A stretch of 64,000 bases of DNA from Candidatus Daviesbacteria bacterium (GTDB lineage Bacteria; Patescibacteriota; Microgenomatia; Daviesbacterales; UBA10151). The DNA lies in assembly GCA_016176335.1 (NCBI GenBank), contig JACOXI010000003.1, positions 194,477 to 258,476 of the forward strand, given 5' to 3'. This document shows positions 1-64,000 of the stretch, piece after piece. The notes below the pieces were generated by a model. It was given only the letters and a program-made list of their open reading frames with translations, had not been told where the DNA came from and did not search any database. The position numbers were made by a program, and so were the translations under genes. Numbering within the stretch: the first letter of the stretch is position 1; every line of letters starts with the position of its first letter.

Positions 1-296
1 TTAGCTGCAAGGATGGTAGAAATTTTAAGTTGGGTTTGTCTGATCAAAATCTCGTATGGCCCCAGACTTTCTATATAAGGAATTTGTTGTTCAATAGCCT
101 CTTTTTTGTCTGCCAAATCCGCATCCAGTTTAAACCTTAAGATAAAGGCAATAAATACTATGACTTCAACCAATATAAAGATGTACCTTCCTGTAGAAAG
201 AAGCCAGCGGAATACTTTTACCGCCAGTTTCTCGGGATTGCTTTGCGGTTTGAGAAGGTCAAGATTAATCCCGATCTTAAGATTTTTTTTGGGCAT
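1..296 (-). CDS. hypothetical small membrane protein (98 aa; not in supplied ORF track)
   Basis: Reverse-strand ATG at 294-296 (cat) to TAA at 1-3 (tta). Hand translation MPKKNLKIGINLDLLKPQS...YIFILVEVIVFIAFILRF... has one TM helix. Confidence 0.35.
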   Translation of the reverse strand, partial: MPKKNLKIGINLDLLKPQSNPEKLAVKVFRWLLSTGRYIFILVEVIVFIAFILRFKLDADLADKKEAIEQQIPYIESLGPYEILIRQTQLKISTILAA

Positions 297-310
297 GGAT
301 TAATTATACA

Positions 311-335
311 GGGGATAGGGTGTAGGGTGTAGGGG
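311..335 (+). other. G-quadruplex-capable motif GGGGATAGGGTGTAGGGTGTAGGGG (four G-tracts)
   Basis: Read directly from the sequence; between the two reverse-strand genes, immediately 3' of the rpsT stop. Confidence 0.3.
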
Positions 336-340
336 TGAAG

Positions 341-565
341 TTAGTTAGATAACCTTGATTTTAGTCGGGCAGCTTTGTTAGGATGGATCAGTTTTACTTT
401 GGCAGCTTTATCTAATGCGGAAAAAACTGTCTGTAGGTCTTTGGCGTTTTTTGTTGCTCTGACTTTTTTGATCAAAGCTTTCAAAGCATCTTTCCGCCTT
501 TGATTACGGATTGTTCTAGTTTTATCCTTTCTTACCTTTTTAATGGCCGAACGAATTATTGGCAT
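341..565 (-). CDS. rpsT: 30S ribosomal protein S20
   Basis: 74 aa basic protein; IRSAIKKVRKD...KKVRATKNAKD...LIHPNKAARLKSRL matches S20 family. Confidence 0.85.
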   Translation of the reverse strand: MPIIRSAIKKVRKDKTRTIRNQRRKDALKALIKKVRATKNAKDLQTVFSALDKAAKVKLIHPNKAARLKSRLSN

Positions 566-634
566 AAGTTATTTTGGAATGGTATCATAGCCGCTACCTT
601 TTTATCAAGCTCAAATATTGTTATAGTTTAAATT

Positions 635-2275
635 ATGGTCAAAAATTTATTATCAATTCTTTACTCGAGACAAACTTCAATCCTTTCCGGTGCTGTAATT
701 ATTATGGCCACCGTGATTTTATCAAAGATATTGGGTTTGGCAAGAGACAGGTTATTAACTCATATTTTTCCACCGGACAATATTTCTATATTTTTTGCAG
801 CTTTCGGCATACCGGATATAATCTTCCAGCTTTTGGTGTTTGGAGCTCTGTCTGTGGCTTTCATTCCTGTTTTTACGGAATATGTGGAAGGAAAAGGTAG
901 AGATGCGGCATTTAAGTTGGCAGGATCAATTCTAAACTTGGCCCTTATTGTTTTAAGTTTTGCAATTATTATCATCCTGATTTTTATTGATCCGCTCACC
1001 TCTTTGGTTGTCCCCGGGTTTTCTGTTGAGCAGCGTATACAGACAATTACCCTAACAAGAGTAATCTTATTGGGACAGTTATTTTTGGTAATAGGATCGC
1101 TCTTTAGTGGTATGTTGCAATCCTTCCAAAGATTTATTATCCCGGCATTAGCAGGAGTTTTTTATAATGTGGGAATTATTTTGGGGATAATTTTTCTTAC
1201 CTCACCTTTGGGCATGATGGGTGCAGCGATTGGGGTTGTGATTGGGGCAGTTTTACATTTTATGATACAGCTTCCGGTTATCGTCTCGTTGGGTTTTAGA
1301 CCGAAGTTTTTATTGACATTTTTTCATCCGGGAGTAAAGGAAATAACCGGGCTTATGAGTGTTAGAAGTGTGGGGTTGGCAGCGGAGCTTTTTAACGAGA
1401 GAGTGGGAATAGCTTTGGCCTCTTTAATATCTGTTCAATCGGTGACCTTTCTGACATTGTCTCAACATTTACAATTGGTACCGATTAGTCTGTTTGGAGC
1501 AACTATTGCTCAAGCAGCTCTTCCTGTGCTTTCTTCCGAGAGGGCAAGGGGCAGGATGGAAGAATTTAAAACCACACTGCTTACAACAATGCATCAGATT
1601 TTATTTCTGGCACTACCTGCAACAGCAATCCTGATAGTGTTGCGGATTCCTGCGGTAAGGCTGGTTTTCGGAGCATCTCAATTTAATTGGGAGGCAACAG
1701 TTTTAACAGGTTTAACTTTAGCTTATTTGTCAATCGGTTTGGCTGCTCAAGCGGTTTCATTACTTTTGGTCAGGGGTTTTTATGCGCTCAAAGATACAAG
1801 AACACCGGTGGTAGTTTCGCTAGTAGTTGTTGCCACAAATGTGGCCTTAAGTCTGTATTTTGTAAAGAGTTTAAGATTGGATGTTTGGAGTTTGGGTTTT
1901 GCATTCTCAATAGCCAGTATTCTATCGGCAGTGCTACTTTTTTCAACACTTCATCTTAAGGTGGGTAAATTTGATTTAAAGGTTGTTTTAATTCCCTTTT
2001 TCAAGATGGTTATGGCAACCATTATTATGGGTGTTGCTTTGTATGTACCTATAAAGCTTTTGGATCAGGTTATTTTTGACACAACAAGAACACTAAACCT
2101 TTTGATATTAACCGGTCTCTCATCAACTTTTGCTCTTTGTGTTTACGTATTATTGGTTTGGTTTTTGAAAGTCAGAGAACTGCAAACTTATTCGGATTTG
2201 TTAAGAAGAGTTGCCAAGTTTCAAAGTCAGTTTAAAGCCAAGGAAATTATCACTCCTGAGAGCGGAACTGTTTAA
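635..2275 (+). CDS. murJ: lipid II flippase MurJ/MviN
   Basis: 546 aa polytopic membrane protein; N-terminus SILSGAVIIMATVILSKILGLARDRLL and overall MurJ/MOP architecture. Confidence 0.85.
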   Translation: MVKNLLSILYSRQTSILSGAVIIMATVILSKILGLARDRLLTHIFPPDNISIFFAAFGIPDIIFQLLVFGALSVAFIPVFTEYVEGKGRDAAFKLAGSILNLALIVLSFAIIIILIFIDPLTSLVVPGFSVEQRIQTITLTRVILLGQLFLVIGSLFSGMLQSFQRFIIPALAGVFYNVGIILGIIFLTSPLGMMGAAIGVVIGAVLHFMIQLPVIVSLGFRPKFLLTFFHPGVKEITGLMSVRSVGLAAELFNERVGIALASLISVQSVTFLTLSQHLQLVPISLFGATIAQAALPVLSSERARGRMEEFKTTLLTTMHQILFLALPATAILIVLRIPAVRLVFGASQFNWEATVLTGLTLAYLSIGLAAQAVSLLLVRGFYALKDTRTPVVVSLVVVATNVALSLYFVKSLRLDVWSLGFAFSIASILSAVLLFSTLHLKVGKFDLKVVLIPFFKMVMATIIMGVALYVPIKLLDQVIFDTTRTLNLLILTGLSSTFALCVYVLLVWFLKVRELQTYSDLLRRVAKFQSQFKAKEIITPESGTV

Positions 2276-2277
2276 TC

Positions 2278-4041
2278 TTGATGTATATCAGAAATTTTTG
2301 CATTATTGCTCATATAGATGCGGGAAAGTCAACACTGGCTGATAGGCTGTTGGAGATCACAGGAACTGTTCCTAAAGAAAAACTAAAACCCCAGTTGTTG
2401 GATAGTTTGGCTTTAGAGCGGGAGCGTGGTATTACAATTAAATTGGCTCCCGTGCGTTTACGATATACGATAAACGATACACAATATACTCTTAATTTAA
2501 TTGATACTCCCGGCCATGTTGATTTTTCTTATGAGGTATCGCGCGCTTTGGCTGCTGTGGAAGGGGCGATTTTGCTTGTTGATGCAACAGCGGGTATTCA
2601 GGCTCAAACTTTGGCACATGGTCTGGCTGCTTTGGATCAAAACCTGACTTTAATATCTGTAATAAACAAGGTTGATTTGTCTCATGCTGATGTCCAAAAA
2701 TCAACCAAAGCATTGACAGATACTTTTGGATTTTCAGAATCGGAAATATTACTCGTTTCCGGAAAAACCGGTCAGGGAGTGGATAAACTTTTACAAGCTA
2801 TCGTGGAAAGAATTCCTGCTCCCAAATCCGAGACAGACAAACCATTGAGAGCTTTAATCTTTGATTCGTTCTTTGATTCGTTTAAAGGTGTTATTGCCCA
2901 AGTGAGGATTGTTGAGGGGCAAACACCACCAGTAAACAGTAAAATATCCTTTTTGCGAACGCAGGCAGCAGGGCATATCCTGGAAACAGGATTTTTTGTG
3001 CCGCAGCTAACCGTTAACGAGGGATTAAAAAGCGGGGAAATAGGTTATATTGCCACCGGCATCAAAGAACCTGATCTGGTGCGGGTGGGAGATACCATCA
3101 GTTCCACATTTGAGGTGGAGCCCTTGCCAGGATATAAAGAGGTTAAACCTATGGTCTTTGTTGGACTTTTTCCCATAGATGCTGACAAATACTTTGAACT
3201 GAAAGATGCTCTTGCCAAGTTTAGATTAACGGATCCTGCTTTTTCATATATACCGGAGCAATCACAAGCTTTAGGTGCGGGATTTCGATGTGGATTTTTA
3301 GGACTGTTACATGCGGAAGTTGTTCAGGAAAGACTATCAGGAGAATTTAATGTTGATCTTATGGTAACAGTTCCTTCAGTTGAGTATCTTTTAAATAACC
3401 AGCCGATTACCTCTCCTTCGGAGTTGCCCCAGGGAGAAAACATAACCGATTTGAAAGAGCCATGGGTGAAATTGAGAATTTTTGTGCCCCAAAATTATAT
3501 TGGGTCTGTCATGGAGTTAATACAAGATAAAAGAGGCAGATTTTTAAACATGCAGCATTTCGGGCTTCAGGTGGAGATGTCCTATGAAATGCCGCTTTCT
3601 GAAATGGTGACTAATTTTTACGACAGATTAAAATCAGTTTCTTCTGGTTTTGCATCGTTGGATTGGGAGTTTTTGGAATTTCGGGAGGCGGATTGTGTAC
3701 GGGTTGATATTTTGGTGGGAGGAGAGAAGGTTGATGCGCTTTCCATGATCATAATTAAGGAAAAGGCAGAATCCGCCGGTCGGCTGATGGTGGAAAAATT
3801 AAAAGAGGTACTCCCCAGGCAAAATTTTGCAATAGCAATACAGGCAGCAATTGGTGGAACAATTATTGCCAGAGAAACGCTTTCTCCCTTTAGAAAAGAT
3901 GTCACAGCCAAATTATATGGTGGAGATAGAACCAGAAAAGATAAGCTGCTAGAGAAGCAGAAAAAAGGTAAAAAGAAGATGAAGATGGTAGGCCGTGTAG
4001 AAATTCCCCAAGAAGCATTTTTAAGTATTTTGAAAAGTTAA
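2278..4041 (+). CDS. lepA: translation elongation factor 4 (LepA)
   Basis: 587 aa; GTPase motifs [21 protein letters not shown]; LepA-specific C-terminal region. Confidence 0.95.
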   Translation: MMYIRNFCIIAHIDAGKSTLADRLLEITGTVPKEKLKPQLLDSLALERERGITIKLAPVRLRYTINDTQYTLNLIDTPGHVDFSYEVSRALAAVEGAILLVDATAGIQAQTLAHGLAALDQNLTLISVINKVDLSHADVQKSTKALTDTFGFSESEILLVSGKTGQGVDKLLQAIVERIPAPKSETDKPLRALIFDSFFDSFKGVIAQVRIVEGQTPPVNSKISFLRTQAAGHILETGFFVPQLTVNEGLKSGEIGYIATGIKEPDLVRVGDTISSTFEVEPLPGYKEVKPMVFVGLFPIDADKYFELKDALAKFRLTDPAFSYIPEQSQALGAGFRCGFLGLLHAEVVQERLSGEFNVDLMVTVPSVEYLLNNQPITSPSELPQGENITDLKEPWVKLRIFVPQNYIGSVMELIQDKRGRFLNMQHFGLQVEMSYEMPLSEMVTNFYDRLKSVSSGFASLDWEFLEFREADCVRVDILVGGEKVDALSMIIIKEKAESAGRLMVEKLKEVLPRQNFAIAIQAAIGGTIIARETLSPFRKDVTAKLYGGDRTRKDKLLEKQKKGKKKMKMVGRVEIPQEAFLSILKS

Positions 4042-4563
4042 ATGAAAAAATACGTTTTTAAGGCTTACAATCCAATTTTCCCTGAACTTTTTGAAAAAGA
4101 AAAAAGCAGGATAAAAAAGGTTTTGGGAAGTAGTGATCGTATTGAACATGTTGGCAGTACTGCGGTTTTAGGTTTAGGCGGTAAGGGGATAATTGATATT
4201 TATATTGCCACACAGAAAAATCAAATGAAGGTTTTATCGAAAAAATTACAGGGATTGGGTTATGAATATGAACCTGAAGGTGGTTCGGATGAGCGTTTGT
4301 TCCATCGGATCTCTTTGCCTGATCCCGCGGAAGAAGTAAGAACCTATCATGTTCATGTGACTTTTCCCGAGAGTGATGAGTGGATTAAGGCAATTAAATT
4401 GCGGGATTATTTAAGAACGCACCCTCAAGATGCCCAAAAATATGCTAAGGCGAAAAAGCTTGCGGCAGCGAAGGCTAATGAAAGTAGGAAAACTTATCTC
4501 AAGATAAAGAGCCCTATTTTAGAAGAAATAATTGAGAAATCCTTAACATTCGGAAGACTATAA
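4042..4563 (+). CDS. GrpB family protein (nucleotidyltransferase-like, COG2320)
   Basis: 173 aa; RIEHVGSTAV...IIDIYI motif typical of GrpB/UPF0157. Confidence 0.65.
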   Translation: MKKYVFKAYNPIFPELFEKEKSRIKKVLGSSDRIEHVGSTAVLGLGGKGIIDIYIATQKNQMKVLSKKLQGLGYEYEPEGGSDERLFHRISLPDPAEEVRTYHVHVTFPESDEWIKAIKLRDYLRTHPQDAQKYAKAKKLAAAKANESRKTYLKIKSPILEEIIEKSLTFGRL

Positions 4564-4585
4564 TGATTTAAATCATTAAAGCAGT

Positions 4586-4792
4586 TTAACGGTAAGTTTG
4601 GGTAGTGCGGCGTTCAATTCGTTGATGAATTTTTAGGTAAGTATTAATATCAAGTAGAGCTGCTTTTGGTTTACCATGTTGGGCTATGATAATCACGCCA
4701 TCTTTGGGTAGGTTTTTCAGGATATCTGATAATTTCCTCCTAAGTTCATCAGTGCCTATAAATTTTTTGTCTAGAATATTGCTTAATTGCAT
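4586..4792 (-). CDS. Phd/YefM-like antitoxin domain protein (orphan, no adjacent toxin)
   Basis: 68 aa; DELRRKLSDILKNLPKDGVIIIAQHGKPKAALLDINTY resembles Phd/YefM fold signature; no toxin ORF on the same strand nearby. Confidence 0.45.
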   Translation of the reverse strand: MQLSNILDKKFIGTDELRRKLSDILKNLPKDGVIIIAQHGKPKAALLDINTYLKIHQRIERRTTQTYR

Positions 4793-4864
4793 GAGGATAT
4801 CATAACATATTCCTTAGGTTTGTCAATAGTTGCTTTTAGGTTCAAAGAGACAGATAATACCTCT

Positions 4865-5677
4865 ATGAACCCATTAATAAGCGTAGTGATACCAACCTAC
4901 AATCGTAAAAATATAGTTTTGGAAGCTATTCAAAGCGTGTTACAGCAAGAGCCTAAAAATTATGAAGTGATCGTTGTGGATGATGGTTCTACAGACAAAA
5001 CAGCAGAGTACATAAAGTCTTTAAAGTTACCTGTCAGGATTATTAATAAAGAAAATGGTGGGGTAGCCAGTGCCAGAAATGCCGGCATTAAAAACGCTAG
5101 AGGTAGATATATAGCGTTTTTAGACTCTGATGATATTTGGCTGCCGGGAATTTTAAAGGCTCAACTTGCCTATTTAAAATTTCACCCAAATATTCCATTG
5201 GTGTACACAGATCAGTATATTCAGGTGAGAGGAAGAAGGCGTAAGAAGACAAGGTTTAGTTATCAACCACCTAGAAATATGTTTAATCTACCTGGGTTCA
5301 TAGATAAAGTCCCAATTCACTCATCATCGGTTATGGTTAGAAAGTCAATTTTTGAAAAGATGGGTTCGTTTAATGAAAATCTGAAAATTCACGAAGATAC
5401 AGAGATGTGGAACAGGATTAGTGAGCGTTATAAACTTGGTTTTATCGACAAACCTCTTGCTATTTTTCGGTGGGAGGTAGATCCTCGGCATTTACTTAGG
5501 GAAAGCGAGAGAAAAAAGTTTGTACAAGAAGGGAAGAAATATATGAAGTTGTATGAAGATAGAAGACAAAACAGGGAATTGACTGATGAAGAAAAGAAAG
5601 CCATAAAAAGAAGTAGATCTATTCTAGAAAGAATTGAAGCTAAACTTTATCCAACAAATTCTCGATCGAGAATATAG
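4865..5677 (+). CDS. family 2 glycosyltransferase
   Basis: ISVVIPTYNR...VIVVDDGSTD...FLDSDD motifs (GT-A, DXD). Start trimmed to the ATG preceding MNPLISVVIPTYN; the supplied ORF starts at 4787. Confidence 0.8.
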   Translation: MNPLISVVIPTYNRKNIVLEAIQSVLQQEPKNYEVIVVDDGSTDKTAEYIKSLKLPVRIINKENGGVASARNAGIKNARGRYIAFLDSDDIWLPGILKAQLAYLKFHPNIPLVYTDQYIQVRGRRRKKTRFSYQPPRNMFNLPGFIDKVPIHSSSVMVRKSIFEKMGSFNENLKIHEDTEMWNRISERYKLGFIDKPLAIFRWEVDPRHLLRESERKKFVQEGKKYMKLYEDRRQNRELTDEEKKAIKRSRSILERIEAKLYPTNSRSRI

Positions 5678-5788
5678 TGAAAAATAATTATAAACCTCTC
5701 TTGATTAAATAACTACTTTGTGAGTAAACTGGAAGTAGTCCCACTTCGTCAAGACTTCGCGGGACAAAGAAGGAGGTGATTTAATAAA

Positions 5789-5995
5789 ATGAAAACACTT
5801 CATATGGTAGCCTTTACCCTGTTGGTGGTTGGTGGTTTGAACTGGGGCCTTTGGGCTTTGTTTAATTTTAACCTGGTTAACACTGTGTTGGGTGCTTGGC
5901 CAACAGTTGAAAAGTTAGTGTACATTTTGGTTGGTGTATCAGCTGTCTACATAGCTGCGACACACATGCAGGATTGTAAAGCGTGTGGAAAGTGA
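5789..5995 (+). CDS. DUF378 family small membrane protein
   Basis: 68 aa, two TM helices, LVVGGLNWGLWALFNFNLV signature; strong SD GAAGGAGGTGAT upstream. Confidence 0.7.
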   Translation: MKTLHMVAFTLLVVGGLNWGLWALFNFNLVNTVLGAWPTVEKLVYILVGVSAVYIAATHMQDCKACGK

Positions 5996-6045
5996 CGCTT
6001 TGCGTCATCCCGAGGAGCCATTAAGGCGACGAAGGATCTGGTAAT
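5993..6045. repeat. GC-rich structured repeat element (copy C) starting at the TGA stop of the DUF378 gene
   Basis: TGACGCTTTGCGTCATCCCGAGGAGCC...GGCGACGAAGGATCTGG; shares ordered blocks with copies at 55141-55185 and 13441-13473. Confidence 0.45.
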
Positions 6046-6054
6046 TATTTTAAT

Positions 6055-6082
6055 CCCGCACCTCATGGTGCGGGATTTTTGT
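6055..6082 (+). terminator. intrinsic terminator (8-bp GC stem CCCGCACC/GGTGCGGG, loop TCAT, T-tract)
   Basis: Perfect stem followed by ATTTTTGTT, 60 nt after the DUF378 gene stop. Confidence 0.6.
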
Positions 6083-6094
6083 TAGAATACAAAC

Positions 6095-7069
6095 ATGAAA
6101 ATCATTAAACCTCCCAAACTTAATATTGGAGATACTATTGGAATTGTTGCTTCATCTCTGCCTGTATTACCGTCTTTTAAAGAAAACTATGAACGTGGGA
6201 AAAAACTAATTGAGGAGATGGGTTTTAAGATCAAGGAGGGGAAAACAATAAGTCAGACTCGCTGGTGGATGGCAGGCACACCCAAAGAAGTGGCTTGGGA
6301 TATCAATAATATGTTTGCTGATAAAAAAATCAAAGCCATCATAGCTCAAACCGGTGGCTATTCTGCAATATCTATTTTAGAACATCTTGACTACCCGCTG
6401 ATTGCTCAAAATCCAAAACCATTTATAGGTATGTCGGATGTAACAGCATACCATTTGGCAATTTTTGCAAAAATTGGCATGGTGGGATTTCATATGGATG
6501 ATGTGACATTTGGGATGGGTAGGGAGTTGAAAGAAGGACAGCAGGATTGGCCCAAGTTAGATCAGGAGTTTTTTTTAAAATTTTTAACAAGAAATGAAGC
6601 ACCTGGAATCATTAAACCAGTAACTGAATGGGAAGAATGGAAAACAGGGAAGGCGGAAGGTCATTTAATTGGAGGGATATTGGAGAGAATTTCAGTGCTT
6701 GCAGGTTCGCACTATTTTCCCAGGCCGGAGGTATTTGAGGGGAGCATATTATTTTGGGAGGAAGTGGGAGTAGAACTGACTGATATTTACCAGTATCTTT
6801 ACCAGCTTAAAAATATGGGGATTTTGGAAAAGATTCATGGAATGTTGATTGGTAAATTGAAATATATCAAGCCTGCAATGGAGACAGAAATAATTGAACC
6901 AACTGCCAAAGAGATGATTTTGGATGTTTTAAAAGATTACAGATTCCCCATCATGGCCAATTTGGATTTTGGGCACTTTACAGTCAATATCCCCATGCCA
7001 ATAGGTATAAAAGTTTCTTTTGATACTTCCAAAAAGCAGTTAAAATTTTTAGAATCTGCTGTAGTTTAA
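6095..7069 (+). CDS. ldcA: LD-carboxypeptidase (peptidase S66, LdcA/MccF-like)
   Basis: PKLNIGDTIGIVASS N-terminus and catalytic-serine motif GMSDVTAYH. Confidence 0.8.
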   Translation: MKIIKPPKLNIGDTIGIVASSLPVLPSFKENYERGKKLIEEMGFKIKEGKTISQTRWWMAGTPKEVAWDINNMFADKKIKAIIAQTGGYSAISILEHLDYPLIAQNPKPFIGMSDVTAYHLAIFAKIGMVGFHMDDVTFGMGRELKEGQQDWPKLDQEFFLKFLTRNEAPGIIKPVTEWEEWKTGKAEGHLIGGILERISVLAGSHYFPRPEVFEGSILFWEEVGVELTDIYQYLYQLKNMGILEKIHGMLIGKLKYIKPAMETEIIEPTAKEMILDVLKDYRFPIMANLDFGHFTVNIPMPIGIKVSFDTSKKQLKFLESAVV

Positions 7070-7800
7070 CCTCTAATCACTTTACAGTTGGGGCAGCGTA
7101 AGGAAGTGTCTTCATAAATTTTGGCAACTTGGTCAGAAAGTTTAAACTCTAAAGTTGTGCCTTCTGAAATAGAGAAAACATCAGGACTATTATCAAAAGT
7201 GAGTGTGGCTTTTCCTCTGACTAGCTGGAAGCCAATTTTGTCAAATCCGTCTGCTTTATCATACTCATCTTGATTTAGATATATTGGTGCTGTCTTTTTG
7301 GTTGTATTATTAAATGCCAGAGCAAAACCGTCGCTAAAAGATTCACCGGTAATACTTTTAAAATAACCTGTTGAACCAAAGGGTGTAGATACGACAATAC
7401 CATCTCCTATGTAAATTTCTCCAGGGGTATCATCTTGTAATGTTTTAAAGCGGATTGTATGTATTGGTTCTTTATTACGGACAACAAAATCATTTAATGC
7501 AAGAAGAGCCTTACCATACACACTTGTGTGAAGCTTTTTATATTCTTTGAGTTGTAATTCCTTCTCCAGTAACTTTTTAAGTATAACTTTATCCTCATGG
7601 TTTAAACATTTTTTGCAAATTAAGCTATCTCTTATCGGAAGTTTTGGCACACCTGGATATTTTTTCTCCGAAGAAAGCAGAGTCCCATCCCCGCCATAAC
7701 TTATTACCACATCCGGATTTTCGGTTACTATCTCAAATCCTAAACTTTGTATCAACCCTGCTATATTTTTTGCATTATTACCATGCAGCAAGACTTTCAT
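7066..7800 (-). CDS. nadK: NAD+ kinase
   Basis: GGDGTLL, NDFVV, DGIVVSTPFGSTGY motifs of the NAD kinase family. Confidence 0.8.
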   Translation of the reverse strand: MKVLLHGNNAKNIAGLIQSLGFEIVTENPDVVISYGGDGTLLSSEKKYPGVPKLPIRDSLICKKCLNHEDKVILKKLLEKELQLKEYKKLHTSVYGKALLALNDFVVRNKEPIHTIRFKTLQDDTPGEIYIGDGIVVSTPFGSTGYFKSITGESFSDGFALAFNNTTKKTAPIYLNQDEYDKADGFDKIGFQLVRGKATLTFDNSPDVFSISEGTTLEFKLSDQVAKIYEDTSLRCPNCKVIRG

Positions 7801-7844
7801 GTAGCTAATGATACTACAGATTAGGTATACTTAAAAATTAAGTT

Positions 7845-9083
7845 ATGAGACCTAAAATTTCTCCTTTTATAGTCCTTAAGGTAACCCACTTTAGAAGTTA
7901 TCTATTTGGGGCATTTATTTCAGAGATTGGTAACCAGATGCAGACAGTGGCAGTTGCCTGGCAAGTTTATGAACTAACCCGAAATCCTGCATCTTTGGGA
8001 CTGATTGGTCTGGCCAATTTTTTACCAATAATTGCTTTTTCCTTAGTCGGAGGATTGGTGGCTGATAAAGTTGACAGGAAAAAGTTGTTAATTTTTGCAC
8101 AAGCTGCTCAGTTAATTTTGGCAATCATTCTTTTTGCCATGACTGTTTTTCATCTTATTAACCCTCTAATGATTTATGGTATTTTAGTGTTGGTTGCAAC
8201 TTCACAATCATTTTCCATCCCGGCCAGGCAAAGCGTGTTGCCCCATCTTGTGCCAAAACAATATTTTATGAATGCAGTTTCTTTAAATGTTTTGCAGTTT
8301 CAGGGAGCCACCATGATTGGTCCCGCCGTGGCGGGATTTTTGATTGGGGGAGTGGGAATATCAGCAGTGTATTTTCTTAATGCCTTATCTTTCTTATTTT
8401 TTATAGGAACACTGTTTACTTTAAATGTTTCTTTGCAAAAACATGATGCTGGGGAGGTGGAATTTAGTTTAGCATCCATTATGGAAGGGATAAAATTTGT
8501 GGTCAAAACCCCCATTCTTTATAACACCATGATTTTGGATTTTAGCGCTACTTTTTTTGGTACAGCCACTATTTTAATGCCTGTTTTTGCCCAGGATGTT
8601 TTGCATGTTGGCCCAAAAGGTTTGGGGCTTTTATACTCTGCTCCAGCCATAGGCGGGGTATTGGCAGGGCTTTTAGTTTCTGCTTTACATCACAAGATCA
8701 AACATCAAGGCAAGGTAATTATTGGGGCGCTCACTGTATATGGATTAGCCACAATTGGGTTTGGTTTATCTAAAATTTTCCCTCTTTCCATATTATTTTT
8801 AATCATGCTTGGTTTTGGAGATATGGTCTCCACTATTATCAGAAATACCATCAGACAAATGATTACTCCGGATCATTTAAGGGGCAGGATGGCCTCTGTG
8901 ATGAGGATTTTCTTTCAGGGCGGGCCACAGCTGGGGGATATGGAAGCTGGATTTTTGGCCAAAGTAATTGGCGGTCCAGCCTCTGTGGTGGTGGGTGGCA
9001 TAGGAGTGCTGGCAGTTTTGTCAGTACTTACTTTTAAAGGTAAAGCTTTGAGAGAGTATCACGGTAAAGACTTGGCAGTGTAA
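7845..9083 (+). CDS. MFS transporter
   Basis: 412 aa, about 12 predicted TM helices, MFS-type repeated architecture. Confidence 0.7.
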   Translation: MRPKISPFIVLKVTHFRSYLFGAFISEIGNQMQTVAVAWQVYELTRNPASLGLIGLANFLPIIAFSLVGGLVADKVDRKKLLIFAQAAQLILAIILFAMTVFHLINPLMIYGILVLVATSQSFSIPARQSVLPHLVPKQYFMNAVSLNVLQFQGATMIGPAVAGFLIGGVGISAVYFLNALSFLFFIGTLFTLNVSLQKHDAGEVEFSLASIMEGIKFVVKTPILYNTMILDFSATFFGTATILMPVFAQDVLHVGPKGLGLLYSAPAIGGVLAGLLVSALHHKIKHQGKVIIGALTVYGLATIGFGLSKIFPLSILFLIMLGFGDMVSTIIRNTIRQMITPDHLRGRMASVMRIFFQGGPQLGDMEAGFLAKVIGGPASVVVGGIGVLAVLSVLTFKGKALREYHGKDLAV

Positions 9084-9084
9084 A

Positions 9085-9732
9085 TTATTTTGAAATCTTC
9101 AGTGATGAAGCAACTTTTAATAAAGTATCTCCTACTAATTCTCCCGCATTAGGCGCAGATCCCGCACTTAAGCTAAAAATATCGGAGTTAAGTTCAGGTT
9201 GGACAAAAAGTACCCCGTAAGAATATGCAACTGTACGAGGGTCTGGCGAAGGGGATGGGAATATGAGTAACTCATTTTGGCCATTTATTGTGGATACGTT
9301 TCTGCGAACAGTTCCTTGTACAATCTCTGGAATGAAAGGCTTAAGATAATAATCTGCTGCTTGTTTTACAGTTGAACCAAATACTCTGTCAAGCTTTGTT
9401 ATCCATATTGAATTATTCTGGTTGCTTTGATCTTTAATAGTGACCACATACTGCGTTCCGCCTTGTGGATTAAGACCCTCTTCAGCTTCCCAGTCCGCTG
9501 GAATTTTTACGCAGAAATTTAGGTTGTTACTACAAAAAGTTTTCTCGTTTTGTACAGGAAATGAGGTAGGTTGTGGGGTTTGCTCGCCTCGATGAGTCGA
9601 AGCGGGGGAAGTTACCACTGGATTAGCTGCGGGTTTTGGAGAAGTGGATCTACCCAGAAAATATGCTCCACCAGCAATTAGTATTATTAAAGCCCCAACT
9701 ATTATCCAAATCAGTATTTGCCCTTTTTGCAT
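9085..9732 (-). CDS. hypothetical membrane-anchored secreted protein
   Basis: N-terminal TM/signal anchor, Pro/Ser/Thr-rich linker, then a beta-rich domain; no recognisable family. Confidence 0.5.
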   Translation of the reverse strand: MQKGQILIWIIVGALIILIAGGAYFLGRSTSPKPAANPVVTSPASTHRGEQTPQPTSFPVQNEKTFCSNNLNFCVKIPADWEAEEGLNPQGGTQYVVTIKDQSNQNNSIWITKLDRVFGSTVKQAADYYLKPFIPEIVQGTVRRNVSTINGQNELLIFPSPSPDPRTVAYSYGVLFVQPELNSDIFSLSAGSAPNAGELVGDTLLKVASSLKISK

Positions 9733-9970
9733 ACCTTTATTCTAACAGTTTAGGATATAAAAGAATTAGCAAAAAACTTATGACCAGAGCTGAGAAAAAT
9801 GGGATTTTAATAAAAACACCCTTTTTATCAAGGTTAATATCCCAAGGCAAACGGGGAAACTTGGGAATAATATTCTCTACCAAACTCATTAAAAGAAAAA
9901 CCGTAAAGAAAACAATAAATTCCTTTCATACTGTTTTATTATAAATTGACTGTTACTTAATTAAAATACT

Positions 9971-11344
9971 ATGATTAAGTTAATGTCCTTTTACCTAAAG
10001 GCTCTGTTTGCTTTCACAGCAATCATGCTTTTTCTTCACCCAGCCCCTGTTTTTGCCCAAGCAGGGGGAGGGGGACCAGCCGGGATACCCCTGATTGAGT
10101 ATATATTTGCCAGAATAGTTTGTGTGGCTGTCCCTCTGGGGTATACAGCATTGCTGGTAGTTTTAGTATTTGCTGGAATTAAGTATTTAATCTCCGCGGG
10201 TGAGGCTAAAGCTGTTCAAGCTGCCCATCAAACAGTCACCTGGGGACTATTGGGAATATTATTCCTGACTATAGCCTGGTTAATCCTGCTGCTGATTCAA
10301 AACTTTACAGGAGTAAAAGTGACACAGTTTACCCTATCCTCATTACCTGGTGTACAGGGTTTTACTGGATCATGCTGGGCACCGGCACCAGTTGCCCCTG
10401 AACCACCGCCATCTCTTATGCAAACCACCCCTGCTAGCAACCTGATATCCCTTCCTCAAGATAAGCCGCTAGCTGCCGTTATTTTTGTTCGTGAATGTAG
10501 ACACTTACAAAATTTTATTAGAGCCAGTCATGTTATGCAGCCTCTTCTTCCAGCAGACCCTCTTAGGTTATTATATAACTCCCCTGCCGGAAACCCCTAT
10601 CCTAATTATGTAAACCCTAATCCGGATGATCCAGAATTGGCAGATCTTTTTGATGAAAATAAGGATGTACCAAAAGAGTGGCTTCATAATATTGCAATAG
10701 ATGCTTTATTAGTAATACCACCATGGTTTAGTGTCGGATATGAAATTGATGTTCCAAAAACAGTCACAAAGCTTCCCCTTAAAATAGCTTATATGCGTGA
10801 TTTCTCTCCTGTTGCTCCTCAATACGACAGATTTATTGGATATACCAGCCTAACGAGAGGGTATTTCCCACCAGATTATCCGGATGAATTGTTCTGGCAC
10901 TTCTATAACCTCGGCGGGACTAGTCACTTAATAAAAGTACCTGATGACCCTGATAGGCTACCTGAGCGGTTCAAAGAAAATCCTCCTCAAAGGATGCACC
11001 ATTATTTTTACAGGAGTAGTTACGGGTTTTGGATGGTTCCTAAGAATCGCCAAAGCGAAGTAAAAGACTCACCTTTTGTGGACGTCTCTCCTTGGGGATA
11101 TCTTACATCTGATAAAACTGTTGCACTATACAAAAGAGATGTAATCCCAGAACAGAGGATTCCTTTGGAATATGCAAATCATTTACCCTTTGGGCTGACC
11201 TTTGATCCAGAAGAAGCACTCAGGCTAATGGATGATACAACGAAGTCTAAGAGCGGGGGGTGGGGAACTTATTCATTTCCATCTATTATTTCTTGTCCGG
11301 AGGGTGAGATTTGGCAATTTCCAGTAAATATTCATGGATCCTAA
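9971..11344 (+). CDS. secreted protein with TrbC/VirB2-pilin-like N-terminal hydrophobic hairpin and a 330-aa Pro-rich C-terminal domain
   Basis: Sec signal ending VFAQA. Gly run, then two hydrophobic helices (IVCVAVPLGYTALLVVLVFAGIKYL ... GLLGILFLTIAWLILLLI) separated by a short polar loop, the arrangement seen in VirB2/TrbC pilins. The rest is unknown. Confidence 0.45.
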   Translation: MIKLMSFYLKALFAFTAIMLFLHPAPVFAQAGGGGPAGIPLIEYIFARIVCVAVPLGYTALLVVLVFAGIKYLISAGEAKAVQAAHQTVTWGLLGILFLTIAWLILLLIQNFTGVKVTQFTLSSLPGVQGFTGSCWAPAPVAPEPPPSLMQTTPASNLISLPQDKPLAAVIFVRECRHLQNFIRASHVMQPLLPADPLRLLYNSPAGNPYPNYVNPNPDDPELADLFDENKDVPKEWLHNIAIDALLVIPPWFSVGYEIDVPKTVTKLPLKIAYMRDFSPVAPQYDRFIGYTSLTRGYFPPDYPDELFWHFYNLGGTSHLIKVPDDPDRLPERFKENPPQRMHHYFYRSSYGFWMVPKNRQSEVKDSPFVDVSPWGYLTSDKTVALYKRDVIPEQRIPLEYANHLPFGLTFDPEEALRLMDDTTKSKSGGWGTYSFPSIISCPEGEIWQFPVNIHGS

Positions 11345-12065
11345 TAAGTTAGCTGAAAATATCAATAACAAGGGTGGGTTCAGAGCTGTATGGCAGTGGT
11401 TAAATCAATCACCAACCAGGTTAACAGGAATAATACTACTTGGTTTGTCTTTTGTATTGTTTTTGGCTTTGATGGTGATAATTTCTCAAAAAAACATTTC
11501 TAAAAAAACAGTATCTAATACACCTTATCCAAGCCCAGCTGCTCAACTGAAACAAAATATCCTTTCTCCCCTGCCATCACCAAAACCTGATGTAACTTTA
11601 AACTGGACAGTTCTTACAAACATTTATGGATTTCAGATTAAATATCCTTCAGGCTCCAAACTAACACCTGTCTTACCTCAGGCTTACTCCTCAGCCACAC
11701 TGCAAATAACCTCTGCTGCTTCAACTTTAGCTTTGGATATTGTTGATAAAAACAATCCAATCATAAAAGGCAAATCTTTAAAAGAAATTGTTGATTTAAT
11801 AAGGGAGAAAAATGCTACATCTTCTGCAAATATAACAGTCAAAAAGGTGCTCACTAAGCCTATTTTAATTCTTTATGGGGGGAATGAAGGATATGAGTGG
11901 TATTTGGAATCAAGTGGGCTGATAGGGTTGGATGCAACATATACCTCTAAGTTGGGTAAGAACCGCATTATTGAGTTTGATAAAAACAACAAACATTATC
12001 TGATCTTTACCAGTTTTGATGATTTGGGGGAACAGTTGTTATCAACTTTGAATATAATTCAATAA
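11334..12065 (+). CDS. hypothetical membrane-anchored protein (overlaps upstream gene by 11 nt)
   Basis: N-terminal TM helix, SPLPSPKP linker, extracytoplasmic domain; overlap with the upstream gene suggests translational coupling. Confidence 0.5.
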   Translation: MDPNKLAENINNKGGFRAVWQWLNQSPTRLTGIILLGLSFVLFLALMVIISQKNISKKTVSNTPYPSPAAQLKQNILSPLPSPKPDVTLNWTVLTNIYGFQIKYPSGSKLTPVLPQAYSSATLQITSAASTLALDIVDKNNPIIKGKSLKEIVDLIREKNATSSANITVKKVLTKPILILYGGNEGYEWYLESSGLIGLDATYTSKLGKNRIIEFDKNNKHYLIFTSFDDLGEQLLSTLNIIQ

Positions 12066-12089
12066 ATTTCGCGCTCACTCATGATCTGC

Positions 12090-12107
12090 GGGTCGAAAAT
12101 TCGACCC
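12090..12107. other. perfect 18-nt palindromic hairpin GGGTCGAAAATTCGACCC
   Basis: Between the 3' end of the 11334-12065 gene and the hrcA promoter; no T-tract. Confidence 0.3.
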
Positions 12108-12136
12108 TTGACAAAGATTAGCAGTCATGGTAGATT
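12108..12136 (+). promoter_or_regulatory. sigma70-like promoter of the hrcA operon (TTGACA-17-TAGATT)
   Basis: Consensus -35, 17-nt spacer, 4/6 -10; overlapped by the CIRCE operator. Confidence 0.45.
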
Positions 12137-12144
12137 AGTGCTAA
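12118..12144. promoter_or_regulatory. CIRCE operator (HrcA binding site) TTAGCAGTC-N9-TAGTGCTAA
   Basis: One mismatch per arm relative to consensus TTAGCACTC-N9-GAGTGCTAA; 5 nt upstream of hrcA ATG. Confidence 0.8.
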
Positions 12145-12148
12145 TCTT

Positions 12149-12874
12149 ATGGTTGATTTATCTGAAAGACAACGGGCACTTTTAAAAGCAATAGTGGAAG
12201 AATATATTGAGTCGGCTGAACCTGTTGGGTCTGAAGTTATTGAGCGAAAGTATGATCTTCGTGTCTCCCCTGCCACCATTCGGATTGAGATGGGAAAACT
12301 GACAGAGGCAGGTTTCTTACGCCAACTCCATACTTCTGCAGGAAGGACACCCACCTCTTTGGGTTTTAGGGTTTATATACAGGAACTGATGAATGAAAAA
12401 CAACTGCCTGTTACTGCGGAGGTTTCCATTAAAGAAAAGCTTTGGCAGGAAAGGTATAAAAAAGAAAGGTTACTGCAAGAGGCGGTGAAAGCTTTGGCAG
12501 ATAGGTGTGATATGTTGGGTTTGGCAACAGATAATGAAGGTCAGATCTACTTTGCGGGTGCTGCCAATATTTTGGATTGGCCGGAGTTTTATGACATTGA
12601 TGTCACCAGGTTTGTTTTGTCTTTGTTTGATGAGAACCCAAGGTTAAAAGAGATTATAGGGAAGGCTGTTGGTGCTGATCCGATCCATATACTTTTTGGG
12701 GAGGAATTGGGGTTTGAGGATTTGCGTCCCACAGGGTTTGTTTTTACAAGATATGAGGCAGAACCAAAAGAAGGTGTGGTGGGAGTGATTGGCCCTGCCA
12801 GGATGAATTTTGCTATGGTTTTGCCTTACATAAAATATGTCAGGGATTTATTAGTGGAGGCTGGACGAATGTAG
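12149..12874 (+). CDS. hrcA: heat-inducible transcription repressor HrcA (short, 241 aa)
   Basis: LSERQRALLKAIVEEYIESAEPVGSE...SPATIRIEMGKLTEAGFL...HTSAGRTPT matches HrcA wHTH; sits upstream of grpE-dnaK-dnaJ behind a CIRCE operator. Confidence 0.85.
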   Translation: MVDLSERQRALLKAIVEEYIESAEPVGSEVIERKYDLRVSPATIRIEMGKLTEAGFLRQLHTSAGRTPTSLGFRVYIQELMNEKQLPVTAEVSIKEKLWQERYKKERLLQEAVKALADRCDMLGLATDNEGQIYFAGAANILDWPEFYDIDVTRFVLSLFDENPRLKEIIGKAVGADPIHILFGEELGFEDLRPTGFVFTRYEAEPKEGVVGVIGPARMNFAMVLPYIKYVRDLLVEAGRM

Positions 12875-12918
12875 AATTCAGAGTTTAGAGTTCAGAATGG
12901 TGTAGAATTTAGAATTCT
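12872..12918. repeat. degenerate TAGAATT-type heptamer repeats in hrcA-grpE intergenic region
   Basis: TAGAATTCAGAG TTTAGAG TTCAGAATGG TGTAGAATT TAGAATTC; same unit family as 27541-27575 and 38522-38549. Confidence 0.5.
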
Positions 12919-12942
12919 TAAATTAATTATAAATTTTGTACT

Positions 12943-13539
12943 ATGGGTAAAAAAGCGAACGATCGAATAAATGAAATTATAGGGAAAAATAAAGAGCTCG
13001 AGGCTCAGTTAAAAAGAGCAGTAGCTGATTATCATAATTTGGAAAAAAGAGTATCTGAAGGAAGATCAGAGCTAACTTCTTTTATGGGAGCAGAATTGGT
13101 GAAAAGACTTTTACCAGTATTGGATCATTTAGAACAGGTAGTCGACCGTGGTCGACCTATCCTGAGCGAGCGAAGTGAGTCGAAGGACTGGTTTAGAGGA
13201 GTTGAGCTGGCTGTTAAAGAGTTAAACCAGGTTTTACAATCTGAAGGGTTGGATGAAATATCAGCAGATCCCTCGACTTCGCTCGGGACAGGCTCCGTAT
13301 TTGATCCAAGCCTTCATGAGGCAGTTGACACAAAGGATGGGGAAGATAATAAAATAATAGAAGTAGTCAGAAAAGGTTATAATTTAAATGGAAAAGTTTT
13401 AAGACCAGCACAAGTGATTGTCGGGCGGAAGCAAGACAATCATCCTGAGGAGCGAAACAGCGACGAAGGATCTAGTATGGAAGATTCTGGACAAGCCAGA
13501 ATGACAGAGAACGAAGGATCTGAAGGAAGTACAAACTAA
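12943..13539 (+). CDS. grpE: nucleotide exchange factor GrpE (with C-terminal acidic extension)
   Basis: [10 protein letters not shown]...VELAVKEL...FDPSLHEAV motifs; operon context. Confidence 0.9.
13267..13290. repeat. 24-nt in-frame repeat GATCCCTCGACTTCGCTCGGGACA (second copy in fusA at 50060-50083, 23/24 identical)
   Basis: Direct comparison of the two loci; encodes DPSTSLGT in GrpE and DPSTPLGT in EF-G. Confidence 0.7.
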
Positions 13540-13540
13540 T

Positions 13541-15496
13541 ATGGCTAAAATTGTGGGAATAGATTTAGGTACAACAAATTCAGCAGTGGCGGTGATGGAG
13601 GGTGGTAAACCCAAAGTCATCCATTCTGCTGAAGGGGAAAATATTATCCCATCAGTTGTTAATCCCACCAAAAATATTGTGGGTAGGGTGGCCAAACGCC
13701 AGGCTGTGGTTAATCCCAAAGAAACGATTTTTTCCATTAAAAGATTAATGGGTAGAAAATTCAAAGATGCCGAGGTTCAAAGAGATATTAAATGGCTTCC
13801 ATATGCTATTAAAGAAGGCAAAAATGGCATGGCTGTTGTGGAGGTGGAAGGTCATGAGTATACTCCACAAGAAATTTCTGCTCAAATTTTACAAAAAATT
13901 AAGACTGATGCAGAGAGTTATTTAGGAGAAAAAGTGACAGATGCAGTAATTACTGTTCCTGCATATTTTGATGATGCTCAAAGACAAGCCACCAAACAAG
14001 CTGGAGAAATAGCTGGGCTTAATGTGCAAAGAATTATCAATGAACCAACAGCTGCTGCGCTGGCTTACGGACTTGATAAATCTCACGCTCACACCATTGC
14101 TGTTTATGATCTGGGCGGCGGAACTTTTGATATCTCCATTTTGGAACTGGGGGATGGAGTAATTGAAGTGAAATCAACTAATGGCGACACACATTTGGGT
14201 GGAGATGATTTTGATCAGGTTATTTTAGATTATTTAGCAGAAGAATTTAAAAAAGAACAAGGCATTGATCTTAAAGGAGACAGACAAGCTTTGCAAAGAT
14301 TAAGAGATGCTGCTGAAAAAGCCAAAATTGAGCTTTCTTCCTCAATGGAGGCTGCAATTTCCATACCATTTGTGACTGCTGATTCATCAGGGCCTAAGCA
14401 TTTGGAGATGAAACTTTCCCGAGCCAAGCTGGAGGGATTGGTTAAATCTTTAATTGATAAATCCTTTAATGCAGTTAAGGCATGCCTTAAAGATGCAAAG
14501 CTTGAGCCAGGAAAAATTGATGAAGTGGTTTTGGTTGGTGGAATGACCAGGATGCCTGCAGTGCAGAAGGCTGTGCAGGAATATTTTGGCAAAGAGCCAC
14601 ACAAGGGTATTAATCCTGATGAGGTGGTGGCTGTGGGGGCAGCAATACAAGGTGGAGTTTTGGGTGGGGAAGTCAAAGATGTTTTGCTTTTGGATGTTAC
14701 ACCTTTGACTTTGGGAATTGAAACTTTGGGTGGAGTTAGAACGCCTCTTATTAACAGAAATACCACAATTCCCTCTTCCAAATCAGAAGTTTTCTCAACA
14801 GCAGCTGATAACCAGCCTGCTGTGGAGATTAATGTGCTGCAGGGTGAGAGGGAAATGGCAGCTGACAACAAATCTTTGGGAAGATTTGTTTTAGATGGGA
14901 TTCCGCCTGCACCAAGAGGAGTTCCACAAATTGAAGTCACTTTTGATATTGATGCCAATGGTATTTTAAATGTGTCTGCCAAAGATAAAGCCACAGGCAA
15001 AGAGCAAAAAATAACCATCACAGGTTCAACAGGTTTGGATAAGGCAGAAGTGGAGAAAATGACCAAAGAAGCAGAAGCTCATGCAGAAGAGGATAAAAAG
15101 AAAAAAGAGGGAATTGAAGTAAGAAATATAGCAGATAGTTTAGTTTATCAAACAGAAAAAACCTTAAAAGAACAAGGGGATAAAGTGCCAGCTGATGTTA
15201 GAACAGAGGTGGAGCAAAAGTTAAATGAGCTTAAAGATGCATTAAAAGGAGATAATGTTGATGATATTAAGACCAAAGGTGATGCGCTGGGGGAAGTTTT
15301 GCAAAAAGTAGGTTCTGCAATGTACAAAGACCAGGGTACAGGTGACAGTGGACAGGGTACAGCAGGACAAACCGAGGAAGCTCCAAAAACAGAGGATTCG
15401 TCATCCGAAGCTCCAGCGAAGGATGAGGCTGTTGAAGGTGAAGTAGTGAGCGAAGCTTCTGCTGACGCAGTAGAAGAGGAGAAAAAATCGGAGTAA
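13541..15496 (+). CDS. dnaK: molecular chaperone DnaK (Hsp70)
   Basis: [16 protein letters not shown], full Hsp70 NBD+SBD; 651 aa. Confidence 0.97.
15332..15355. repeat. 24-nt in-frame repeat CAGGGTACAGGTGACAGTGGACAG (identical copy in infB at 21007-21030)
   Basis: 24/24 identity; encodes QGTGDSGQ in the DnaK C-terminal tail and in an IF2 G-domain insertion. Confidence 0.7.
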
Positions 15497-15640
15497 CGCT
15501 CCAGTCGGCAACCCCGCTCGCTTGCTCATCAACGCAAGCGTCCTGCGACTAATCGCCTCGGATACGCTCGCTTCGCTCGTCTAGGACTCACTGCGCTCGG
15601 GGGCAGCCTCCTTCCGCTCTCAGTTTCGATAAGTTGATAT
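15497..15640. repeat. GC-rich dnaK-dnaJ intergenic element carrying CTCGCTTCGCTCG and GCGTCCT...GGATACG blocks
   Basis: Unusually GC-rich for this genome; shares an 11-mer TCGCTTCGCTC with 55501-55512 and the ordered heptamers GCGTCCT/GGATACG with 55621-55660. Confidence 0.45.
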
Positions 15641-15649
15641 AATTCGATT

Positions 15650-16588
15650 ATGGCTAAACGTGATTATTATGAAATTTTAGGAGTTAATAAAAGTGCCTCG
15701 GTAGATGAAATTAAATCTGCTTACAGAAAACTGGCCAGAAAACATCATCCTGATGTGGACAAATCTGCTGGTGCTGCGGAAAGGTTTAAGGAAATTGGTG
15801 AAGCGTACCAGGTCCTATCTGATCCGCAAAAAAAAGGAGCTTATGATCAGTTTGGTCATGCTGCATTCGATCGAGGAGCTGGAGCAGGTGGAAATCCCTT
15901 TGGCGGTGGATGGCAGCAATATAGTTGGTCAACAGGTGGTGGTAACCCCTTCGGCTCCGCTCAGGGCGGGCCCAATATCCAATTTGATTTCGGAGGATTT
16001 GAAGATCCGTTTGAGTTATTTGAACAAATTTTTGGTGGTGGGTTTGGTGCTCAAATGAGAAGAAGGCCAACATATCAATTAAATTTAAAATTTGATGAGG
16101 CTATAAAAGGGGTTGAGAAAGAAGTTGAGATAGAATCAAGAAATCAAGCAGGCAGATTAGAGAGAAAAAGGATGAAGATTAAGGTTCCTGCAGGGGTTGA
16201 TAACGGAACCAAAATGAGATTTGGGGATTTGGATATTGTGTTTAATGTAGGAAGAAATCCGCAATTTTTAAGAGAAGGAGCAGATGTATTTTCTGAAATT
16301 ACCATAAATATTCCACAATTGGTTTTAGGAGATGTGTTTGAGGTGGAAACAGTACAAGGGAAAGTTAAGGTAAAAGTCCCTCCAGGCACTCAACCAGGAT
16401 CTTTGGTAAAACTTAAAGGAAAAGGCGCCCCGCGTTTGGGAAGTTCATCTCACGGTGATCATTATGTCAGGGTAAACCTTAATGTGCCACAAAATCCTTC
16501 AAAACAAGAAAAACAACTTTACGAAGAACTAAAAAATTTAGCCTCCCCGCCTGGCGGCGAGGCAAGCAGGAAAAAAGGCTGGTTTTAA
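15650..16588 (+). CDS. dnaJ: DnaJ-family co-chaperone lacking the Cys-rich zinc-finger domain (class B / CbpA-like)
   Basis: J-domain with HPD (KHHPDVD), Gly/Phe-rich region, C-terminal substrate-binding domains; no CxxCxGxG repeats. Confidence 0.85.
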
Positions 16589-16636
16589 GTCCTCTGATTT
16601 TCGAATAGTTGACAAAGTCTGGCGAACCTGACTATT

Positions 16637-18610
16637 GTGATTACAACTCCCATGAAGAGATTGTCGAACATAGCAGATTTCATTAAACAAAAACGGAAAA
16701 TTCTGGCTTCATTATTTTTAATCGTTGGTCTGTTAAGTGTTATGGTAGATGTGGTTATTCTCTCACAGCGTCCCCAGATTTACCATTCCAAAGCAGCCGA
16801 ACAAACAACTTATATTTTGCAAAATACTGTTGAATTTACCTCGCCGAAAACTTTTTACAGGATTTCTTATGATAAAAGGTATTGGACCACCAGCACTTTT
16901 GGCCCCAGAGTGATCTTTAATCTAAATAAAGAATATGGTGCTGCGAGGTTGGATATTATAGAAGGAGAAAGCGAAAAAGATTTAAACATTTTAACTGATG
17001 AAATAGTAAAATCATCTACGGTAACCCCTACTAAAATTGAACCTGTTTCATTGAAAGAAAAACCTGCCTCACTTATAACGTATAAAGAACAAGTTATTGA
17101 CCAGGATGTGTATTTTGAGAAGCTGATTGTCAAAGAGGGTAATAGATTTGTTACTCTTGAGAAGAGAGTCCCAAAATTGGGTTATGATCAATCATATTTA
17201 GATAACTTACTGCAAAGCTTTTCTTTTAATAACTTGCCAAACTCAGAACAAGTAAAAGGAATCTCGCAACTACCAGCGGATCTGACAACAGTTGAGTTGG
17301 TTGATCTTGTTAGACCTTCCATTGCCAATATTGTCTATGTTTATTGTTTGGATATTATCAATCTTCAACCCAATTTATCCCTTCTTTCAAAACCTCAATA
17401 TCAATTTTGTGGTTCGTCAAAAGGCTCTGGTTTGATTGTTAACGAGGGAGGGGTGGTGGCAACCAATGGTCATGTAGTGAAAATCTATCCCGAAGAAGGT
17501 TTGGTAATCAATCTTTTAAATATGGGGAGTAAACTTTTTACTGATGATTTAATTAGGGGAATCTATCTATCAAAAGGTCAATTACCCACACAAAGTCAAG
17601 TGGACGATTTTGCGAAAGAAATCAATTCTAATCCTCACTATTTAGACAGGTTGTTAGAGGAAATTTTTGACCTAATCGGGAAAAAGATTATATCTTTGAG
17701 TACCAGTGATGAGAAATATTATGTTAATGTGGGTAATGAACCGACTAAAATAGATTATCAAAAACTAGGCAAGGGTGATGTTTTAAATTCTGTTATCCCT
17801 TCCGGAACAACTTATACTGCTAAGTTATTAGATTTTAATTATCCTAACAGATATTCATTTGAGGCGATTGTCAACAAAAATTATAAACAAGGAGCTGATG
17901 TGGCTTTATTAAGAATAGATACTTCCAATCACTTATTTCCGGCGTTGGAACTGGGGAACACAGAGAATTTAAGAGAGGGTTCCGAGATAATTATTGCAGG
18001 ATACCCTACTTTAGTGGAAGGAGCGGAGGATCCTCGATCGGCAGTCAGTTTTAAGACTTCCACCAAGCCTAGTATTACCCGAGGAGTTATCAGCGCCGTG
18101 AAACAGGATGTAACCGGTAAAACTATACTCCAGACAGATGCTTCCATAGATCATGGTAATAGTGGGGGGCCCGGGTTTAACTCGTCTGGTCAGGTGATAG
18201 GAATAGCCACCTTTATGGCTGAAAGTCAATCCGGTAATTTTAATTTCTTAAGAGACGTATCGGAGCTTAAAAACTTGATGTCAAAAAATAAGGTGGAAAA
18301 TAAGCAGGATAAACTAACAAATTATTGGAGAAAGGGTTTAGATGACTTTAGAAATCAATACTACAATCAAGCTATTAAGAACTTTAAAGAGGTTGAAGCA
18401 TTAAGTCCCTCCCATCCTACTGTCAAAGAATTTATAGAAGCTTCGGAAGAAGCAATTGCCAGAGGAGAAAGTTTGGAAGGATTAGCATCTTTTGTTAAAG
18501 GCAAAAATTCCAATGTGTTACTTATGGTATTTGGGGGAATTGCAGTAATCAGTTTTATGTCTGCCGGATTTTTAACAGCGCTACCACTTTTTGCAAGAGA
18601 CACTAACTAG
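16637..18610 (+). CDS. membrane-anchored trypsin-like (S1/HtrA-type) serine protease with C-terminal TPR-like region and TM helix
   Basis: N-terminal TM; GSGLIVNEGGVVATNGHVV (His), DVALL (Asp), DASIDHGNSGGPGFN (Ser) catalytic triad motifs; C-terminal hydrophobic helix. Confidence 0.7.
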   Translation: MITTPMKRLSNIADFIKQKRKILASLFLIVGLLSVMVDVVILSQRPQIYHSKAAEQTTYILQNTVEFTSPKTFYRISYDKRYWTTSTFGPRVIFNLNKEYGAARLDIIEGESEKDLNILTDEIVKSSTVTPTKIEPVSLKEKPASLITYKEQVIDQDVYFEKLIVKEGNRFVTLEKRVPKLGYDQSYLDNLLQSFSFNNLPNSEQVKGISQLPADLTTVELVDLVRPSIANIVYVYCLDIINLQPNLSLLSKPQYQFCGSSKGSGLIVNEGGVVATNGHVVKIYPEEGLVINLLNMGSKLFTDDLIRGIYLSKGQLPTQSQVDDFAKEINSNPHYLDRLLEEIFDLIGKKIISLSTSDEKYYVNVGNEPTKIDYQKLGKGDVLNSVIPSGTTYTAKLLDFNYPNRYSFEAIVNKNYKQGADVALLRIDTSNHLFPALELGNTENLREGSEIIIAGYPTLVEGAEDPRSAVSFKTSTKPSITRGVISAVKQDVTGKTILQTDASIDHGNSGGPGFNSSGQVIGIATFMAESQSGNFNFLRDVSELKNLMSKNKVENKQDKLTNYWRKGLDDFRNQYYNQAIKNFKEVEALSPSHPTVKEFIEASEEAIARGESLEGLASFVKGKNSNVLLMVFGGIAVISFMSAGFLTALPLFARDTN

Positions 18611-19421
18611 TCTTTTTAGGAAGGAATGAATTCACTATTACTACTCCTAAAGTTAATATTGAGACCATAAAAGGAAAGCCATGAAAGTAAGTGTATCTGC
18701 TGGTTAGGCTGACTACTAAATCAACAATTAATCCCAAAGTAATGGCGTATAAACTTACTTTATATGATTGTCCAAAGCCAAGAGTTCGTCTGAAGATCTT
18801 ACTAAGCAACCAAATTAATGAAGCTAAGAGAAGCAGGTGGATTAATCTGAGGATATAGGCAAGGTAAAGGCCAATAAAGCTAAGTAACAATAGCATGGGT
18901 CCTACAAATTTAAGATAAGGAGAAAACTTTTGGTAAAAAGAGTTTAAAACTTCCTGATTTAATTTAAAATCTTTAATTTGAGCAAGACTATATGTTCTGC
19001 TTTCTACATCACTTTTTTTATAAACAATAGAATCTTTAGTTATCCAGGCAGCAACTTGATATTCATCAAATTTGGTTGAAGAATAAGGAGTTTTAGTATC
19101 AATCACCACCAGATTTTGACTTTTATCTCCCTCACAAGAAGAAATAAAATATGGTTCCTCAGCATTAATAGTTACTTGTCCCTTAGTAATTTTAACTTTT
19201 AAATCTTTTGGATAACAATCAATTATATCTGTAGCAAAAGTTTGTAATGCTTGGGCGGTTTCAAAAAATAATGGACTGATTAAAGTAATTAGGCGAGTAA
19301 TTGTTAGAAGTAGTATTAATAGAAAAAAGTAACTTAAATTTTTTTTAAAAGATTTTGTTAAAACAATAGAGTAAAACTCGGGTGAATAAATGCTATTTAT
19401 GACGGTTTTAAGAAAGTTCAT
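18603..19421 (-). CDS. DUF1189-like polytopic membrane protein
   Basis: Start trimmed to MNFLKTVINSIYSPEFYS (resembles DUF1189 N-terminus); several TM helices. Confidence 0.45.
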   Translation of the reverse strand: MNFLKTVINSIYSPEFYSIVLTKSFKKNLSYFFLLILLLTITRLITLISPLFFETAQALQTFATDIIDCYPKDLKVKITKGQVTINAEEPYFISSCEGDKSQNLVVIDTKTPYSSTKFDEYQVAAWITKDSIVYKKSDVESRTYSLAQIKDFKLNQEVLNSFYQKFSPYLKFVGPMLLLLSFIGLYLAYILRLIHLLLLASLIWLLSKIFRRTLGFGQSYKVSLYAITLGLIVDLVVSLTSRYTYFHGFPFMVSILTLGVVIVNSFLPKKTS

Positions 19422-19450
19422 CTTAACCTCAGGATAACATATTCCAATTC

Positions 19451-19479
19451 TTGACTTCAATTTGGTAAAAGAGTAATAT
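19451..19479 (+). promoter_or_regulatory. sigma70-like promoter upstream of nusA (TTGACT-17-TAATAT)
   Basis: Near-consensus hexamers with 17-nt spacing. Confidence 0.45.
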
Positions 19480-19506
19480 AATTGTGGTTAATAATCCAAA
19501 GGACCG

Positions 19507-19537
19507 AAAAGGTGGGCTAGTCCCACCTTTTATTTTA
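19507..19537 (+). terminator. intrinsic terminator/attenuator hairpin in nusA leader (AAAGGTGGG-CTAGT-CCCACCTTTTATTTT)
   Basis: 7-bp GC-rich stem plus U-tract about 30 nt downstream of the promoter and 80 nt upstream of nusA ATG. Confidence 0.55.
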
Positions 19538-19618
19538 GGTAACAGGGTACAGTGAGCAGGTTACATTAATCGCAAAAAAGCTGTTACCTGTAGCCTAAAA
19601 TCTGTAATATTTACTAAC

Positions 19619-20794
19619 ATGGCACAAGCACGAACAGAATTTGCAGCAGCACTTAATCAAATAGCCTCTGAAAAAGGAGTAGATCCTTCCGTGGTTACAG
19701 AAGCAATTAAAGCCGCTGCTTTGGCTGCTTATAAAAAGGATTTAATGCTTAGAAATGAGCCTGTGCCTGAAGATTTTGAAGAATTTACCTCTGAAGTAGA
19801 TCCTGCAAGCGGGGAGATCAGGATTTTTGATAAAGATAAAAATGTCACCCCGCCTGGTTTTGCCAGAATTGCAGCCTCAATTGCCAAACAAGTTATCATG
19901 CAGCGTCTTAACGAGGCAGAAAGAGATGCCATCCTCTCCGAATATGAAAACAAAGTTGGGACAGTTATTTCCGGCAGTATACAAAGACAGGAAGGAAATA
20001 CCTGTTTTGTAGATTTGGGTAGGGCAGAAGGTGTACTTCCTCCTCAAGAACAAGTTCACACGGAAATATATAGCCAAAACCAAAGGTTTAAGTTTTTAGT
20101 TAAAGAAATAATAGAAGGCGGTAGAGGTTCGGAGGTGGTTGTTTCCAGATCAGATCCTGCTTTGGTTTCTGCCCTCTTTGCGCTTGAGGTGCCGGAAATT
20201 CAATCAGGTGGTGTTGAGGTAAAAGTGATTGCGCGGGAAGCCGGGTCAAGGACAAAAATTGCGGCCGTATCAACCCAAGAGGGTGTTGATCCTGTAGGCT
20301 CTTTGGTGGGACAAAAAGGTGTCAGGGTTCAGGCTGTAATGAGTGAGCTTGGGGAAGAAAAGATTGATATTATTTCATATTCGGATGATCCGGCAAGGTT
20401 TATAGCATCCGCCCTGTCTCCTGCCAAAGAAGTTCAGGTTAAATTAAATGAAGAAAATAAAGTCGCAACAGTGACTGTCCCTCAAACCCAACTGTCTTTG
20501 GCAATTGGAAAAGGTGGACAAAATGTCCGTCTGGCTGCAAAATTGACAGGTTGGAAAATAGATATTGTGGGAGCAGAAGAGCCCTCTTTCGCCAAGGCTT
20601 CGGAGGACAAGCCTAAAGAAGTGAAAGAGGGTTTACCCTCCGAAGTCTTGACTAAGGAGGGGACCGGGGAACAAAAAGAGCAACCCCAGGTTGGATCACA
20701 AGCCCCAGTAGATGATACGAAAGCTGCTCAAGATGTTAAAGCTGATGTGGAAAAAGCAGATAAAGAAGAATCAAGCAATAAGAATAAAGAATAA
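19619..20794 (+). CDS. nusA: transcription termination/antitermination factor NusA
   Basis: NusA N-terminal domain, S1 and tandem KH domains (LAIGKGGQNVRLAAKLTGW). Confidence 0.9.
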   Translation: MAQARTEFAAALNQIASEKGVDPSVVTEAIKAAALAAYKKDLMLRNEPVPEDFEEFTSEVDPASGEIRIFDKDKNVTPPGFARIAASIAKQVIMQRLNEAERDAILSEYENKVGTVISGSIQRQEGNTCFVDLGRAEGVLPPQEQVHTEIYSQNQRFKFLVKEIIEGGRGSEVVVSRSDPALVSALFALEVPEIQSGGVEVKVIAREAGSRTKIAAVSTQEGVDPVGSLVGQKGVRVQAVMSELGEEKIDIISYSDDPARFIASALSPAKEVQVKLNEENKVATVTVPQTQLSLAIGKGGQNVRLAAKLTGWKIDIVGAEEPSFAKASEDKPKEVKEGLPSEVLTKEGTGEQKEQPQVGSQAPVDDTKAAQDVKADVEKADKEESSNKNKE

Positions 20795-20853
20795 AGCTTA
20801 TGAACATAGACTGTAAAATCCTTTATTCATAATTCTTACTGCGGAGTAAACAA

Positions 20854-22365
20854 ATGACAGAAGTAACACGTCCACCTATCGTGACAATTTTAGGCCATGT
20901 TGATCATGGTAAGACTACACTTTTGGATTTTATCCGCAAAACTAATGTAGCTTCTCGTGAACATGGTGGAATAACTCAACATATTGGAGCATATCAAATT
21001 AGTGCACAGGGTACAGGTGACAGTGGACAGAAAGACAAAAATTCACTGAAACCTGCAACCTCTAACCTAATAACCTTTATAGATACTCCAGGCCATGCGG
21101 CTTTTGAAAAAATGCGATCCAGAGGTGCCAAAGTTGCGGACATAGCAGTATTAGTTGTGGCGGCAGATGACGGGATAATGCCGCAAACAGATGAGGCTAT
21201 AAAACATATACAGGAGGCCAAAGTACCGATGATTGTGGCAGTAAACAAAATAGATATGAGTGGAATTGATGTTAAAGTTCAATTGGAAAAGATTAAAAAA
21301 CAATTATCCGACAGGAAAATTCTGGTTGAAGAATATGGTGGAGATACGCCGGTTGTGCCAATATCGGCAAAATCAGGTGAGGGTATTCCGAAGCTTTTGG
21401 AGATGATAACGCTGGTGTCAGAGCTAAACGACATAAAAGGTGATCCGCAAGAGGTTGCTTCCGGTGTTGTGATCGAGTCCAGTTTGGATAAGTTTAAAGG
21501 TCCGATTGCCACAATTTTGGTAAGAGATGGGACCTTGAGAAAAGGAGATCAAATCATGGTAGGGGGCAGTAAAGGTAAGGTAAGGGGAATGTTTGATTTT
21601 AACGGTAAGAGTTTGGAGGCTGCTGGTCCTTCAACTCCTGTTGAGGTTTTAGGTTTGGAGGGTGTGCCTGCTGTGGGGGGACTTTTAGGCAAAGAGTCAC
21701 CCTCCAAAGCTTTAGCGGAGGCGGACAAAGAGGTGAAGTCTTTGGTGGATAAATTAAGGCAGGGTGCCCCTAAAACATTAAAACTTGTTATCAAAGCAGA
21801 TAAACAAGGATCTTTGGAGGCAATTCAATCCTCTTTGGAAAAGTTTAATGAGGAAGGGGAAGTGGTGAATTTTATATTTTCCGGCACAGGCGATATTGGG
21901 GAGGAGAATATTAAGTTGGCAGCAGCTGTAGGAGCAATAGTTTTAGGGTTTAATGTAAAAATTGCCCCAAATGCGCAGAAATTAGCAGAGGCGGAGAAGG
22001 TTTTGATAAGAACCTACAATATTATCTATGAATTGATTGAGGAAATGGAAGAGGTGGTGGAAGCTCTCCTGAAGGTTGGTCAGGTGGAGGAAGTTTTTGG
22101 CAGGGCAAACATTATTGCGGAATTCCCCTTTGGCAAAGGGGAAAGAATTGCAGGATGCAGAATAATAGAGGGGGAGATAGCAAAAGGGCGTAAAATTAGG
22201 ATTGTCAGAGAAAGTGCAGTGATTGGTGAGACTAAACTGAAGTCTTTAAGAAAAGTTAAAGAAGAAGTGCAAAAGGCGGAAAAAGGAAATGATTGCGGCA
22301 TGCTGTTTGATCCGCCTGTTAATTTTCAAGTGAGTGATGTTGTGGAATCATTCAGAGTGATATAG
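20854..22365 (+). CDS. infB: translation initiation factor IF-2 (short form, 503 aa)
   Basis: [22 protein letters not shown]-domain motifs plus IF2 domain II/C-terminal; the long N-terminal region seen in E. coli-type IF2 (~890 aa) is absent. Confidence 0.95.
21007..21030. repeat. infB copy of the 24-nt QGTGDSGQ-coding repeat (see 15332-15355)
   Basis: 24/24 identical to the dnaK copy; lies within a roughly 22-aa insertion between G2 and G3 of IF2. Confidence 0.7.
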
Positions 22366-22419
22366 CTTGCAATTATGGGATAATCATGGTAGAATCCCAA
22401 CCATACTGCCTCAATATAA

Positions 22420-23463
22420 ATGAAATACGATTCACAAATTGTTGAACTGAAAAATTTGCTCCCAACTGCCAAAAATATTTTGATTGCTCTCCCGGCGGAT
22501 GCTGATATGGACAGATTAGCTGCGGGATTGGCATTATTCTTAACTTTGGAAGCAGCAGGAAAGGAAGTTGCCATTGTCAGTGAGACAGCTGTAAAAGTTT
22601 CCCAGTCCCACCTTTTTGGGGTTGATCACATTCAGAATAACTTACCGCAAACAGAAGGTGGAAATCTGACTGTTACTTTGGAAGGCGTTGCCGCATCTGA
22701 TGGTACGGTTCCGGCTTTAGAAAAATTGGACTGGTATGCAGAAGGTAGTAATTTAAATTTGGTTTTCCATGTTCTTTCCGGCCAGACTTTCCAACCGGCC
22801 AGAATTGTCCCTCGTTACCAAGGGAGCGGTTTTGGCCTTATATTCGTTATCGGAGCAGTAAATTTGAATGTTTTAGGCAATATTTATCAGGCCAACAACC
22901 AGGTTTTTTCCGGAGTTCACACAGTAAACATTGATACACAAAGTGCCAATACCAGTTTTGGGCAAACAAATATAGTAGATACAAATGCTTCATCTGTTTC
23001 AGAGGTGATGACTAATCTGGTGGCTGATTTAGGATATAGCTTGGATGCAGATTCAGCCAGCAATTTATTGGTGGGAATTTTTGATATTACAAATAATTTA
23101 TCTAATGCAAAAGCATCTGCCGAAACATATATGGCTGTTGCACAATGTCTGCGTGTGGGGGGAAGAAAACCTGGTTTGCAAGCCTCCCAGCCCCAAGTTG
23201 CTCAACCACAAACAATTTCTCAACAACCTGCCTATGATTGGTCTGCGCTTCTTCCGAAGGAAGCGATGACTATGCCGAAAAACGAGCCTCAAGAATATAC
23301 CACTCCACCGGTTGTCTCCCCGATTGATGCAGGGGATCATGCGCCACAAGCTGCTGTACAGCCTTCACCGGAGGAGCGACCTGCAGGAGAAAGAGTAATC
23401 TCTGAAACCCCTGAACCAGATTGGCTGACCCCCAAAATCTTCAAAGGTTCATCTTTGGGGTAA
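22420..23463 (+). CDS. DHH-family (NrnA-like) phosphoesterase homolog with degenerate motifs and Pro/Gln-rich C-terminal tail
   Basis: Position after infB and N-terminal ILIALPADADMD / GVDHI resemble NrnA motifs (DxD, DHH), but with substitutions. Confidence 0.55.
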   Translation: MKYDSQIVELKNLLPTAKNILIALPADADMDRLAAGLALFLTLEAAGKEVAIVSETAVKVSQSHLFGVDHIQNNLPQTEGGNLTVTLEGVAASDGTVPALEKLDWYAEGSNLNLVFHVLSGQTFQPARIVPRYQGSGFGLIFVIGAVNLNVLGNIYQANNQVFSGVHTVNIDTQSANTSFGQTNIVDTNASSVSEVMTNLVADLGYSLDADSASNLLVGIFDITNNLSNAKASAETYMAVAQCLRVGGRKPGLQASQPQVAQPQTISQQPAYDWSALLPKEAMTMPKNEPQEYTTPPVVSPIDAGDHAPQAAVQPSPEERPAGERVISETPEPDWLTPKIFKGSSLG

Positions 23464-23556
23464 CCATTTGCATAATCATAAGATTTCTGTTAGAATACCC
23501 GCAAACTAATTTAGAGCAACGTCTTGGCACCGAGGTTGTCTCAAGAAAGGATTAAG

Positions 23557-23826
23557 ATGCCACTTGACCCAAAAGTTAAGCAGAAAATAATTAAAGAGTT
23601 TGCCACCAAGAGTGGCGATACAGGTTCTCCGGAAGTTCAAGCAGCGCTTTTAACAGAGCAGATTAAACACTTAACCTCTCATTTAAAAGAACACACACAC
23701 GACATACATTCTCGGCGTGGCCTTTTATCTATGGTTAACAAAAGAAGAAGACTGCTGCAGTACTTGTTTAAAAAGGATGCGCAAAGGTATACAATAGTTA
23801 TTGAAAAGTTAGGATTAACAAAGTAA
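23557..23826 (+). CDS. rpsO: 30S ribosomal protein S15
   Basis: [56 protein letters not shown] matches S15; start trimmed from the supplied ORF. Confidence 0.9.
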
Positions 23827-23903
23827 GAACCGTTTATGTTATAATGGTTGTGTAAGAGAGATTTGGGGATTGCAAAGAGAGAATTAGTTTATCGTTAATT
23901 GTA

Positions 23904-23937
23904 TATCGTTTATCGTCATTCAAAACGATACACGATA
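23904..23937 (+). promoter_or_regulatory. rpsO-pnp intergenic stem-loop (TATCGTTTATCGT / ACGATACACGATA, 8-nt loop)
   Basis: 13-bp imperfect inverted repeat with additional TATCGT-type repeats on both sides, about 70 nt upstream of pnp. Confidence 0.45.
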
Positions 23938-24008
23938 GACCAAGAGCCGTAAGGCGTTACGATATACGCTAGTTACCTCTTCCACAGTTTCCAAATCCTC
24001 AAAAATTA

Positions 24009-26375
24009 ATGTCAAAAATTATTGTCAAAGAAATCGATCTTAATGGTCGTAAATTACGTTTAGAAACAGGCAAGCTGGCAATGCAGGCAGATGCTGCTGT
24101 TTTGGTGTCTTGGGGTGAGACTGTAATTTTGGCAACGGTTGCCACCCAGCCTTTGGCGGAAGATTTGGGTTATTTCCCCCTGTCTGTTGAGTATGTTGAA
24201 AAACACTATGCCGGTGGAAAAATTTCTTCCTCCAGGTTTGTCAAAAGAGAAACTAAACCTACAGATGAGGCTGTTTTAACAGGTAGACTGATTGATCGCT
24301 CCATCCGCCCGCTTTTTCCCAAAGATTTCAAAAACGAGGTACAAGTAATTTTAACTGTTTTATCAATTGATCAGCTTAATGACCCTGATGTTTTAGGTTT
24401 AATTGGTGCTTCAGCTGCTTTATCTGTCTCATCTGTGCCTTGGAATGGACCACTTGCCGGTGTGCGAGTAGGCGCGCGCGAAGGATCATTGGTGGTTAAT
24501 CCCACCATGGATCAGATAGAACATCTGGAAATGGATTTAATGGTTGCTGCCGGTAAAGAAAAAATTGTCATGATAGAGACAGGAGCTAAACAAGTTGACG
24601 AACAAGTTATTTTAGCAGGAATTAAAGAAGCCCACAAACAGGCTCAGGAAATCATTGCTTTAATAGAGATATTTACCAAAGAGGCAGGTAAAACTAAACA
24701 GGAAGTGTCACATCTCGAGGAAGCTTTGGAAGAGGCTTTGCTGGTTGAGGTAACTAGCTTGACCCGCGAACGAATTGAAAAAGCCCTATTTGATAATGAA
24801 CATCCTTGGCATGAGGCAACAGGGGATGTAATTAAAAAAGAGCTAATAATTCAATATACTGAAAAATTAACTCCACAAATTATCTCCGGGATTTTTGACA
24901 AGGTGGCCAAAGAAATTTTGCATGAGACAGTACTTCAAAAAGGTCAAAGAGTGGATGGCAGGGCCATGGATGAAATCAGACCACTTAATATGGAAGTAGG
25001 ACTCTTACCCAGAACGCACGGCAGTGCCTTATTCCAAAGAGGAGATACGCAGGTTTTATCTATTGCCACATTAGGTGCCCCTTCCCTGCAGCAAACTTTG
25101 GACGGTATGGAAGGAGAAAGGCAAAAAAGATTTATGCACTATTACAATATGAGCATTAATCCGTTTTCCGTGGGAGAAGTTAAAAGATTGGGCGCTCCAA
25201 ACAGGCGCGATGTCGGGCATGGGTCCTTGGTTGAAAAAGCACTACAGCCGGTTGTTCCTTCGGAAGATAAATTCCCTTATGCCATAAGGGTAGTGTCGGA
25301 AGTTCTGGCTGCCAATGCTTCCACATCTCAAGCATCGGTTTGCAGCGCAACACTCTCACTTTTAAATGCGGGAGTACCTTTGGAAGAACCTGTAGCAGGA
25401 ATTGCCATGGGACTTTTCTCAAATGAAAAAAAAGTACAGGTGGTAACGGATATGAGGGCTGTTGAGGATTTTTACGGAGAGATGGATTTTAAGATCTCCG
25501 GGACTAAAAACGGCATTACCGCAATTCAGATGGATACAAAATTGGCAGGCTTAACCTTTGAAATCATTGACACTGCTCTGCAAATGGGTAAAAAAGCCAG
25601 ACTGGAGATTTTGGAGGCTATGCAACAAGTCATCCCTGCTGCAGGACCTTTGTCTGTTCATGCCCCGAGGGTGGAGATTTTGCATATAAAACCCGAGGAA
25701 ATTGGATTATTAATTGGAACAGGCGGAAAAACTATTAATTCGATAATTAATAAAACAGGCGCACAAATTGATATTGAAGATGATGGGACGGTAATGGTTT
25801 CTGCAGTCAAGAGTGAGGGTGTGGACCTCGCAATTGAAGCAATAAACGGAATGTTTAAAGAGATCAATGTTGGAGATGAGTTTGTCGGTAAAGTTGTCAG
25901 GTTGGCGGCGTTCGGCGCATTTGTGGAAATTGCTCCTGGAAAAGACGGATTAGTGCACATCTCCCAGATGGCTCCAGGTCATGTGGAAAGAGTGGAAGAT
26001 GTTGTATCCGAAGGTCAGGAAGTGAAAGTGAGGGTCACAGATGTGTCGCCGGAAGGAAAGATTGGTTTATCTATGCTTTTTGGAGCGGATATGAAGCCTG
26101 AATCTGAAAATCGGCCAAGATCAGGAGGCGGGTTTAGATCAGATGAGCGAAGATCGTTTAGTGACAGACCCAGATTTGGTGGGGGCGATAGACCAAGATC
26201 AGCTGGCGGAAGTTACAGATCAGGAGGATTTGGTGGAGGCGGGAGATCTTCAGGAGGGTATGGTGGAGAAAGACGAGGGGGTTTTGGTAGATCTTCAAGC
26301 GGAAGGCCAGGCGGTTTTGATAGAGGTGGAAGAGGTGGCCGCAGTGGCTCGGGCAGAGGCGGATTTGGAAGATAG
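24009..26375 (+). CDS. pnp: polyribonucleotide nucleotidyltransferase (PNPase) with about 90-aa C-terminal RGG/Gly-Arg-rich tail
   Basis: Two RNase PH domains, KH (LLIGTGGKTI) and S1 domains; C-terminus is RGG/GGF low-complexity. Confidence 0.95.
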   Translation: MSKIIVKEIDLNGRKLRLETGKLAMQADAAVLVSWGETVILATVATQPLAEDLGYFPLSVEYVEKHYAGGKISSSRFVKRETKPTDEAVLTGRLIDRSIRPLFPKDFKNEVQVILTVLSIDQLNDPDVLGLIGASAALSVSSVPWNGPLAGVRVGAREGSLVVNPTMDQIEHLEMDLMVAAGKEKIVMIETGAKQVDEQVILAGIKEAHKQAQEIIALIEIFTKEAGKTKQEVSHLEEALEEALLVEVTSLTRERIEKALFDNEHPWHEATGDVIKKELIIQYTEKLTPQIISGIFDKVAKEILHETVLQKGQRVDGRAMDEIRPLNMEVGLLPRTHGSALFQRGDTQVLSIATLGAPSLQQTLDGMEGERQKRFMHYYNMSINPFSVGEVKRLGAPNRRDVGHGSLVEKALQPVVPSEDKFPYAIRVVSEVLAANASTSQASVCSATLSLLNAGVPLEEPVAGIAMGLFSNEKKVQVVTDMRAVEDFYGEMDFKISGTKNGITAIQMDTKLAGLTFEIIDTALQMGKKARLEILEAMQQVIPAAGPLSVHAPRVEILHIKPEEIGLLIGTGGKTINSIINKTGAQIDIEDDGTVMVSAVKSEGVDLAIEAINGMFKEINVGDEFVGKVVRLAAFGAFVEIAPGKDGLVHISQMAPGHVERVEDVVSEGQEVKVRVTDVSPEGKIGLSMLFGADMKPESENRPRSGGGFRSDERRSFSDRPRFGGGDRPRSAGGSYRSGGFGGGGRSSGGYGGERRGGFGRSSSGRPGGFDRGGRGGRSGSGRGGFGR

Positions 26376-26426
26376 TTTTAACCTTTATGCTGTAGTACAA
26401 TTACTTTGGCCTAGTGGCTAGGACTT

Positions 26427-27449
26427 ATGGATTCTGCCCATTCAACTATTGAAGAGTTAAAAATTAAAATCTCACAAGCGAGTTTGCCAAAAGATGTTGA
26501 AGAAAAACTTTTAAATCTTTTGTACTTTCCGGGTACAGGTACGGAACTTGAAAAACTGGTTGCTTATATTAATTTTGTTATTGGGTTGCCTTTTGGAAAA
26601 TACAGTGAGGATATTTTGGATCTTAATAGGGCAAAGCAGATTCTGGACAGTCATCATTACGGTTTACAATCAGTTAAAGATAGAATTTTAGAGTATCTTT
26701 CTGTTTTAATTTTACACAAACAAAAAGGGAATTTGAGTTCTTTTCATGCACCGATCCTGGCGTTTATAGGTTTAGTTGGAACCGGAAAAACATCAATTTC
26801 CTACTCCATTGCCGAAAGCTTGGGTAGACCAATTATGAGGATTCCTTTTGGAGGATTAGGAGATCCTGCCAGTCTGCGGGGTCAATCCAGGGCCAGGGCA
26901 GATGCGGAGCCCAGTCAGATCATCAAAGCGATCAGGCAATCAAAGGTAGGCAATCCGGTTATTCTTTTGGATGAGATTGACAGAGTTGCAGAGGAACATA
27001 GAACTGATTTAATGGGTGTTTTGGTTGAACTGTTGGATCCTGCTCAAAATCAAGCGTTTGCGGATCATTATTTGGATTTTCCATATGATTTATCCCAAGT
27101 TTTATTTATTACAACTGCCAACAATACCACAAATATTGCCACAGCGGTTTTGGATCGGTTGGAACCGATTCAAATGCCTATCTTTTCGGACGAGGAAAAA
27201 GCCACCATCGGTCGCGATTATCTTCTACCAAAAGCAATGGAAGAAGCAGGTATAGAAAAGAGTATGTTATCCTTTGATCAAAGTATGTGGTCACAAATCA
27301 TCAGGCCTCTGGGGTATGATGGCGGGATTCGGTCTTTGGAGCGTTCTTTACAAGAAATTTGCCGCAAAGTGGCAAGGAAAATTGTGGAAGGAGAGATTGG
27401 TCCGTTTAAAATTTCTCAAGATAACCTTGGGGAATATTTGGGAGGGTAA
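26427..27449 (+). CDS. Lon-like AAA+ ATPase module without protease domain
   Basis: HHYGLQSVKDRILEYLSV..GLVGTGKTS (Walker A)..ILLDEIDRV (Walker B)..LDRLEPI aligns with the LonA ATPase domain. ORF ends after the ATPase domain and the next gene starts 130 nt later. Confidence 0.75.
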   Translation: MDSAHSTIEELKIKISQASLPKDVEEKLLNLLYFPGTGTELEKLVAYINFVIGLPFGKYSEDILDLNRAKQILDSHHYGLQSVKDRILEYLSVLILHKQKGNLSSFHAPILAFIGLVGTGKTSISYSIAESLGRPIMRIPFGGLGDPASLRGQSRARADAEPSQIIKAIRQSKVGNPVILLDEIDRVAEEHRTDLMGVLVELLDPAQNQAFADHYLDFPYDLSQVLFITTANNTTNIATAVLDRLEPIQMPIFSDEEKATIGRDYLLPKAMEEAGIEKSMLSFDQSMWSQIIRPLGYDGGIRSLERSLQEICRKVARKIVEGEIGPFKISQDNLGEYLGG

Positions 27450-27540
27450 ATTAACCTAATTGACCTAATTTCTAATTGATCTAAATAATGATTAAATGTC
27501 TTAAGTACCAATTAGAACATTTTGTCATTAAGATTTGTTT

Positions 27541-27575
27541 AGAAATTAGAAATTAGAAATTAGAAATTAGAAATT
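27541..27575. repeat. perfect tandem heptamer repeat (AGAAATT)x5 ending 6 nt before the RNase J start codon
   Basis: Read directly: agaaatt x5 then tttaatATG. Confidence 0.85.
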
Positions 27576-27581
27576 TTTAAT

Positions 27582-29273
27582 ATGAAGTCTTTTGCACCAA
27601 AACTTACATTAAACCAGAAAGGACAATCATTAAAAGTAATTCCCTTAGGTGGAGTTGGTGATGTGACCAAAAACATGTATGTATACGAATATGGGAATGA
27701 CATTATTATTGTGGATTGTGGGGTAGGATTTCCGGATGAAGGCATGCCGGGGGTTGATTTGGTTATTCCGGATATCTCATATTTGAGAGATAAAAAAGAC
27801 AAAATTAGGGGAATCCTTATCACTCACGGACACGAGGATCACATTGGGAGTCTTCCATATATTTGGCCCGCTTTACAGGCTCCAATTTATACTCAAAGAT
27901 TAACTGCGGGATTTATTAGGAGTAAATTTATAGAGCATGATTTACCGAGAAACAAGATTGTCGAGATGAAGATTGATCAAAAATTAGACCTTGGATCGTT
28001 TAAGATTTCTTTTTATCAGGTGTCACATTCAGTACCTGATTCTACCGGGATTGTCATAGAGACCCCGGTTGGCAGGATTATTCATCAGGCAGATTTTAAA
28101 ATTGATTGGACTCCTGTTTCAGGACAAGTGACAGATGTGGGAGAGGTGGCCAGATTGGGTAGCGCGGGGGTATTGTTTCTTTTGATTGATTGTTTAAGAG
28201 TAGATAAACCGGGTTTTAATAAATCGGAAAAATCAATAGAGGATACTTTCGAGAAAGCAGCAGTTGATACATCGGGCAAACTGCTTCTGACAATGACATC
28301 ATCAAATGTTTCCAGAATGCAGCAGGCGATTAATGTCGCTCAAAGAGTTGGCAGGAAGGTGGCTGTTTTGGGGCGCTCTTTTGAAAAGAATTTTCAGGTT
28401 GCCAGAGATTTGGGATATTTGCATGTTCCGCCGGGAATTATCATTGCGCCGGATGAAATAAATTCTTTCGCAGCAGGGAAAGTTTTGGTTTTAATTGCAG
28501 GATCTCAAGGTCAATCCGGCTCATCATTATCTCGTGCTGCCAATGAAGAACACAAGCAAATAAAACTTAAGGAAGGTGATAGCGTGGTGTTTTCTGCAGA
28601 CCCTATTCCTTCCACAGAATCTGCCCAAAATGCTTTAATAGATTCAATCGTGAGACTTGGGGTAACTGTCCATTACTCTGCTGTTCTCTCGGATTTACAT
28701 GTTTCAGGTCATGCTGCACTGGAGGAGTTAAGGTTAATGGTCAATCTTATCAAACCAAAGTTTATTTTGCCTATTGGCGGGACATTTAGGCATATGAGAA
28801 GTTTTTCTAAGATGGCACAAGAAATGGGTTATCAGAAAAATCAAATTATTGATGCAGAGGATGGGGACATATTGAATATATCAAGGGAGACCGTCAAGCT
28901 TGATGGCAGGGTTGATGTACAAAATGTTTATGTTGATGGGTTAGGGATTGGGGATATTGGACATATAGTTTTAAGAGACAGACAAAAAATGAGCGAGGAA
29001 GGGGTGGTTGTTGTTGTTGTATCTTTGGATAGACATACAGGTAAGCTTACTGGCGATCCTGACATAATTTCCCGGGGATTTGTGTTTGAGGAATTTGCAC
29101 AGGATCTTTTGGATGAGGCCAAAAGAGTGCTTTCGGATAATTTGGCACAACATATTCATAAAAATACAGACTGGCGTTTTGTCAGAAAATTGGTTGAAGA
29201 TAGTTTGGAAAAATTCTTCTATGATGCAACAGGAAGGAGACCGCTGGTTCTGCCCACAGTTGTAGAGATATGA
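27582..29273 (+). CDS. rnj: ribonuclease J (beta-CASP metallo-beta-lactamase RNase)
   Basis: VIPLGGVGDV...ITHGHEDHIG motif II, beta-CASP and C-terminal domain; 563 aa. Confidence 0.9.
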   Translation: MKSFAPKLTLNQKGQSLKVIPLGGVGDVTKNMYVYEYGNDIIIVDCGVGFPDEGMPGVDLVIPDISYLRDKKDKIRGILITHGHEDHIGSLPYIWPALQAPIYTQRLTAGFIRSKFIEHDLPRNKIVEMKIDQKLDLGSFKISFYQVSHSVPDSTGIVIETPVGRIIHQADFKIDWTPVSGQVTDVGEVARLGSAGVLFLLIDCLRVDKPGFNKSEKSIEDTFEKAAVDTSGKLLLTMTSSNVSRMQQAINVAQRVGRKVAVLGRSFEKNFQVARDLGYLHVPPGIIIAPDEINSFAAGKVLVLIAGSQGQSGSSLSRAANEEHKQIKLKEGDSVVFSADPIPSTESAQNALIDSIVRLGVTVHYSAVLSDLHVSGHAALEELRLMVNLIKPKFILPIGGTFRHMRSFSKMAQEMGYQKNQIIDAEDGDILNISRETVKLDGRVDVQNVYVDGLGIGDIGHIVLRDRQKMSEEGVVVVVVSLDRHTGKLTGDPDIISRGFVFEEFAQDLLDEAKRVLSDNLAQHIHKNTDWRFVRKLVEDSLEKFFYDATGRRPLVLPTVVEI

Positions 29274-29310
29274 TGAATATCTTATAGTATTATGTGGTAT
29301 AATATAAATT

Positions 29311-31419
29311 ATGGCAAGACGTCGCTCTATTTATAAATTGCCCAAATTAAGATTGAAACAAAAAGCCATTACTGCTGTTGGAGCTTTGGTTGCTTTTGCT
29401 TTATCTATACTTTCTGCAGTTGCGCTAACAACCCATTCCCAAACTCTTGAGTTTTGGAGAAGCTTTTTAACAGATCTTTTCGGTTGGACGAAAATTTTCT
29501 CTCCTTTGGTCTTTTTAACTGCCGGATTTGTTTTAAGCCGAGCCAAATGGAAATTTGCACAAACTAATGTTTTGCTTGGTTTAATATTGATTATTTTATC
29601 TGCCGCCAGTTTGACTTCGCCCGTAAGATTTACAGAGGCCGGATTCTTGGGCCAAACAATTTGGACTCAACTTGAATCCTTTGTCACCAGGCCAGCTGCT
29701 GCGGGGCTTTTGATACTGGCGTTTTTGGTAGGATTGGTGGTTTTGTTTAATACATCCCTGGGCCAAATTTTTAAGATATTTGGCTTAATTTTTGAATTTT
29801 TAAACGGACAGATCATTAAACCGATCTTCCGAAGACCAAGAACTTTTGAGGCAAAGCATATTCCTATTAAGGTGTCAGGGTTGGATGAACGTTCTGCAGT
29901 CAGAGCACATCAGCCTCCTATTCAAAAAGAAAGTATTTTGGTAGATACGCTGGTGCAGAATGTGGCGGGTAAGGCTCAAGTTTGGAAATATCCTCCTTTA
30001 TCCGTGTTATCTGAAAAAGTTGGGTCAGCTGCGGATCGGGGAGATGTCAAGAGAAATGCGGATATTATTGAGAAAACTCTGGATTCGTTTGGGATCCAGG
30101 CAGATGTGGCAGAGGTTAATGGAGGTCCTGCCGTGACTCAATATGCATTAAAGATTTCAGCAGGGACCAAAATTTCCAAGATTGCCAATCTGCAACACGA
30201 TTTGGCTTTGGCTTTGGCAACACCAACTGGAACAGTGCGGATTGAAGCTCCAATTCCGGGAAAATCTTTGGTTGGGATTGAAGTGCCAAATAGATCTTTG
30301 GAGATAGTGGGGCTTAAAGGAATTTTGGGTTCGGATGAGATGGGTAAATACAAATCAAAATTAGCAGTTGCGCTGGGACGCGATACCTCCTCCAAACCGA
30401 TGATTGTTGATTTGGATAAGATGCCGCACGTTTTAGTGGCTGGTACCACCGGATCAGGAAAGTCAGTTCTTTTGAATGCAATTATTGGTTCTCTGCTTTT
30501 TAGAAACTCTCCGGATGAGTTAAAAATAATTATGATTGATCCAAAAAGGGTGGAGTTGACAAACTACAACGGCGTTCCCCACCTGCTAACACCGGTTATC
30601 ACGGAGCCGGAAAAGATCCTGTCATCTTTGAAATGGGCCATGGCTGAAATGGAAAGACGCTATAAATTATTCCAATCTGTGGGGGTCAGAAATATTAGCG
30701 GTTACAACGAACTGTCCGGCTTCCAGGCTTTACCTTATATTGTAATAATAGTTGATGAGTTGGCGGATTTGATGATGTTTGCGCCTGTGGAGATTGAGGA
30801 TGCAATTACCAGAATTGCCCAGCTTGCCAGAGCAACAGGTATGCATCTTGTGGTTGCCACACAAAGGCCTTCTGTTGATGTTATCACAGGTTTGATTAAA
30901 GCCAATATTCCTTGCAGGATCGCTTTTAATGTTTCTTCCATGGTGGATTCAAGGGTAATTTTGGATGGGCCGGGAGCGGAAAAATTATTAGGGCGCGGAG
31001 ATATGTTATTTTTACCTCCTGATGCTTCAAAACCCATGAGAATTCAAGGAGTTTTAGTGCAGGATGAAGAAATAAATAATTTAATAAAATATCTTAAGAA
31101 TACTGGCATTGCTCCGGAGTATACGGCCGAGGTGACAGAAATGCCTTTAGGCAGATGGGGTGGAAGAGGCGGGAGGGAAGGAGATCAGGATGAATTGTTC
31201 GAGGAGGCAGTCAGGACTGTTTGTCAATATGACAGGGCTTCTGCATCATTACTGCAAAGGAGACTTAAAGTCGGGTATGCAAGAGCTGCTAGAATTATCG
31301 ATGAGCTTGAGATGGCAGGGATTGTCGGGGTAGGCGAGGGTAGCAAGCCTAGGGATGTTTTAGTCAAAAATGCCGATGAATACTTTGCTGCCCAATCATC
31401 ATCTACCGGTGAGAGTTAA
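29311..31419 (+). CDS. ftsK: DNA translocase FtsK/SpoIIIE
   Basis: N-terminal TM segments; motor domain with VAGTTGSGKS Walker A and gamma domain. Confidence 0.9.
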   Translation: MARRRSIYKLPKLRLKQKAITAVGALVAFALSILSAVALTTHSQTLEFWRSFLTDLFGWTKIFSPLVFLTAGFVLSRAKWKFAQTNVLLGLILIILSAASLTSPVRFTEAGFLGQTIWTQLESFVTRPAAAGLLILAFLVGLVVLFNTSLGQIFKIFGLIFEFLNGQIIKPIFRRPRTFEAKHIPIKVSGLDERSAVRAHQPPIQKESILVDTLVQNVAGKAQVWKYPPLSVLSEKVGSAADRGDVKRNADIIEKTLDSFGIQADVAEVNGGPAVTQYALKISAGTKISKIANLQHDLALALATPTGTVRIEAPIPGKSLVGIEVPNRSLEIVGLKGILGSDEMGKYKSKLAVALGRDTSSKPMIVDLDKMPHVLVAGTTGSGKSVLLNAIIGSLLFRNSPDELKIIMIDPKRVELTNYNGVPHLLTPVITEPEKILSSLKWAMAEMERRYKLFQSVGVRNISGYNELSGFQALPYIVIIVDELADLMMFAPVEIEDAITRIAQLARATGMHLVVATQRPSVDVITGLIKANIPCRIAFNVSSMVDSRVILDGPGAEKLLGRGDMLFLPPDASKPMRIQGVLVQDEEINNLIKYLKNTGIAPEYTAEVTEMPLGRWGGRGGREGDQDELFEEAVRTVCQYDRASASLLQRRLKVGYARAARIIDELEMAGIVGVGEGSKPRDVLVKNADEYFAAQSSSTGES

Positions 31420-31462
31420 TTTCCTCTGGCAAGAAAACAATTAAAGAGCTAGAATTTCCTTC

Positions 31463-32023
31463 ATGGATAAAAATATCTCAGATCTTTTAACAAAGGGAGA
31501 AGTTGGAGTGATCCCTACAGATACTATTTATGGAATTGTCGGGTCTGCTTTAAATCAAGAGACTGTTGAAAGAATATACCAATTAAGGAAAAGGGCAGCT
31601 GATAAACCATTCATAATACTTATTCCATCCATTGAAGATTTGAAAAAGTTTGGGATTCAACTAACTGAAAAACAAAAAGAATTTTTGGAAAAAGTTTGGC
31701 CCAATCCTGTAAGTGTAATTTTGCCAGTTAAAAATGAGAAATTTAACTATCTTCACCGGGGTAAAAATTCTCTGGCATTCAGAATGCCTAAAAATGAGTG
31801 GCTTTTGGACATATTAAAAAGGGTTGGGCCATTAGTTGCACCAAGTGCTAACATTGAAGGACAAAAACCATCTGAAACTATTGATAATGCAAAACAATAT
31901 TTTGGTGACAATGTTGATTTTTATATGGATGGGGATAGAATAGAATCTCAACCGTCAACGCTGATACAACTTACAAGTTACGGTTCATATAATATTTTAA
32001 GACAGGGGACTTTTCAGTTATGA
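31463..32023 (+). CDS. tsaC: L-threonylcarbamoyladenylate synthase (YrdC/TsaC domain)
   Basis: VIPTDTIYGIVGSA ... KPFIILI motifs of YrdC family; 186 aa single domain. Confidence 0.8.
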   Translation: MDKNISDLLTKGEVGVIPTDTIYGIVGSALNQETVERIYQLRKRAADKPFIILIPSIEDLKKFGIQLTEKQKEFLEKVWPNPVSVILPVKNEKFNYLHRGKNSLAFRMPKNEWLLDILKRVGPLVAPSANIEGQKPSETIDNAKQYFGDNVDFYMDGDRIESQPSTLIQLTSYGSYNILRQGTFQL

Positions 32024-32658
32024 GAACTGTCGGACAAGTTTTGAAAGAAGAAAGAGAGAAAAAATTTTATACTCTTGAAGAGGTTGAAAAAGCTACCAAG
32101 ATAAGAAGAGAACTTCTGGAAGCTTTGGAAAGAGGTGAGTATCAAAGACTTCCACCACCAACTTTTATTCAAGGATTTATTAAAAATTACGGTAAATTTT
32201 TGAAATTGGACTCCGTCAAACTTTTGGCAATTTTCAGAAGAGAATTTTCCGATCAAAAACACCCCCCCAAAATTTTGGATTCTTTTTCAAACCCGGTTGA
32301 AAGAGGAAAATTTAAAATAACCCCGGCAAAATTTTTGGCTACCCTAGTTTTAGGATTGGTGATAGTTTTTTTTGCGTACCTTTGGTTTGAATATAGATTT
32401 TTAGTAGGAGCTCCTTTTTTGGAAGTGACAACACCAACTGATCAGATAAGCACGTCAATTTCAAAAGTGCAAGTTTCAGGAAGAACCGAACCTGAAGCAA
32501 AAGTAAAAATTAATGATCAAGAAATTCTGGTTGATCTTTCCGGTAGATTTGTTCAGGAGATTACATTGACAGAAAATGTCAATAATTTGGTTATAACAGC
32601 AACGTCGAAAAGCGGGAAGGTAACTAAGATAGAAAGAACTGTTTTTTTAAGGCAATAA
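32020..32658 (+). CDS. rodZ: RodZ-like cytoskeletal protein (XRE-type HTH + TM + C-terminal domain)
   Basis: N-terminal HTH (TLEEVEKATKIRRELLEALERGEY), single TM, periplasmic C-terminal domain. Confidence 0.6.
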   Translation: MRTVGQVLKEEREKKFYTLEEVEKATKIRRELLEALERGEYQRLPPPTFIQGFIKNYGKFLKLDSVKLLAIFRREFSDQKHPPKILDSFSNPVERGKFKITPAKFLATLVLGLVIVFFAYLWFEYRFLVGAPFLEVTTPTDQISTSISKVQVSGRTEPEAKVKINDQEILVDLSGRFVQEITLTENVNNLVITATSKSGKVTKIERTVFLRQ

Positions 32659-32670
32659 TTGGTATAGTGT

Positions 32671-32973
32671 TTGACACCTATGGATTTTTTGCAAATAGCT
32701 CTAATATTTTTAATGCTTTTACTTTCGGTTTTTCTGACAATTACTGGCATCCAGGTATTTTTTATTTTAAGAGATTTAAAAAAAGCTTTGGATAGATTAA
32801 ATAGAGTGTTGCAAACTGGGGAGGAAATTGCCGAAGATTTGGAAAAACCTGTGGCGGCCGCATCCGGGTTGATTACCACTTTGGGAGCTGGAGCTAAGGC
32901 TTTGAGGAATGTGGTTAAAAGAGAAAAGAAAAAAGTCCCTAATAACCGCAGGTTCTACAAAAAAGTTCTTTAA
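32671..32973 (+). CDS. small membrane protein, DUF948-like
   Basis: N-terminal TM helix then coiled-coil/charged region; resembles DUF948 general stress proteins. Confidence 0.4.
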   Translation: MTPMDFLQIALIFLMLLLSVFLTITGIQVFFILRDLKKALDRLNRVLQTGEEIAEDLEKPVAAASGLITTLGAGAKALRNVVKREKKKVPNNRRFYKKVL

Positions 32974-33001
32974 GCTATAATCCGACACTTCTTGTAACGC
33001 G

Positions 33002-34906
33002 TTGCGTTATAATACCCTCATGGATTCGAAAACTTTAAGAGAGAAATTTCTAAAATTCTTTGAGAATAATGGTCATACCATTATTCCCTCTGCTCCATTG
33101 GTACCATCGGATGAAGAACAATTAGTTGGTAAAGAGAGAGTTTTATTCACTGGTGCAGGCATGCAGCCCCTGATTCCTTACCTTATGGGTAAACTACATC
33201 CAAAAGGAAATAAATTGGCCGATGTGCAAAAGTGTGTAAGAACTGATGATATTGAACAAGTTGGAGATGCAACTCACCATACTTTTTTTGAAATGTTAGG
33301 GAACTGGTCATTAGGAGACTACTGGAAAGATGAAGCAATAAAATTATCGTTTGAATTTTTAACTAAAGAATTGGAAATTCCAATAGAAAAATTAGCAATA
33401 TCTGTTTTTGCTGGAGATGATGATGCGCCTCGTGATGAAGAATCTGTAAAGAAATGGAGAGAACTAGGAATCCCAGAAAAAAGAATTGCTTATTTAGGAA
33501 AAGAAGCAAATTGGTGGCCTACTGGTGAAAAATCAGGTCCATGTGGTCCTGATACGGAAATGTTTATTTGGACAGGAGAAGGTTCCGCGCCAGAAGAATT
33601 TGATCCCAAAAATCCAAAATGGGTAGAGGTTTGGAATGATGTGTTTATGGAATTTAATAGAAAAGAAGATGGAACTTTAGAGGATTTACCACAAAAAAAT
33701 GTAGATACTGGAATGGGGTTGGAGAGAATGTTGGCAGTAATAAATGGTAAAGATAATGATTATCAAACAGATCTTTTTTTAAGTGTAATCAATAATCTTG
33801 AATTATTTTCGGGATACAAATATGGAGAAAATACTGAAGTTGATCAGGCATTTAGAATAATTGCAGACCACATGAAGGCGGCAACCTTCTTAATAAAAGA
33901 TGAAGTTTTACCAAATAATAAATTACAGGGGTATGTATTACGTAGACTGATTAGAAGGGCGGCGGTAAAAAGCAAAAGATACTTCAAATATGACTTAAAT
34001 TTATTAGCGAATCTCTCGAGTAAAATTGTTGCTTTTTACCATGATACTACTGATTATTTTGAATACCAAGATTTAATTAAAATACATAGTATTATATTTC
34101 AAGAGGTCAAAAAGTTTGAGGAATCATTAAGTGCTGGTTTAAGAGAAATAGATAGGCGACTTAATAAATATGATACTCAAGGGGGATGGTTAGATTCTCC
34201 TGAAAATGCAGCAAAATTCGCCTTTGATTTGTATCAGACATATGGATTACCTATGGATGCGTATTTTGATGATGTACTTAAAAAATTTGGTATCGCATAT
34301 GCATGGGGGCAAAAAGAAGACTTATATAAGGAATTTGAAAAATTAAGAAATGAGCATGCAGATCTTTCTAGAAATACTTCTGCCGGAATGTTTAAAGGAG
34401 GACTTGCTGATCATTCGGAAGTTGTTACCAAATATCACACTGCTACTCATCTTTTGCATCAGGCTTTAAGAGACGTATTAGGTCCTGAAGTTTTTCAAAA
34501 GGGATCTAATATAACTAGTGAAAGATTAAGGTTTGATTTTTCTTATGATAAAAAAATGACAGATGATGAGATTAAAAAAACAGAAGATATTATTAACAAA
34601 AGAATTGATGAGGATTTAAAGGTTGACCACATGATTATCCCGCTTGACGAAGCAAAAAAGATGAATGCCATCGGGCTTTTTGATGAAAAGTATGCAGACA
34701 AAGTAAGTATTTATGGTGTCGGCCTTGGCTACGGAATAGATTCACAGGCCAAAGACCAAAGAGATAGAGGTGGGTATTATTCTTTGGAATTTTGTGGTGG
34801 TCCCCATGTGGAGCAAACAGGAACAATTGGAAAAATTAAAATTACCAAAGAAGAAGCAATATCTGCAGGCATTCGCCGAATCAGAGCCCAGATTGTTTCT
34901 TCTTAG
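33002..34906 (+). CDS. alaS: alanine--tRNA ligase, short form lacking C-terminal C-Ala domain (634 aa)
   Basis: Class II AlaRS catalytic motifs (FTGAGMQP, WSLGDYWK, GPCGPDTE) and editing-domain His/Cys motifs (HTATHLLH, CGGPHV). True start may be MDSKTL at 33020. Confidence 0.9.
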   Translation: MRYNTLMDSKTLREKFLKFFENNGHTIIPSAPLVPSDEEQLVGKERVLFTGAGMQPLIPYLMGKLHPKGNKLADVQKCVRTDDIEQVGDATHHTFFEMLGNWSLGDYWKDEAIKLSFEFLTKELEIPIEKLAISVFAGDDDAPRDEESVKKWRELGIPEKRIAYLGKEANWWPTGEKSGPCGPDTEMFIWTGEGSAPEEFDPKNPKWVEVWNDVFMEFNRKEDGTLEDLPQKNVDTGMGLERMLAVINGKDNDYQTDLFLSVINNLELFSGYKYGENTEVDQAFRIIADHMKAATFLIKDEVLPNNKLQGYVLRRLIRRAAVKSKRYFKYDLNLLANLSSKIVAFYHDTTDYFEYQDLIKIHSIIFQEVKKFEESLSAGLREIDRRLNKYDTQGGWLDSPENAAKFAFDLYQTYGLPMDAYFDDVLKKFGIAYAWGQKEDLYKEFEKLRNEHADLSRNTSAGMFKGGLADHSEVVTKYHTATHLLHQALRDVLGPEVFQKGSNITSERLRFDFSYDKKMTDDEIKKTEDIINKRIDEDLKVDHMIIPLDEAKKMNAIGLFDEKYADKVSIYGVGLGYGIDSQAKDQRDRGGYYSLEFCGGPHVEQTGTIGKIKITKEEAISAGIRRIRAQIVSS

Positions 34907-34952
34907 GTCATTCCCCGAAGTGCCAATATGTGCTAAGATAACTTTATTCCAT

Positions 34953-37130
34953 ATGAGTTTTTTTGATAGAATTTCTGCTTCAATACCCTTTGGAAAACAA
35001 AAAGAACAACTTGAGTACTATTTTGCCTTGAACATTTCCTTTGAAAGATTAACAGCTGCCCTTTGGACAATTGAAGGAAAAGAATTAAAAATTTTGGATA
35101 CTGCGGATAAATCATACTCCGGAACAGAGCAGATCACACTTGTTGCCGACTCTCTTTTGGATTCGGTTATAGGAACAAAACAGATTGAACCACAAAAAAT
35201 CCTTTTTGGAGTACCCCATTCCTGGCTTGCTGACGATAATTTAAAAGATGAATATTTAAAACTGTTAAGAGGATTAGTCAAGGAATTGGAGCTTACCCCT
35301 ATGGCTTATGTTGCTACAACTTCCGCCATAAACCATCTTTTGGAAACACAAGACGGGATCCCCCAAACAGCGATTTTGATTGGATTTGAAAGAAAGCATC
35401 TGACTGTTACGGTTGTAAGAGCTGGCAAGATTGATGGGGTGAAAATTTTGGAAAGAGGTGATAATTGCGGTGCGGATATAGAAAAAGCACTGCTGACTTT
35501 TACGGACATTGAAACCCTTCCATCAAAAATTTTACTTTTTGGTTTAGATCGGGAAGATCTGGAAAAATTAAAAGGTCAGCTTTTGTCTTTTGCTTGGATG
35601 GCAAAACTGTCTTTTTTACACTTTCCTAAAATAGAAATTCTGCAGGATTCTTTGGAGATAAAAAGTGTTTGTCTGGCCGGAGCAACAGAGCTACAAACTC
35701 ATGTTATCTTCAAAGATAAACTGCTTCAAAAAATTCAAGAAGCAACAATAGAACCTAAAGAGAGATTAGAGAAAGAGACGCCGGAAGGTGACAATTTCGG
35801 ATTTGTTTTGGGGGATGTATCTAAACAAGTTCAAATTAAGGAAGTGGAACGCAAAGAATCACCAGAGGAGGGATTAGATGGGGAAGGTTCAGGGAGCAGT
35901 ATGGAAATTGATGATTTTGAGCCACAAGAAGTTTTATCAGCACAACCTTCTATTTTGGATAAATTTAAACTGACAGTATTGAAAAAATTCATTCCCAAAA
36001 GGAATTATATAGTACACACAATTCTGTTAGGTTTAATTGGGGTGACTGTTGTTTTAGTTGGTGCATATATTCTGCTGGTTAAGGTACAAGTTAAAGTTTT
36101 TGTTGAGCCAAGAATTTTAGAGAAAAATGCTCAAGTTGTTGCTGATCCAAAACAAAAGGAGGTTTTGGAAGATGCAAGGATAATCCCGGGTCAGATCATT
36201 GCAACAGAAGTTTCCGGAACTGCTAAGGATAGTGCCACCGGCAAAAGACAAATTGGGGACCCTGCCAGGGGAACGGTGATCATTAGAAATAAAACTGATG
36301 CAAGTGTAACTTTATCAAAAGGAACAGTTTTTGCTGCTAACAATCAAAGATTTAATTTGGATGTTTCAGTCACTATTGCTTCACGTTCTGCTGATGATGG
36401 AACTTGGGGCCGAGCCAATAGAGAAGTGACTGCCCAAGCAATTGGGGCAGATGGTAATTTGCCATCTGGTACTGATTTAACAATTTCAGGTCACCTAACA
36501 GATCAATTAATTGCTAAATCAGAAGGTAATTTCTCCGGCGGGACTTCTAAAGAAGTGACTGTTGTGTCAAGTGAGGATCAAAAAAGACTTCTGGCGTCTT
36601 TAGCATCAACCTTGCGGAAACAGGCTCAACAAAAGCTACAAGGAGAATTACCAGAGAAAAAGATTTTAGAGGAAGCTTTATCAGAACAAATTTTAAGGAA
36701 AGATTATAACAAAAATGTTAATGATCAAGCCAATGAGTTTTCACTTAATATGGCAACAAGGTTTAAGGGTACGGCCTTTGAAGAAAAGGATTTGAAAAGA
36801 ATTGTTGGGAAACTTGTCACAACCGAGGTTCCGCCAGGCTATGAGTTGAATTTGCAGGATACGGAAACGCAAGCAGATGTTGCCAAACTTGAAACTGATG
36901 GAAGATTGATATTTTTGGCAAAATTTAGAGCAAAAGTTTTGCCTAAACTTGATAAAGACTGGATTAAAAATCAAATAAAAGGGAAAACTATAAATGAAGC
37001 GGCAGCAAGACTTAAAAGCATGGAAAATGTGTTAGGATCCGAGTTTCAAATGAAACCTGCCTTACCAAGTTTCTTGCAGCGTTTGCCGATTCTTTCTCAC
37101 AATATGGAGGTTGAGGTAGGTTTGAAATGA
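34953..37130 (+). CDS. hypothetical bitopic membrane protein: PilM/FtsA-like (degenerate actin-fold) N-domain, central TM, large extracytoplasmic C-domain
   Basis: Start trimmed to MSFFDRIS. N-terminal ~330 aa resemble PilM/FtsA but lack the DxG phosphate motif; TM at IVHTILLGLIGVTVVLVGAYILLV; C-terminal ~330 aa unknown. Could be a PilM-PilN/O-type fusion. Confidence 0.45.
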   Translation: MSFFDRISASIPFGKQKEQLEYYFALNISFERLTAALWTIEGKELKILDTADKSYSGTEQITLVADSLLDSVIGTKQIEPQKILFGVPHSWLADDNLKDEYLKLLRGLVKELELTPMAYVATTSAINHLLETQDGIPQTAILIGFERKHLTVTVVRAGKIDGVKILERGDNCGADIEKALLTFTDIETLPSKILLFGLDREDLEKLKGQLLSFAWMAKLSFLHFPKIEILQDSLEIKSVCLAGATELQTHVIFKDKLLQKIQEATIEPKERLEKETPEGDNFGFVLGDVSKQVQIKEVERKESPEEGLDGEGSGSSMEIDDFEPQEVLSAQPSILDKFKLTVLKKFIPKRNYIVHTILLGLIGVTVVLVGAYILLVKVQVKVFVEPRILEKNAQVVADPKQKEVLEDARIIPGQIIATEVSGTAKDSATGKRQIGDPARGTVIIRNKTDASVTLSKGTVFAANNQRFNLDVSVTIASRSADDGTWGRANREVTAQAIGADGNLPSGTDLTISGHLTDQLIAKSEGNFSGGTSKEVTVVSSEDQKRLLASLASTLRKQAQQKLQGELPEKKILEEALSEQILRKDYNKNVNDQANEFSLNMATRFKGTAFEEKDLKRIVGKLVTTEVPPGYELNLQDTETQADVAKLETDGRLIFLAKFRAKVLPKLDKDWIKNQIKGKTINEAAARLKSMENVLGSEFQMKPALPSFLQRLPILSHNMEVEVGLK

Positions 37131-37768
37131 TTACCATACCGAAGATAATATCGTTAAGTTTTCTTTTTCTTGGAGTGTTTATTTTAATACAAGTTGTCAT
37201 GCCGATTGTGTCTTTTGAAGTTTGGGAATTAGGTCAAAAATTTGATAAGGAAACTACTCTGATCAGCCCGCAAAAAGGACAATCGGTATTAGGTGTGTCA
37301 ATTGAAAGCAAGGATAATTTTCCTGCCTTTGTATCCAGTGTAAAAAGAGAAATAGCCCCTTCCTACACACAGTTTAGGATAAATGTTCCAAAATTACAGC
37401 TTTCTGAAATTACGGTTGATGTAGATAGTAATGATTTGACTCGCGGGTTGGTACATCTTCCAGGTTCTGCTTTGCCCGGAGAGAGGGGGAATGTTTTTAT
37501 TTCCGGTCACTCTGCCGTAAGTCCCCTGATTTCTTTGAAGACTGCTTTTTTTGGTAAACTTCAGGATTTAAAAAAGGCAGATAAAATTATTGTTGAGGCG
37601 GAAGGGACAAAATTTACCTATCAAGTTATTGATGTTAGGGCGGTCAACCCGAACGATACCTCGGTCATCAAGCCTCCTGATAAAATGGGAAGGTATATAA
37701 CTTTGATGACTTGTGTTCCTCCAGGGTTAAATTTCAAAAGACTAGTGGTTTTAGGTAAAATTATTTGA
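37127..37768 (+). CDS. sortase family transpeptidase
   Basis: N-terminal TM anchor; GNVFISGHS (His) and ITLMTCVPPG (TLxTC Cys) sortase motifs. Confidence 0.75.
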   Translation: MITIPKIISLSFLFLGVFILIQVVMPIVSFEVWELGQKFDKETTLISPQKGQSVLGVSIESKDNFPAFVSSVKREIAPSYTQFRINVPKLQLSEITVDVDSNDLTRGLVHLPGSALPGERGNVFISGHSAVSPLISLKTAFFGKLQDLKKADKIIVEAEGTKFTYQVIDVRAVNPNDTSVIKPPDKMGRYITLMTCVPPGLNFKRLVVLGKII

Positions 37769-37771
37769 TTC

Positions 37772-38149
37772 ATGAGATATTTAGGAATAGATTTTGGGTT
37801 AAAGAAAATTGGCCTTGCAATTTCGGAAGGAGAACTAGCTGCCCCACTGAAAGTTTTAGAAGCTTCTAATTTTCAAGACGCCTTCAGTAAAATAAAAAAA
37901 GAGGCAGCGGATTTTGATAAAGTTATTATTGGAAAACCCGAAGGGAAAGTGGGCAAAAAAGTTACGAAACTTGTCAGTCTCTTAAAGAAAGAAAGTATGG
38001 ATATAGAGGAGTGGGATGAGACTTTGTCAAGCCAGAAAGCTATGGCATATATGATCCAATCCGGATTAGGAAAAAACAAAAGGAAGATAACGGATGCATA
38101 TTCTGCAGCGATCATTTTACAGGAATATTTGGATGAGAAAAAACATTAA
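37772..38149 (+). CDS. ruvX: Holliday-junction resolvase-like / pre-16S rRNA nuclease YqgF (RuvX)
   Basis: MRYLGIDFGLKKIGLAIS N-terminus typical of YqgF; 125 aa. Confidence 0.85.
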   Translation: MRYLGIDFGLKKIGLAISEGELAAPLKVLEASNFQDAFSKIKKEAADFDKVIIGKPEGKVGKKVTKLVSLLKKESMDIEEWDETLSSQKAMAYMIQSGLGKNKRKITDAYSAAIILQEYLDEKKH

Positions 38150-38155
38150 GATACT

Positions 38156-39112
38156 ATGAAAAAAATAATTGGATCAGCTGTTTTGGTTATCTTGGCAGTA
38201 TTTTTAATTCGTGGTTTTTGGGATAGTCAACTTACTCCCGTGTCATCGGAGAAAGAGACTAAATCTTTTGTAATTACAAAGGGTGGGAGTTTTTCGGAAG
38301 TTTCCAAGAAATTATCGGATGAAGGTTTGATTAAGTCTTCATTTTTCTTTACTTTTTTTGCTAAACAATCAGGTCTTTCGGATAAAATCCAGTCCGGTAC
38401 TTTTAAATTATCTCCCTCAATGTCTGCAGAGGAAATCTTAAAAACAATCACAGGTAATCCTGTAGACGATTGGGTGACCTTGCTTGAAGGATGGAGAATT
38501 GAGGAAATGGCAGAGAAACTCAATTCAGAATTCAGAATTCAGAATTCAGAATTTTTGAAAATTGCCAAGGAAGGATATATGTTTCCTGATACCTATTTGT
38601 TCCCAAAAGATTATTCGGCGGAGCAGATTGCAAAAATTATGATGGATAATTTTGAGAAAAAATATACAGAAGCGCTGCGGACAAAAATTAAGTCTTTGGG
38701 ACTATCTGAAGATCAAGGAGTCATATTGGCATCAATAGTGGAAAGAGAAGCGAGGTCGTATGAGGCAAGAAGGATGGTTGCAAGTATTCTTTTAAAAAGA
38801 CTAAAAATTGGTATGGGGCTTAATGCCGATGCAACAGTACAATATGCCACAGGTTACCAGCCCCAAGAAAAAAGCTGGTGGAAAAGACATTTAACAAAAG
38901 AAGATTTAAGGGTGGAATCACATTACAATACTTATATTTATTCCGGTTTACCGCCGACACCTATTGCAAACCCGTCTTTATCATCTCTTCAGGCAGTTGC
39001 GGATGCAGATTTGTCAATACCGTATCTTTATTATTATCACGATTCAAAAGGCAATTCATATTATGCTAAAACCTTGGATGAACACAACCAAAATATTGCA
39101 AATAACCCCTGA
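38156..39112 (+). CDS. mltG: endolytic murein transglycosylase MltG (YceG-like)
   Basis: N-terminal TM, YceG domain; conserved alaS-ruvX-mltG neighbourhood. Confidence 0.85.
   Translation: MKKIIGSAVLVILAVFLIRGFWDSQLTPVSSEKETKSFVITKGGSFSEVSKKLSDEGLIKSSFFFTFFAKQSGLSDKIQSGTFKLSPSMSAEEILKTITGNPVDDWVTLLEGWRIEEMAEKLNSEFRIQNSEFLKIAKEGYMFPDTYLFPKDYSAEQIAKIMMDNFEKKYTEALRTKIKSLGLSEDQGVILASIVEREARSYEARRMVASILLKRLKIGMGLNADATVQYATGYQPQEKSWWKRHLTKEDLRVESHYNTYIYSGLPPTPIANPSLSSLQAVADADLSIPYLYYYHDSKGNSYYAKTLDEHNQNIANNP
38522..38549. repeat. tandem heptamer repeat (AATTCAG)x4 inside the mltG coding region
   Basis: Read directly; encodes NSEFRIQNSEF. The unit is not a multiple of 3, so a copy-number change would frameshift mltG. 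Confidence 0.85.
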
Positions 39113-40263
39113 TGAATAAAAAAATTCTATATCTCCTGGCTTTTTTGATAAAAGGGTGGGAAGTATCCTTACTTTTGGTTTTGCCTATTTTACAAACACA
39201 AGGCAGAATAAATTTATTTGAATTGGGAATACTTGCCGCAACTTTTTCCATTTTTCAAATAATCACATCTCTTTTCTCTGGACACTTGGCGGAAAAATTT
39301 AGTAATAAAAGAGTAATGACTGCTGCTATATTTTTTTATGGTTTAGCCTGGCTTGTTCTTGCTACACCGATCAGTTTTATCTCTCTTTTGGTAGTGTGTT
39401 GTTTAGGAGGGATAGCCACAGGGTCGTTTATACCCCTTGCCAATTCCCAAATTGCGAAAATTGCCAACCAAAACAGAGCCAAAGAATTTGGGGACTTTAG
39501 TGCTTTTTCTGACATTGGGAGGGTAGTTTTGGTAAGCATCACAACTTTTTTGATAGGCAATGTCAGTTTATTTACCACCTCTTTAGTGTTTGCTGTTTTG
39601 GGGATTATTTCAACAGCAATCCTTGCTAAAGTGACGATTTTAAATTTTAAGGAGGAAGACTCATTGAAAAATTTACAAGCTGTCAGGTTACACCACTTAT
39701 TAAAAAATAAACGATTTATTTTTGCGGTTTTAACAGGCATGTTTGATGTATTTGCAAGTGCGTCACTTTTTATTTTCATCCCGCTGCTTTTGATACCAAA
39801 AGGGATTGATATTTCATCAGTTGGGTTTTTGAGCGCTCTATTTTTTGCAGGGTATCTTTTTGGAAGAGTCTTATTAGGGAGAATGGCAGATCAATTCGGA
39901 GATGTTAATATTTTGGTGATAGCACAAATTTTTATGGCAGTTTTGATTGTATGCCTTATATTTATAAACAATTTGATTCTGGTATCTACAATACTTTTTG
40001 TATTAGGTGTGTTTACAAGAGGAACCTCACCTGTGATTCGTGCTATGATGGCAAACGCTGTTTCCGAAAAGCATAAGTTCGATAAGGCTTTTAGTATTCA
40101 TTCTTTTTCCCTAAATACCGCAAATGTTACCAGCAGATCTGTTTATGGTTTTTCTGCAGGCATTTTTGGGATTGCCAGTGTTTTTTATTTATCGGCGCTT
40201 GTTGCATTGGCAACTTTAGTACCGCTGTACCTTTATCAAAGGTCCAAAGATCAAGGAGTCTGA
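39112..40263 (+). CDS. MFS transporter
   Basis: 383 aa, about 12 TM helices. Confidence 0.65.
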   Translation: MNKKILYLLAFLIKGWEVSLLLVLPILQTQGRINLFELGILAATFSIFQIITSLFSGHLAEKFSNKRVMTAAIFFYGLAWLVLATPISFISLLVVCCLGGIATGSFIPLANSQIAKIANQNRAKEFGDFSAFSDIGRVVLVSITTFLIGNVSLFTTSLVFAVLGIISTAILAKVTILNFKEEDSLKNLQAVRLHHLLKNKRFIFAVLTGMFDVFASASLFIFIPLLLIPKGIDISSVGFLSALFFAGYLFGRVLLGRMADQFGDVNILVIAQIFMAVLIVCLIFINNLILVSTILFVLGVFTRGTSPVIRAMMANAVSEKHKFDKAFSIHSFSLNTANVTSRSVYGFSAGIFGIASVFYLSALVALATLVPLYLYQRSKDQGV

Positions 40264-40264
40264 A

Positions 40265-40660
40265 ATGTATGAGCAGGGCTTGCGACTTCGTCTAAAATTC
40301 TGGGGGAAAGTAAGAAAAGCAAATCTTAGAGGGAAAAAGTTGGGATTTCCTACTGCCAATATGAATTTATCTAGAAAAATACCTGAAGGGATCTATATTT
40401 CTAAAGCTAGAATAGCTGGGGTAGAATATAAATCACTGACCTTTATAGGTGAGGCCAAAACATTTGGCGAAAAAAAATTCCAAGCAGAAACATACATTTT
40501 GAATTTTAGTAGAAATCTATATGATAAATGGATTACAGTAGAACTTTTCAAAAAGATTCGTGGTAATAAAAAATTTAAATCAGCTAAAGACTTGGTAGAG
40601 CAGATGAAGGAAGACGAGAGAAAAGCAAGAGATTTTTTTTACCTCTTGACGAAGAGGTAA
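40265..40660 (+). CDS. riboflavin kinase domain protein (RibF C-terminal-like, standalone)
   Basis: GKKLGFPTANM (GxPTAN) and downstream E..Y motif of riboflavin kinase; no FAD-synthetase N-domain. Confidence 0.65.
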   Translation: MYEQGLRLRLKFWGKVRKANLRGKKLGFPTANMNLSRKIPEGIYISKARIAGVEYKSLTFIGEAKTFGEKKFQAETYILNFSRNLYDKWITVELFKKIRGNKKFKSAKDLVEQMKEDERKARDFFYLLTKR

Positions 40661-40790
40661 GATTTGTGCTATCTTATAAATAATTAAATAAGAAATATCA
40701 GAGGCGTACGGGAACGTATGCTTCATTTCGTTGATTCGCTAATACAGAAGGATATTATCGAGCAAAGCTGTCCAAATAGGCCATCTACTA

Positions 40791-43700
40791 ATGTCTTTAC
40801 AAGCTTTTGAATTAAATCAAACCCGTAAGTCGTGGAGCAAAGCATCTGCCTTGACCCCGGAGCTCAACCTAATAAAAATTCAACTTGATTCTTACAAATG
40901 GTTTCTCACTGATGGTATAAAGGAAGTATTAGAAGAAATAACCCCGGTTGAGGATTTTACAGGCAAAAATTGGTCTTTGGAACTCGGGTCATATTCATTT
41001 GGTAAGTCAAAATACACTCCGGAGCTTGCCAAGATGAAGGGAGTAACTTTCGATGCGCCTCTTAAGATAGAGGCCATTTTAATAAATAAACAAACAGGAA
41101 AAAGGACCAAACAGGAAGTGTTTTTAGGTGACATCCCCCAAATGACAGAGAAGGGAACTTTTATTATAAACGGGGTTGAAAGAGTGATCATTAATCAATT
41201 GGTTCGTTCCCCTGGAGTGTTTTTTTCGGCAGCGGACGACCCCATTACAGGAAGAAGGCTTTACTCTGCAGAAATTAGGCCATATAGAGGTTCTTGGTTA
41301 GAATTTTCAATATCCAGAACCGGTGTGTTAACAGCCAAAATTGACAGAAGAAGAAAATTTGCGGCAACCACCTTGCTTCGCGCCTTGGGTTTTTCCGAGT
41401 CCGAAACCATCATTGAACTGTTCAGCGATGTGGATACCGCGGAGGATAAACGTATCGAGACAACGCTGTCGAAAGACCCAACACAAAACAGCGATGAGGC
41501 ACTGCTGGAGATTTTTAGAAAGATGCGGCCCGGGGATCCTGTAGTTTTGGATAATGCCAAAAGCTTACTGGACGGGATGTTTTTCAACTCCAGGCGCTAC
41601 AATTTAACCAGAGTAGGACGCTACAAAATAAATAAAAGATTAGCATTAGATACCCCAAATAGTGCGGACAATTGGATTCTGACGAATAACGATATTGTAG
41701 CCACCTTAAAATACCTGATAAAACTTTCAAATGGTTTGGGGAAAGTAGATGATATAGATCATTTAGCCAACAGAAGAGTTAAGTGTGCGGGAGAACTGGT
41801 ACAACAAAATGCCTTCAGAATTGGAGTATTAAGGTTAGAACGAATTATCAAAGAAAGAATGAGCCTGACTGCGGCAGATCAGGAACCTACTCCCGGCAGT
41901 TTAATCAATGCCAAGCCTGTGATTGCAGCAGTCAATGAGTTTTTCCGTTCATCTCAACTTTCTTCTATCTTGGATCAGGTTAACCCTTTGTCAGAATTGG
42001 ATCATTTAAGAAGATTGTCTGTTATGGGTGTAGGAGGAATCACCAGAGATCGGGCTTCCTTTTCGGTTCGTGATATAAATCATTCCCAATACGGCAGAAT
42101 TGATCCAATCCGCTCTCCCGAAGGACAAAATATCGGTTTGGTCACTTATCTTGCTTTATACGCTAGGATAAACGAATATGGGTTTTTGGAAACGCCTTAC
42201 AGAAAGGTTGTTTTAGAGCGCGGAAAGCCTCGGATAACCAATACAATAATCTATCTTACGGCTGACGATGAAGAGGATTATCATATTACGGAAGCAACTG
42301 TTAATGTTGATCCAAAAGGCAATATTGTAGATGATCGAGTTCCAACTAGATTCCAAGGAAGTTTTTTTGAGGGCGAATCAAAGCAAATTTCTTTAATTGA
42401 TATCTCACCGCAGCAAATTTTTGGCACATCGGCAGCATTGATCCCCTTTTTGGCAAATGATGATGCAAACAGGGCTTTGATGGGAACTCAAATGCAATGT
42501 CAGGCCGTACCTTTGCTTATCCCTTCCGCTCCAATCGTAGGTACTGGTATGGAAAGGATTGTTGCGGATAACATGGGAAGAGTAGTAAGAGCTCCTGAAG
42601 ATGGAGTTGTTATATCTGTTGATGGTGAAAAACTGATCTTAAAGGGTAAAAGGCAGGAATATAAATTTGAGATTAAAAAGTTTATTCATTCACCTCAAGG
42701 AACCTGTTATTCGCAAAGGCCCGTTGCCAAACTAGGACAAAAAGTTAAAAAAGAAGATCTCTTGATTGATGGCGTTGCAACACAAAACGGAGAATTGGCT
42801 TTGGGTCAAAATCTTTTGATTGCTTATATGAGTTTTGAAGGGTTGGGTTATGAGGATGCAATAGTTATTTCCGACAAACTTGTCAAAGAAGATCTTTTGA
42901 CCTCAATCCATATTGAAGAATATGAAGTTGATGTTGTGGAAACGAAATTAGGATTGGAGGAGTTAACCCGCGACATTCCCAACGTGTCTGAAGATGCGTT
43001 GAGAAATTTGGATGAAAAAGGGATTGTCAGAATTGGTGCCGAAGTTGGGCCAAACGATATTTTGGTTGGCAAAGTTCAACCAAAAGGCGAGACGGAGTTA
43101 ACTGCCGAGGAAAGACTGCTTAGGGCAATATTTGGAGAAAAAGCAAAGGAAGTTCGCGACACGTCTTTAAGGGTTCCACACGGTGAGCGGGGGACAGTAA
43201 TCGGGGTGCAGATACTCTCACGCGACGAAGGAGATGAGTTGGATACCGGGACGCTGATGAGAATTAAAGTCAAGGTGGCACAGATGAGAAAAGTGACCGA
43301 AGGGGATAAGTTGGCAGGAAGACATGGGAACAAAGGGGTTATTTCAAAGATTGTTCCAGTATCGGACATGCCTCATTTGGAAGATGGGACACCGGTTGAT
43401 ATTATTATTTCTCCCTTGTCTGTGTTATCCCGTATGAATTTGGGTCAGCTTTTGGAAACCCACTGGGGTTTTGCCGCACAAAAATTGGGTTATAAAATTG
43501 CCGCTCCTGTTTTTGAGAAGATGCCGGAGGATATGTTAATTATCGAGTTTAGAAAAGCAGGACTTCCGGTTGACGGGAAGGTCAGACTTATTGACGGAAG
43601 AAACGGAGAGCCGTTTGATAACACAATTGTTGTCGGAAGAAATTATATTTTAAAGCTGATCCACATGGTTGAGGAAAAAATTCATGCCCGCTCTACAGGA

Positions 43701-44132
43701 CCATATTCCTTGGTTACTCAACAACCTTTGGGAGGCAAAGCTCAAATGGGTGGACAAAGGTTGGGAGAGATGGAAGTTTGGGCTTTGGAAGCGTATGGCG
43801 CTGCCCATATCCTACAGGAAATGTTAACTATCAAATCAGATGATGTGGTGGGCCGAGCTAAAGCTTTCGAGGCAATTGTCAAGGGGATTGATATACCTCA
43901 AGCGTTGGTTCCCGAATCATTTAAGGTTTTAGTAAAAGAATTGCAGGCTTTAGGGTTGTCAGTTGAGACTTTGGGAGCAAAAATAGTGCAAGTGCCTGAA
44001 GTTGAAGAAAAAGCGGAAGTTTTACGTGAGGTAGCTCAAATGGAACAAGTTTTAGAAGCAAAGCCTTTGGCCACCGAAGGTGAGTTGGAAGCGGAAGGCA
44101 GCCCGTTTGAGGTGGTTGATGCGAAGGAGTAA
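40791..44132 (+). CDS. rpoB: DNA-directed RNA polymerase subunit beta
   Basis: 1113 aa; conserved beta-subunit blocks and the signature residue motifs of beta regions. Confidence 0.97.
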   Translation: MSLQAFELNQTRKSWSKASALTPELNLIKIQLDSYKWFLTDGIKEVLEEITPVEDFTGKNWSLELGSYSFGKSKYTPELAKMKGVTFDAPLKIEAILINKQTGKRTKQEVFLGDIPQMTEKGTFIINGVERVIINQLVRSPGVFFSAADDPITGRRLYSAEIRPYRGSWLEFSISRTGVLTAKIDRRRKFAATTLLRALGFSESETIIELFSDVDTAEDKRIETTLSKDPTQNSDEALLEIFRKMRPGDPVVLDNAKSLLDGMFFNSRRYNLTRVGRYKINKRLALDTPNSADNWILTNNDIVATLKYLIKLSNGLGKVDDIDHLANRRVKCAGELVQQNAFRIGVLRLERIIKERMSLTAADQEPTPGSLINAKPVIAAVNEFFRSSQLSSILDQVNPLSELDHLRRLSVMGVGGITRDRASFSVRDINHSQYGRIDPIRSPEGQNIGLVTYLALYARINEYGFLETPYRKVVLERGKPRITNTIIYLTADDEEDYHITEATVNVDPKGNIVDDRVPTRFQGSFFEGESKQISLIDISPQQIFGTSAALIPFLANDDANRALMGTQMQCQAVPLLIPSAPIVGTGMERIVADNMGRVVRAPEDGVVISVDGEKLILKGKRQEYKFEIKKFIHSPQGTCYSQRPVAKLGQKVKKEDLLIDGVATQNGELALGQNLLIAYMSFEGLGYEDAIVISDKLVKEDLLTSIHIEEYEVDVVETKLGLEELTRDIPNVSEDALRNLDEKGIVRIGAEVGPNDILVGKVQPKGETELTAEERLLRAIFGEKAKEVRDTSLRVPHGERGTVIGVQILSRDEGDELDTGTLMRIKVKVAQMRKVTEGDKLAGRHGNKGVISKIVPVSDMPHLEDGTPVDIIISPLSVLSRMNLGQLLETHWGFAAQKLGYKIAAPVFEKMPEDMLIIEFRKAGLPVDGKVRLIDGRNGEPFDNTIVVGRNYILKLIHMVEEKIHARSTGPYSLVTQQPLGGKAQMGGQRLGEMEVWALEAYGAAHILQEMLTIKSDDVVGRAKAFEAIVKGIDIPQALVPESFKVLVKELQALGLSVETLGAKIVQVPEVEEKAEVLREVAQMEQVLEAKPLATEGELEAEGSPFEVVDAKE

Positions 44133-44137
44133 ATATT

Positions 44138-47100
44138 ATGAACGATCTTTTGGATTTTGAAAGCTTAAAATTGACTGTGGCAAGCCCGGAACAGATCCGC
44201 AGCTGGTCTTTTGGGGAAGTGACAAAGCCTGAAACTATAAATTATAGAACCTTAAAGGCAGAAAAAGACGGGCTATTTTCGGAAAATATTTTCGGACCGA
44301 CCAAAGATTACGAATGTTACTGCGGAAAATATAAAAGAATAAGGTATCGGGGGGTTATTTGTGATAAATGCGGAGTTGAAGTAACCCAGTCTAAAGTAAG
44401 GCGTGAGAGGATGGGTCATATCAACCTGGCCTCCCCTGTTGCGCATACCTGGTTTGTTAAAGGCGCGCCTTCAAAATTATCACTAGTACTTAATATTTCT
44501 CCTAAAAATTTGGAAGCGGTGGTTTATTTTGCATCATACCTTATTATCGCTGTTGATCCCGAAGGAAAAGCGAAAGCTTTGGAAAAATTAGAGAAAGATT
44601 TGCAAGATAAAATTGAGGAGTCTAAAAAAGGACTGGACAAAAACAGTAAGGGTTTGGACGATTTGCTTACAAAGGACCTTGCGCTTTTGAAGAAGAAACT
44701 GGAAAAAGAAAAATTCGAGCTTGAATCACAAGAATTGGAGCTAAAAAGCAGATCAGAAAAACAAAAATTAAGGGATAATCATGTTGTGGAGCAGGGGCAG
44801 CTTGAGGGTATTTTCAAGGCTGTTTCGGATTTGGTAAAGTCTGTGGTGCCTTCGGAACTGTTATCGGAGGAAGAATACTACAAACTTGTAGAATATGGAG
44901 TGGCGGATTTTGTGACAGTTGGTATGGGTGCTGAAAGTCTTCTTGAGACTTTGAAAAAACTTGATTTGGACAAACTGTCAGCACATTTGCGTGATGAGGT
45001 AAGAAAATCCACAGGACAAAAGCATATTAAGGCCACTAAAAGGTTGAGGATTATTGAAGGTATGCGTTCTGTCGGGATTTTGCCGGAATGGTTGGTTCTC
45101 CAGGTGTTGCCGATTCTCCCTCCGGATCTTCGTCCGATGGTTCAACTGCCGGGTGGAAGATTTGCCACATCGGATCTTAATGATTTATACAGAAGGGTCA
45201 TTAACAGAAATAACAGATTAAATAAACTGATTAATTTGGGTGCGCCTGAAATAATTTTGCGAAATGAAAAAAGAATGTTGCAGGAAGCGGTTGATTCACT
45301 TATTGATGCATCATCCAGATCATCAAGAAGGGGAGGTCCGGCAGTTTCCCACAATTTAAGATCTCTTTCCGATATGTTGAGGGGTAAACAAGGGAGATTC
45401 AGACAAAACCTTTTAGGGAAAAGGGTTGATTATTCGGGAAGATCGGTGATTGTGGTTGGACCAAAACTTAAGTTGGATCAGGTAGGACTGCCTAAAGAAA
45501 TGGCCTTGGAAATGTTTAAACCTTTTGTTTTAAGAGAACTGATTGCAAGAGGGTTGGCATCAAATGTTAAGGGTGCAAAAAATGTTTTGGAAGCCCGCCC
45601 TTCCGAAGTTTGGGATATTTTGGAAGAAATTATCACCGGCCATCCGATTTTGATAAACCGTGCCCCAACTTTACACAGACTGGGTATTCAAGCATTTTAC
45701 CCGGTGTTGGTTAATGGCTCTGCGATCCAGGTGCATCCTTGTATTTGTGCTGGGTTTAATGCGGATTTTGACGGAGACCAGATGGCAGTTCATGTGCCCT
45801 TATCACAAAAAGCACAAGATGAGGCAAAGCAATTGATGATGGCAAGAGAAAATATCTTTGGTCCTGCTCATGCACAACCCATCACTGTTCCAAACAGAGA
45901 AATGGCCTTAGGTTGTTATTACCTGACATATATTCCTGATTCTGAAAGTTTGAAAGAGCTCTCCGATTTTGTATCAGCGGAAGATGCGATCAGAGCTTAT
46001 CAACTAGGGAAAATTAAAATTCAACAAAAGATCAAAGTTAAAGTAAATGACGAGATTTTGGAAACATCCGTAGGCAGGATTCTTTTTAATCAGGTTCTGC
46101 CAATTCATATGAAATTTATTAATTCTGTTGTCAAGGGTTTGACCATCAGAGATCTAATTTTGAAAGCAACAGAAACACTTTCTAAACAAGAAGTTTCCGA
46201 TCTGATAGATAATATCAAAAGAATCGGATTTTGGGGCGTAACATTATCTGGAATTTCAATTTCGATTTTTGATGCAAGAATTGTTCCCGAAAAGCAAAAA
46301 TATTTGGATGAGGCAGAAATTGAGATAGAAAAGATTGAAGGCAATGTGACCAAGGGCTTAATTACACCCGTAGAAAAATTACAATTATCACAGATGGTTT
46401 GGATTAAGACAACGGAAGATTTGGCAAACGCTACTTGGGATTTCTTAGGCCCGCAAAACCCAATCAGGATGATGGTTGAAGCAGGGGCAAGAGGATCAAG
46501 AGATCAGGCAAAACAGCTTTCAGCCATGAGAGGATTATCAACAGACCCAACAGGTAAAATTGTGGAACTGCCGACAAAATCAAATTACAGACAAGGTCTT
46601 TCTGTATTTGAATACTTTACATCTGCAAGGGGGGCCAGGAAAGGTGTTGCGGATAAAGCCTTAAAAACTGCCGATGCAGGGTATTTGACCAGAAGATTGG
46701 TGGATATTGCTCATGATGTGATTATCAGAAATGAAGATTGCCAAACATCAGAGGGGTTGGAGTATGACATTTCAAAAACTTCCTTCAATACCGCAAGAGA
46801 GAAGCTTTTAGGAAGAGTGGTTTTGGAAAATATTACCGCAGCTCACGGCCGCAAAGTGTTGTTTAAAGCGGAAACAATTTTCACAGAAAAAGTCATACAA
46901 ACTCTTATTAAAGAAGACATTACCAAAGTTGTAGCCAGATCTCCGCTTACTTGTAAGGCGCCTTATGGGATTTGCAGCAAGTGTTACGGACTTGATTTAA
47001 CCACAAGGGAGCAAGTTGTAATTGGTACACCGGTTGGGGTTGTTGCCGCCCAAGCAATCGGTGAACCCGGAACACAACTGACCATGAGAACATTTCACAC

Positions 47101-47830
47101 AGGAGGAATTGTGGGTTTAGATATTACTCAAGGTTTGCCAAGAGTTGAAGAACTATTTGAAGCTAGAACTCCCAAAGTTGTCGCTCCTATGTCTGAAATT
47201 GCAGGAAAGGTTTCTATCTTGGAAACCGAATTAGGGATCAGAGTCAGAGTGAAAACTACCACCAAACCATACGAGGAGAGAGAATATATTATTCCCGTAA
47301 CAGCCACCCTTTTGGTTGAAGAAGATCAATTGATTGACGGGGGGACAATTTTGGCCTCCGGCCACATTGATATAAAGGAGATACTGCGGGTACAAGGCTT
47401 GCGAGCGGCACAAAGATATATTGTAGATGAGGTAAGATCGGTTTATGAATCACAGGGTGTACCTATTAACGAAAAACATTTTGAGGTAATTGTCAGGAAG
47501 ATGTCTGATAAAGTAAGAATTGAATCTCAAGGGGATACTAACCTGTTGCCGGGTGAGATCGTGGATCAAATTAAGTTTGAGGATGAAAATAAAAGGGTTT
47601 TGGCATCAGGCGGTGAACCGGCAACAGCAGAAGTTGTGATTTTGGGAATCACCAGGACTTCTTTGCAAACAGACAGCTTTTTGTCTGCTGCTTCATTCCA
47701 GGAAACCACCACCATTCTTTCTGATGCGGCAATTCAGGGTAAAGTTGATCACCTGCTAGGCTTGAAAGAAAATGTTATAATTGGTCGTTTGATCCCAACA
47801 AGTCCCGAGAGAGTAAAAATAAGGGGATAA
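44138..47830 (+). CDS. rpoC: DNA-directed RNA polymerase subunit beta'
   Basis: 1230 aa; zinc-binding CYCGKY..CDKCGVEV, NADFDGD catalytic motif. Confidence 0.97.
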   Translation: MNDLLDFESLKLTVASPEQIRSWSFGEVTKPETINYRTLKAEKDGLFSENIFGPTKDYECYCGKYKRIRYRGVICDKCGVEVTQSKVRRERMGHINLASPVAHTWFVKGAPSKLSLVLNISPKNLEAVVYFASYLIIAVDPEGKAKALEKLEKDLQDKIEESKKGLDKNSKGLDDLLTKDLALLKKKLEKEKFELESQELELKSRSEKQKLRDNHVVEQGQLEGIFKAVSDLVKSVVPSELLSEEEYYKLVEYGVADFVTVGMGAESLLETLKKLDLDKLSAHLRDEVRKSTGQKHIKATKRLRIIEGMRSVGILPEWLVLQVLPILPPDLRPMVQLPGGRFATSDLNDLYRRVINRNNRLNKLINLGAPEIILRNEKRMLQEAVDSLIDASSRSSRRGGPAVSHNLRSLSDMLRGKQGRFRQNLLGKRVDYSGRSVIVVGPKLKLDQVGLPKEMALEMFKPFVLRELIARGLASNVKGAKNVLEARPSEVWDILEEIITGHPILINRAPTLHRLGIQAFYPVLVNGSAIQVHPCICAGFNADFDGDQMAVHVPLSQKAQDEAKQLMMARENIFGPAHAQPITVPNREMALGCYYLTYIPDSESLKELSDFVSAEDAIRAYQLGKIKIQQKIKVKVNDEILETSVGRILFNQVLPIHMKFINSVVKGLTIRDLILKATETLSKQEVSDLIDNIKRIGFWGVTLSGISISIFDARIVPEKQKYLDEAEIEIEKIEGNVTKGLITPVEKLQLSQMVWIKTTEDLANATWDFLGPQNPIRMMVEAGARGSRDQAKQLSAMRGLSTDPTGKIVELPTKSNYRQGLSVFEYFTSARGARKGVADKALKTADAGYLTRRLVDIAHDVIIRNEDCQTSEGLEYDISKTSFNTAREKLLGRVVLENITAAHGRKVLFKAETIFTEKVIQTLIKEDITKVVARSPLTCKAPYGICSKCYGLDLTTREQVVIGTPVGVVAAQAIGEPGTQLTMRTFHTGGIVGLDITQGLPRVEELFEARTPKVVAPMSEIAGKVSILETELGIRVRVKTTTKPYEEREYIIPVTATLLVEEDQLIDGGTILASGHIDIKEILRVQGLRAAQRYIVDEVRSVYESQGVPINEKHFEVIVRKMSDKVRIESQGDTNLLPGEIVDQIKFEDENKRVLASGGEPATAEVVILGITRTSLQTDSFLSAASFQETTTILSDAAIQGKVDHLLGLKENVIIGRLIPTSPERVKIRG

Positions 47831-47851
47831 AGGAATTAAGGAATTTGAGGT

Positions 47852-48331
47852 ATGCCAACTATAAATCAACTGGTCAGAAAAAGCAGAAAAAAGATTGTCA
47901 AAAAAGTTAAGGCAACTGCTCTCCGTCGAAGCTTTAATGGTAAAGACAGACGATATACTCAAAATTTTAACCCGCAAAAGCGGGGGGTGGTGACGCTGGT
48001 CAAAACCATGACTCCTAAAAAACCCAATTCAGCCTTGCGAAAAGTGGCCAGAGTGAGACTTTCGAACCGAACAGAAGTCACGGCATATATACAAGGAGAA
48101 GGGCACTCTTTGGCAGAACACGGAATTGTGCTGGTTCGAGGCGGAAGGGTAAAGGATTTACCTGGTGTAAAATACCATTTAATTCGCGGTAAACTTGATT
48201 TGGCAGGGGTACAGGGCAGAAAACAGGCAAGATCAAAGTATGGAGCAAAGGTTGGGGGAGCAGTTGCTACCCCAAGACCTGTTGGTCTGTCAGGCGGGGC
48301 GCCAGCACCTGCTGCACCGGAGGGAATATAA
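47852..48331 (+). CDS. rpsL: 30S ribosomal protein S12 (with about 25-aa Gly/Ala/Pro C-terminal extension)
   Basis: PTINQLVRK...[15 protein letters not shown]...[10 protein letters not shown]12 signature. Confidence 0.95.
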
Positions 48332-48334
48332 TTT

Positions 48335-48811
48335 ATGAGGAGTAAAAAGGCTGAAAAAAGAATCATTGTCCCTGATCCGCTTTATAATTCAAGATTGCTT
48401 GCGAAATTTATCAATAAGGTCATGAAAGAGGGTAAAAAGAGTACAGCACAGACAGTAGTTTATAAAGCCTTGGAGATTATCAAGGAACAATCAAAACAAG
48501 AGCCTTTGGGAGTTTTTGAAAAAGCTTTGCAAAATGTTTCCCCAAAAATGGAGGTTAAACCAAGAAGAGTGGGCGGAGCATCATATCAGGTTCCGATTGA
48601 GGTTCGTGGGGATAGGAAAGAAGCTTTATCAATCAGATGGGTTATTACCGGGGCCAGAGCAAGGTCAAATTCCACATTTCATACTTTTGCCCAAAAACTG
48701 GCAGCAGAACTTTTGGATGCTGCCAATAATACAGGTTCTGCTATCAAAAAGAGAGATGACATGCTGCGAATGGCTAATGCAAATAGGGCATTTGCCCACT
48801 TTAGATGGTAA
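48335..48811 (+). CDS. rpsG: 30S ribosomal protein S7
   Basis: S7 family conservation across the full 158 aa. Confidence 0.95.
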   Translation: MRSKKAEKRIIVPDPLYNSRLLAKFINKVMKEGKKSTAQTVVYKALEIIKEQSKQEPLGVFEKALQNVSPKMEVKPRRVGGASYQVPIEVRGDRKEALSIRWVITGARARSNSTFHTFAQKLAAELLDAANNTGSAIKKRDDMLRMANANRAFAHFRW

Positions 48812-48820
48812 TATAAATAT

Positions 48821-49081
48821 ATGTCTGTAGAGAACGTTGATAAAAATCCTTCAGGTCGATTAGGTCCAGCAACTCTAAGAGAACTGGTGGGAGATCTTAG
48901 TGATCATGATAGGCATCATGAAGCTACAGATAGAATAGAAGCCTTGGTAAGAATGGGTCCATCATTAGGTACTTTAGTTAGGGGGTTATCATTAGAGCCA
49001 TCTCTTCCTGGACGTTCTTCGCGTTCATATCACAGGTCCAGAGGCCGAAGAAGGTTTTCTGCACCAGGATTTGACTTTTAG
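48821..49081 (+). CDS. unassigned 86-aa ORF (low-complexity, Arg/Ser-rich); may instead be non-coding
   Basis: Open frame only; no family resemblance. Followed by a strong intrinsic terminator. Confidence 0.2.
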   Translation: MSVENVDKNPSGRLGPATLRELVGDLSDHDRHHEATDRIEALVRMGPSLGTLVRGLSLEPSLPGRSSRSYHRSRGRRRFSAPGFDF

Positions 49082-49108
49082 GTTCAAAGTCAGTATCATT
49101 AATACTTG

Positions 49109-49140
49109 GCCTCCTGAAGTTTGAGGGGGCTTATTTTTTT
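49109..49140 (+). terminator. intrinsic terminator (GCCTCCT-GAAGTTTG-AGGGGGC + TTATTTTTTT)
   Basis: 7-bp stem (one G-U) followed by a 10-nt T-rich tract, after the unassigned segment downstream of rpsG. Confidence 0.6.
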
Positions 49141-49160
49141 AGATGGAGTAAAATGAATTT

Positions 49161-49382
49161 ATGGAGAAAAAGTTGAGGAAAGAAAAATTGAAGATGTGGA
49201 GAGAAAACCTCCAAAAATTAGAGGAGCAACTTGCTGCTGTGCAGCTTAAAAAAGGTGCTGCTGCGCAAGAGGGAGATCTGTCCGAAAATGCAGCCTACAT
49301 TATGGCAATTGAGGATGCCGAGACCTTGCGGGTACAAATTGAACAGGTGAAAAAAATAATTCAAGAATTGGAGGAAGGGTAA
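49161..49382 (+). CDS. GreA/GreB N-terminal coiled-coil domain-only protein (73 aa)
   Basis: LQKLEEQLAAV...GDLSENAAYIMAIEDAETLRVQIEQVKKII matches the Gre N-terminal coiled-coil (GDLxENAEY signature); no C-terminal FKBP-like domain encoded. Confidence 0.55.
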   Translation: MEKKLRKEKLKMWRENLQKLEEQLAAVQLKKGAAAQEGDLSENAAYIMAIEDAETLRVQIEQVKKIIQELEEG

Positions 49383-49453
49383 AGGGGGAAGCGGAAAGGG
49401 GAAAGTACATATATAACTTTACCCTTCACCCTTGACGCTTTACGCTAAAAACT

Positions 49454-51616
49454 ATGCCAGTTCAAAAGACCAAACGGGATTTTCCGTTAGATCGCATACG
49501 CAATATAGGCATTATTGCCCATATTGATGCAGGGAAAACCACTACAACCGAGCGAATCCTCTTTTATACAGGCAGATCATACAAAATCGGAAATATTGAT
49601 GAAGGCACAACAGTGACTGACTGGATGGAGCAGGAAAGGGAGAGAGGAATTACTATTGTTTCTGCTGCTGTCACCACTTTTTGGACAGTTAAATCTGGTC
49701 TTTTTGAAGGAACTGAAACAAGAATTAATTTAATTGATACTCCCGGACACGTTGATTTTACGGCAGAAGTTGAAAGATCTTTGCGAGTATTGGATGGAGC
49801 AGTAATTGTTTTGGATAGCTCTTCCGGTGTGCAATCTCAAACCGAGACTGTTTGGAGGCAGGCCAATAAATACAGTGTGCCCCTTATTGCCTTTGCCAAC
49901 AAAATGGATGTGGTGGGTGCGGATTTTGCCGCTACTATTCAATCTGCCAGAGACAGGTTAGGTGCAAATGCTGTTGCTTACAATTTACCCATGGGAAAAG
50001 AGAATGATTTTAAAGGAGTAGTAGATCTTTTAACTGAAAAAGCAATAATTTGGGAAGGTGATCCCTCGACTCCGCTCGGGACAAGTGATACCGGTGCCAA
50101 ATTTACCGAAGTAGCAATACCTGCTGATATGGTGGATCAAGTTAAAGAGGCCCGTGAGAAGTTGGTGGAAGAGATTTCAGGGACAGATGATGTGTTAATG
50201 GAAAAATACTTGGCTGCAGAGGAAATCAGCATCGATGAACTCAAAAAGGCTTTGAGAAAAGCAGTTATTGATAATAAAATTGTGCCTGTTTTGGCAGGAT
50301 CATCTTTGCGCAACAAAGGCGTTCAACCTATGCTTGATTCAGTGGTAGAGTATCTGCCATCCCCACAAGATATTGGGCAAGTGTCGGGCCAAAACCCTCA
50401 AACAGGTGAGATGGTTATACGTAAAGCTGATCCCCTCGCTCCCTTATCTGCTTTGGCTTTTAAGATTCAGGTTGATCCGCACGTTGGAAAACTTACTTAT
50501 ATTAGGGTTTACTCTGGAACTTTAAAAAGTGGTTCTTATGTTTACAACTCCACTAAGCAAATTAAGGAAAGAGTCGGCAGACTACTCTTGATGCATGCCA
50601 ATGACCGGGAAGAGATTGAGGAAGCTTATGCAGGGGAAATTGTGGCTGCAGTAGGACTTAAGGATACTATCACCGGAGATACACTTTGTGATGAGATTGC
50701 TCCTATTATTTTAGAATCCATCTCATTTCCTGATCCGGTTATTTCCTTGGCCATTGAGCCGAAAACAAAATCCGATCAGGAAAAATTAGGCTATGCTTTA
50801 CAAAGACTGGCAGAGGAAGATCCAACCTTCAGAATAAAGAGCGATCCTGAAACAGCCCAGACTATTATTGCCGGAATGGGGGAATTACAGCTGGAGATTT
50901 TAGTGGAGCGAATGAGGAGGGAGTTTAAAGTGGATGCCAATGTTGGCCAGCCTCAGGTTGCCTATAAAGAAACCATTACTAAAATGGCAGAGGGAGAAGG
51001 TAAGTATATCAGGCAAACTGGTGGTCGGGGTCAATATGGTCACTGTCTTTTAAGAATTGAGCCTTTGCCTCGTGGACAAGGAAGAGAATTTGTTTCCGAA
51101 ATTACTGGCGGAGCAATACCACGGGAGTTTATTTCTCCCATTGAAAAAGGTGTTATTGAGAAAGAAGATACCGGAATTTTGGCAGGATACCCGTTAACAG
51201 ATATTAAGGTGGCAGTATACGATGGATCTTTTCATGATGTTGATTCATCAGAGGTGGCATTTAAAATTGCCGCTTCTTTAGGTTTGTCTGAAGCTGCCAA
51301 AAAAGCAGATATGATTTTGCTCGAACCTATCATGAAGGTTGAGGTGACAACCCCGGATGAGTTTATGGGGGATATTATCGGTGATCTATCTTCCAAAAGA
51401 GCCCAAATTTTGGGATCGGAAAAGCGGGGAAATTATACCATCATTAATGCTTTGGTACCCTTGGCAGAGATGCACGGATACGCAACAGCTCTTCGCAGTA
51501 TGTCCCAAGGTCGAGCCGGCTACTATATGGAGGCTGATCACTACGAACCGGTACCAGCCCAAATCACTGCCAAAATAGTTGAATCCTCTGGATTTACAGG
51601 CCGTGTTGAGCATTAG
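49454..51616 (+). CDS. fusA: translation elongation factor G
   Basis: [21 protein letters not shown] motifs; domains I-V of EF-G; 720 aa. Confidence 0.97.
50060..50083. repeat. fusA copy of the 24-nt DPSTxLGT-coding repeat (see 13267-13290)
   Basis: 23/24 identical to the grpE copy. Confidence 0.7.
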
Positions 51617-51681
51617 AATTATTACGGGGAGTAAAATATTTGCTGATTTTTTGGCGGATATCTGGGAATCAAATATCTGTT

Positions 51682-51710
51682 TTGACAAAGCGTACGGAAA
51701 AGCGTACACT
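51682..51710 (+). promoter_or_regulatory. yefM promoter with candidate antitoxin operator: TTGACA-17-TACACT overlapping direct repeat AGCGTAC-N5-AGCGTAC (GTAC cores 12 bp apart)
   Basis: CGTACG (51691-51696) and CGTACA (51703-51708) centres are 12 bp apart, inside the spacer and -10 of the promoter; ATG 9 nt after the -10 (near-leaderless). Confidence 0.5.
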
Positions 51711-51718
51711 GCTTTTAT

Positions 51719-52042
51719 ATGACCACAGTTTCTGTAACTCAAGCCCGTGCCAATTTATACGATCTTATTGATAAGGTTTCTACGTCTGGTAAACCAGTTG
51801 GAATTACCAATAAAGGTCAAACAAAAGCTATTTTAATTTCTCCGGAAGAGTTAAGATCTTGGGAGGTAACCATGGAAGTTATGAATGATAAAGAGTTGAT
51901 GGAGCAAATCAGAGAAAGTAAGAAAGATATTAAAGCTGGGAGGATTTACTCACTTGATGAAGTAGAAAAGGAGTTAAGATCAGTAAGGGATGTATCAGGT
52001 AAACCTATCAAATCAGGCAAGAAAAAGTCTAAAAAAGCTTGA
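51719..52042 (+). CDS. yefM: type II antitoxin, Phd/YefM family
   Basis: MTTVSVTQARANLYDLIDKV...KPVGITNKGQTKAILISPEELRSWEVTME closely resembles YefM/Phd; followed by a toxin ORF. Confidence 0.8.
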   Translation: MTTVSVTQARANLYDLIDKVSTSGKPVGITNKGQTKAILISPEELRSWEVTMEVMNDKELMEQIRESKKDIKAGRIYSLDEVEKELRSVRDVSGKPIKSGKKKSKKA

Positions 52043-52241
52043 TTATAAATTCCAAGATAAAGTATTGAAATCCCTGAGACTACTTGAGGTTGATCCATTT
52101 CTGGGTGAAAAAATGGGTGGACAATTCAAAGGATCTTTCCGAATTAAGATTCCGCCTTTGAGAATAATTTATACTCCGGATTTTAGTCGGAAGATAATTT
52201 TAGTTGAGGCTATCGGCCACAAAGGAGATATCTACAAATAA
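51990..52241 (+). CDS. type II toxin, RelE/ParE superfamily (YoeB/Txe-like)
   Basis: MYQVNLSNQARKSLKKLDYKFQDKVLKSL...FRIKIPPLRIIYTPDFSRKIILVEAIGHKGDIY matches RelE/ParE fold signature; overlaps the antitoxin 3' end by 53 nt in another frame. Confidence 0.75.
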   Translation: MYQVNLSNQARKSLKKLDYKFQDKVLKSLRLLEVDPFLGEKMGGQFKGSFRIKIPPLRIIYTPDFSRKIILVEAIGHKGDIYK

Positions 52242-52325
52242 ATATTTTCTGTTGCCAGGATCCAGATGGCAACATCTTCGGCCTCTTGAAATCCAGTGAT
52301 TTTTATTAGAAAATAGATTTATCCT

Positions 52326-53483
52326 TTAATTTGAAGGCATTTTTTTACTTTTTTCTATAATAGCCGCAACACGAACTATAAAATCTTGGACATCAAGGAA
52401 GAAATTAGGATATGCTCTTTTTAAAGAATTTATATCACCTGCAGATACAAGAACAGGTTCTATTTTCTCACCATTAGCTACCCTAGCTTCAGCCTCAGTA
52501 TAGTCCTCGGAGGCTTTCTTAATGTTGTCCTTTGCGTAAGATGTTATTCTAACCTTTTTTTCTAAAGAATTTAAGATAATTAAATGGTAATAAGAACCCT
52601 TTCCTTTTTTATCTGCAATGATTTTCAAAGCAAATTTATAGCTCTCCATAGCATTTAATGCTCTAATATCTTCAGCAATATGAGCAACAGCATCAAAAGT
52701 TTCTTTTTTGTCCATTTTATTATATTTTGAGATTCTAGGCGTACCTTCAATATAAGCAAATGCTGAAGATGTAATAGCAAAAAAGTCGCGCCACTTTTTT
52801 TCTCCCTCTCCAGATTTAAGTGCCTGTCCGAGATAAGTTCCCATTGTTTCAACAGCGGTAGCCCATGCGTGTTGTAGCTTTGTCCTAATTTGTAGTTCTA
52901 ATAAGAGTCCATTATATTCTGGTTTAATTTTATTTTTATACCTATAGACTAAATGTACGCTACGATATCCATCCTCTTTTGGATTCTGAATATAATCATC
53001 CGTTCGAACCAATCTATGCTGAAACTTTTTATCCATAAGATATATCGATTCGAGTTGGGTAACATCTTTGATAGATTTAACAACTGCTCTTAAACCACCT
53101 ATGTCCTGCATTCTAGCAAGTTTCATACCTCTGAATCTTCTCAATTTATCAATTATTGTGGACATACGTTTTAAACGCTGAGCTACAATTGCATTTGATT
53201 TCAATCTCCTCAATCTGGTTCTTAATGTAGCTTGAAAAGTATTCATTGGGTAACCATGACAAGCGCGCCAATTACTTAGAACATCGAGAGCATGATTAAA
53301 TTGTTCTTGGTCATTAGATTTACGACTGATTAAGATATCGCCTGCTCTATCTACTGCGGAATTTGAATAATCGGGTTGTGGAAATACCATAGCGGTTATT
53401 ATACAAATATCCCAGAAATAATCAAAAGACACCTTGGCTACGAAAGATTTTAAAACGTTTTTACCTCTTGCATAATCAGGCAA
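52326..53483 (-). CDS. RelA/SpoT-domain nucleotidyltransferase (small alarmone synthetase fold; toxSAS/CapRel-like architecture with 150-aa C-terminal extension)
   Basis: Synthetase motifs DIGGLRAVV, DGYRSVHLVY, ELQIRTKLQHAWA present. No synthetase-partner hydrolase domain. About 150 aa of unknown C-terminal domain. Start may be the internal MVFPQP at 53388-53390. Confidence 0.8.
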   Translation of the reverse strand: MPDYARGKNVLKSFVAKVSFDYFWDICIITAMVFPQPDYSNSAVDRAGDILISRKSNDQEQFNHALDVLSNWRACHGYPMNTFQATLRTRLRRLKSNAIVAQRLKRMSTIIDKLRRFRGMKLARMQDIGGLRAVVKSIKDVTQLESIYLMDKKFQHRLVRTDDYIQNPKEDGYRSVHLVYRYKNKIKPEYNGLLLELQIRTKLQHAWATAVETMGTYLGQALKSGEGEKKWRDFFAITSSAFAYIEGTPRISKYNKMDKKETFDAVAHIAEDIRALNAMESYKFALKIIADKKGKGSYYHLIILNSLEKKVRITSYAKDNIKKASEDYTEAEARVANGEKIEPVLVSAGDINSLKRAYPNFFLDVQDFIVRVAAIIEKSKKMPSN

Positions 53484-53592
53484 ATTATTGTATATTTATA
53501 TCTGTTACCAGCTTAAGGGGCTGGTATTTAATTGTCATTTGTCATATTGAGTCTGGACAAGATGAGATGGATAATGATAAAATAACAAAATT

Positions 53593-54777
53593 ATGGCTGA
53601 ACAGAAAAAGTTTGACAGAAGTAAACCCCACGTAAATATTGGTACCATGGGTCATGTTGACCATGGTAAAACCACTCTTACTGCAGCTATTACCAAAGTT
53701 TTAGCTGGCAAAGGTCTGGCTGAAGCTCGCTCTGTTGACCAAATTGACAATGCTCCTGAAGAAAAAGCCCGCGGTATCACCATCAATATCTCCCACCAGG
53801 AATACGAAACCGAAAAAAGACATTATGCTCATATAGACATGCCTGGTCACGCAGACTATATTAAGAACATGATTACCGGCGCCGCACAAACAGATGGCGC
53901 CATTTTAGTTGTTTCCGCGCCTGACGGCCCAATGCCGCAAACCAGAGAACATTTGCTTTTGGCAAGACAAGTAGGAGTTCCAGCAATTGTAGTATTTTTG
54001 AACAAAGTTGATATGGTTGATGATGCGGAACTGCTGGATTTGGTGGAAGAAGAAGTCCGGGATCTTTTGAAAAAATATGAATATGATCCGCAGTCACCTA
54101 TTATTCGCGGTTCTGCTAAAAAAGCTTTGGAAGGTGATGCGGAGGCTGTGAAGGCTGTTGAAGAACTTATGGCCAAGGTGGATGAATGGATTCCAACACC
54201 GGTCAGAGATGTGGAGAAACCATTTTTGATGGCTGTTGAGGATGTTTTCTCCATCAAAGGCAGAGGAACTGTGGTAACCGGAAGAATTGAAAGAGGCAAG
54301 GTTAAAGTTAATGAGGAAATTGAAATTGTGGGGATTAGACCTACCAAAAAGAGTGTGGTGACGGGAATTGAGATGTTTCACAAAATGTTGGATGAAGGAC
54401 AAGCCGGAGATAATGCCGGCATACTGCTTCGAGGTATTGAGAAAGATGATGTGGAAAGAGGTCAGGTTTTGGCCAAACCCTCCTCAATCACTCCTCATGC
54501 CGAATTTGAAGCAGAAGTTTATATTTTATCTAAGGAAGAGGGCGGAAGGCACACGCCTTTCTTCAAAGGTTACAGACCACAATTTTATATCAGGACCACA
54601 GATGTAACAGGTGAGGTACAACTGCCGGAAGGTGTGGAGATGGCCATGCCGGGAGACACGGTTAAAGTTACCGGTAAATTAATTACACCGGTTGCTATGG
54701 AAGATGGTTTAAGGTTTGCTGTCCGCGAAGGTGGTAAAACTGTTGGAGCTGGGGTAATTACGAAAATTATTGCTTAA
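53593..54777 (+). CDS. tuf: translation elongation factor Tu
   Basis: 394 aa; [22 protein letters not shown]; full EF-Tu conservation. Confidence 0.98.
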
Positions 54778-54834
54778 GTTACTTAAGTAACTTAAAATGC
54801 ACATTGAAAGGGAAATCCCTACAGGGATTATAAT

Positions 54835-55143
54835 ATGCCAAGAGGAAGAATCAGAGTAAAACTGAAAAGTTATGATTATCGGGTGTTGGATCACACCTGT
54901 GAGTCCCTTTTGGATACAGCCCTTCGAACCGGTGCCAAGATTGTTGGCCCAATACCTCTCCCTACAAAAATTGAAAGAATTACTGTTTTAAAATCTCCTC
55001 ATACAGATAAAGATTCAAGAGAAGCTTTTGAAATAAAAACCCATAAAAGAATGATTGATATTGTAGAACCTACCCAAAAAACCATAGATTCCCTGATGCA
55101 CCTTGAGATCCCGGCAGGCGTTGACATTGAAGTTAAGATGTGA
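54835..55143 (+). CDS. rpsJ: 30S ribosomal protein S10
   Basis: RIRVKLKSYDYRVLD...VGPIPLPT S10 signature. Confidence 0.95.
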   Translation: MPRGRIRVKLKSYDYRVLDHTCESLLDTALRTGAKIVGPIPLPTKIERITVLKSPHTDKDSREAFEIKTHKRMIDIVEPTQKTIDSLMHLEIPAGVDIEVKM

Positions 55144-55185
55144 CACTCTGTGTCATCCTGAGGGCGAAGCCCGAAGGATCTCTGA
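55141..55185. repeat. GC-rich structured repeat element (copy A) starting at the TGA stop of rpsJ
   Basis: TGACACTCTGTGTCATCCTGAGGGCGAAGCCCGAAGGATCT: a 5-bp hairpin then an extended hairpin AUCCU-GA-GGGC-GAA-GCCC-GA-AGGAU. The first 27 nt match copy C at 20 of 23 aligned positions. Confidence 0.5.
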
Positions 55186-55192
55186 ACTTGTT

Positions 55193-55468
55193 TCAGATAC
55201 CATCTAAAAGATTCTTAAATGCTGGGTTAATGGTTTTTATAAGTGCCATTTTCCTTTTTCTTGTCCAACCCTTTATTTTCTTCTCTGCGTTTATGGCGTC
55301 CATAACTTGGTCAAATTCTTGATAATAAACTAACTTATTTATATTGTATTTACTTGTAAAGTGATATTTCTTTATTCTATGTTCATGTATCCGACGCTCT
55401 AAATTGTTAGTTACTCCCACATAAAGAGTATTGGATTTATTTGTTAGGATATAAACATAATAAGACAT
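55193..55468 (-). CDS. GIY-YIG nuclease family protein (YhbQ/UPF0213-like, 91 aa)
   Basis: YYVYILTNKSNTLYVGVTNNLERRIHEH = GIY-YIG core with conserved Arg/Glu; reverse strand inside the S10 operon. Confidence 0.8.
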   Translation of the reverse strand: MSYYVYILTNKSNTLYVGVTNNLERRIHEHRIKKYHFTSKYNINKLVYYQEFDQVMDAINAEKKIKGWTRKRKMALIKTINPAFKNLLDGI

Positions 55469-55530
55469 GATTAGAAGTATCTCACATTCGTGAGAGATGT
55501 TTCGCTTCGCTCAACATGACAATTGTCAGC

Positions 55531-55559
55531 TTGCATTTAGATTCAGCCTCTGTTAAAAT
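55531..55559 (+). promoter_or_regulatory. candidate promoter for rplC and downstream r-protein genes (TTGCAT-17-TAAAAT), flanked by ACAATTGTCA palindromic repeats
   Basis: Hexamers with 17-nt spacer. TGACAATTGTCA (55517-55528, perfect 12-bp palindrome) and ACAATTGTCA (55595-55604) bracket it. Confidence 0.35.
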
Positions 55560-55674
55560 TTCCTTACTGATGATTTTATTGTCAGGTTGATTTAACAATT
55601 GTCAATTTTCAGTAGATCGTGCGTCCTACTCCGCGTAAAGCTTCGCAGGATACGACGATTGAAAGCGAGATACT

Positions 55675-55729
55675 GAGTGAGAGCCTGAGTGGTTCGAGTA
55701 CCCTCACCATTGAAGGCCTCACTCTTTTT
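55675..55729 (+). terminator. terminator-like/attenuator hairpin immediately upstream of rplC (GAGTGAGAGCC ... GGCCTCACTC + TTTTT)
   Basis: Arms complementary over 10 nt apart from one unpaired A in the left arm, enclosing a 29-nt interior; U-tract ends 13 nt before the rplC ATG. Confidence 0.45.
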
Positions 55730-55742
55730 AATGCTTTAAATT

Positions 55743-56528
55743 ATGATTAACAGTTTATTAGGAATTAAGAAAAATATGACATCAACTTATGACTCTCGGG
55801 GAAGAAGGGTGGGGGCGACTGTGGTGGAGATCCAGCCTAATTTAGTGACTCAAATTAAGGCAACTGACGGAAAAGATGGATATGATGCAGTGCAACTGGG
55901 AATAGGAAGCAAAAAGTCAGTTAAAAAGCCCCAGCTTGGACACGGTAAAAAGGTGGGAATAGAGAAACCGATCCGCTGGTTTAGGGAAATTAGAATTATG
56001 AATCCCAAATCAAGCTTAGAAGATTTACAGCCTGGACAAGATATAAAACTTGACCAGGTTTTTTCAATCGGAGATGCGGTTAAAGTTAGCGGAACTTCCA
56101 AAGGTAAGGGATTTCAAGGTGGTGTCAGAAGGCACGGATTTCATGGTGGGCCAAAGACTCATGGTCAATCTGACAGGCATCGTGCCCCGGGAGCTATTGG
56201 TTCAGGCACCACGCCGGGAAGAGTTTATAAAGGCAAAAGAATGGCAGGACATATGGGTAATACCCAAGCCAGTATTAAGAATTTGGAGATAGTTGGTTTG
56301 GATAAAGAGAAGAATTTATTGATGGTAAAAGGCGGGATACCAGGTCCAACAGGAAGACTTGTAAAGATTACAAAGTTAGGAAGAATCAAAGGTTACACTC
56401 CACCACCGGAGGAAAAGGTGGAGGAGAGTGAAGAGGGTAAAGGGGAAAGCGTTAAGGGTGAAGAAAAGACAGAAAGTCAACCAACTGAAGAAGCACCAAA
56501 AGAAGGAGAAGAAAATGCCAAAAGTTAA
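55743..56528 (+). CDS. rplC: 50S ribosomal protein L3 (with Glu/Lys-rich C-terminal extension)
   Basis: L3 family conservation; acidic/basic C-terminal tail. Confidence 0.95.
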   Translation: MINSLLGIKKNMTSTYDSRGRRVGATVVEIQPNLVTQIKATDGKDGYDAVQLGIGSKKSVKKPQLGHGKKVGIEKPIRWFREIRIMNPKSSLEDLQPGQDIKLDQVFSIGDAVKVSGTSKGKGFQGGVRRHGFHGGPKTHGQSDRHRAPGAIGSGTTPGRVYKGKRMAGHMGNTQASIKNLEIVGLDKEKNLLMVKGGIPGPTGRLVKITKLGRIKGYTPPPEEKVEESEEGKGESVKGEEKTESQPTEEAPKEGEENAKS

Positions 56529-57231
56529 AAAAGTTGGTAGCTCCAGTCGGCAGTCGTCAGTAAAAAAAACCACAAAACCAGTGGTCAGAAAATCTAGTGC
56601 TTTATCAATCCCAGTCTATTCTCTGACTGGAAGAACATCTGGAACAATGACTCTTCCAAAAGAAATTTTTGGTGCTGATGTCAATAAAAAACTTTTGGCA
56701 CAAGCAATCAGAGTTTATTCAACCAATCAAAAGACAATTACCGCTTCCACTAAAACCCGCGGAGAAGTTAGAGGTTCAACAGCCAAAATTTACAGGCAAA
56801 AAGGTACAGGTCGCGCCAGACACGGTGCTATCCGTGCTCCGATATTTGTCGGTGGAGGAATAGTTTTTGGACCTAAGCCCAAAACAGTCAGATTGGAACT
56901 GCCGAAAAAAATGAAAAAAGTGAGTTTAATTTCTGCTTTATCATCCAAAGCAATTGATAAATCCATTATAGGAGTGAGTGGTTTGGCAAAAGCAACAGGT
57001 CAAACAAAAGAAATTGCAAAATTCATGTCGTCAGTCGTCAGTCGGGGCGCCAGCGCATTAATTGTGATTGGAGAAAAGACAGATAATGCAGTTAGAGCAG
57101 CAAGAAACATTCCAGGGATTAATGTATTGCCGGTGAATACCATTAATGCATACGAGATTTTAAAACACGACATTTTGGTTTTAGCCAAAGAAGCTTTGGA
57201 GAGACTGTCCGGAAAGGCAGAAAAAAGATGA
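56515..57231 (+). CDS. rplD: 50S ribosomal protein L4 (N-terminal basic extension)
   Basis: Start trimmed to MPKVKK (ATG 56515, 14-nt overlap with rplC); L4 core from [12 protein letters not shown] onward. Confidence 0.9.
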
Positions 57232-57659
57232 TAGTAATCAGGCGACCAATAATTACCGAAAAATCAATGAGGCTTGCCAAAAAAAATCTTTATACGTTTG
57301 CAGTGGACAAAAACGCCACAAAAGATTTGATTGCAAAGGTTGTAGCCAAAAGTTTTGGAGTGAAGGTTTTAGGAGTAAAGGTGACAAATGTTTCAGGCAA
57401 GACCAAAACGCAAAGAAGTACGAGAAAAACCTATCAGACGAAAGGTTTTAAAAAAGCCTTTGTACAAGTTGGCAAGGGTGAAAAAATCGCCATTTTTGAA
57501 ACACCAAAAGAAGAGGAAGTGGTGGTAACAAGCGCAGAAAGTGAGCCTCACATCATGAAGGAGAAAAAGGATATTTTGGGAAGAACAAAGGTCAGAGTGG
57601 AGAAACGTGCGGTAGGAGCTGCTCCAACAACCCAGAGAAAGGTAATAACAGGAAAATGA
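57228..57659 (+). CDS. rplW: 50S ribosomal protein L23 (C-terminal extension)
   Basis: L23 N-terminal core IITEKSMRLAKKNLYTFAVDKNATKDLI. Confidence 0.9.
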   Translation: MIVIRRPIITEKSMRLAKKNLYTFAVDKNATKDLIAKVVAKSFGVKVLGVKVTNVSGKTKTQRSTRKTYQTKGFKKAFVQVGKGEKIAIFETPKEEEVVVTSAESEPHIMKEKKDILGRTKVRVEKRAVGAAPTTQRKVITGK

Positions 57660-58390
57660 AAACTTTAAAAACTATACTCAAAAAGCACAGTGGTCGTTCT
57701 CGTGGTCGAGTGACTGTTAGGGGTCAGGGAGGAAGACATAAAAGATATTATCGGGAGATAGATTTTAAAAGGGATAAGTTGGGAGTTTTGGGAGAGGTGG
57801 TCTCAATTGACTATGACCCAAACAGAAACGTGGATATTGCTTTAATCAAATACCAAGATGGGGAGTTTAGATATATCCTCGCACCATCGGGGTTAAAAAT
57901 TGGAGATAAAGTTGAATCAGATGAAAAAGTAGAGGTAAGGGTGGGGAATACCATGAAGTTGAAGAATTTAACTGTAGGCGCCTTGGTGCACAACGTAGAG
58001 CTTATTCCAGGAAGAGGCGGACAATTGGGCAGGTCTGCCGGAGTTGTATTACAGCTTTTGGCAAAAGAAGGAGGATTTGCTCATCTTAAGATGCCATCAG
58101 GTGAGGTGAGGATGATACCTCTTGAGGCCATGGCAACAATCGGCACCTTGGGTAATGAGGAGATAAAGGCAAGGGTCTTGGGCAAGGCTGGTAAATCACG
58201 CCACATGGGTATAAGACCGACAGTGCGGGGTGTTGCCCAGGATCCGGATTCTCACCCTCATGGTGGTGGAGAAGGTAGGTCTGGAATTGGTAGAAAGAAA
58301 CCTATGACCAAATACGGCAGACCGGCTGTAGGGAAAACTAGAAATAAAAAGAAGTGGACAAATAAATACATAATACAAAGGAGGAAATAA
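57656..58390 (+). CDS. rplB: 50S ribosomal protein L2
   Basis: L2 signature GRNxxG..HPHGGGEG.. Confidence 0.95.
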
Positions 58391-58398
58391 TACAACAT

Positions 58399-58686
58399 AT
58401 GAGTAGATCAACAAAAAAAGGACCATATATTGATGCAAAGTTACTGAAAAAGGTAATGGTTCAAAAAGGGGCTGCTGGCAAAAAAGACCCAATTAAAACC
58501 TGGGCAAGAAGGTCGCAAATCCCGCCCGAATTTGTGGGACATACTTTTTTAGTTCATCAGGGAAAAAACTTTATAACTGTTTTTATAACCGAATCTATGG
58601 TAGGTCACAGACTTGGTGAGTTTGCACCCACCAGAATTTTCAGAGGTCATGGAACTGTGACCAAGCGGGTACTGGAGAAAACTTAA
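58399..58686 (+). CDS. rpsS: 30S ribosomal protein S19
   Basis: [20 protein letters not shown]19 signature. Confidence 0.95.
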
Positions 58687-58696
58687 TGGAAAACCT

Positions 58697-59230
58697 ATGG
58701 AAATAACAACTATTCAAAAATTTATACATACCAGTCCCAGGAAGTTAAGACTAGTGGCGGATATGGTGCGTAAAATGGCACCTTTCCGTGCAGTGGATGT
58801 TTTGAAGGTGACACCGAAGGCAGCTGCCAAAGACTTGGTGAAAGCAATAGAAACTGTTTTAGCAAATACCAAACAGAAAGGTCTGGACGTGGAAAAAGTA
58901 GTGTTTAAAAAAATTGAGATCAATGAGGGTACGAAGATGAAAAGATACAGAGCAGGGACAAGAGGCAGGACTAAGCCTTTCAAAAGAAGAATGGCACATA
59001 TAAAAATCGTTTTGACAGATGAGATAAATCTCAAATCTCAAATGTCCCGTCAAAGACGAGGCTCGCCTCTGGCGGTAAATGTCAAAACTGAAACTCAAAA
59101 CTTAAAACTTAAAAAAGAAAAAGGAGGTAAAAAGGCTAAGGTCGTAATGGACAATTCGGCAGAGAGTGCCAAGCAATTGTCTAAGATACGTACCGAATTA
59201 GTCCAAAACAAAGATGGGACAGAAAATTAA
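58697..59230 (+). CDS. rplV: 50S ribosomal protein L22 (long Lys-rich C-terminal extension)
   Basis: L22 core at N-terminus; about 65-aa basic tail. Confidence 0.9.
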   Translation: MEITTIQKFIHTSPRKLRLVADMVRKMAPFRAVDVLKVTPKAAAKDLVKAIETVLANTKQKGLDVEKVVFKKIEINEGTKMKRYRAGTRGRTKPFKRRMAHIKIVLTDEINLKSQMSRQRRGSPLAVNVKTETQNLKLKKEKGGKKAKVVMDNSAESAKQLSKIRTELVQNKDGTEN

Positions 59231-59855
59231 TCCGGTCGGTTTTAGGATGGGTATTGCCACCAGTTGGAGGTCCCGTTGGTATGCACCCAATGGAAAATAT
59301 AAACAGTATGTTGCGGAAGATTTAAAGATCAGAAGTCTTTTGATGAAGAAATTAAAACCTGCAGGCATTCAAAATATTGAGATTGAGCGGGCAGTTAATA
59401 AATTAAAAGTGATTATTTTTGTATCAAGACCGGGAATTTTAATTGGAAGAGGGGGAAGCGGTTTGAGTGAACTGAAAAAGTTTTTATTAAAAGAGTTAAA
59501 GATTAAGGAAGAGGGAAGTCTGGAAATTGTGCCAATGGAGCTAAAATCTGCAGATCTTGTAGCTTTTCTAGTGGCGCAATCTATTGCAGAACAACTTATT
59601 AAAAGATTACCTGCGCAAAGGGTGATGAATCAGGCAATAGATCGGGTGATAAGATCCGGGGCAAAGGGTGTCAGAGTAGTGTTATCAGGAAGGATTGGCG
59701 GAGCAGAGATTGCCAGGCGTGAGTGGAAAGCATCCGGGACTATGCCCCTTCATACTTTAAGAGCTGATATAGATTTCGCCTCATATCCGGCATTAACCAA
59801 ATCAGGATATGTTGGAGTGAAAGTTTGGATCAACAGAGGAGAGGTAGAAATATAA
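59214..59855 (+). CDS. rpsC: 30S ribosomal protein S3
   Basis: [15 protein letters not shown]-terminus, KH and S3-C domains. Confidence 0.95.
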
Positions 59856-60283
59856 TGGCACTTTTGCAACCAAAAAGAACAAAATATCGAAAAGCTTTCA
59901 GAGGAAAAAGAGGAGGAGTTGCCACCCGTGGCAACAGGCTGGCTTTTGGTACCTTCGGAATAAAGGCATTGGCATCCGGTTGGATCTCTGCAAGACAGCT
60001 TGAGGCAGCCCGTCGTGCCATGGCCCATTATACGCAGCGAGGCGGACGTATTTGGATTAGAGTTTTTCCCAATAAACCAATCACCAAACATCCGGCAGAG
60101 TCCAGAATGGGTTCAGGAAAAGGAGATGTAGAAGGGTATGTTGCTGTTGTAAAACCGGGACAACTTATTTTTGAGATGGGCGCTGTAACAGCAGATATTG
60201 CCGAGGAAGCTTTAAGATTGGCATCTCACAAGCTTCCTGTTGATACAAAGTTTGTGGAGAAAGGGGTAAAAAACGTGATATGA
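59855..60283 (+). CDS. rplP: 50S ribosomal protein L16
   Basis: Start trimmed to [13 protein letters not shown] (ATG overlaps rpsC stop by 1 nt). Confidence 0.95.
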
Positions 60284-60519
60284 AGAAAAATGATTTTATA
60301 CAAATTAAGGGATTGGATATTAAAGATTTGAAAGATAAAGCAAAAGCCCAAAGGAGTGAGATTGAGAAACTGACGATGGATAAAAATATGAAAAAATTAA
60401 AAGATATCAAACAAGTCAGCAAATCGAAAAAAGATTTGGCACAGGTTTTGACTGTCTTGAGGCAAAAAGAATTATTAAGTCAACTGGAATCTAAAGTCAA
60501 AGAGTCAGGAGCTAAATAA
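60280..60519 (+). CDS. rpmC: 50S ribosomal protein L29
   Basis: Small helical Lys-rich protein in canonical L16-L29-S17 position. Confidence 0.85.
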
Positions 60520-60523
60520 TTTT

Positions 60524-60919
60524 ATGATCGGACGAGTTATTTCAACAAAGATGCAAAAAACTGCAGTAGTTGTTGTAGAAGGTAAAAAAATACACCCTTT
60601 ATACAAAAAGGCGTTTGTTAAAAGCAAAAAATATCTGGTTGATAATTCTTTTGGAGTGAAGGATGGAGATTTGGTGGAGATTAGTAAAGTTGCTCCTGTT
60701 TCCAAAAATAAACACTGGAGAGTGACAAAAGTTGTAGGTAAGAATTTGGAGGAAATTACCAAAGAGCACTTGCAGGCTGAAGCAGAAAAGATAGTTTCGG
60801 AAGTCATGCCGGGAGAGAAAGAGACTGAAGAGCTATCAGCTATCAGTCGTCAGACTAGGAAAAAAGTAAATAAGAAGCAGGAAATACCTAAGAAAGAAAA
60901 GGAGCAGTCTGATAGCTGA
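60524..60919 (+). CDS. rpsQ: 30S ribosomal protein S17 (C-terminal extension)
   Basis: GRVISTKMQKTAVVVVE..HPLYKK S17 core. Confidence 0.9.
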   Translation: MIGRVISTKMQKTAVVVVEGKKIHPLYKKAFVKSKKYLVDNSFGVKDGDLVEISKVAPVSKNKHWRVTKVVGKNLEEITKEHLQAEAEKIVSEVMPGEKETEELSAISRQTRKKVNKKQEIPKKEKEQSDS

Positions 60920-60943
60920 AAGCTTTGGACTGAAGACTGATTT

Positions 60944-61312
60944 ATGGTACAACACAGAACCAGACTTAATGTTGCAGACAATAGCGGTGCAAAAGTTTTA
61001 CAGGTGATTCAGCCGCTAGGCGGTTCCGGCAAAAGAAAAGCAACTTTAGGCGAGACAGTTATTGGGGTAGTTAAAGGTGCTGATTCTAACGGTCAAGTAA
61101 AAAATCATGAGATTGTCAGAGTAGTTATTGTCAGGACCAGAAAAGAAGCCAGACGCGATGATGGTTCTTATATTAAATTTGATGATAATGCGGGAGTTGT
61201 CATAGATGCTGATGGAAATTTGAGGGCAACAAGAATTTTCGGGCCGATTGCAAGAGAAGTGAGAGAGGCGGGATTTACAAAAATTATATCGCTTGCCCAG
61301 GAGGTTTGGTAA
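60944..61312 (+). CDS. rplN: 50S ribosomal protein L14
   Basis: MVQHRTRLNVADNSGAK L14 signature. Confidence 0.95.
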   Translation: MVQHRTRLNVADNSGAKVLQVIQPLGGSGKRKATLGETVIGVVKGADSNGQVKNHEIVRVVIVRTRKEARRDDGSYIKFDDNAGVVIDADGNLRATRIFGPIAREVREAGFTKIISLAQEVW

Positions 61313-61317
61313 GAATC

Positions 61318-61671
61318 ATGAAAAAGCTAGCTAGTCACAGTACAAAGATAAAAATTAAAAAGGGAGATAAAGTAAAAGTATTGCTTGGTAAAGACAGGGG
61401 TAAGGAAGGAGCGGTTGCTTATGTTTTGGCAGGTAAAGGAAGAGTATTTGTGGAAGGAGCCAATCTGTATAAGCGGAGCTTGCGGGCTGATGCTCTAAAA
61501 AGATATGGAGGACAAGATGCTAAAGGACAAATTATAGATATACCAAAATCTTTGGATATATCTAATGTTGGTTTGATTTGTCCAAGTTGTAAGAAAGTTA
61601 CAAGAGTGGGATACATGATTGGGAAAGAAGGAAAAATTAGAATCTGTAAAAAATGCAGAAAGGAAATATGA
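61318..61671 (+). CDS. rplX: 50S ribosomal protein L24 with C-terminal CxxC...CxxC zinc-ribbon-like extension
   Basis: KOW motif KIKKGDKVKVLLGKDRGKEG; C-terminal CPSCKK...CKKCRKEI. Confidence 0.9.
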   Translation: MKKLASHSTKIKIKKGDKVKVLLGKDRGKEGAVAYVLAGKGRVFVEGANLYKRSLRADALKRYGGQDAKGQIIDIPKSLDISNVGLICPSCKKVTRVGYMIGKEGKIRICKKCRKEI

Positions 61672-62207
61672 ACAGATTAAAGCAAAAATATATAGAAGAG
61701 ATACAGGTTAAGTTACAAGAGGAGCTGGGTGTAAAAAACAGACTGGCAGTTCCAGCCTTGAAAAAAATTATTATTAGTATGGGTTTGGGTGAGGCAAAAG
61801 AGCACAAGGATGTTTTGGATAAAGTAAAAGTTTATCTGACAGCATTGGCAGGACAAATCCCGGTCGTGACATATGCCAAAAAATCAATTGCATCGTTTAA
61901 AGTAACTCGCGGTCAACCGATTGGGATGATGGTAACTTTGAGAGGCATAAGAATGTACGCTTTCTTGGACAAACTAATTAATATAGTGCTGCCGAAAGTA
62001 AGAGATTTTAAAGGTATATCGCAAGAATCTTTTGATAATCACGGCAATTTAAATATCGGGATTGGGGAGCAAACTATCTTTCCGGAGGTTGATTACAAAA
62101 CCATTGATAAACAGAGAGGTTTGGCAGTAACCATCACCACAACCAGCAAAAGTCGCGAGGAAGGCAAGAAGCTTTTGGAGCTTTTAGGAATGCCTTTTAG
62201 AGGTTAA
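61668..62207 (+). CDS. rplE: 50S ribosomal protein L5
   Basis: Start trimmed to MNRLKQKY (ATGA overlap with rplX stop); L5 conservation. Confidence 0.95.
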   Translation: MNRLKQKYIEEIQVKLQEELGVKNRLAVPALKKIIISMGLGEAKEHKDVLDKVKVYLTALAGQIPVVTYAKKSIASFKVTRGQPIGMMVTLRGIRMYAFLDKLINIVLPKVRDFKGISQESFDNHGNLNIGIGEQTIFPEVDYKTIDKQRGLAVTITTTSKSREEGKKLLELLGMPFRG

Positions 62208-62210
62208 GAT

Positions 62211-62390
62211 ATGGCAAAAGTATCAAACATTGTTAAAAAGAAATTTAAATATGAGGTGCAAAAACACAACCGATGTTTACGTTGTGGTAGGGCTCGAGGG
62301 TATTTGCGAAAGTTCGGGCTTTGCAGATTATGCTTTAGGGAACTTGCTCATTTAGGGCAGTTGCCTGGAGTAAAGAAAGCGAGTTGGTAA
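62211..62390 (+). CDS. rpsZ: 30S ribosomal protein S14 type Z (zinc-binding, 59 aa; below ORF-track length cutoff)
   Basis: Hand translation [59 protein letters not shown] with CxxC...CxxC, in canonical L5-S14-S8 position. Confidence 0.85.
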
Positions 62391-62391
62391 T

Positions 62392-62766
62392 ATGGATCCG
62401 ATAGCAGATGCATTAATAAGAATTAAAAATGGTTATTTGGCCGGTAGTCAGTTGGTCACCATTAAGTATTCAAAAATAGTTTTACATATTCTCAAATTAC
62501 TTGAAAAAGAAGGATATGTGGACAAAGTATCTTCTAAAAAGACTACTATTATTGTTGGACTAAAGTACGAAAACAGAATACCGGCCATAACCGAGATCGA
62601 AAGAGTATCAAAGCCTTCACTCCGAATTTATAAAGGCGTTAAGCAGTTACCGCGTGTTTTAAATGGTTTGGGAATTGCAATAGTTTCCACCCCAAAAGGT
62701 GTGATGACCGACAAAAATGCCAGAAAACAACAAGTAGGAGGCGAGGTATTAGCCCTCGTTTGGTAA
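62392..62766 (+). CDS. rpsH: 30S ribosomal protein S8
   Basis: MDPIADALIRIKNG S8 signature. Confidence 0.95.
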   Translation: MDPIADALIRIKNGYLAGSQLVTIKYSKIVLHILKLLEKEGYVDKVSSKKTTIIVGLKYENRIPAITEIERVSKPSLRIYKGVKQLPRVLNGLGIAIVSTPKGVMTDKNARKQQVGGEVLALVW

Positions 62767-62768
62767 AT

Positions 62769-63341
62769 ATGTCAAGAATTGGCGATGCACCGGTTTTAAT
62801 AGTTTCTAAAGTTACGGTTGAAAAAACAGGAAAGACCTTATCTGTTAGCGGGCCAAAAGGTAATTTAAAAATTGAGGTCCCTCCCGCCATTACTGTGGAG
62901 ATTGAAAAGGACCAAGTGATTGTTAAAAGAAAGAGTGAACAAAAAAATATTAAAGCCTTACACGGTTTAACCAGGAGTTTGATTGCAAATATGGTCAAAG
63001 GGGTAACAGATGGTTGGAGTAAAAACTTGGAGCTTGTGGGAGTTGGTTTTAGGGCGCAGAGTGCAGGGAATGAGTTGATACTAAATGTCGGGTATTCGCA
63101 TCCGGTTAATTTGACGGCACCGCAGGGCATAACATTTGAGGTATCGGAAAATACAAAAATTAAAGTATCAGGAATTGATAAACAATTGGTCGGGCAAGTT
63201 GCAGCCAACATCAGAAAAGTAAGAACACCGGATGTTTACAAGGGGAAAGGAATCAGATATGAAGGTGAGTATGTTAGAAAGAAGTTGGGGAAAACAGGTA
63301 AGATAGGAGCTGCTGTCGGAGGAACAGGAGGTAAGTCGTGA
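62769..63341 (+). CDS. rplF: 50S ribosomal protein L6
   Basis: Start trimmed to MSRIGDAPV; two L6 alpha/beta repeats. Confidence 0.9.
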
Positions 63342-63664
63342 ACCAAAGAAAAAAAAGACACATAAGAGTGAGGAAATATTTAAGCGGTACGAAGGAGCGA
63401 CCGAGACTGGCAGTTTTTCGTTCCAGCAAACACATTTATGCTCAAATTATTGATGATAGTTTGGGTAAAACTATAGTTTCTGCATCAGATGTAAAAATAA
63501 GCGGTACTAAAAAGGAAAAAGCCTACAAAACAGGCAAACAATTGGCAGAAAAAGCTTTAAAAAGTAAGATTACCAATATTGTATTTGACAGGGGAGGATT
63601 TTTGTATCATGGTAGAGTGGCGGAAGTTGCAAAAGGTGCAAGAGAAGGAGGATTAAAGTTTTAA
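63338..63664 (+). CDS. rplR: 50S ribosomal protein L18
   Basis: [18 protein letters not shown]18 signature. Confidence 0.9.
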
Positions 63665-63667
63665 GAT

Positions 63668-64000
63668 ATGAATCCACAACAAACAGAAAACGAATATTTT
63701 GAAAGAGTAGTGCAGGTAAATAGAGTCTCTAAAAAAACTAAGGGTGGGGATAAAAGATCGCTGTCGGTTTTAGTGGTTGTTGGTGATAGAAAGGGGCAGG
63801 TGGGAGTTGGTTTAGGCAAGGCAACCGAAGTTCAAGCAGCGATCAGAAAAGCCACCACCTATGCCAAAAAGCATATGATCAAAGTTTCTTTAAACGGTAG
63901 GACTATACCGCATTCAATTTTGCTTAAAAAAGGCGCTGCACAAGTGCTTTTAAAACCCGCCCCAGTTGGTAGCGGTGTTATTGCAGGGGGAGCAGTCAGA
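63668..64000 (+). CDS. rpsE: 30S ribosomal protein S5 (partial, continues beyond window)
   Basis: [16 protein letters not shown]...[10 protein letters not shown]5 N-terminal dsRBD signature; no stop before window end. Confidence 0.9.

Follow-up and report, generated by a model that had tools for sequence, protein, structure and literature searches.

The GIY-YIG cassette and its hairpins in the window

In the window, by which we mean the whole 64-kb stretch of DNA that was analysed, the spacer between rpsJ and rplC is occupied by a cassette of 388 nt (55141-55528). It consists of an outer hairpin, a GA-hairpin and a third hairpin, followed by a GIY-YIG gene on the minus strand and by the same three hairpins in inverted form. 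Further hairpins lie behind the DUF378 gene and inside grpE. The features are listed below together with the scores of R1, a covariance model that was trained solely on the hairpins of other genomes and then run on the window.

5993..6041, plus strand: copy C, a solitary 49-nt insert in which an outer hairpin is combined with a 'GAGGAG..CGACGA'-subtype GA-hairpin (R1 E 0.2)
13160..13187, plus strand: copy D, tentative, a degenerate older hairpin inside grpE that encodes a 10-residue peptide (weak R1 match, E 5.7)
13269..13292, minus strand: short inverse hairpin TGTC-CC-GA-GCGAAGTC-GA-GG-GA, a 24-nt in-frame grpE insert (peptide PSTSLGTG)
13438..13473, plus strand: copy B, a forward hairpin that opens the C-terminal extension of grpE and is read in frame there as 12 residues (R1 E 0.004)
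13482-13506, minus strand: inverse hairpin within a 48-nt in-frame indel (13474..13521; R1 E 0.005)
55141..55155, plus strand: outer mini-hairpin TGACAC-TCT-GTGTCA, the left end of the cassette, whose TGA is the rpsJ stop (from sequence and fold)
55151..55181, plus strand: copy A, ATCCT-GA-GGGC-GAA-GCCC-GA-AGGAT, TGTC-tagged (R1 37.4 bits, E 2e-6)
55181..55197, plus strand: third hairpin TCTGAA-CTTGT-TTCAGA (from the fold), overlapping the GIY-YIG stop codon (55193-55195, minus)
55193..55468, minus strand: GIY-YIG nuclease gene, 91 AA, minimal catalytic domain only, UPF0213/Slx1-like
55480..55495, minus strand: third hairpin at the 5′ end, TCTCAC-GAAT-GTGAGA, after which come GATACTTCTAATC and the ATG; the inverted counterpart of 55181..55197
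55495..55521, minus strand: copy E (new), TGTCAT-GT-TGA-GCGAAGC-GAA-AC-ATCT, the 5′ terminal inverted repeat and the best R1 match in the window (40.2 bits, E 4e-7)
55517..55528, no strand assigned: outer palindrome TGACAATTGTCA, the right boundary of the cassette

The R1 scan recovered the three copies known from the earlier note (A, B and C) and three additional ones, at 55495-55521 (minus), at 13482-13506 (minus) and, weakly, at 13160-13187 (plus). Positions and sequences of the first three proved to be as reported: the pattern CATCCYGAGG..CGAAGGATCT has exactly three matches in the window, with 0.00 expected from 100 shuffles, copies A and C begin at a stop TGA (55141-55143 of rpsJ and 5993-5995 of DUF378, respectively), and copy B lies in frame within the grpE tail. 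Five to six copies in the 64-kb window, which is part of a contig of at least 457 kb, compare with three R1 matches at E<1 in 194 kb of control loci. As all window copies differ from one another, there is no sign of recent activity in this genome, which had been called AT-rich and is so to a moderate degree only (36-44% GC).

At the 3′ end of the cassette, copy A constitutes the terminal inverted repeat; it lies 11 nt beyond the GIY-YIG stop in an orientation inverse to that gene. In its fold (z = -3.6), which agrees with the previous description, a small outer hairpin precedes a helix interrupted by a tandem G.A internal loop; the third hairpin was missing from that description. At both cassette ends the G.A-bearing strand runs 5′ to 3′ into the element. 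Comparison of copy E with copy A reveals a double compensatory change in the stem (ATGTT/AACAT vs. ATCCT/AGGAT), and the GCGAAGC mini-hairpin motif was found in both. In all window copies the stem starts with ATCC or ATGT and ends with ..GGAT or ..ACAT, and the tag reads TGTC (A, E, 13482-13506), CGTC (C) or AATC (B). The G.A-bearing strand is the sense strand for copies A, B, C and D. One head-to-head dimer is present in the window, at 13438-13506.

The GIY-YIG protein matches Pfam PF01541 (E 1e-15), with the catalytic domain alone being matched, and a phmmer search against the PDB returned 1YWL and 1ZG2 ('UPF0213'; E 1.2e-5 and 1.4e-5) over nearly the full length. By sequence it fits the stand-alone UPF0213/Slx1-like family (~90-100 AA), and 1603 homologues were found. 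The GIY, YIG, Arg, His and Glu motif positions, which we take to be catalytic in the window protein, are invariant in 16 aligned sequences. Upstream of the gene, the motif TGAGATAC-N8/9-ATG is conserved in loci L001, L003 and L009, and TGAGATAC may be an extended -10 promoter with a leaderless mRNA. The prokaryotic Slx1-like/UPF0213 GIY-YIG family, of which the window protein is a member, has been read as a vertically inherited repair nuclease, with no flanking repeats noted (Dunin-Horkawicz 2006); unlike the family as described, the window gene is flanked by hairpins.

Structure and covariation of the hairpin family

Detection of the family was anchored on invariant bases only, leaving two stem positions free. 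These two positions are Watson-Crick paired in 158 of 185 unique copies vs. 72 expected, and in 132 of the 158 copies the inner helix, diverse in sequence, is closed by at least 2 bp, as compared to 15% of shuffles. In alignment A2, pairing extends to 98% of the cells, and the score for covariation, 0.414 vs. 0.156, was reached by 0 of 500 shuffles. The stem starts with A-U (106/113) and U-A (113/113), both partly fixed by the detection pattern; in the tag, G2 is at least 90% conserved, and T3 and C4 are invariant but set by that same pattern. The conserved 3′ tail reads CT(C) (A2 columns 31-32) vs. CCA in the proteobacterial copies. Further copies and covariation, whose absence the earlier note had named as fatal to its proposal, are both clearly present.

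The accessory hairpins covary as well. The outer TGA..TCA hairpin recurs at other gene ends as TGACGC/GCGTCA (copy C), TGACCT/AGGTCA (locus L020), TGATCCGCC/GGCGGATCA (L034) and TGACAC/GTGTCA (L081), and the third hairpin varies among loci between CAC/GTG, CAA/TTG, CAG/CTG, CGA/TCG and CGC/GCG. Of 139 apices, 64 are triloops, and half of these are GNA; CGN(1-2)AG occurs in 54 of the 139 vs. 11% of shuffles. GNRA was seen in three of 29 tetraloops, and UNCG was not seen. The commonest apices of the family, including those of copies A and E, carry the exact motif of the mini-hairpin DNA d(GCGNAGC)/d(GCGNNAGC), i.e., a C-G-closed GNA with sheared G.A. This very stable DNA motif has been a physical-chemistry observation from phage origins and promoters, not a repeat family (review PMC13037366).

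The elements had been said to begin exactly at stop codons. This is true of copies A and C and of a subclass elsewhere, and is rejected as a general rule, as the distance between stop and hairpin ranges from 0 to 43 nt. Of 200 hairpins, 70 follow a co-oriented open frame at a distance of up to 45 nt, the preceding stops being TGA (31), TAA (28) and TAG (11). There are about 13 solitary outer TGA..TCA hairpins; in eight of them the TGA is the stop of a long frame, likewise in copy C, and the remaining outer palindromes are back-to-back junctions of two elements. Starting at a stop is thus a feature of a subclass, not of the whole family.

A hammerhead-like reading of CUGA..GAA was rejected, there being no three-way junction and no Rfam match. 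The Rfam search over the window gave 0 matches at the gathering threshold, and at E up to 10 over 55100-55760 one noise match only. Copy A is not an intrinsic terminator, being without a U-tract or a terminator-like site; a genuine terminator lies downstream of copy C (6052-6077), separate from the hairpin.

Association with GIY-YIG genes and differences among relatives

The gene-hairpin association was examined in 79 GIY-YIG loci, drawn from many CPR groups (Daviesbacteria, Gottesmanbacteria, Berkelbacteria, Parcubacteria-type and others) and from other phyla, the non-CPR loci being from Chloroflexota, Planctomycetota, Acidobacteria, Elusimicrobia and Salinibacter. An initial loose hairpin detector had a 20% background, and stricter detectors were used instead. 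A strict hairpin was found upstream (forward) in 60/79 loci and downstream (inverse) in 46/79; 66 loci have one on at least one side, 40 on both sides and 13 on neither. Control segments of the same loci gave 5/748 and 2/748 hairpins, and shuffles 3/1580. Hairpins are more than 100-fold enriched at GIY-YIG gene ends vs. other gene boundaries in the same loci, with fixed orientation and spacing, and they frequently overlap the GIY-YIG stop codon.

Outside these loci, canonical CGTC-tagged REPs flank the same gene family in 6/6 cultured proteobacteria checked. These are textbook CGTC REPs (e.g., CGTCATCCTCGGGCTTGACCCGAGGATCCA) with the 8-9 bp stem and the CCA tail. Hairpins matching R1 flank the gene also in Shinella, Spirosoma and Planktothrix, where it is surrounded by three identical doublets. 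The CGTC class is specifically associated, in a defined orientation, with one tiny GIY-YIG family from CPR to rhizobia, Neisseria, cyanobacteria and Bacteroidota; a search of the literature by words and by sequence found no description of a GIY-YIG-hairpin link. Gene-less pairs of the terminal inverted repeats occur at 13438-13506 of the window, in L042, L064, L070 and L071, and in Planktothrix, and back-to-back element junctions are frequent.

The nearest homologue of the window protein (84% identical) resides at another locus, recR/ybaB. Flanking inverted hairpins accompany the homologues at recR/ybaB, after rpsG and at rpsJ/rplC; homologues are found at many unrelated sites, including within the suf operon and a defence island, and several GIY-YIG copies are present in some assemblies. 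No GIY-YIG homologue was found in a phage collection of 50,697 records. In the first four loci the cassette was antisense to its neighbours; as a general rule this was rejected, orientations being mixed and 38 loci co-directional.

Empty sites were obtained by homologue searches; exact-protein look-ups with S10 and DUF378 returned near-identical loci of the same gene layout and no empty sites. The rpsJ-rplC spacer is filled in the window and in L020, L026, L034 and L044, and empty in the closest relative, L099 (S10 91% identical), to which homology resumes right after the outer palindrome TGACAATTGTCA, at GCTTGCATTT. It is empty also in L100, L3 identity of the empty L099 and L100 being 67% vs. 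70-74% for the filled L020, L026 and L034. Copy A and the inverted hairpin at 55495-55521 (minus) form the two ends of the GIY-YIG cassette, an arrangement that recurs across phyla. That copy A abuts a GIY-YIG insertion had been remarked in passing; this was the key lead, though undersold. Among the rpsJ-GIY-rplC loci, nuclease identity (57-77%) and L3 identity (61-74%) diverge roughly in parallel, which suits long vertical residence or domestication equally well as mobility.

The copy C insert sits exactly between the final DUF378 codon and the original TAA (6042-6044), and the corresponding empty site in L184 (DUF378 93% identical) reads GGAAAG-TAATTATT-ATCCCGC. In grpE, copy B is common to relatives P0123, P0127 and P0148 and missing in others. 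The 48-nt indel at 13474..13521 includes a second CGAAGGATCT (13512-13521), duplicating 13464-13473; it is missing from the near-identical L179, and its core GATTCTGGACAAGCCAGAATGACAGAGAACGA is identical in the more distant L181. The 24-nt insert (13269..13292) is missing from L179, L180 and L181; roughly one in two close GrpE relatives lacks it too, and no solved GrpE structure has it. Both in-frame hairpin indels are polymorphic among Daviesbacteria. The copy D segment is present in most Daviesbacteria GrpE, with a stretch 4 AA shorter in its place in P0148, P0203 and P0217. No target-site duplication was seen at copy C and no consistent one was found at all; the 10-nt direct repeat at the 48-nt indel could equally reflect deletion in L179. 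Peptide-level selection for the repeated grpE motif was rejected, as the same DNA is read in two frames and in both orientations.

A REP-like reading and its alternatives

We consider it fairly probable that the family consists of selfish hairpin DNA linked, in a REPIN-RAYT-like manner, to a GIY-YIG nuclease of structure-specific type, and that it represents a CPR-type variant of the CGTC/TGTC-tagged REP superfamily. The label 'REP/MITE-like' of the earlier note suits the hairpins in their tag, stem start and intragenic units, arguably in their tail and dimers, and also in the presence/absence differences between close relatives.

CGTC-tagged REPs, which include Neisseria dRS3 and Rickettsia RPE-4/RPE-6, were described as being without a dedicated transposase in a study that examined transposase genes only (Di Nocera, De Gregorio & Rocco 2013, BMC Genomics 14:522). 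The window copies agree with them in the unpaired 5′ CGTC (often TGTC) tag, in the A-T and T-A pairs with which the stem opens, and in the occurrence of intragenic units. The 3′ tail of the published REPs, likewise short and unpaired, their head-to-head dimers and their preference for sites behind genes may have counterparts here as well. The window copies differ in the stem, which is uninterrupted over 8-9 bp with a 4-5 nt loop in CGTC REPs and composed of 5 bp, tandem G.A, 2-4 bp and mostly 3-nt loops here, and in the tail (CCA vs. CT(C)); the CPR subfamily has the outer and third hairpins in addition. Since the window copies lack the uninterrupted stem, we file them as a variant of the superfamily and not as one of the four published families. 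Moreover, CGTC REPs were reported without an associated enzyme, whereas the repeats here bracket a GIY-YIG gene, and the UPF0213/Slx1-like nuclease is a strong candidate for the enzyme partner reportedly missing from CGTC/TGTC-tagged REPs.

The REP/REPIN-RAYT system likewise comprises short palindromes occurring as singlets and inverted doublets (Nunvar 2010; Bertels & Rainey 2011, PMC3116915), a nuclease gene flanked by its own repeat type in inverted arrangement, new copies placed beside or inside old ones, and a long-standing, partly vertical association. Its tag is GTAG, as opposed to TGTC/CGTC here, and RAYT is an HUH tyrosine transposase of the IS200/IS605 family acting through covalent DNA intermediates. 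With a hydrolytic GIY-YIG nuclease in its place, the chemistry of spread must differ. As with MITEs, the terminal inverted repeats of the cassette also occur in pairs without the gene; in contrast to MITEs, no regular target-site duplication and no DDE-type parent IS was found for the family, and the single hairpin also seems to be a unit. Palindromes in frame within protein genes, tolerated as extra peptide as in grpE here, are shared with the Rickettsia palindromic elements of Ogata et al. (2000). The classical ones are reportedly 100-150 bp long and restricted to Rickettsia, as opposed to the 24-50 nt inserts of this CPR bacterium.

In the favoured reading, each element is a short, single-strand-forming DNA hairpin. 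Its TGTC tag is unpaired, the stem of 5 bp begins with A-T and T-A and leads into a conserved tandem G.A internal loop, and beyond this lies a variable inner helix, often capped by a GNA triloop. The full unit would be the cassette of ~0.35-0.4 kb, with two inverted copies around a minimal GIY-YIG nuclease gene, and gene-less single hairpins and pairs would be its non-autonomous derivatives or remnants. By analogy with REPIN-RAYT and Slx1-type enzymes, the nuclease may recognise the folded hairpin and tag on single-stranded or cruciform DNA and nick the element border. GIY-YIG enzymes hydrolyse DNA with no covalent intermediate and therefore cannot perform strand transfer themselves; host repair or replication, again by analogy, might then copy or relocate the hairpins, preferring the neighbourhood of existing element ends. 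Survivors would be found where harm is small, namely at stops (some with their own TGA), in gaps between stop and terminator, and in tolerant protein loops or tails such as those of grpE. Several features argue that the elements probably act primarily as DNA: some copies are inverse or lie in frame within coding sequence, the repeats have an inverted geometry, and the GNA triloops are of a DNA type.

More tentatively, the UPF0213/Slx1-like nuclease could be the partner of the whole CGTC/TGTC-tagged REP superfamily, including Neisseria dRS3 and some Rickettsia RPEs. We hold this wider claim to be possible, and it would imply a pan-bacterial selfish hairpin DNA mobilised or maintained by a hydrolytic nuclease, not a transposase; an autonomous unit of ~350 nt would then be among the smallest known.

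Among the features of bacterial genomes that still lack an explanation, small palindromic repeats are some of the commonest. The GTAG class gained a mechanism through the RAYTs, whereas the defining paper on the CGTC class concluded that there is no dedicated enzyme, and the question of an enzyme partner is now directly testable. If the favoured reading holds, a large 'conserved hypothetical/repair' protein family would have to be re-interpreted, in-frame insertions and C-terminal tails of essential CPR proteins (GrpE) would be explained, and the source of many small spurious ORFs and extended gene calls in annotated metagenomes would become clear.

A different account, which we judge unlikely, is that of a domesticated host system, in which, as classically assumed for prokaryotic Slx1-like proteins, a vertically inherited, structure-specific housekeeping nuclease processes REP hairpins or cruciforms in replication, the flanks are regulatory or relics, and the family is now immobile. 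The rpsJ-GIY-rplC order is indeed kept in five lineages with nuclease divergence paralleling that of L3, the ORF is intact with invariant catalytic-motif positions, mostly vertical descent has been inferred for the family (Dunin-Horkawicz et al. 2006), and RAYTs are likewise regarded as domesticated single-copy genes. Such an account fits poorly with the closest homologue lying elsewhere (84% identical, recR/ybaB), with the many unrelated homologue sites (suf operon, defence island), with the spacer being empty in L099 and L100 despite comparable L3 identity, with the multiple copies in some assemblies, and with hairpin indels that differ between near-identical grpE alleles.

In E. coli, REPs act as 3′-end stabilisers or processing signals of upstream mRNA. 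The hairpins could accordingly work at the RNA level, as transcribed 3′-end stabilisers or processing signals and as 5′/3′ control of the nuclease mRNA, the DNA repeats being their genes. The location of copy C in the 3′ UTR, between the DUF378 stop and the true terminator, and of copy A immediately after rpsJ would agree with this, as would the sense orientation of the G.A-bearing strand in copies A to D and the 70/200 hairpins found at most 45 nt behind co-oriented frames; many REPs are considered to be transcribed RNA elements too (Di Nocera et al. 2013, BMC Genomics 14:522). However, the structured strand lies on opposite DNA strands at the two cassette ends, so that no single transcript bears both in G.A form, and grpE contains inverse copies. 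The prominent C-G-closed GNA triloops are of DNA type, with GNRA in 3/29 tetraloops and no UNCG; copy A lacks a U-tract and hence a terminator signature, no Rfam family is matched even at E up to 10, and the tight, oriented link to a DNA nuclease gene is left unexplained. We regard the RNA-level explanation, which takes in the '3′ stabiliser RNA' function proposed earlier, as improbable.

Free-standing GIY-YIG homing genes between conserved genes are well known in phages, and REPs often insert beside other repeats. An ordinary homing endonuclease, with unrelated REPs gathering at its borders or marking its landing site and with no functional tie to it, is nevertheless very unlikely here. Homing endonucleases of the I-Tev/Seg type have a C-terminal DNA-binding module and are typically phage-borne; the window protein is a 91-AA catalytic core without a DNA-binding domain and has no homologue in the 50,697 phage records, and the >100-fold hairpin enrichment at the gene ends with fixed orientation and spacing speaks against an accidental neighbourhood. 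That the three sites resemble one another by chance or through local gene conversion, for which nothing speaks beyond the small copy number in the window, has a negligible probability and is already refuted by the 0 matches expected, by the detection of the copies with a model built from other genomes, and by the hundreds of related copies in other organisms.

The GIY-YIG cassette and its homologues

Re-reading of the sequence placed the three GC-rich hairpin elements (copies A, B and C) where the earlier note had them: copy A starts with the TGA of rpsJ (54835-55143), copy C with that of the DUF378 gene (5789-5995), and copy B lies in frame within the tail of grpE (12943-13539). The pattern CATCCYGAGG-N(3-30)-CGAAGGATCT gave three matches in the window and none in 100 shuffles; GC content of the genome is ~36-44%. 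Rfam contained no family matching the element, even with the E-value limit raised to 10.

A scan for 'stem-GA...GA-stem' hairpins revealed an additional copy at 55495-55521 on the minus strand (TGTCATGTTGAGCGAAGCGAAACATCT), just upstream of a 91-aa GIY-YIG ORF (55468..55193, minus strand). As copy A sits 11 nt beyond the stop of this ORF, the gene is bracketed by inverted copies, and copy A, proposed to abut an inserted gene, is one end of a cassette extending over 55141-55528. By its Pfam and PDB (1YWL, 1ZG2) matches, the 91-aa product consists of a GIY-YIG catalytic domain alone and belongs to the UPF0213/Slx1-like family. Folding reproduced the described structure and added a third hairpin, so that each cassette end carries an outer TGAC..GTCA hairpin, a G.A hairpin (with a tandem G.A internal loop in its stem) and, in succession, the following:

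Third hairpin, one end: TCTCAC-GAAT-GTGAGA
Third hairpin, other end: TCTGAA-CTTGT-TTCAGA

The G.A-hairpin stems of the two ends differ in a compensatory manner (ATGTT/AACAT vs. ATCCT/AGGAT). Upstream of the gene there are three instances of a TGACAATTGT-like motif (55517-55528, 55578-55590 and 55594-55605), together with a promoter-like TTGACA-16-GACAAT on the minus strand (55605..55578). A conserved TGAGATAC-N8/9-ATG right before the start may represent an extended -10, and the mRNA may be leaderless.

Homologues of the 91-aa protein number >1600, the closest being from Candidatus Daviesbacteria. Three contexts (recR/ybaB, after rpsG and rpsJ/rplC) show one layout, in which GTCAT-stem-GA..GA-stem-ATCTCT, a hairpin and GAGATAC..ATG precede the gene and the inverse comes right after its stop. 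We inspected the flanks of the best 80 of 438 relatives from a genome-collection scan, which span CPR groups (Daviesbacteria, Gottesmanbacteria, Berkelbacteria, Parcubacteria-type and others) as well as Chloroflexota, Planctomycetota, Acidobacteria, Elusimicrobia and Salinibacter. A strict hairpin (TC, 5 Watson-Crick pairs, then GA...GA), scored on 79 loci, was present upstream in forward orientation in 60/79, downstream in inverse orientation in 46/79 and on either side in 66/79, vs. 5/748 and 2/748 in control segments of the same loci and 3/1580 in shuffles. The GIY-YIG stop codon is often overlapped by the hairpin (TAG|ATCC.., TGA|GATCC..), the cassette can face either way with respect to its neighbours, and gene-less forward+inverse pairs or tandem arrays occur at many loci. 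The flanks of L039, L043 and L078 (loci from other genomes, as are all L-numbers) contain tandem arrays of identical units with a period of ~30-50 nt, each including the outer TGAC..GTCA hairpin.

Evidence for insertion into coding and intergenic sites

The rpsJ-rplC spacer is empty in L099, the closest S10 relative (91% identical), which reads ...AAGATG TAA ctccctttgcttcc GCTTGCATTT, where the window has AAGATG [TGACAC...cassette...TGACAATTGTCA] GCTTGCATTT. L100 and L101 have the empty site too; L020, L026, L034 and L044 have the filled one, as does the window. For DUF378, the empty site of L184 (93% identical), GGAAAG|TAATTATT|terminator, compares with GGAAAG|[49-nt element]|TAATTATT-tta-terminator in the window; copy C sits precisely at the junction of the final sense codon with the original TAA and brings its own TGA.

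At the DNA level, grpE of the window differs from that of L179 by two in-frame inserts: 24 nt at 13269-13292 (inverse hairpin) and 48 nt at 13474-13521 (inverse hairpin and a second CGAAGGATCT), the core of the latter recurring unchanged in the more distant L181. Compared with solved GrpEs, DPSTSLGTG is an inserted peptide; about half of close Daviesbacteria GrpEs have it. Several alternative hairpin-derived peptides make the GrpE tail a hot spot, and an unrelated hairpin family (CCCTCCTCCGCTGAAGCTTCGGAGGG) has also entered grpE of Daviesbacteria relatives in frame; it was seen at L180:560-620 and in GrpE tails of one alignment (A3), giving the peptides PSSAEASEG / SAEASADKEG. Beside the 24-nt insert (13262-13297), the window reads CTCCG vs. 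CGGAG or TGGAG (reverse complement) in relatives, a 5-nt flip.

The proposal that elements begin exactly at stop codons held for copies A and C and for a subclass, but does not apply generally: the upstream stop lies 0 to 43 nt away, and all three stop codons are used. The subclass carries an outer TGA...TCA hairpin; in 8 of its ~13 solitary cases, and likewise in copy C, the TGA is the stop of a long frame. The remaining outer palindromes mark places where two elements meet back to back (..ATGACA nnn TGTCAT..). The simplest reading of insertion at a codon boundary is selection against extension or truncation of the host protein.

As to the spread of the elements, the nuclease would recognise a folded single strand or cruciform and nick at the tagged border, with propagation presumably relying on host repair or replication. 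The long residence at rpsJ-rplC, where nuclease divergence parallels that of L3, is as compatible with domestication of the nuclease system as with mobility.

Between the cassette and rplC, a GC-richer stretch (55620-55740) is conserved with empty-site L099 (GTGCGTCC..GGATACGAC..), and the window has 21 extra nt (tactccgcgtaaagcttcgca) within it; possibly, the stretch is a structured leader of rplC that bears a small insertion itself. rplC (55743-56528) has a long K/E-rich C-terminal tail, which may simply be a low-complexity extension, and the rplD frame as mechanically listed (from GTG 56428) overlaps it by ~100 nt.

Hairpin structure and covariation

As circularity was to be avoided, copies for the structure test were detected by the invariant anchors TC[AG]T-NN-TGA...GAA-NN-A[TC] only. 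The two free outer-stem positions were paired in 158/185 unique copies, vs. 72 expected under independence (CC/GG 89, TC/GA 60, GT/AC 4, GC/GC 2, others). Terminal pairing of ≥2 bp closed the inner segment in 132/158 copies, vs. 15% of shuffles, and involved many different sequences. In a 113-sequence alignment, 98% of cells were paired; the covariation score was 0.414 vs. 0.156, with 0/500 shuffles as high, and slid controls collapsed. A covariance model built from foreign sequences recovered six sites in the window, extending the family beyond the three original copies:

55495-55521, minus strand, upstream of the GIY-YIG gene, E 4e-7
55151-55181, plus strand, copy A, E 2e-6
13438-13473, plus strand, copy B, E 0.004
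13482-13506, minus strand, in grpE, E 0.005
6003-6039, plus strand, copy C, E 0.2
13160-13187, plus strand, in grpE, weak, E 5.7

The S10 control loci, 194 kb in all, yielded only 3 matches to the model at E <1.

Apical loops were triloops in 64/139 copies, half of these being GNA closed by C-G. CGN(1-2)AG, present in 54/139 copies vs. 11% of shuffles, matches the motif GCGNAGC/GCGNNAGC known as 'mini-hairpin DNA', which has a melting temperature of ~76 C and is nuclease-resistant (PMC13037366). Among 29 tetraloops, just 3 were GNRA and none UNCG. We favour a structure acting at the DNA level, because there is covariation rather than sequence conservation, the non-Watson-Crick G.A pair is conserved on the strand entering the element from both ends, the loops are DNA-type and the enzyme is Slx1-like. 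Copies in 3′-UTRs may have an additional RNA role; the earlier reading of the hairpins as RNA stabilisers is unproven.

Relation to CGTC-tagged REPs

The hairpin-gene layout also surrounds homologues in cultured organisms (a Planktothrix plasmid, Shinella, Spirosoma). Perfect palindromes (e.g., CGTCATCCTCGGGCTTGACCCGAGGATCCA, CGTCATTCCCGCGCAGGCGGGAATCCA) flank the GIY-YIG gene, forward upstream and inverse downstream, in S. meliloti, A. lipoferum 4B, N. gonorrhoeae, Sphingobium, Rhizobium and Aeromonas caviae. They belong to the 'CGTC-tagged REPs' described by Di Nocera et al. 2013, which have a CGTC or TGTC tag, A-T pairs beginning the stem and a 3-nt tail, form head-to-head dimers and intragenic units, occur in S. 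meliloti, A. lipoferum and Neisseria, and include Neisseria dRS3 and Rickettsia RPE-4/-6. The window hairpins are a variant of this CGTC/TGTC-tagged superfamily, in support of the 'REP/MITE-like' label given to them, and differ in that the stem is shorter, the internal loop is a tandem G.A and further hairpins, outer and inner, are present. Di Nocera et al. 2013 stated that CGTC-tagged REPs have no dedicated transposase, but their inspection was limited to transposase genes; GIY-YIG phylogenomics (Dunin-Horkawicz 2006) regarded the nuclease family as repair enzymes inherited mostly vertically, with repeats unmentioned. Notable here is that this REP class is specifically associated, across phyla, with a minimal GIY-YIG nuclease; the literature searched held no description of such a link, relative to which it appears new. 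Like REP/REPIN-RAYT (PMC3116915), the system has a nuclease gene between inverted repeats, singlets, doublets and insertions beside existing repeats, but its enzyme is of another fold and chemistry.

In Planktothrix agardhii plasmid p1 (L186) the cassette has an MmeI-type restriction-modification gene on one side and DISARM drmA on the other, and the three identical forward+inverse hairpin doublets around it point to recent duplication. In Azospirillum lipoferum 4B plasmid AZO_p3 (L190, 255506-255799) the cassette, with its CGTC REPs, lies between sufB and sufC of the Fe-S assembly operon, a position that parallels rpsJ-rplC in the window.

Follow-up and report, generated by a model that had tools for sequence, protein, structure and literature searches.

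A probable SRM-ssn-SRM cassette with an Ssn-family nuclease gene between rpsJ and rplC in a CPR bacterium

Introduction

In most other bacteria sampled, the gap between rpsJ and rplC measures about 0-220 nt. In the 64-kb window (the whole stretch of 64,000 nucleotides that was analysed), the gap is 599 nt, and the list of open reading frames places a 91-aa GIY-YIG gene on the minus strand inside it. This locus raises the question of what kind of element the gene belongs to, and whether its arrival changed the way in which rplC is expressed. The genes concerned are the following.

53593-54777: tuf, upstream of rpsJ
54835-55143, plus strand: rpsJ, ribosomal protein S10 (Pfam Ribosomal_S10 PF00338, E 1.3e-36; open reading frame list), the left neighbour
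55193-55468, minus strand: ssn, encoding an Ssn-family GIY-YIG nuclease of 91 aa with a single domain (Pfam, BLASTP, residues and AF2)
55743-56528, plus strand: rplC, ribosomal protein L3 (Pfam PF00297), the right neighbour

An earlier note on this DNA had described a GIY-YIG gene of opposite strand splitting rpsJ from rplC, together with structured flanks, and the description was confirmed by the gap length and by the Pfam match of the product. The non-coding stretch of about 275-277 nt beside ssn folds better than shuffled sequences, with z -4.6 for one strand and -5.1 for the other. The elements named there were also found in the sequence: a TTCG (UUCG) hairpin, the TCGCTTCGCTC block, a terminator-like hairpin and the ACAATTGTCA repeats, which lie at 55517-55528 and 55595-55604 (3 matches, 0.25 expected). 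The 64-kb window gave no Rfam 15 match at gathering score, and 55100-55800 gave none at E <= 5. ARAGORN found neither tRNA nor tmRNA.

The Ssn/SRM system consists of a site-specific ssDNA nuclease with cognate hairpin repeats, and is represented by SsnA of Neisseria meningitidis (Chenal et al., Nat Commun 2025, PMC11893778). We are confident that the feature in the window is an SRM-ssn-SRM cassette, that is, an Ssn-family nuclease gene with two inverted cognate GTC-tagged hairpins.

Product of the Nuclease Gene

The product of ssn was matched by Pfam GIY-YIG PF01541 over residues 3-73 (E 1.1e-15, 58 bits, cut-off 22.6). Pfam detected no second domain in the 91 residues, and a separate DNA-binding domain is absent. 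Ssn proteins have the same single-domain make-up, at roughly 90-150 aa. In a tblastn search of a 7.3-Gb database, the protein matched a 94-aa open reading frame of N. gonorrhoeae with 40% identity, 96% query coverage and an E-value of 4e-11. Within 3.3 kb, 16 NTS repeats (GTCATTCCCGCGNNNGCGGGAATC) surround this gonococcal frame. It was taken as the SsnA orthologue by its length and its NTS surroundings, not via CAX49033.1; the length of SsnA is 94 aa (Chenal et al. 2025, PMC11893778). Pairwise BLASTP of the two proteins gave 63.9 bits, an E-value of 4e-20 and 40% identity. With the gonococcal orthologue as reference, the protein reaches the homology threshold that the paper uses for SsnA (E < 1e-10, coverage of at least 75%). 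We assign the product to the Ssn family (putatively of the cd10448 type), with 40% identity to Neisseria SsnA.

Residues Y6, Y16, G18, R26, H30 and E62 are invariant in 32 CPR homologues and Neisseria SsnA, and the alignments showed that the catalytic tyrosines, the arginine and the metal-binding glutamate are all intact. The AF2 model, built from an alignment of ssn homologues that held no Neisseria sequence, has a pLDDT of 92.8 and consists of a compact single GIY-YIG domain with a C-terminal helix. Its top PDB folds are all GIY-YIG domains, namely 1zg2, 1ywl, Slx1 and the N-terminal domain of UvrC. The dN/dS of ssn ranges from 0.04 to 0.17, which indicates strong purifying selection. The idea of a decaying selfish gene was rejected on the intact catalytic residues and this dN/dS. 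The protein drew 1604 matches, and small GIY-YIG genes are very common in CPR.

Two other identities for the protein have to be weighed. It might be a housekeeping nuclease for repair, passed on vertically and akin to UPF0213/YhbQ or Slx1, with hairpins that are mere terminators or mRNA stabilisers of convergent genes. Strong purifying selection and intact catalytic residues would suit such a role, and UPF0213 proteins and Slx1 are the best matches among solved structures (for UPF0213, 28.8 bits and Foldseek E 1.5e-5), in a PDB that holds no Ssn structure. UPF0213 proteins also share its size and fold. However, the UPF0213 structures score at most 28.8 bits to the ssn protein, compared with 63.9 bits for SsnA, and no repeat association is known for them. 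The YhbQ-like label given before is not the best description of the protein.

The protein might instead be a classical free-standing homing endonuclease, like Seg of phage T4, that cuts dsDNA at the empty junction and is copied in by repair (intronless homing). GIY-YIG is indeed a homing-endonuclease fold. However, the 91 residues hold the catalytic domain alone, whereas the homing enzymes of the T4 SegA-G and I-TevI type exceed 200 aa, carry a DNA-binding domain, cut dsDNA and have no flanking hairpins. The NCBIfam group I intron endonuclease model TIGR01453 scored 19.8 bits, below its cut-off of 56.05. In the nearest relative that has been characterised, cleavage is confined to ssDNA, beside a hairpin. 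Homing endonuclease is therefore not the best name for this single-domain Ssn-family protein, which has no DNA-binding domain.

Hairpin Repeats at Both Ends of the Gene

Two hairpins stand at either end of the cassette, and folding as ssDNA reproduced them at both ends.

55152-55180, plus strand: hairpin 1 (SRM-like) on the 3' side of ssn, GTCATCCTGAGGGCGAAGCCCGAAGGATC, the "repeat copy A" of the earlier note (R1, fold and covariation)
55181-55197, plus strand: second small hairpin at the 3' end, TCTGAA-CTTGT-TTCAGA (ssDNA fold; also in homologue loci)
55480-55495, minus strand: second small hairpin at the 5' end, with a TTCG loop, TCTCACATTCGTGAGA (ssDNA fold)
55496-55520, minus strand: hairpin 1 (SRM-like) on the 5' side of ssn (R1 covariance model and compensatory changes)

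The 3'-side hairpin 1 has the layout GTC-ATCCT-GA-GGGC-GAA-GCCC-GA-AGGAT-C. The 5'-side hairpin 1 reads GTC-ATGTT-GA-GC-GAA-GC-GA-AACAT-C on the minus strand, from GTCAT at 55520 down to ATC at 55496, and the TCGCTTCGCTC block at 55502-55512 lies inside it. Between the two ends, the stem changed in a compensatory way, with ATGT/ACAT at the 5' end and ATCC/GGAT at the 3' end. The covariance model R1 matched 55148-55186 with 41.9 bits (E 1.7e-8) and 55490-55524 with 46.2 bits (E 1.4e-9), both copies being members of its training set. A repeat had previously been noticed at one side of the gene only; this copy stands, and the inverted second copy at 55496-55520 places the repeat on both sides. 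The second small hairpin of the 3' end overlaps the stop codon of ssn (55193-55195). That of the 5' end reads TCTCAC-GAAT-GTGAGA on the gene strand and lies 12 nt upstream of the ssn ATG.

The association between gene and repeat was then counted in 73 non-redundant homologue loci. In 66 of them, the coding strand has GTCAT no more than 160 nt ahead of the gene (19 in the opposite-orientation control), and 47 have ATGAC downstream (28 in the control). The tag stood on both sides of the gene in 45 of the 73 loci. All 54 aligned repeat copies share GTCAT, both GA dinucleotides and the final ATC. The stem pair 10-32 is UA in 27 copies, CG in 22 and GC in 5, and the covariation score of the stem was reached by none of 500 shuffles. 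Among 53 testable flanks, 37 have the second small hairpin immediately after the repeat, compared with 1.6 in shuffles, and its stems covary.

By mutagenesis, the Ssn paper assigned cleavage specificity to the three nucleotides ahead of the palindrome and binding to the C that follows it (PMC11893778). The published SRM pattern, HGTCWYN(0-2)YYVSBRHN(0-5)WNVSBRGN(0-2)RNCYNB, matched none of 79 CPR flanking motifs and no site in the window. It does match the NTS consensus, and is a search tool, not a definition. The CPR motifs lie outside this pattern, so the CPR hairpin repeat can be classed as a variant of SRM. The copies vary by loop indels, and a generic search for repeats in the window therefore missed the family. 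A loose pattern (GTC, a 5-bp stem and C, with G-T pairs allowed) gave 31 matches and 32 in shuffles, and was replaced by the covariance model. A literature search on the repeat sequence returned unrelated primer matches only.

These data bear on the housekeeping reading. Hairpins do lie between the convergent rpsJ and nuclease gene, as that reading would have it. However, the 5' hairpin pair lies upstream of ssn, a senseless place for a terminator. All 54 copies keep the GTC tag and the closing C, in a fixed orientation, and a terminator needs neither. The hairpins are followed by no T-run, and the protein is far nearer to SsnA than to UPF0213. We regard a housekeeping nuclease with incidental terminators as highly improbable. 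The homing reading likewise offers no role for conserved hairpin ends.

Three solo copies of the repeat were detected elsewhere in the 64 kb, with modest scores of 18-21 bits; 367 kb of control loci gave one comparable non-Neisseria match.

6000-6044, plus strand: solo hairpin repeat, intergenic, GTCATCCCGAGGAGCCATTAAGGCGACGAAGGATC (R1 19.8 bits, E 0.008)
13440-13478, plus strand: solo copy in the C-terminal tail of grpE (R1 18.4 bits, E 0.017)
13477-13509, minus strand: solo copy in the same tail, convergent with the former (R1 20.5 bits, E 0.005)

The grpE reading frame with the two copies extends over 12943-13539.

Boundaries and Occupancy of the Site

The window, L096 (same cassette) and L018 (empty site) were aligned to determine the limits of the cassette.

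55152-55520, minus strand: SRM-ssn-SRM cassette, 369 bp, limited by the two GTCAT tags (three-way alignment; R1 at both ends)

The stop codon of rpsJ lies 8 nt ahead of the cassette. By eye, the alignment showed no target-site duplication at the cassette ends. The rpsJ|rplC site carries the cassette in the window and in L095, L096, L097, L009, L177 and L178-180. The cassette is absent from L015-L018; among these, L018 is an empty site with a spacer of about 190 nt, and the others hold unrelated genes. The empty site that the earlier note had thought of looking for among relatives does exist. Occupancy is polymorphic among lineages with 88-91% identity in concatenated TUF, S10 and L3, and the L3 of the window is 67-77% identical to that of relatives. 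The absence of ssn from the site in 4 of about 11 close relatives is a further point against a vertical housekeeping nuclease. Homing would produce such a pattern, in which at least seven lineages have the cassette at one intergenic site between highly conserved genes and four have either nothing or something else there. However, close copies are found at unrelated sites too, and of all the readings we give homing the least credence.

The other contexts of close homologues are recR|ybaB, a position after rpsG, and one next to an oxidoreductase gene. The recR|ybaB copy (L001/L002) is 84-85% identical to the rpsJ-site copies and nested among them, and L110 has two copies on a single 9-kb contig. 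In the closest homologues, the gene is antisense to its neighbours; the orientation rule drawn from this was rejected, as the 73 loci favour the co-directional arrangement (32 versus 10). Gain and loss at rpsJ|rplC are indistinguishable because the rpsJ-rplC spacers of cassette-free relatives contain no hairpin scar.

The cassette might be an active autonomous ssDNA transposon that inserted repeatedly after rpsJ and seeded solo hairpins. It would use the Ssn nuclease as its transposase and be the GIY-YIG equivalent of IS200/IS605 or RAYT REPtrons. This hypothesis was voiced by the Ssn paper itself (PMC11893778). The layout is IS-like, its inverted ends coinciding exactly with the limits of the unit, and the presence/absence among close relatives, the clean empty site of L018, the nested recR|ybaB copy, the contexts after rpsG and beside the oxidoreductase gene, and the pair of copies in L110 all speak for it. 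So do the solo hairpins, some of which lie within coding sequence. On the other side, the window contains one copy only, with no second ssn in its 64 kb. Synonymous sites are saturated among same-site copies and both earliest-branching lineages (L009 and L177) have the cassette, which fits long vertical residence. Purifying selection on ssn is strong, there is no target-site duplication, and no strain-level polymorphism was seen, the sole contig with the exact S10 protein (L176, 100% identical) being the same genome. A strand-transfer activity is not known for GIY-YIG enzymes, and the stems differ between the two ends. We consider the transposon unlikely, although it is a more serious alternative than homing or housekeeping. 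Equally doubtful is its fuller form, in which the unit targets the rpsJ spacer and tight operon junctions and seeds hairpins even in-frame, as in grpE. Most simply, the SRM-ssn-SRM cassette would be a long-standing resident of this site in the clade, which some lineages lost or replaced and which moved to another site at least once.

Comparison with Known Systems and Proposed Function

The likeness to the Ssn/SRM system is extensive. The protein is a single GIY-YIG domain of about 90-94 aa with 40% identity over its full length, and inverted GTC-palindrome-C hairpins bracket the gene as in the NTS-ssnA-NTS layout. The GTC and the closing C are invariant in the CPR repeat, matching the mutagenesis of the paper, and solo repeat copies exist elsewhere in the genome. 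There are also differences. The host belongs to CPR/Patescibacteria, which appear nowhere in the text of the paper; its association analysis covered RefSeq reference genomes (PMC11893778). The internal loop of the CPR repeat is GA/GA and its inner hairpin varies. A second hairpin, of which the paper gives no description, adjoins the repeat, and none of the 79 CPR motifs fits the published degenerate pattern. Solo copies are few here (64-kb window) but number hundreds in Neisseria. The CPR subfamily is known here from sequence, whereas the Ssn enzymes of Neisseria have been characterised biochemically.

CGTC-tagged palindromic repeats, including the RPEs of Rickettsia, were reported without a dedicated transposase (Di Nocera et al. 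2013, PMC3733652). They too are short hairpins with (C)GTC at one end, some of them inside genes, but the CPR copies keep GTC rather than CGTC and are associated with one particular nuclease gene. REPtrons (REP/REPIN with RAYT) resemble the cassette in placing the gene of a hairpin-recognising ssDNA enzyme between inverted hairpins that are also dispersed, solo or paired. They differ in that their enzyme is an HUH/Y1 transposase of the IS200/IS605 kind and their tag is GTAG; here there is a GIY-YIG nuclease, for which no joining activity is known, and a GTC tag. Homing endonucleases share the GIY-YIG fold and the patchy presence between conserved genes.

By analogy with Neisseria SsnA, the Ssn protein would bind the hairpin solely as ssDNA, on the strand that carries GTC-palindrome-C. 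Cleavage would be ssDNA-specific and would fall a few nt 5' of the GTC tag, here GTCAT, and dsDNA and RNA would be spared. The most likely role, also by this comparison, would be the control of incoming or exposed repeat-bearing ssDNA (cf. Neisseria transformation) and/or the spread of the repeat.

The finding extends the Ssn/SRM system, described in 2025, to CPR (Patescibacteria), where the published SRM search pattern misses the loci entirely. The two-hairpin CPR variant with its strong covariation offers ready new enzyme/hairpin pairs for the ssDNA tools proposed by the Ssn authors. The series of filled, empty and otherwise occupied sites at rpsJ|rplC is material on the mobility of SRM-ssn-SRM units that is testable in metagenomic populations. 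If the transposon reading were true, the unit would stand beside IS200/IS605 and REPtrons as a prokaryotic mobile element with a new mechanism, in a class of its own.

Promoter and Leader of rplC

The elements that precede rplC lie outside the cassette.

55531-55559, plus strand: conserved rplC promoter, with a -35 TTGCAT (55531-55536), a 17-nt spacer and an extended -10 TGtTAAAAT (55551-55559)
55606-55742, plus strand: rplC leader, with P1 (55615-55660), the terminator-like P2 (55675-55724) and T5 (55725-55729)

The candidate promoter put forward earlier at 55531-55559 proved to be a good, conserved extended -10 promoter. It is kept in the window, L096, L016, L017, L018 (the empty site) and L009. 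A promoter consensus scan listed only a weaker overlapping candidate at 55516-55543 (ATGACA-16-TAGATT, 9/12) and did not list the TTGCAT/TAAAAT hexamers. A simple scan of 54700-55900 found no canonical intrinsic terminator; the leader hairpin was missed because it is too long and branched. The E. coli S10-operon leader (L4-mediated attenuation) resembles this leader, and the leader alone, in being close to the promoter and in placing a hairpin and then a terminator hairpin with a U-run before rplC-rplD. It differs in showing no sequence or Rfam similarity and in its position upstream of rpsJ, the present leader lying between rpsJ and rplC.

The TTGCAT-17-TGnTAAAAT promoter and the two-hairpin leader stand upstream of rplC in every relative, cassette-free and empty-site ones included. 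Since both are conserved in cassette-free relatives, the cassette did not force their acquisition, and they are independent of its arrival. The insertion thus did not rewire the ribosomal operon by imposing a new promoter and leader on rplC, as had been supposed. Likewise, the region of 275 nt had been read as a flank of the insertion: this is right for the hairpin pair at its 5' end, and the remainder, kept in cassette-free relatives, is the rplC promoter and leader and lies outside the insertion. The cassette would occupy a former spacer of about 13 nt, from the rpsJ stop codon to the -35 box of the pre-existing rplC promoter; placed ahead of that box, it would thus be transcriptionally harmless.

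As a side result, a conserved, covarying and unannotated leader upstream of rplC was exposed in the clade. In its alignment, 92.6% of the cells are paired and 11 of the 27 pairs show a compensatory change. Each of the 12 clade members gave a match to the leader model R2 ahead of rplC, and 4 of the 12 had played no part in building the model.

Organization of the rpsJ-rplC region

The gap between rpsJ and rplC holds ssn, a minus-strand GIY-YIG gene, followed by the promoter and leader of rplC. All the small features that an earlier note had read from the sequence were found in place. Judged by its genes and by the names of their homologues, the window belongs to a CPR/Microgenomates lineage near Candidatus Daviesbacteria.

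Features of the region and solo repeat copies in the window
53593-54777, tuf
54835-55143, rpsJ (Pfam Ribosomal_S10)
55193-55468, minus strand, ssn, 91-aa ORF (Pfam GIY-YIG, E 1.1e-15)
55531-55536, plus strand, -35 box TTGCAT of the rplC promoter, then a 17-nt spacer
55551-55559, plus strand, extended -10 TGtTAAAAT of the same promoter
55615-55660, plus strand, P1 hairpin of the rplC leader
55675-55724, plus strand, terminator-like P2 of the leader, then T5
55743-56528, rplC (Pfam Ribosomal_L3)
6000-6044, intergenic, solo repeat copy (R1 match)
13440-13509, inside the grpE tail, convergent pair of solo copies (R1 matches)

On both strands, the fold of the non-coding stretch between rpsJ and rplC was significantly more stable than in shuffles, and Rfam and ARAGORN gave no match. 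The window aligned cleanly with L096, a relative carrying the same gene, and L018, a relative with an empty site. In L018, 13 nt after the rpsJ stop are followed by TTGCTT-N17-TGTTAAAAT and the leader. The window and L096 have a 369-bp block interposed (window 55152-55520), bounded exactly by GTCAT at one end and ATGAC at the other. All three align again from the -35 box onward, which places 55531-55742 outside the insertion. The cassette is a discrete unit positioned between stop codon and promoter.

The gene is bracketed by two inverted copies of one composite repeat, not by a repeat on one side only as the earlier note had it.

Hairpins of the cassette ends
Upstream hairpin 1, gene strand: GTCAT-GTT-GA-GC-GAA-GC-GA-AAC-ATC
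Upstream hairpin 2, gene strand, directly after hairpin 1: TCTCAC-GAAT-GTGAGA
Downstream hairpin 1, present on the gene strand as the reverse complement of: GTCAT-CCT-GA-GGGC-GAA-GCCC-GA-AGG-ATC
Downstream hairpin 2, directly after hairpin 1 in the same reading and overlapping the ssn stop codon: TCTGAA-CTTGT-TTCAGA

Upstream hairpin 2 lies 12 nt from the ORF and is the structure previously noted as a UUCG hairpin; the TCGCTTCGCTC block forms the loop of that repeat copy. Single-strand DNA folding reproduced the two hairpins per end, and the stems of the two ends differ in a compensatory manner (ATGT/ACAT vs ATCC/GGAT).

Conservation of the repeat

Among 73 non-redundant homologue loci (53-84% identity), GTCAT lay upstream on the coding strand, at most 160 nt away, in 66 (opposite-orientation control, 19), and ATGAC occurred downstream in 47 (control, 28). 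Fifty-four short copies aligned as GTCAT-YYY-GAG-(variable inner hairpin)-CGAAG-RRR-ATCTCT, with no variation in GTCAT, in either GA dinucleotide or in the closing ATC. The stem covaried strongly (pair 10-32: UA 27, CG 22, GC 5), with a score of 0.42 vs 0.16 in shuffles (0/500), and slid controls scored far lower. In 37 of 53 testable copies, vs 1.6 in shuffles, the repeat was immediately followed by another perfect hairpin (at least 5 bp), whose stems covaried too (CAC/GTG, CGC/GCG, GGC/GCC). Within the window, R1, the covariance model of this GTC-tagged hairpin, detected three solo copies; control loci totalling 367 kb yielded only two weak matches, one of them a true Neisseria repeat (NTS).

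The copies in the grpE ORF (12943-13539) are translated in frame within its C-terminal tail, and weaker ones lie at 13162-13175 and 13269-13288. They are reminiscent of Rickettsia palindromic elements, which occur inside genes. The GC-rich, repeat-like dnaK-dnaJ spacer (15497-15650) also holds the TCGCTTCGCTC block (15568-15578); its R1 match is partial and weak (9.3 bits). Several copies in both orientations cluster beside ssn genes in two relatives (L009 3272-3380; L097 414-878), resembling the NTS clusters of Neisseria and the BIME-like arrays of REPs.

Relationship to Ssn nucleases

Neisseria meningitidis SsnA is a 94-aa single-domain GIY-YIG protein (cd10448) whose binding to the NTS hairpin CGTCATTCCCGCG-MAV-GCGGGAATCYRG is restricted to single-stranded DNA and to that strand; it cleaves a few nucleotides upstream of the hairpin (Chenal et al. 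2025, PMC11893778). Cleavage is governed by the three bases preceding the palindrome and binding by the C following it, and such repeats flank ssnA homologues of several phyla in an NTS-ssnA-NTS layout (PMC11893778). A tblastn search of a plasmid collection with the window protein matched two gonococcal chromosomes, at a 94-aa ORF amid 16 NTS copies in 3.3 kb. BLASTP aligned 89 residues of this ORF with the window protein at 40% identity (63.9 bits, E 4e-20); against 1ywl and 1zg2, which are UPF0213 structures, the score was far lower, 28.8 bits. The earlier assignment of the protein as YhbQ-like was not supported, as it is much closer in sequence to the gonococcal SsnA-type ORF than to UPF0213. 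The catalytic residues (Tyr, Tyr, Arg, His and Glu) do not vary, the AlphaFold model has the GIY-YIG fold (pLDDT 92.8), and the invariant positions of the CPR (Patescibacteria) repeat include exactly GTC and the closing C. Based on these data, we assign the gene by sequence to the Ssn family and its flanking hairpins as the cognate repeats. The cassette adds a CPR member to the Ssn/SRM system, one whose repeat is a two-hairpin variant.

The degenerate SRM pattern of PMC11893778 matched 0 of 79 CPR flanks, as it does not accommodate the internal GA/GA loop and the inner hairpin of the CPR repeat. It was derived for searching, from 29 genomes of four phyla; the repeat-association analysis was based on RefSeq reference genomes, and Patescibacteria are never named in the text (PMC11893778). 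The mismatch thus marks a variant repeat and is not counter-evidence to homology.

Occupancy and history of the site

We compared rpsJ regions of relatives and contigs encoding close GIY-YIG homologues; the site was compared among genomes with EF-Tu 90-96% identical to that of the window. The gene lies in the gap, always antisense, in the window, L095, L096, L097, L009, L177 and L178-180. In L015 the gap is occupied by a matrixin-like peptidase gene, in L016 and L017 by unknown ORFs, and in L018 it is an empty spacer of ~190 nt. The earlier interpretation was right in part: this is a polymorphic, repeat-flanked GIY-YIG unit, at a site that is filled, empty or otherwise occupied.

In this clade the spacer is a hot spot for insertions. 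Unrelated genes in sister lineages (the matrixin-like peptidase, a DUF3276 protein and several ORFs without Pfam match) adjoin the cassette in some cases and take its place in others.

Unrelated genes in the spacer
L015 3378-4229
L016 3591-3905
L017 3355-3897, minus strand
L095 205-660, minus strand
L009 2480-2713, minus strand
L177 2159-2389

An ORF beside the L097 cassette (882-1232, minus strand) joins an unrelated N-terminus to the C-terminal half of S10 alone (residues 55-102, 77% identity); this gene may be rpsJ after rearrangement or mis-assembly. Over its 1634 nt, the public contig L176 (Logan SRR4343435_102084) matches window 54267-55900 at 100% identity, so that sequencing run contains the window's genome; the nuclease gene call on the contig is a truncated 75-aa product that begins at an internal Met.

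In a rough neighbour-joining tree of EF-Tu+S10+L3, cassette-bearing and cassette-free lineages were interleaved in a shallow clade (88-91% identity), and the earliest two branches (L009 and L177) both bear the cassette. The ssn copies at the site are 75-84% identical, with saturated synonymous sites and dN/dS of 0.04-0.17. Cassette-free spacers held no hairpin scar; neither a target-site duplication nor polymorphism within the population was found. Most simply, the cassette has long resided here under selection, and some lineages have lost or replaced it; a possible alternative is that it was gained repeatedly at this site. At least one relocation is likely, because the recR-ybaB copy (L001/L002) is 84-85% identical to the rpsJ-site copies and nested among them. 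Other homologues lie after rpsG or beside unrelated genes, and a 9.2-kb contig (L110, Ga0209429_10003348) carries two paralogues.

Possible function

The gene is intact and of Ssn type, and the hairpins, those bounding the cassette as well as those located elsewhere in the genome, are oriented and covarying. By analogy with the Neisseria enzyme, the protein would recognise the GTC-tagged hairpin on a strand made single by DNA uptake, replication or transcription, and would nick immediately 5' of the tag. The nicks at the cassette would then fall just outside both ends, on opposite strands. As in Neisseria transformation, the system may restrict or modulate recombination of repeat-bearing single-stranded DNA; it may also propagate the repeats. 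A classical homing endonuclease is unlikely because the protein has no DNA-binding domain and the closest relative to have been characterised is specific for ssDNA. Nor is a plain housekeeping nuclease gene with terminator hairpins likely, because its presence is patchy, the tag is invariant and oriented, a hairpin pair sits upstream of the gene, and T-runs are absent.

Promoter and leader of rplC

The promoter candidate proposed earlier is real as a conserved motif. The covariance model of the leader (R2) matched directly upstream of rplC in every clade member, including four loci left out of model building (75-97 bits), with no further match in the window and none in more distant CPR rpsJ loci. 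In the alignment, which was fitted to the model, 92.6% of cells were paired and 11 of 27 pairs showed compensatory change. The leader had no Rfam match. We consider promoter and leader a candidate new ribosomal-protein leader/attenuator in this Daviesbacteria clade. The idea that the nuclease gene made rplC acquire them is not supported: both are present in cassette-free relatives, including the empty-site genome, so the promoter is independent of the cassette. They also occur at L018 3320-3500, L177 1843-1952 (minus strand) and L178 2253-2358 (minus strand).

ACAATTGTCA palindromes lie at 55517-55528 and within 55578-55605 (minus strand); the downstream one is kept in L018, not in L096. Their minus strand includes TTGACA, and a scan found a promoter-like site, TTGACA-16-GACAAT (10/12), inside the rplC leader and directed towards ssn.
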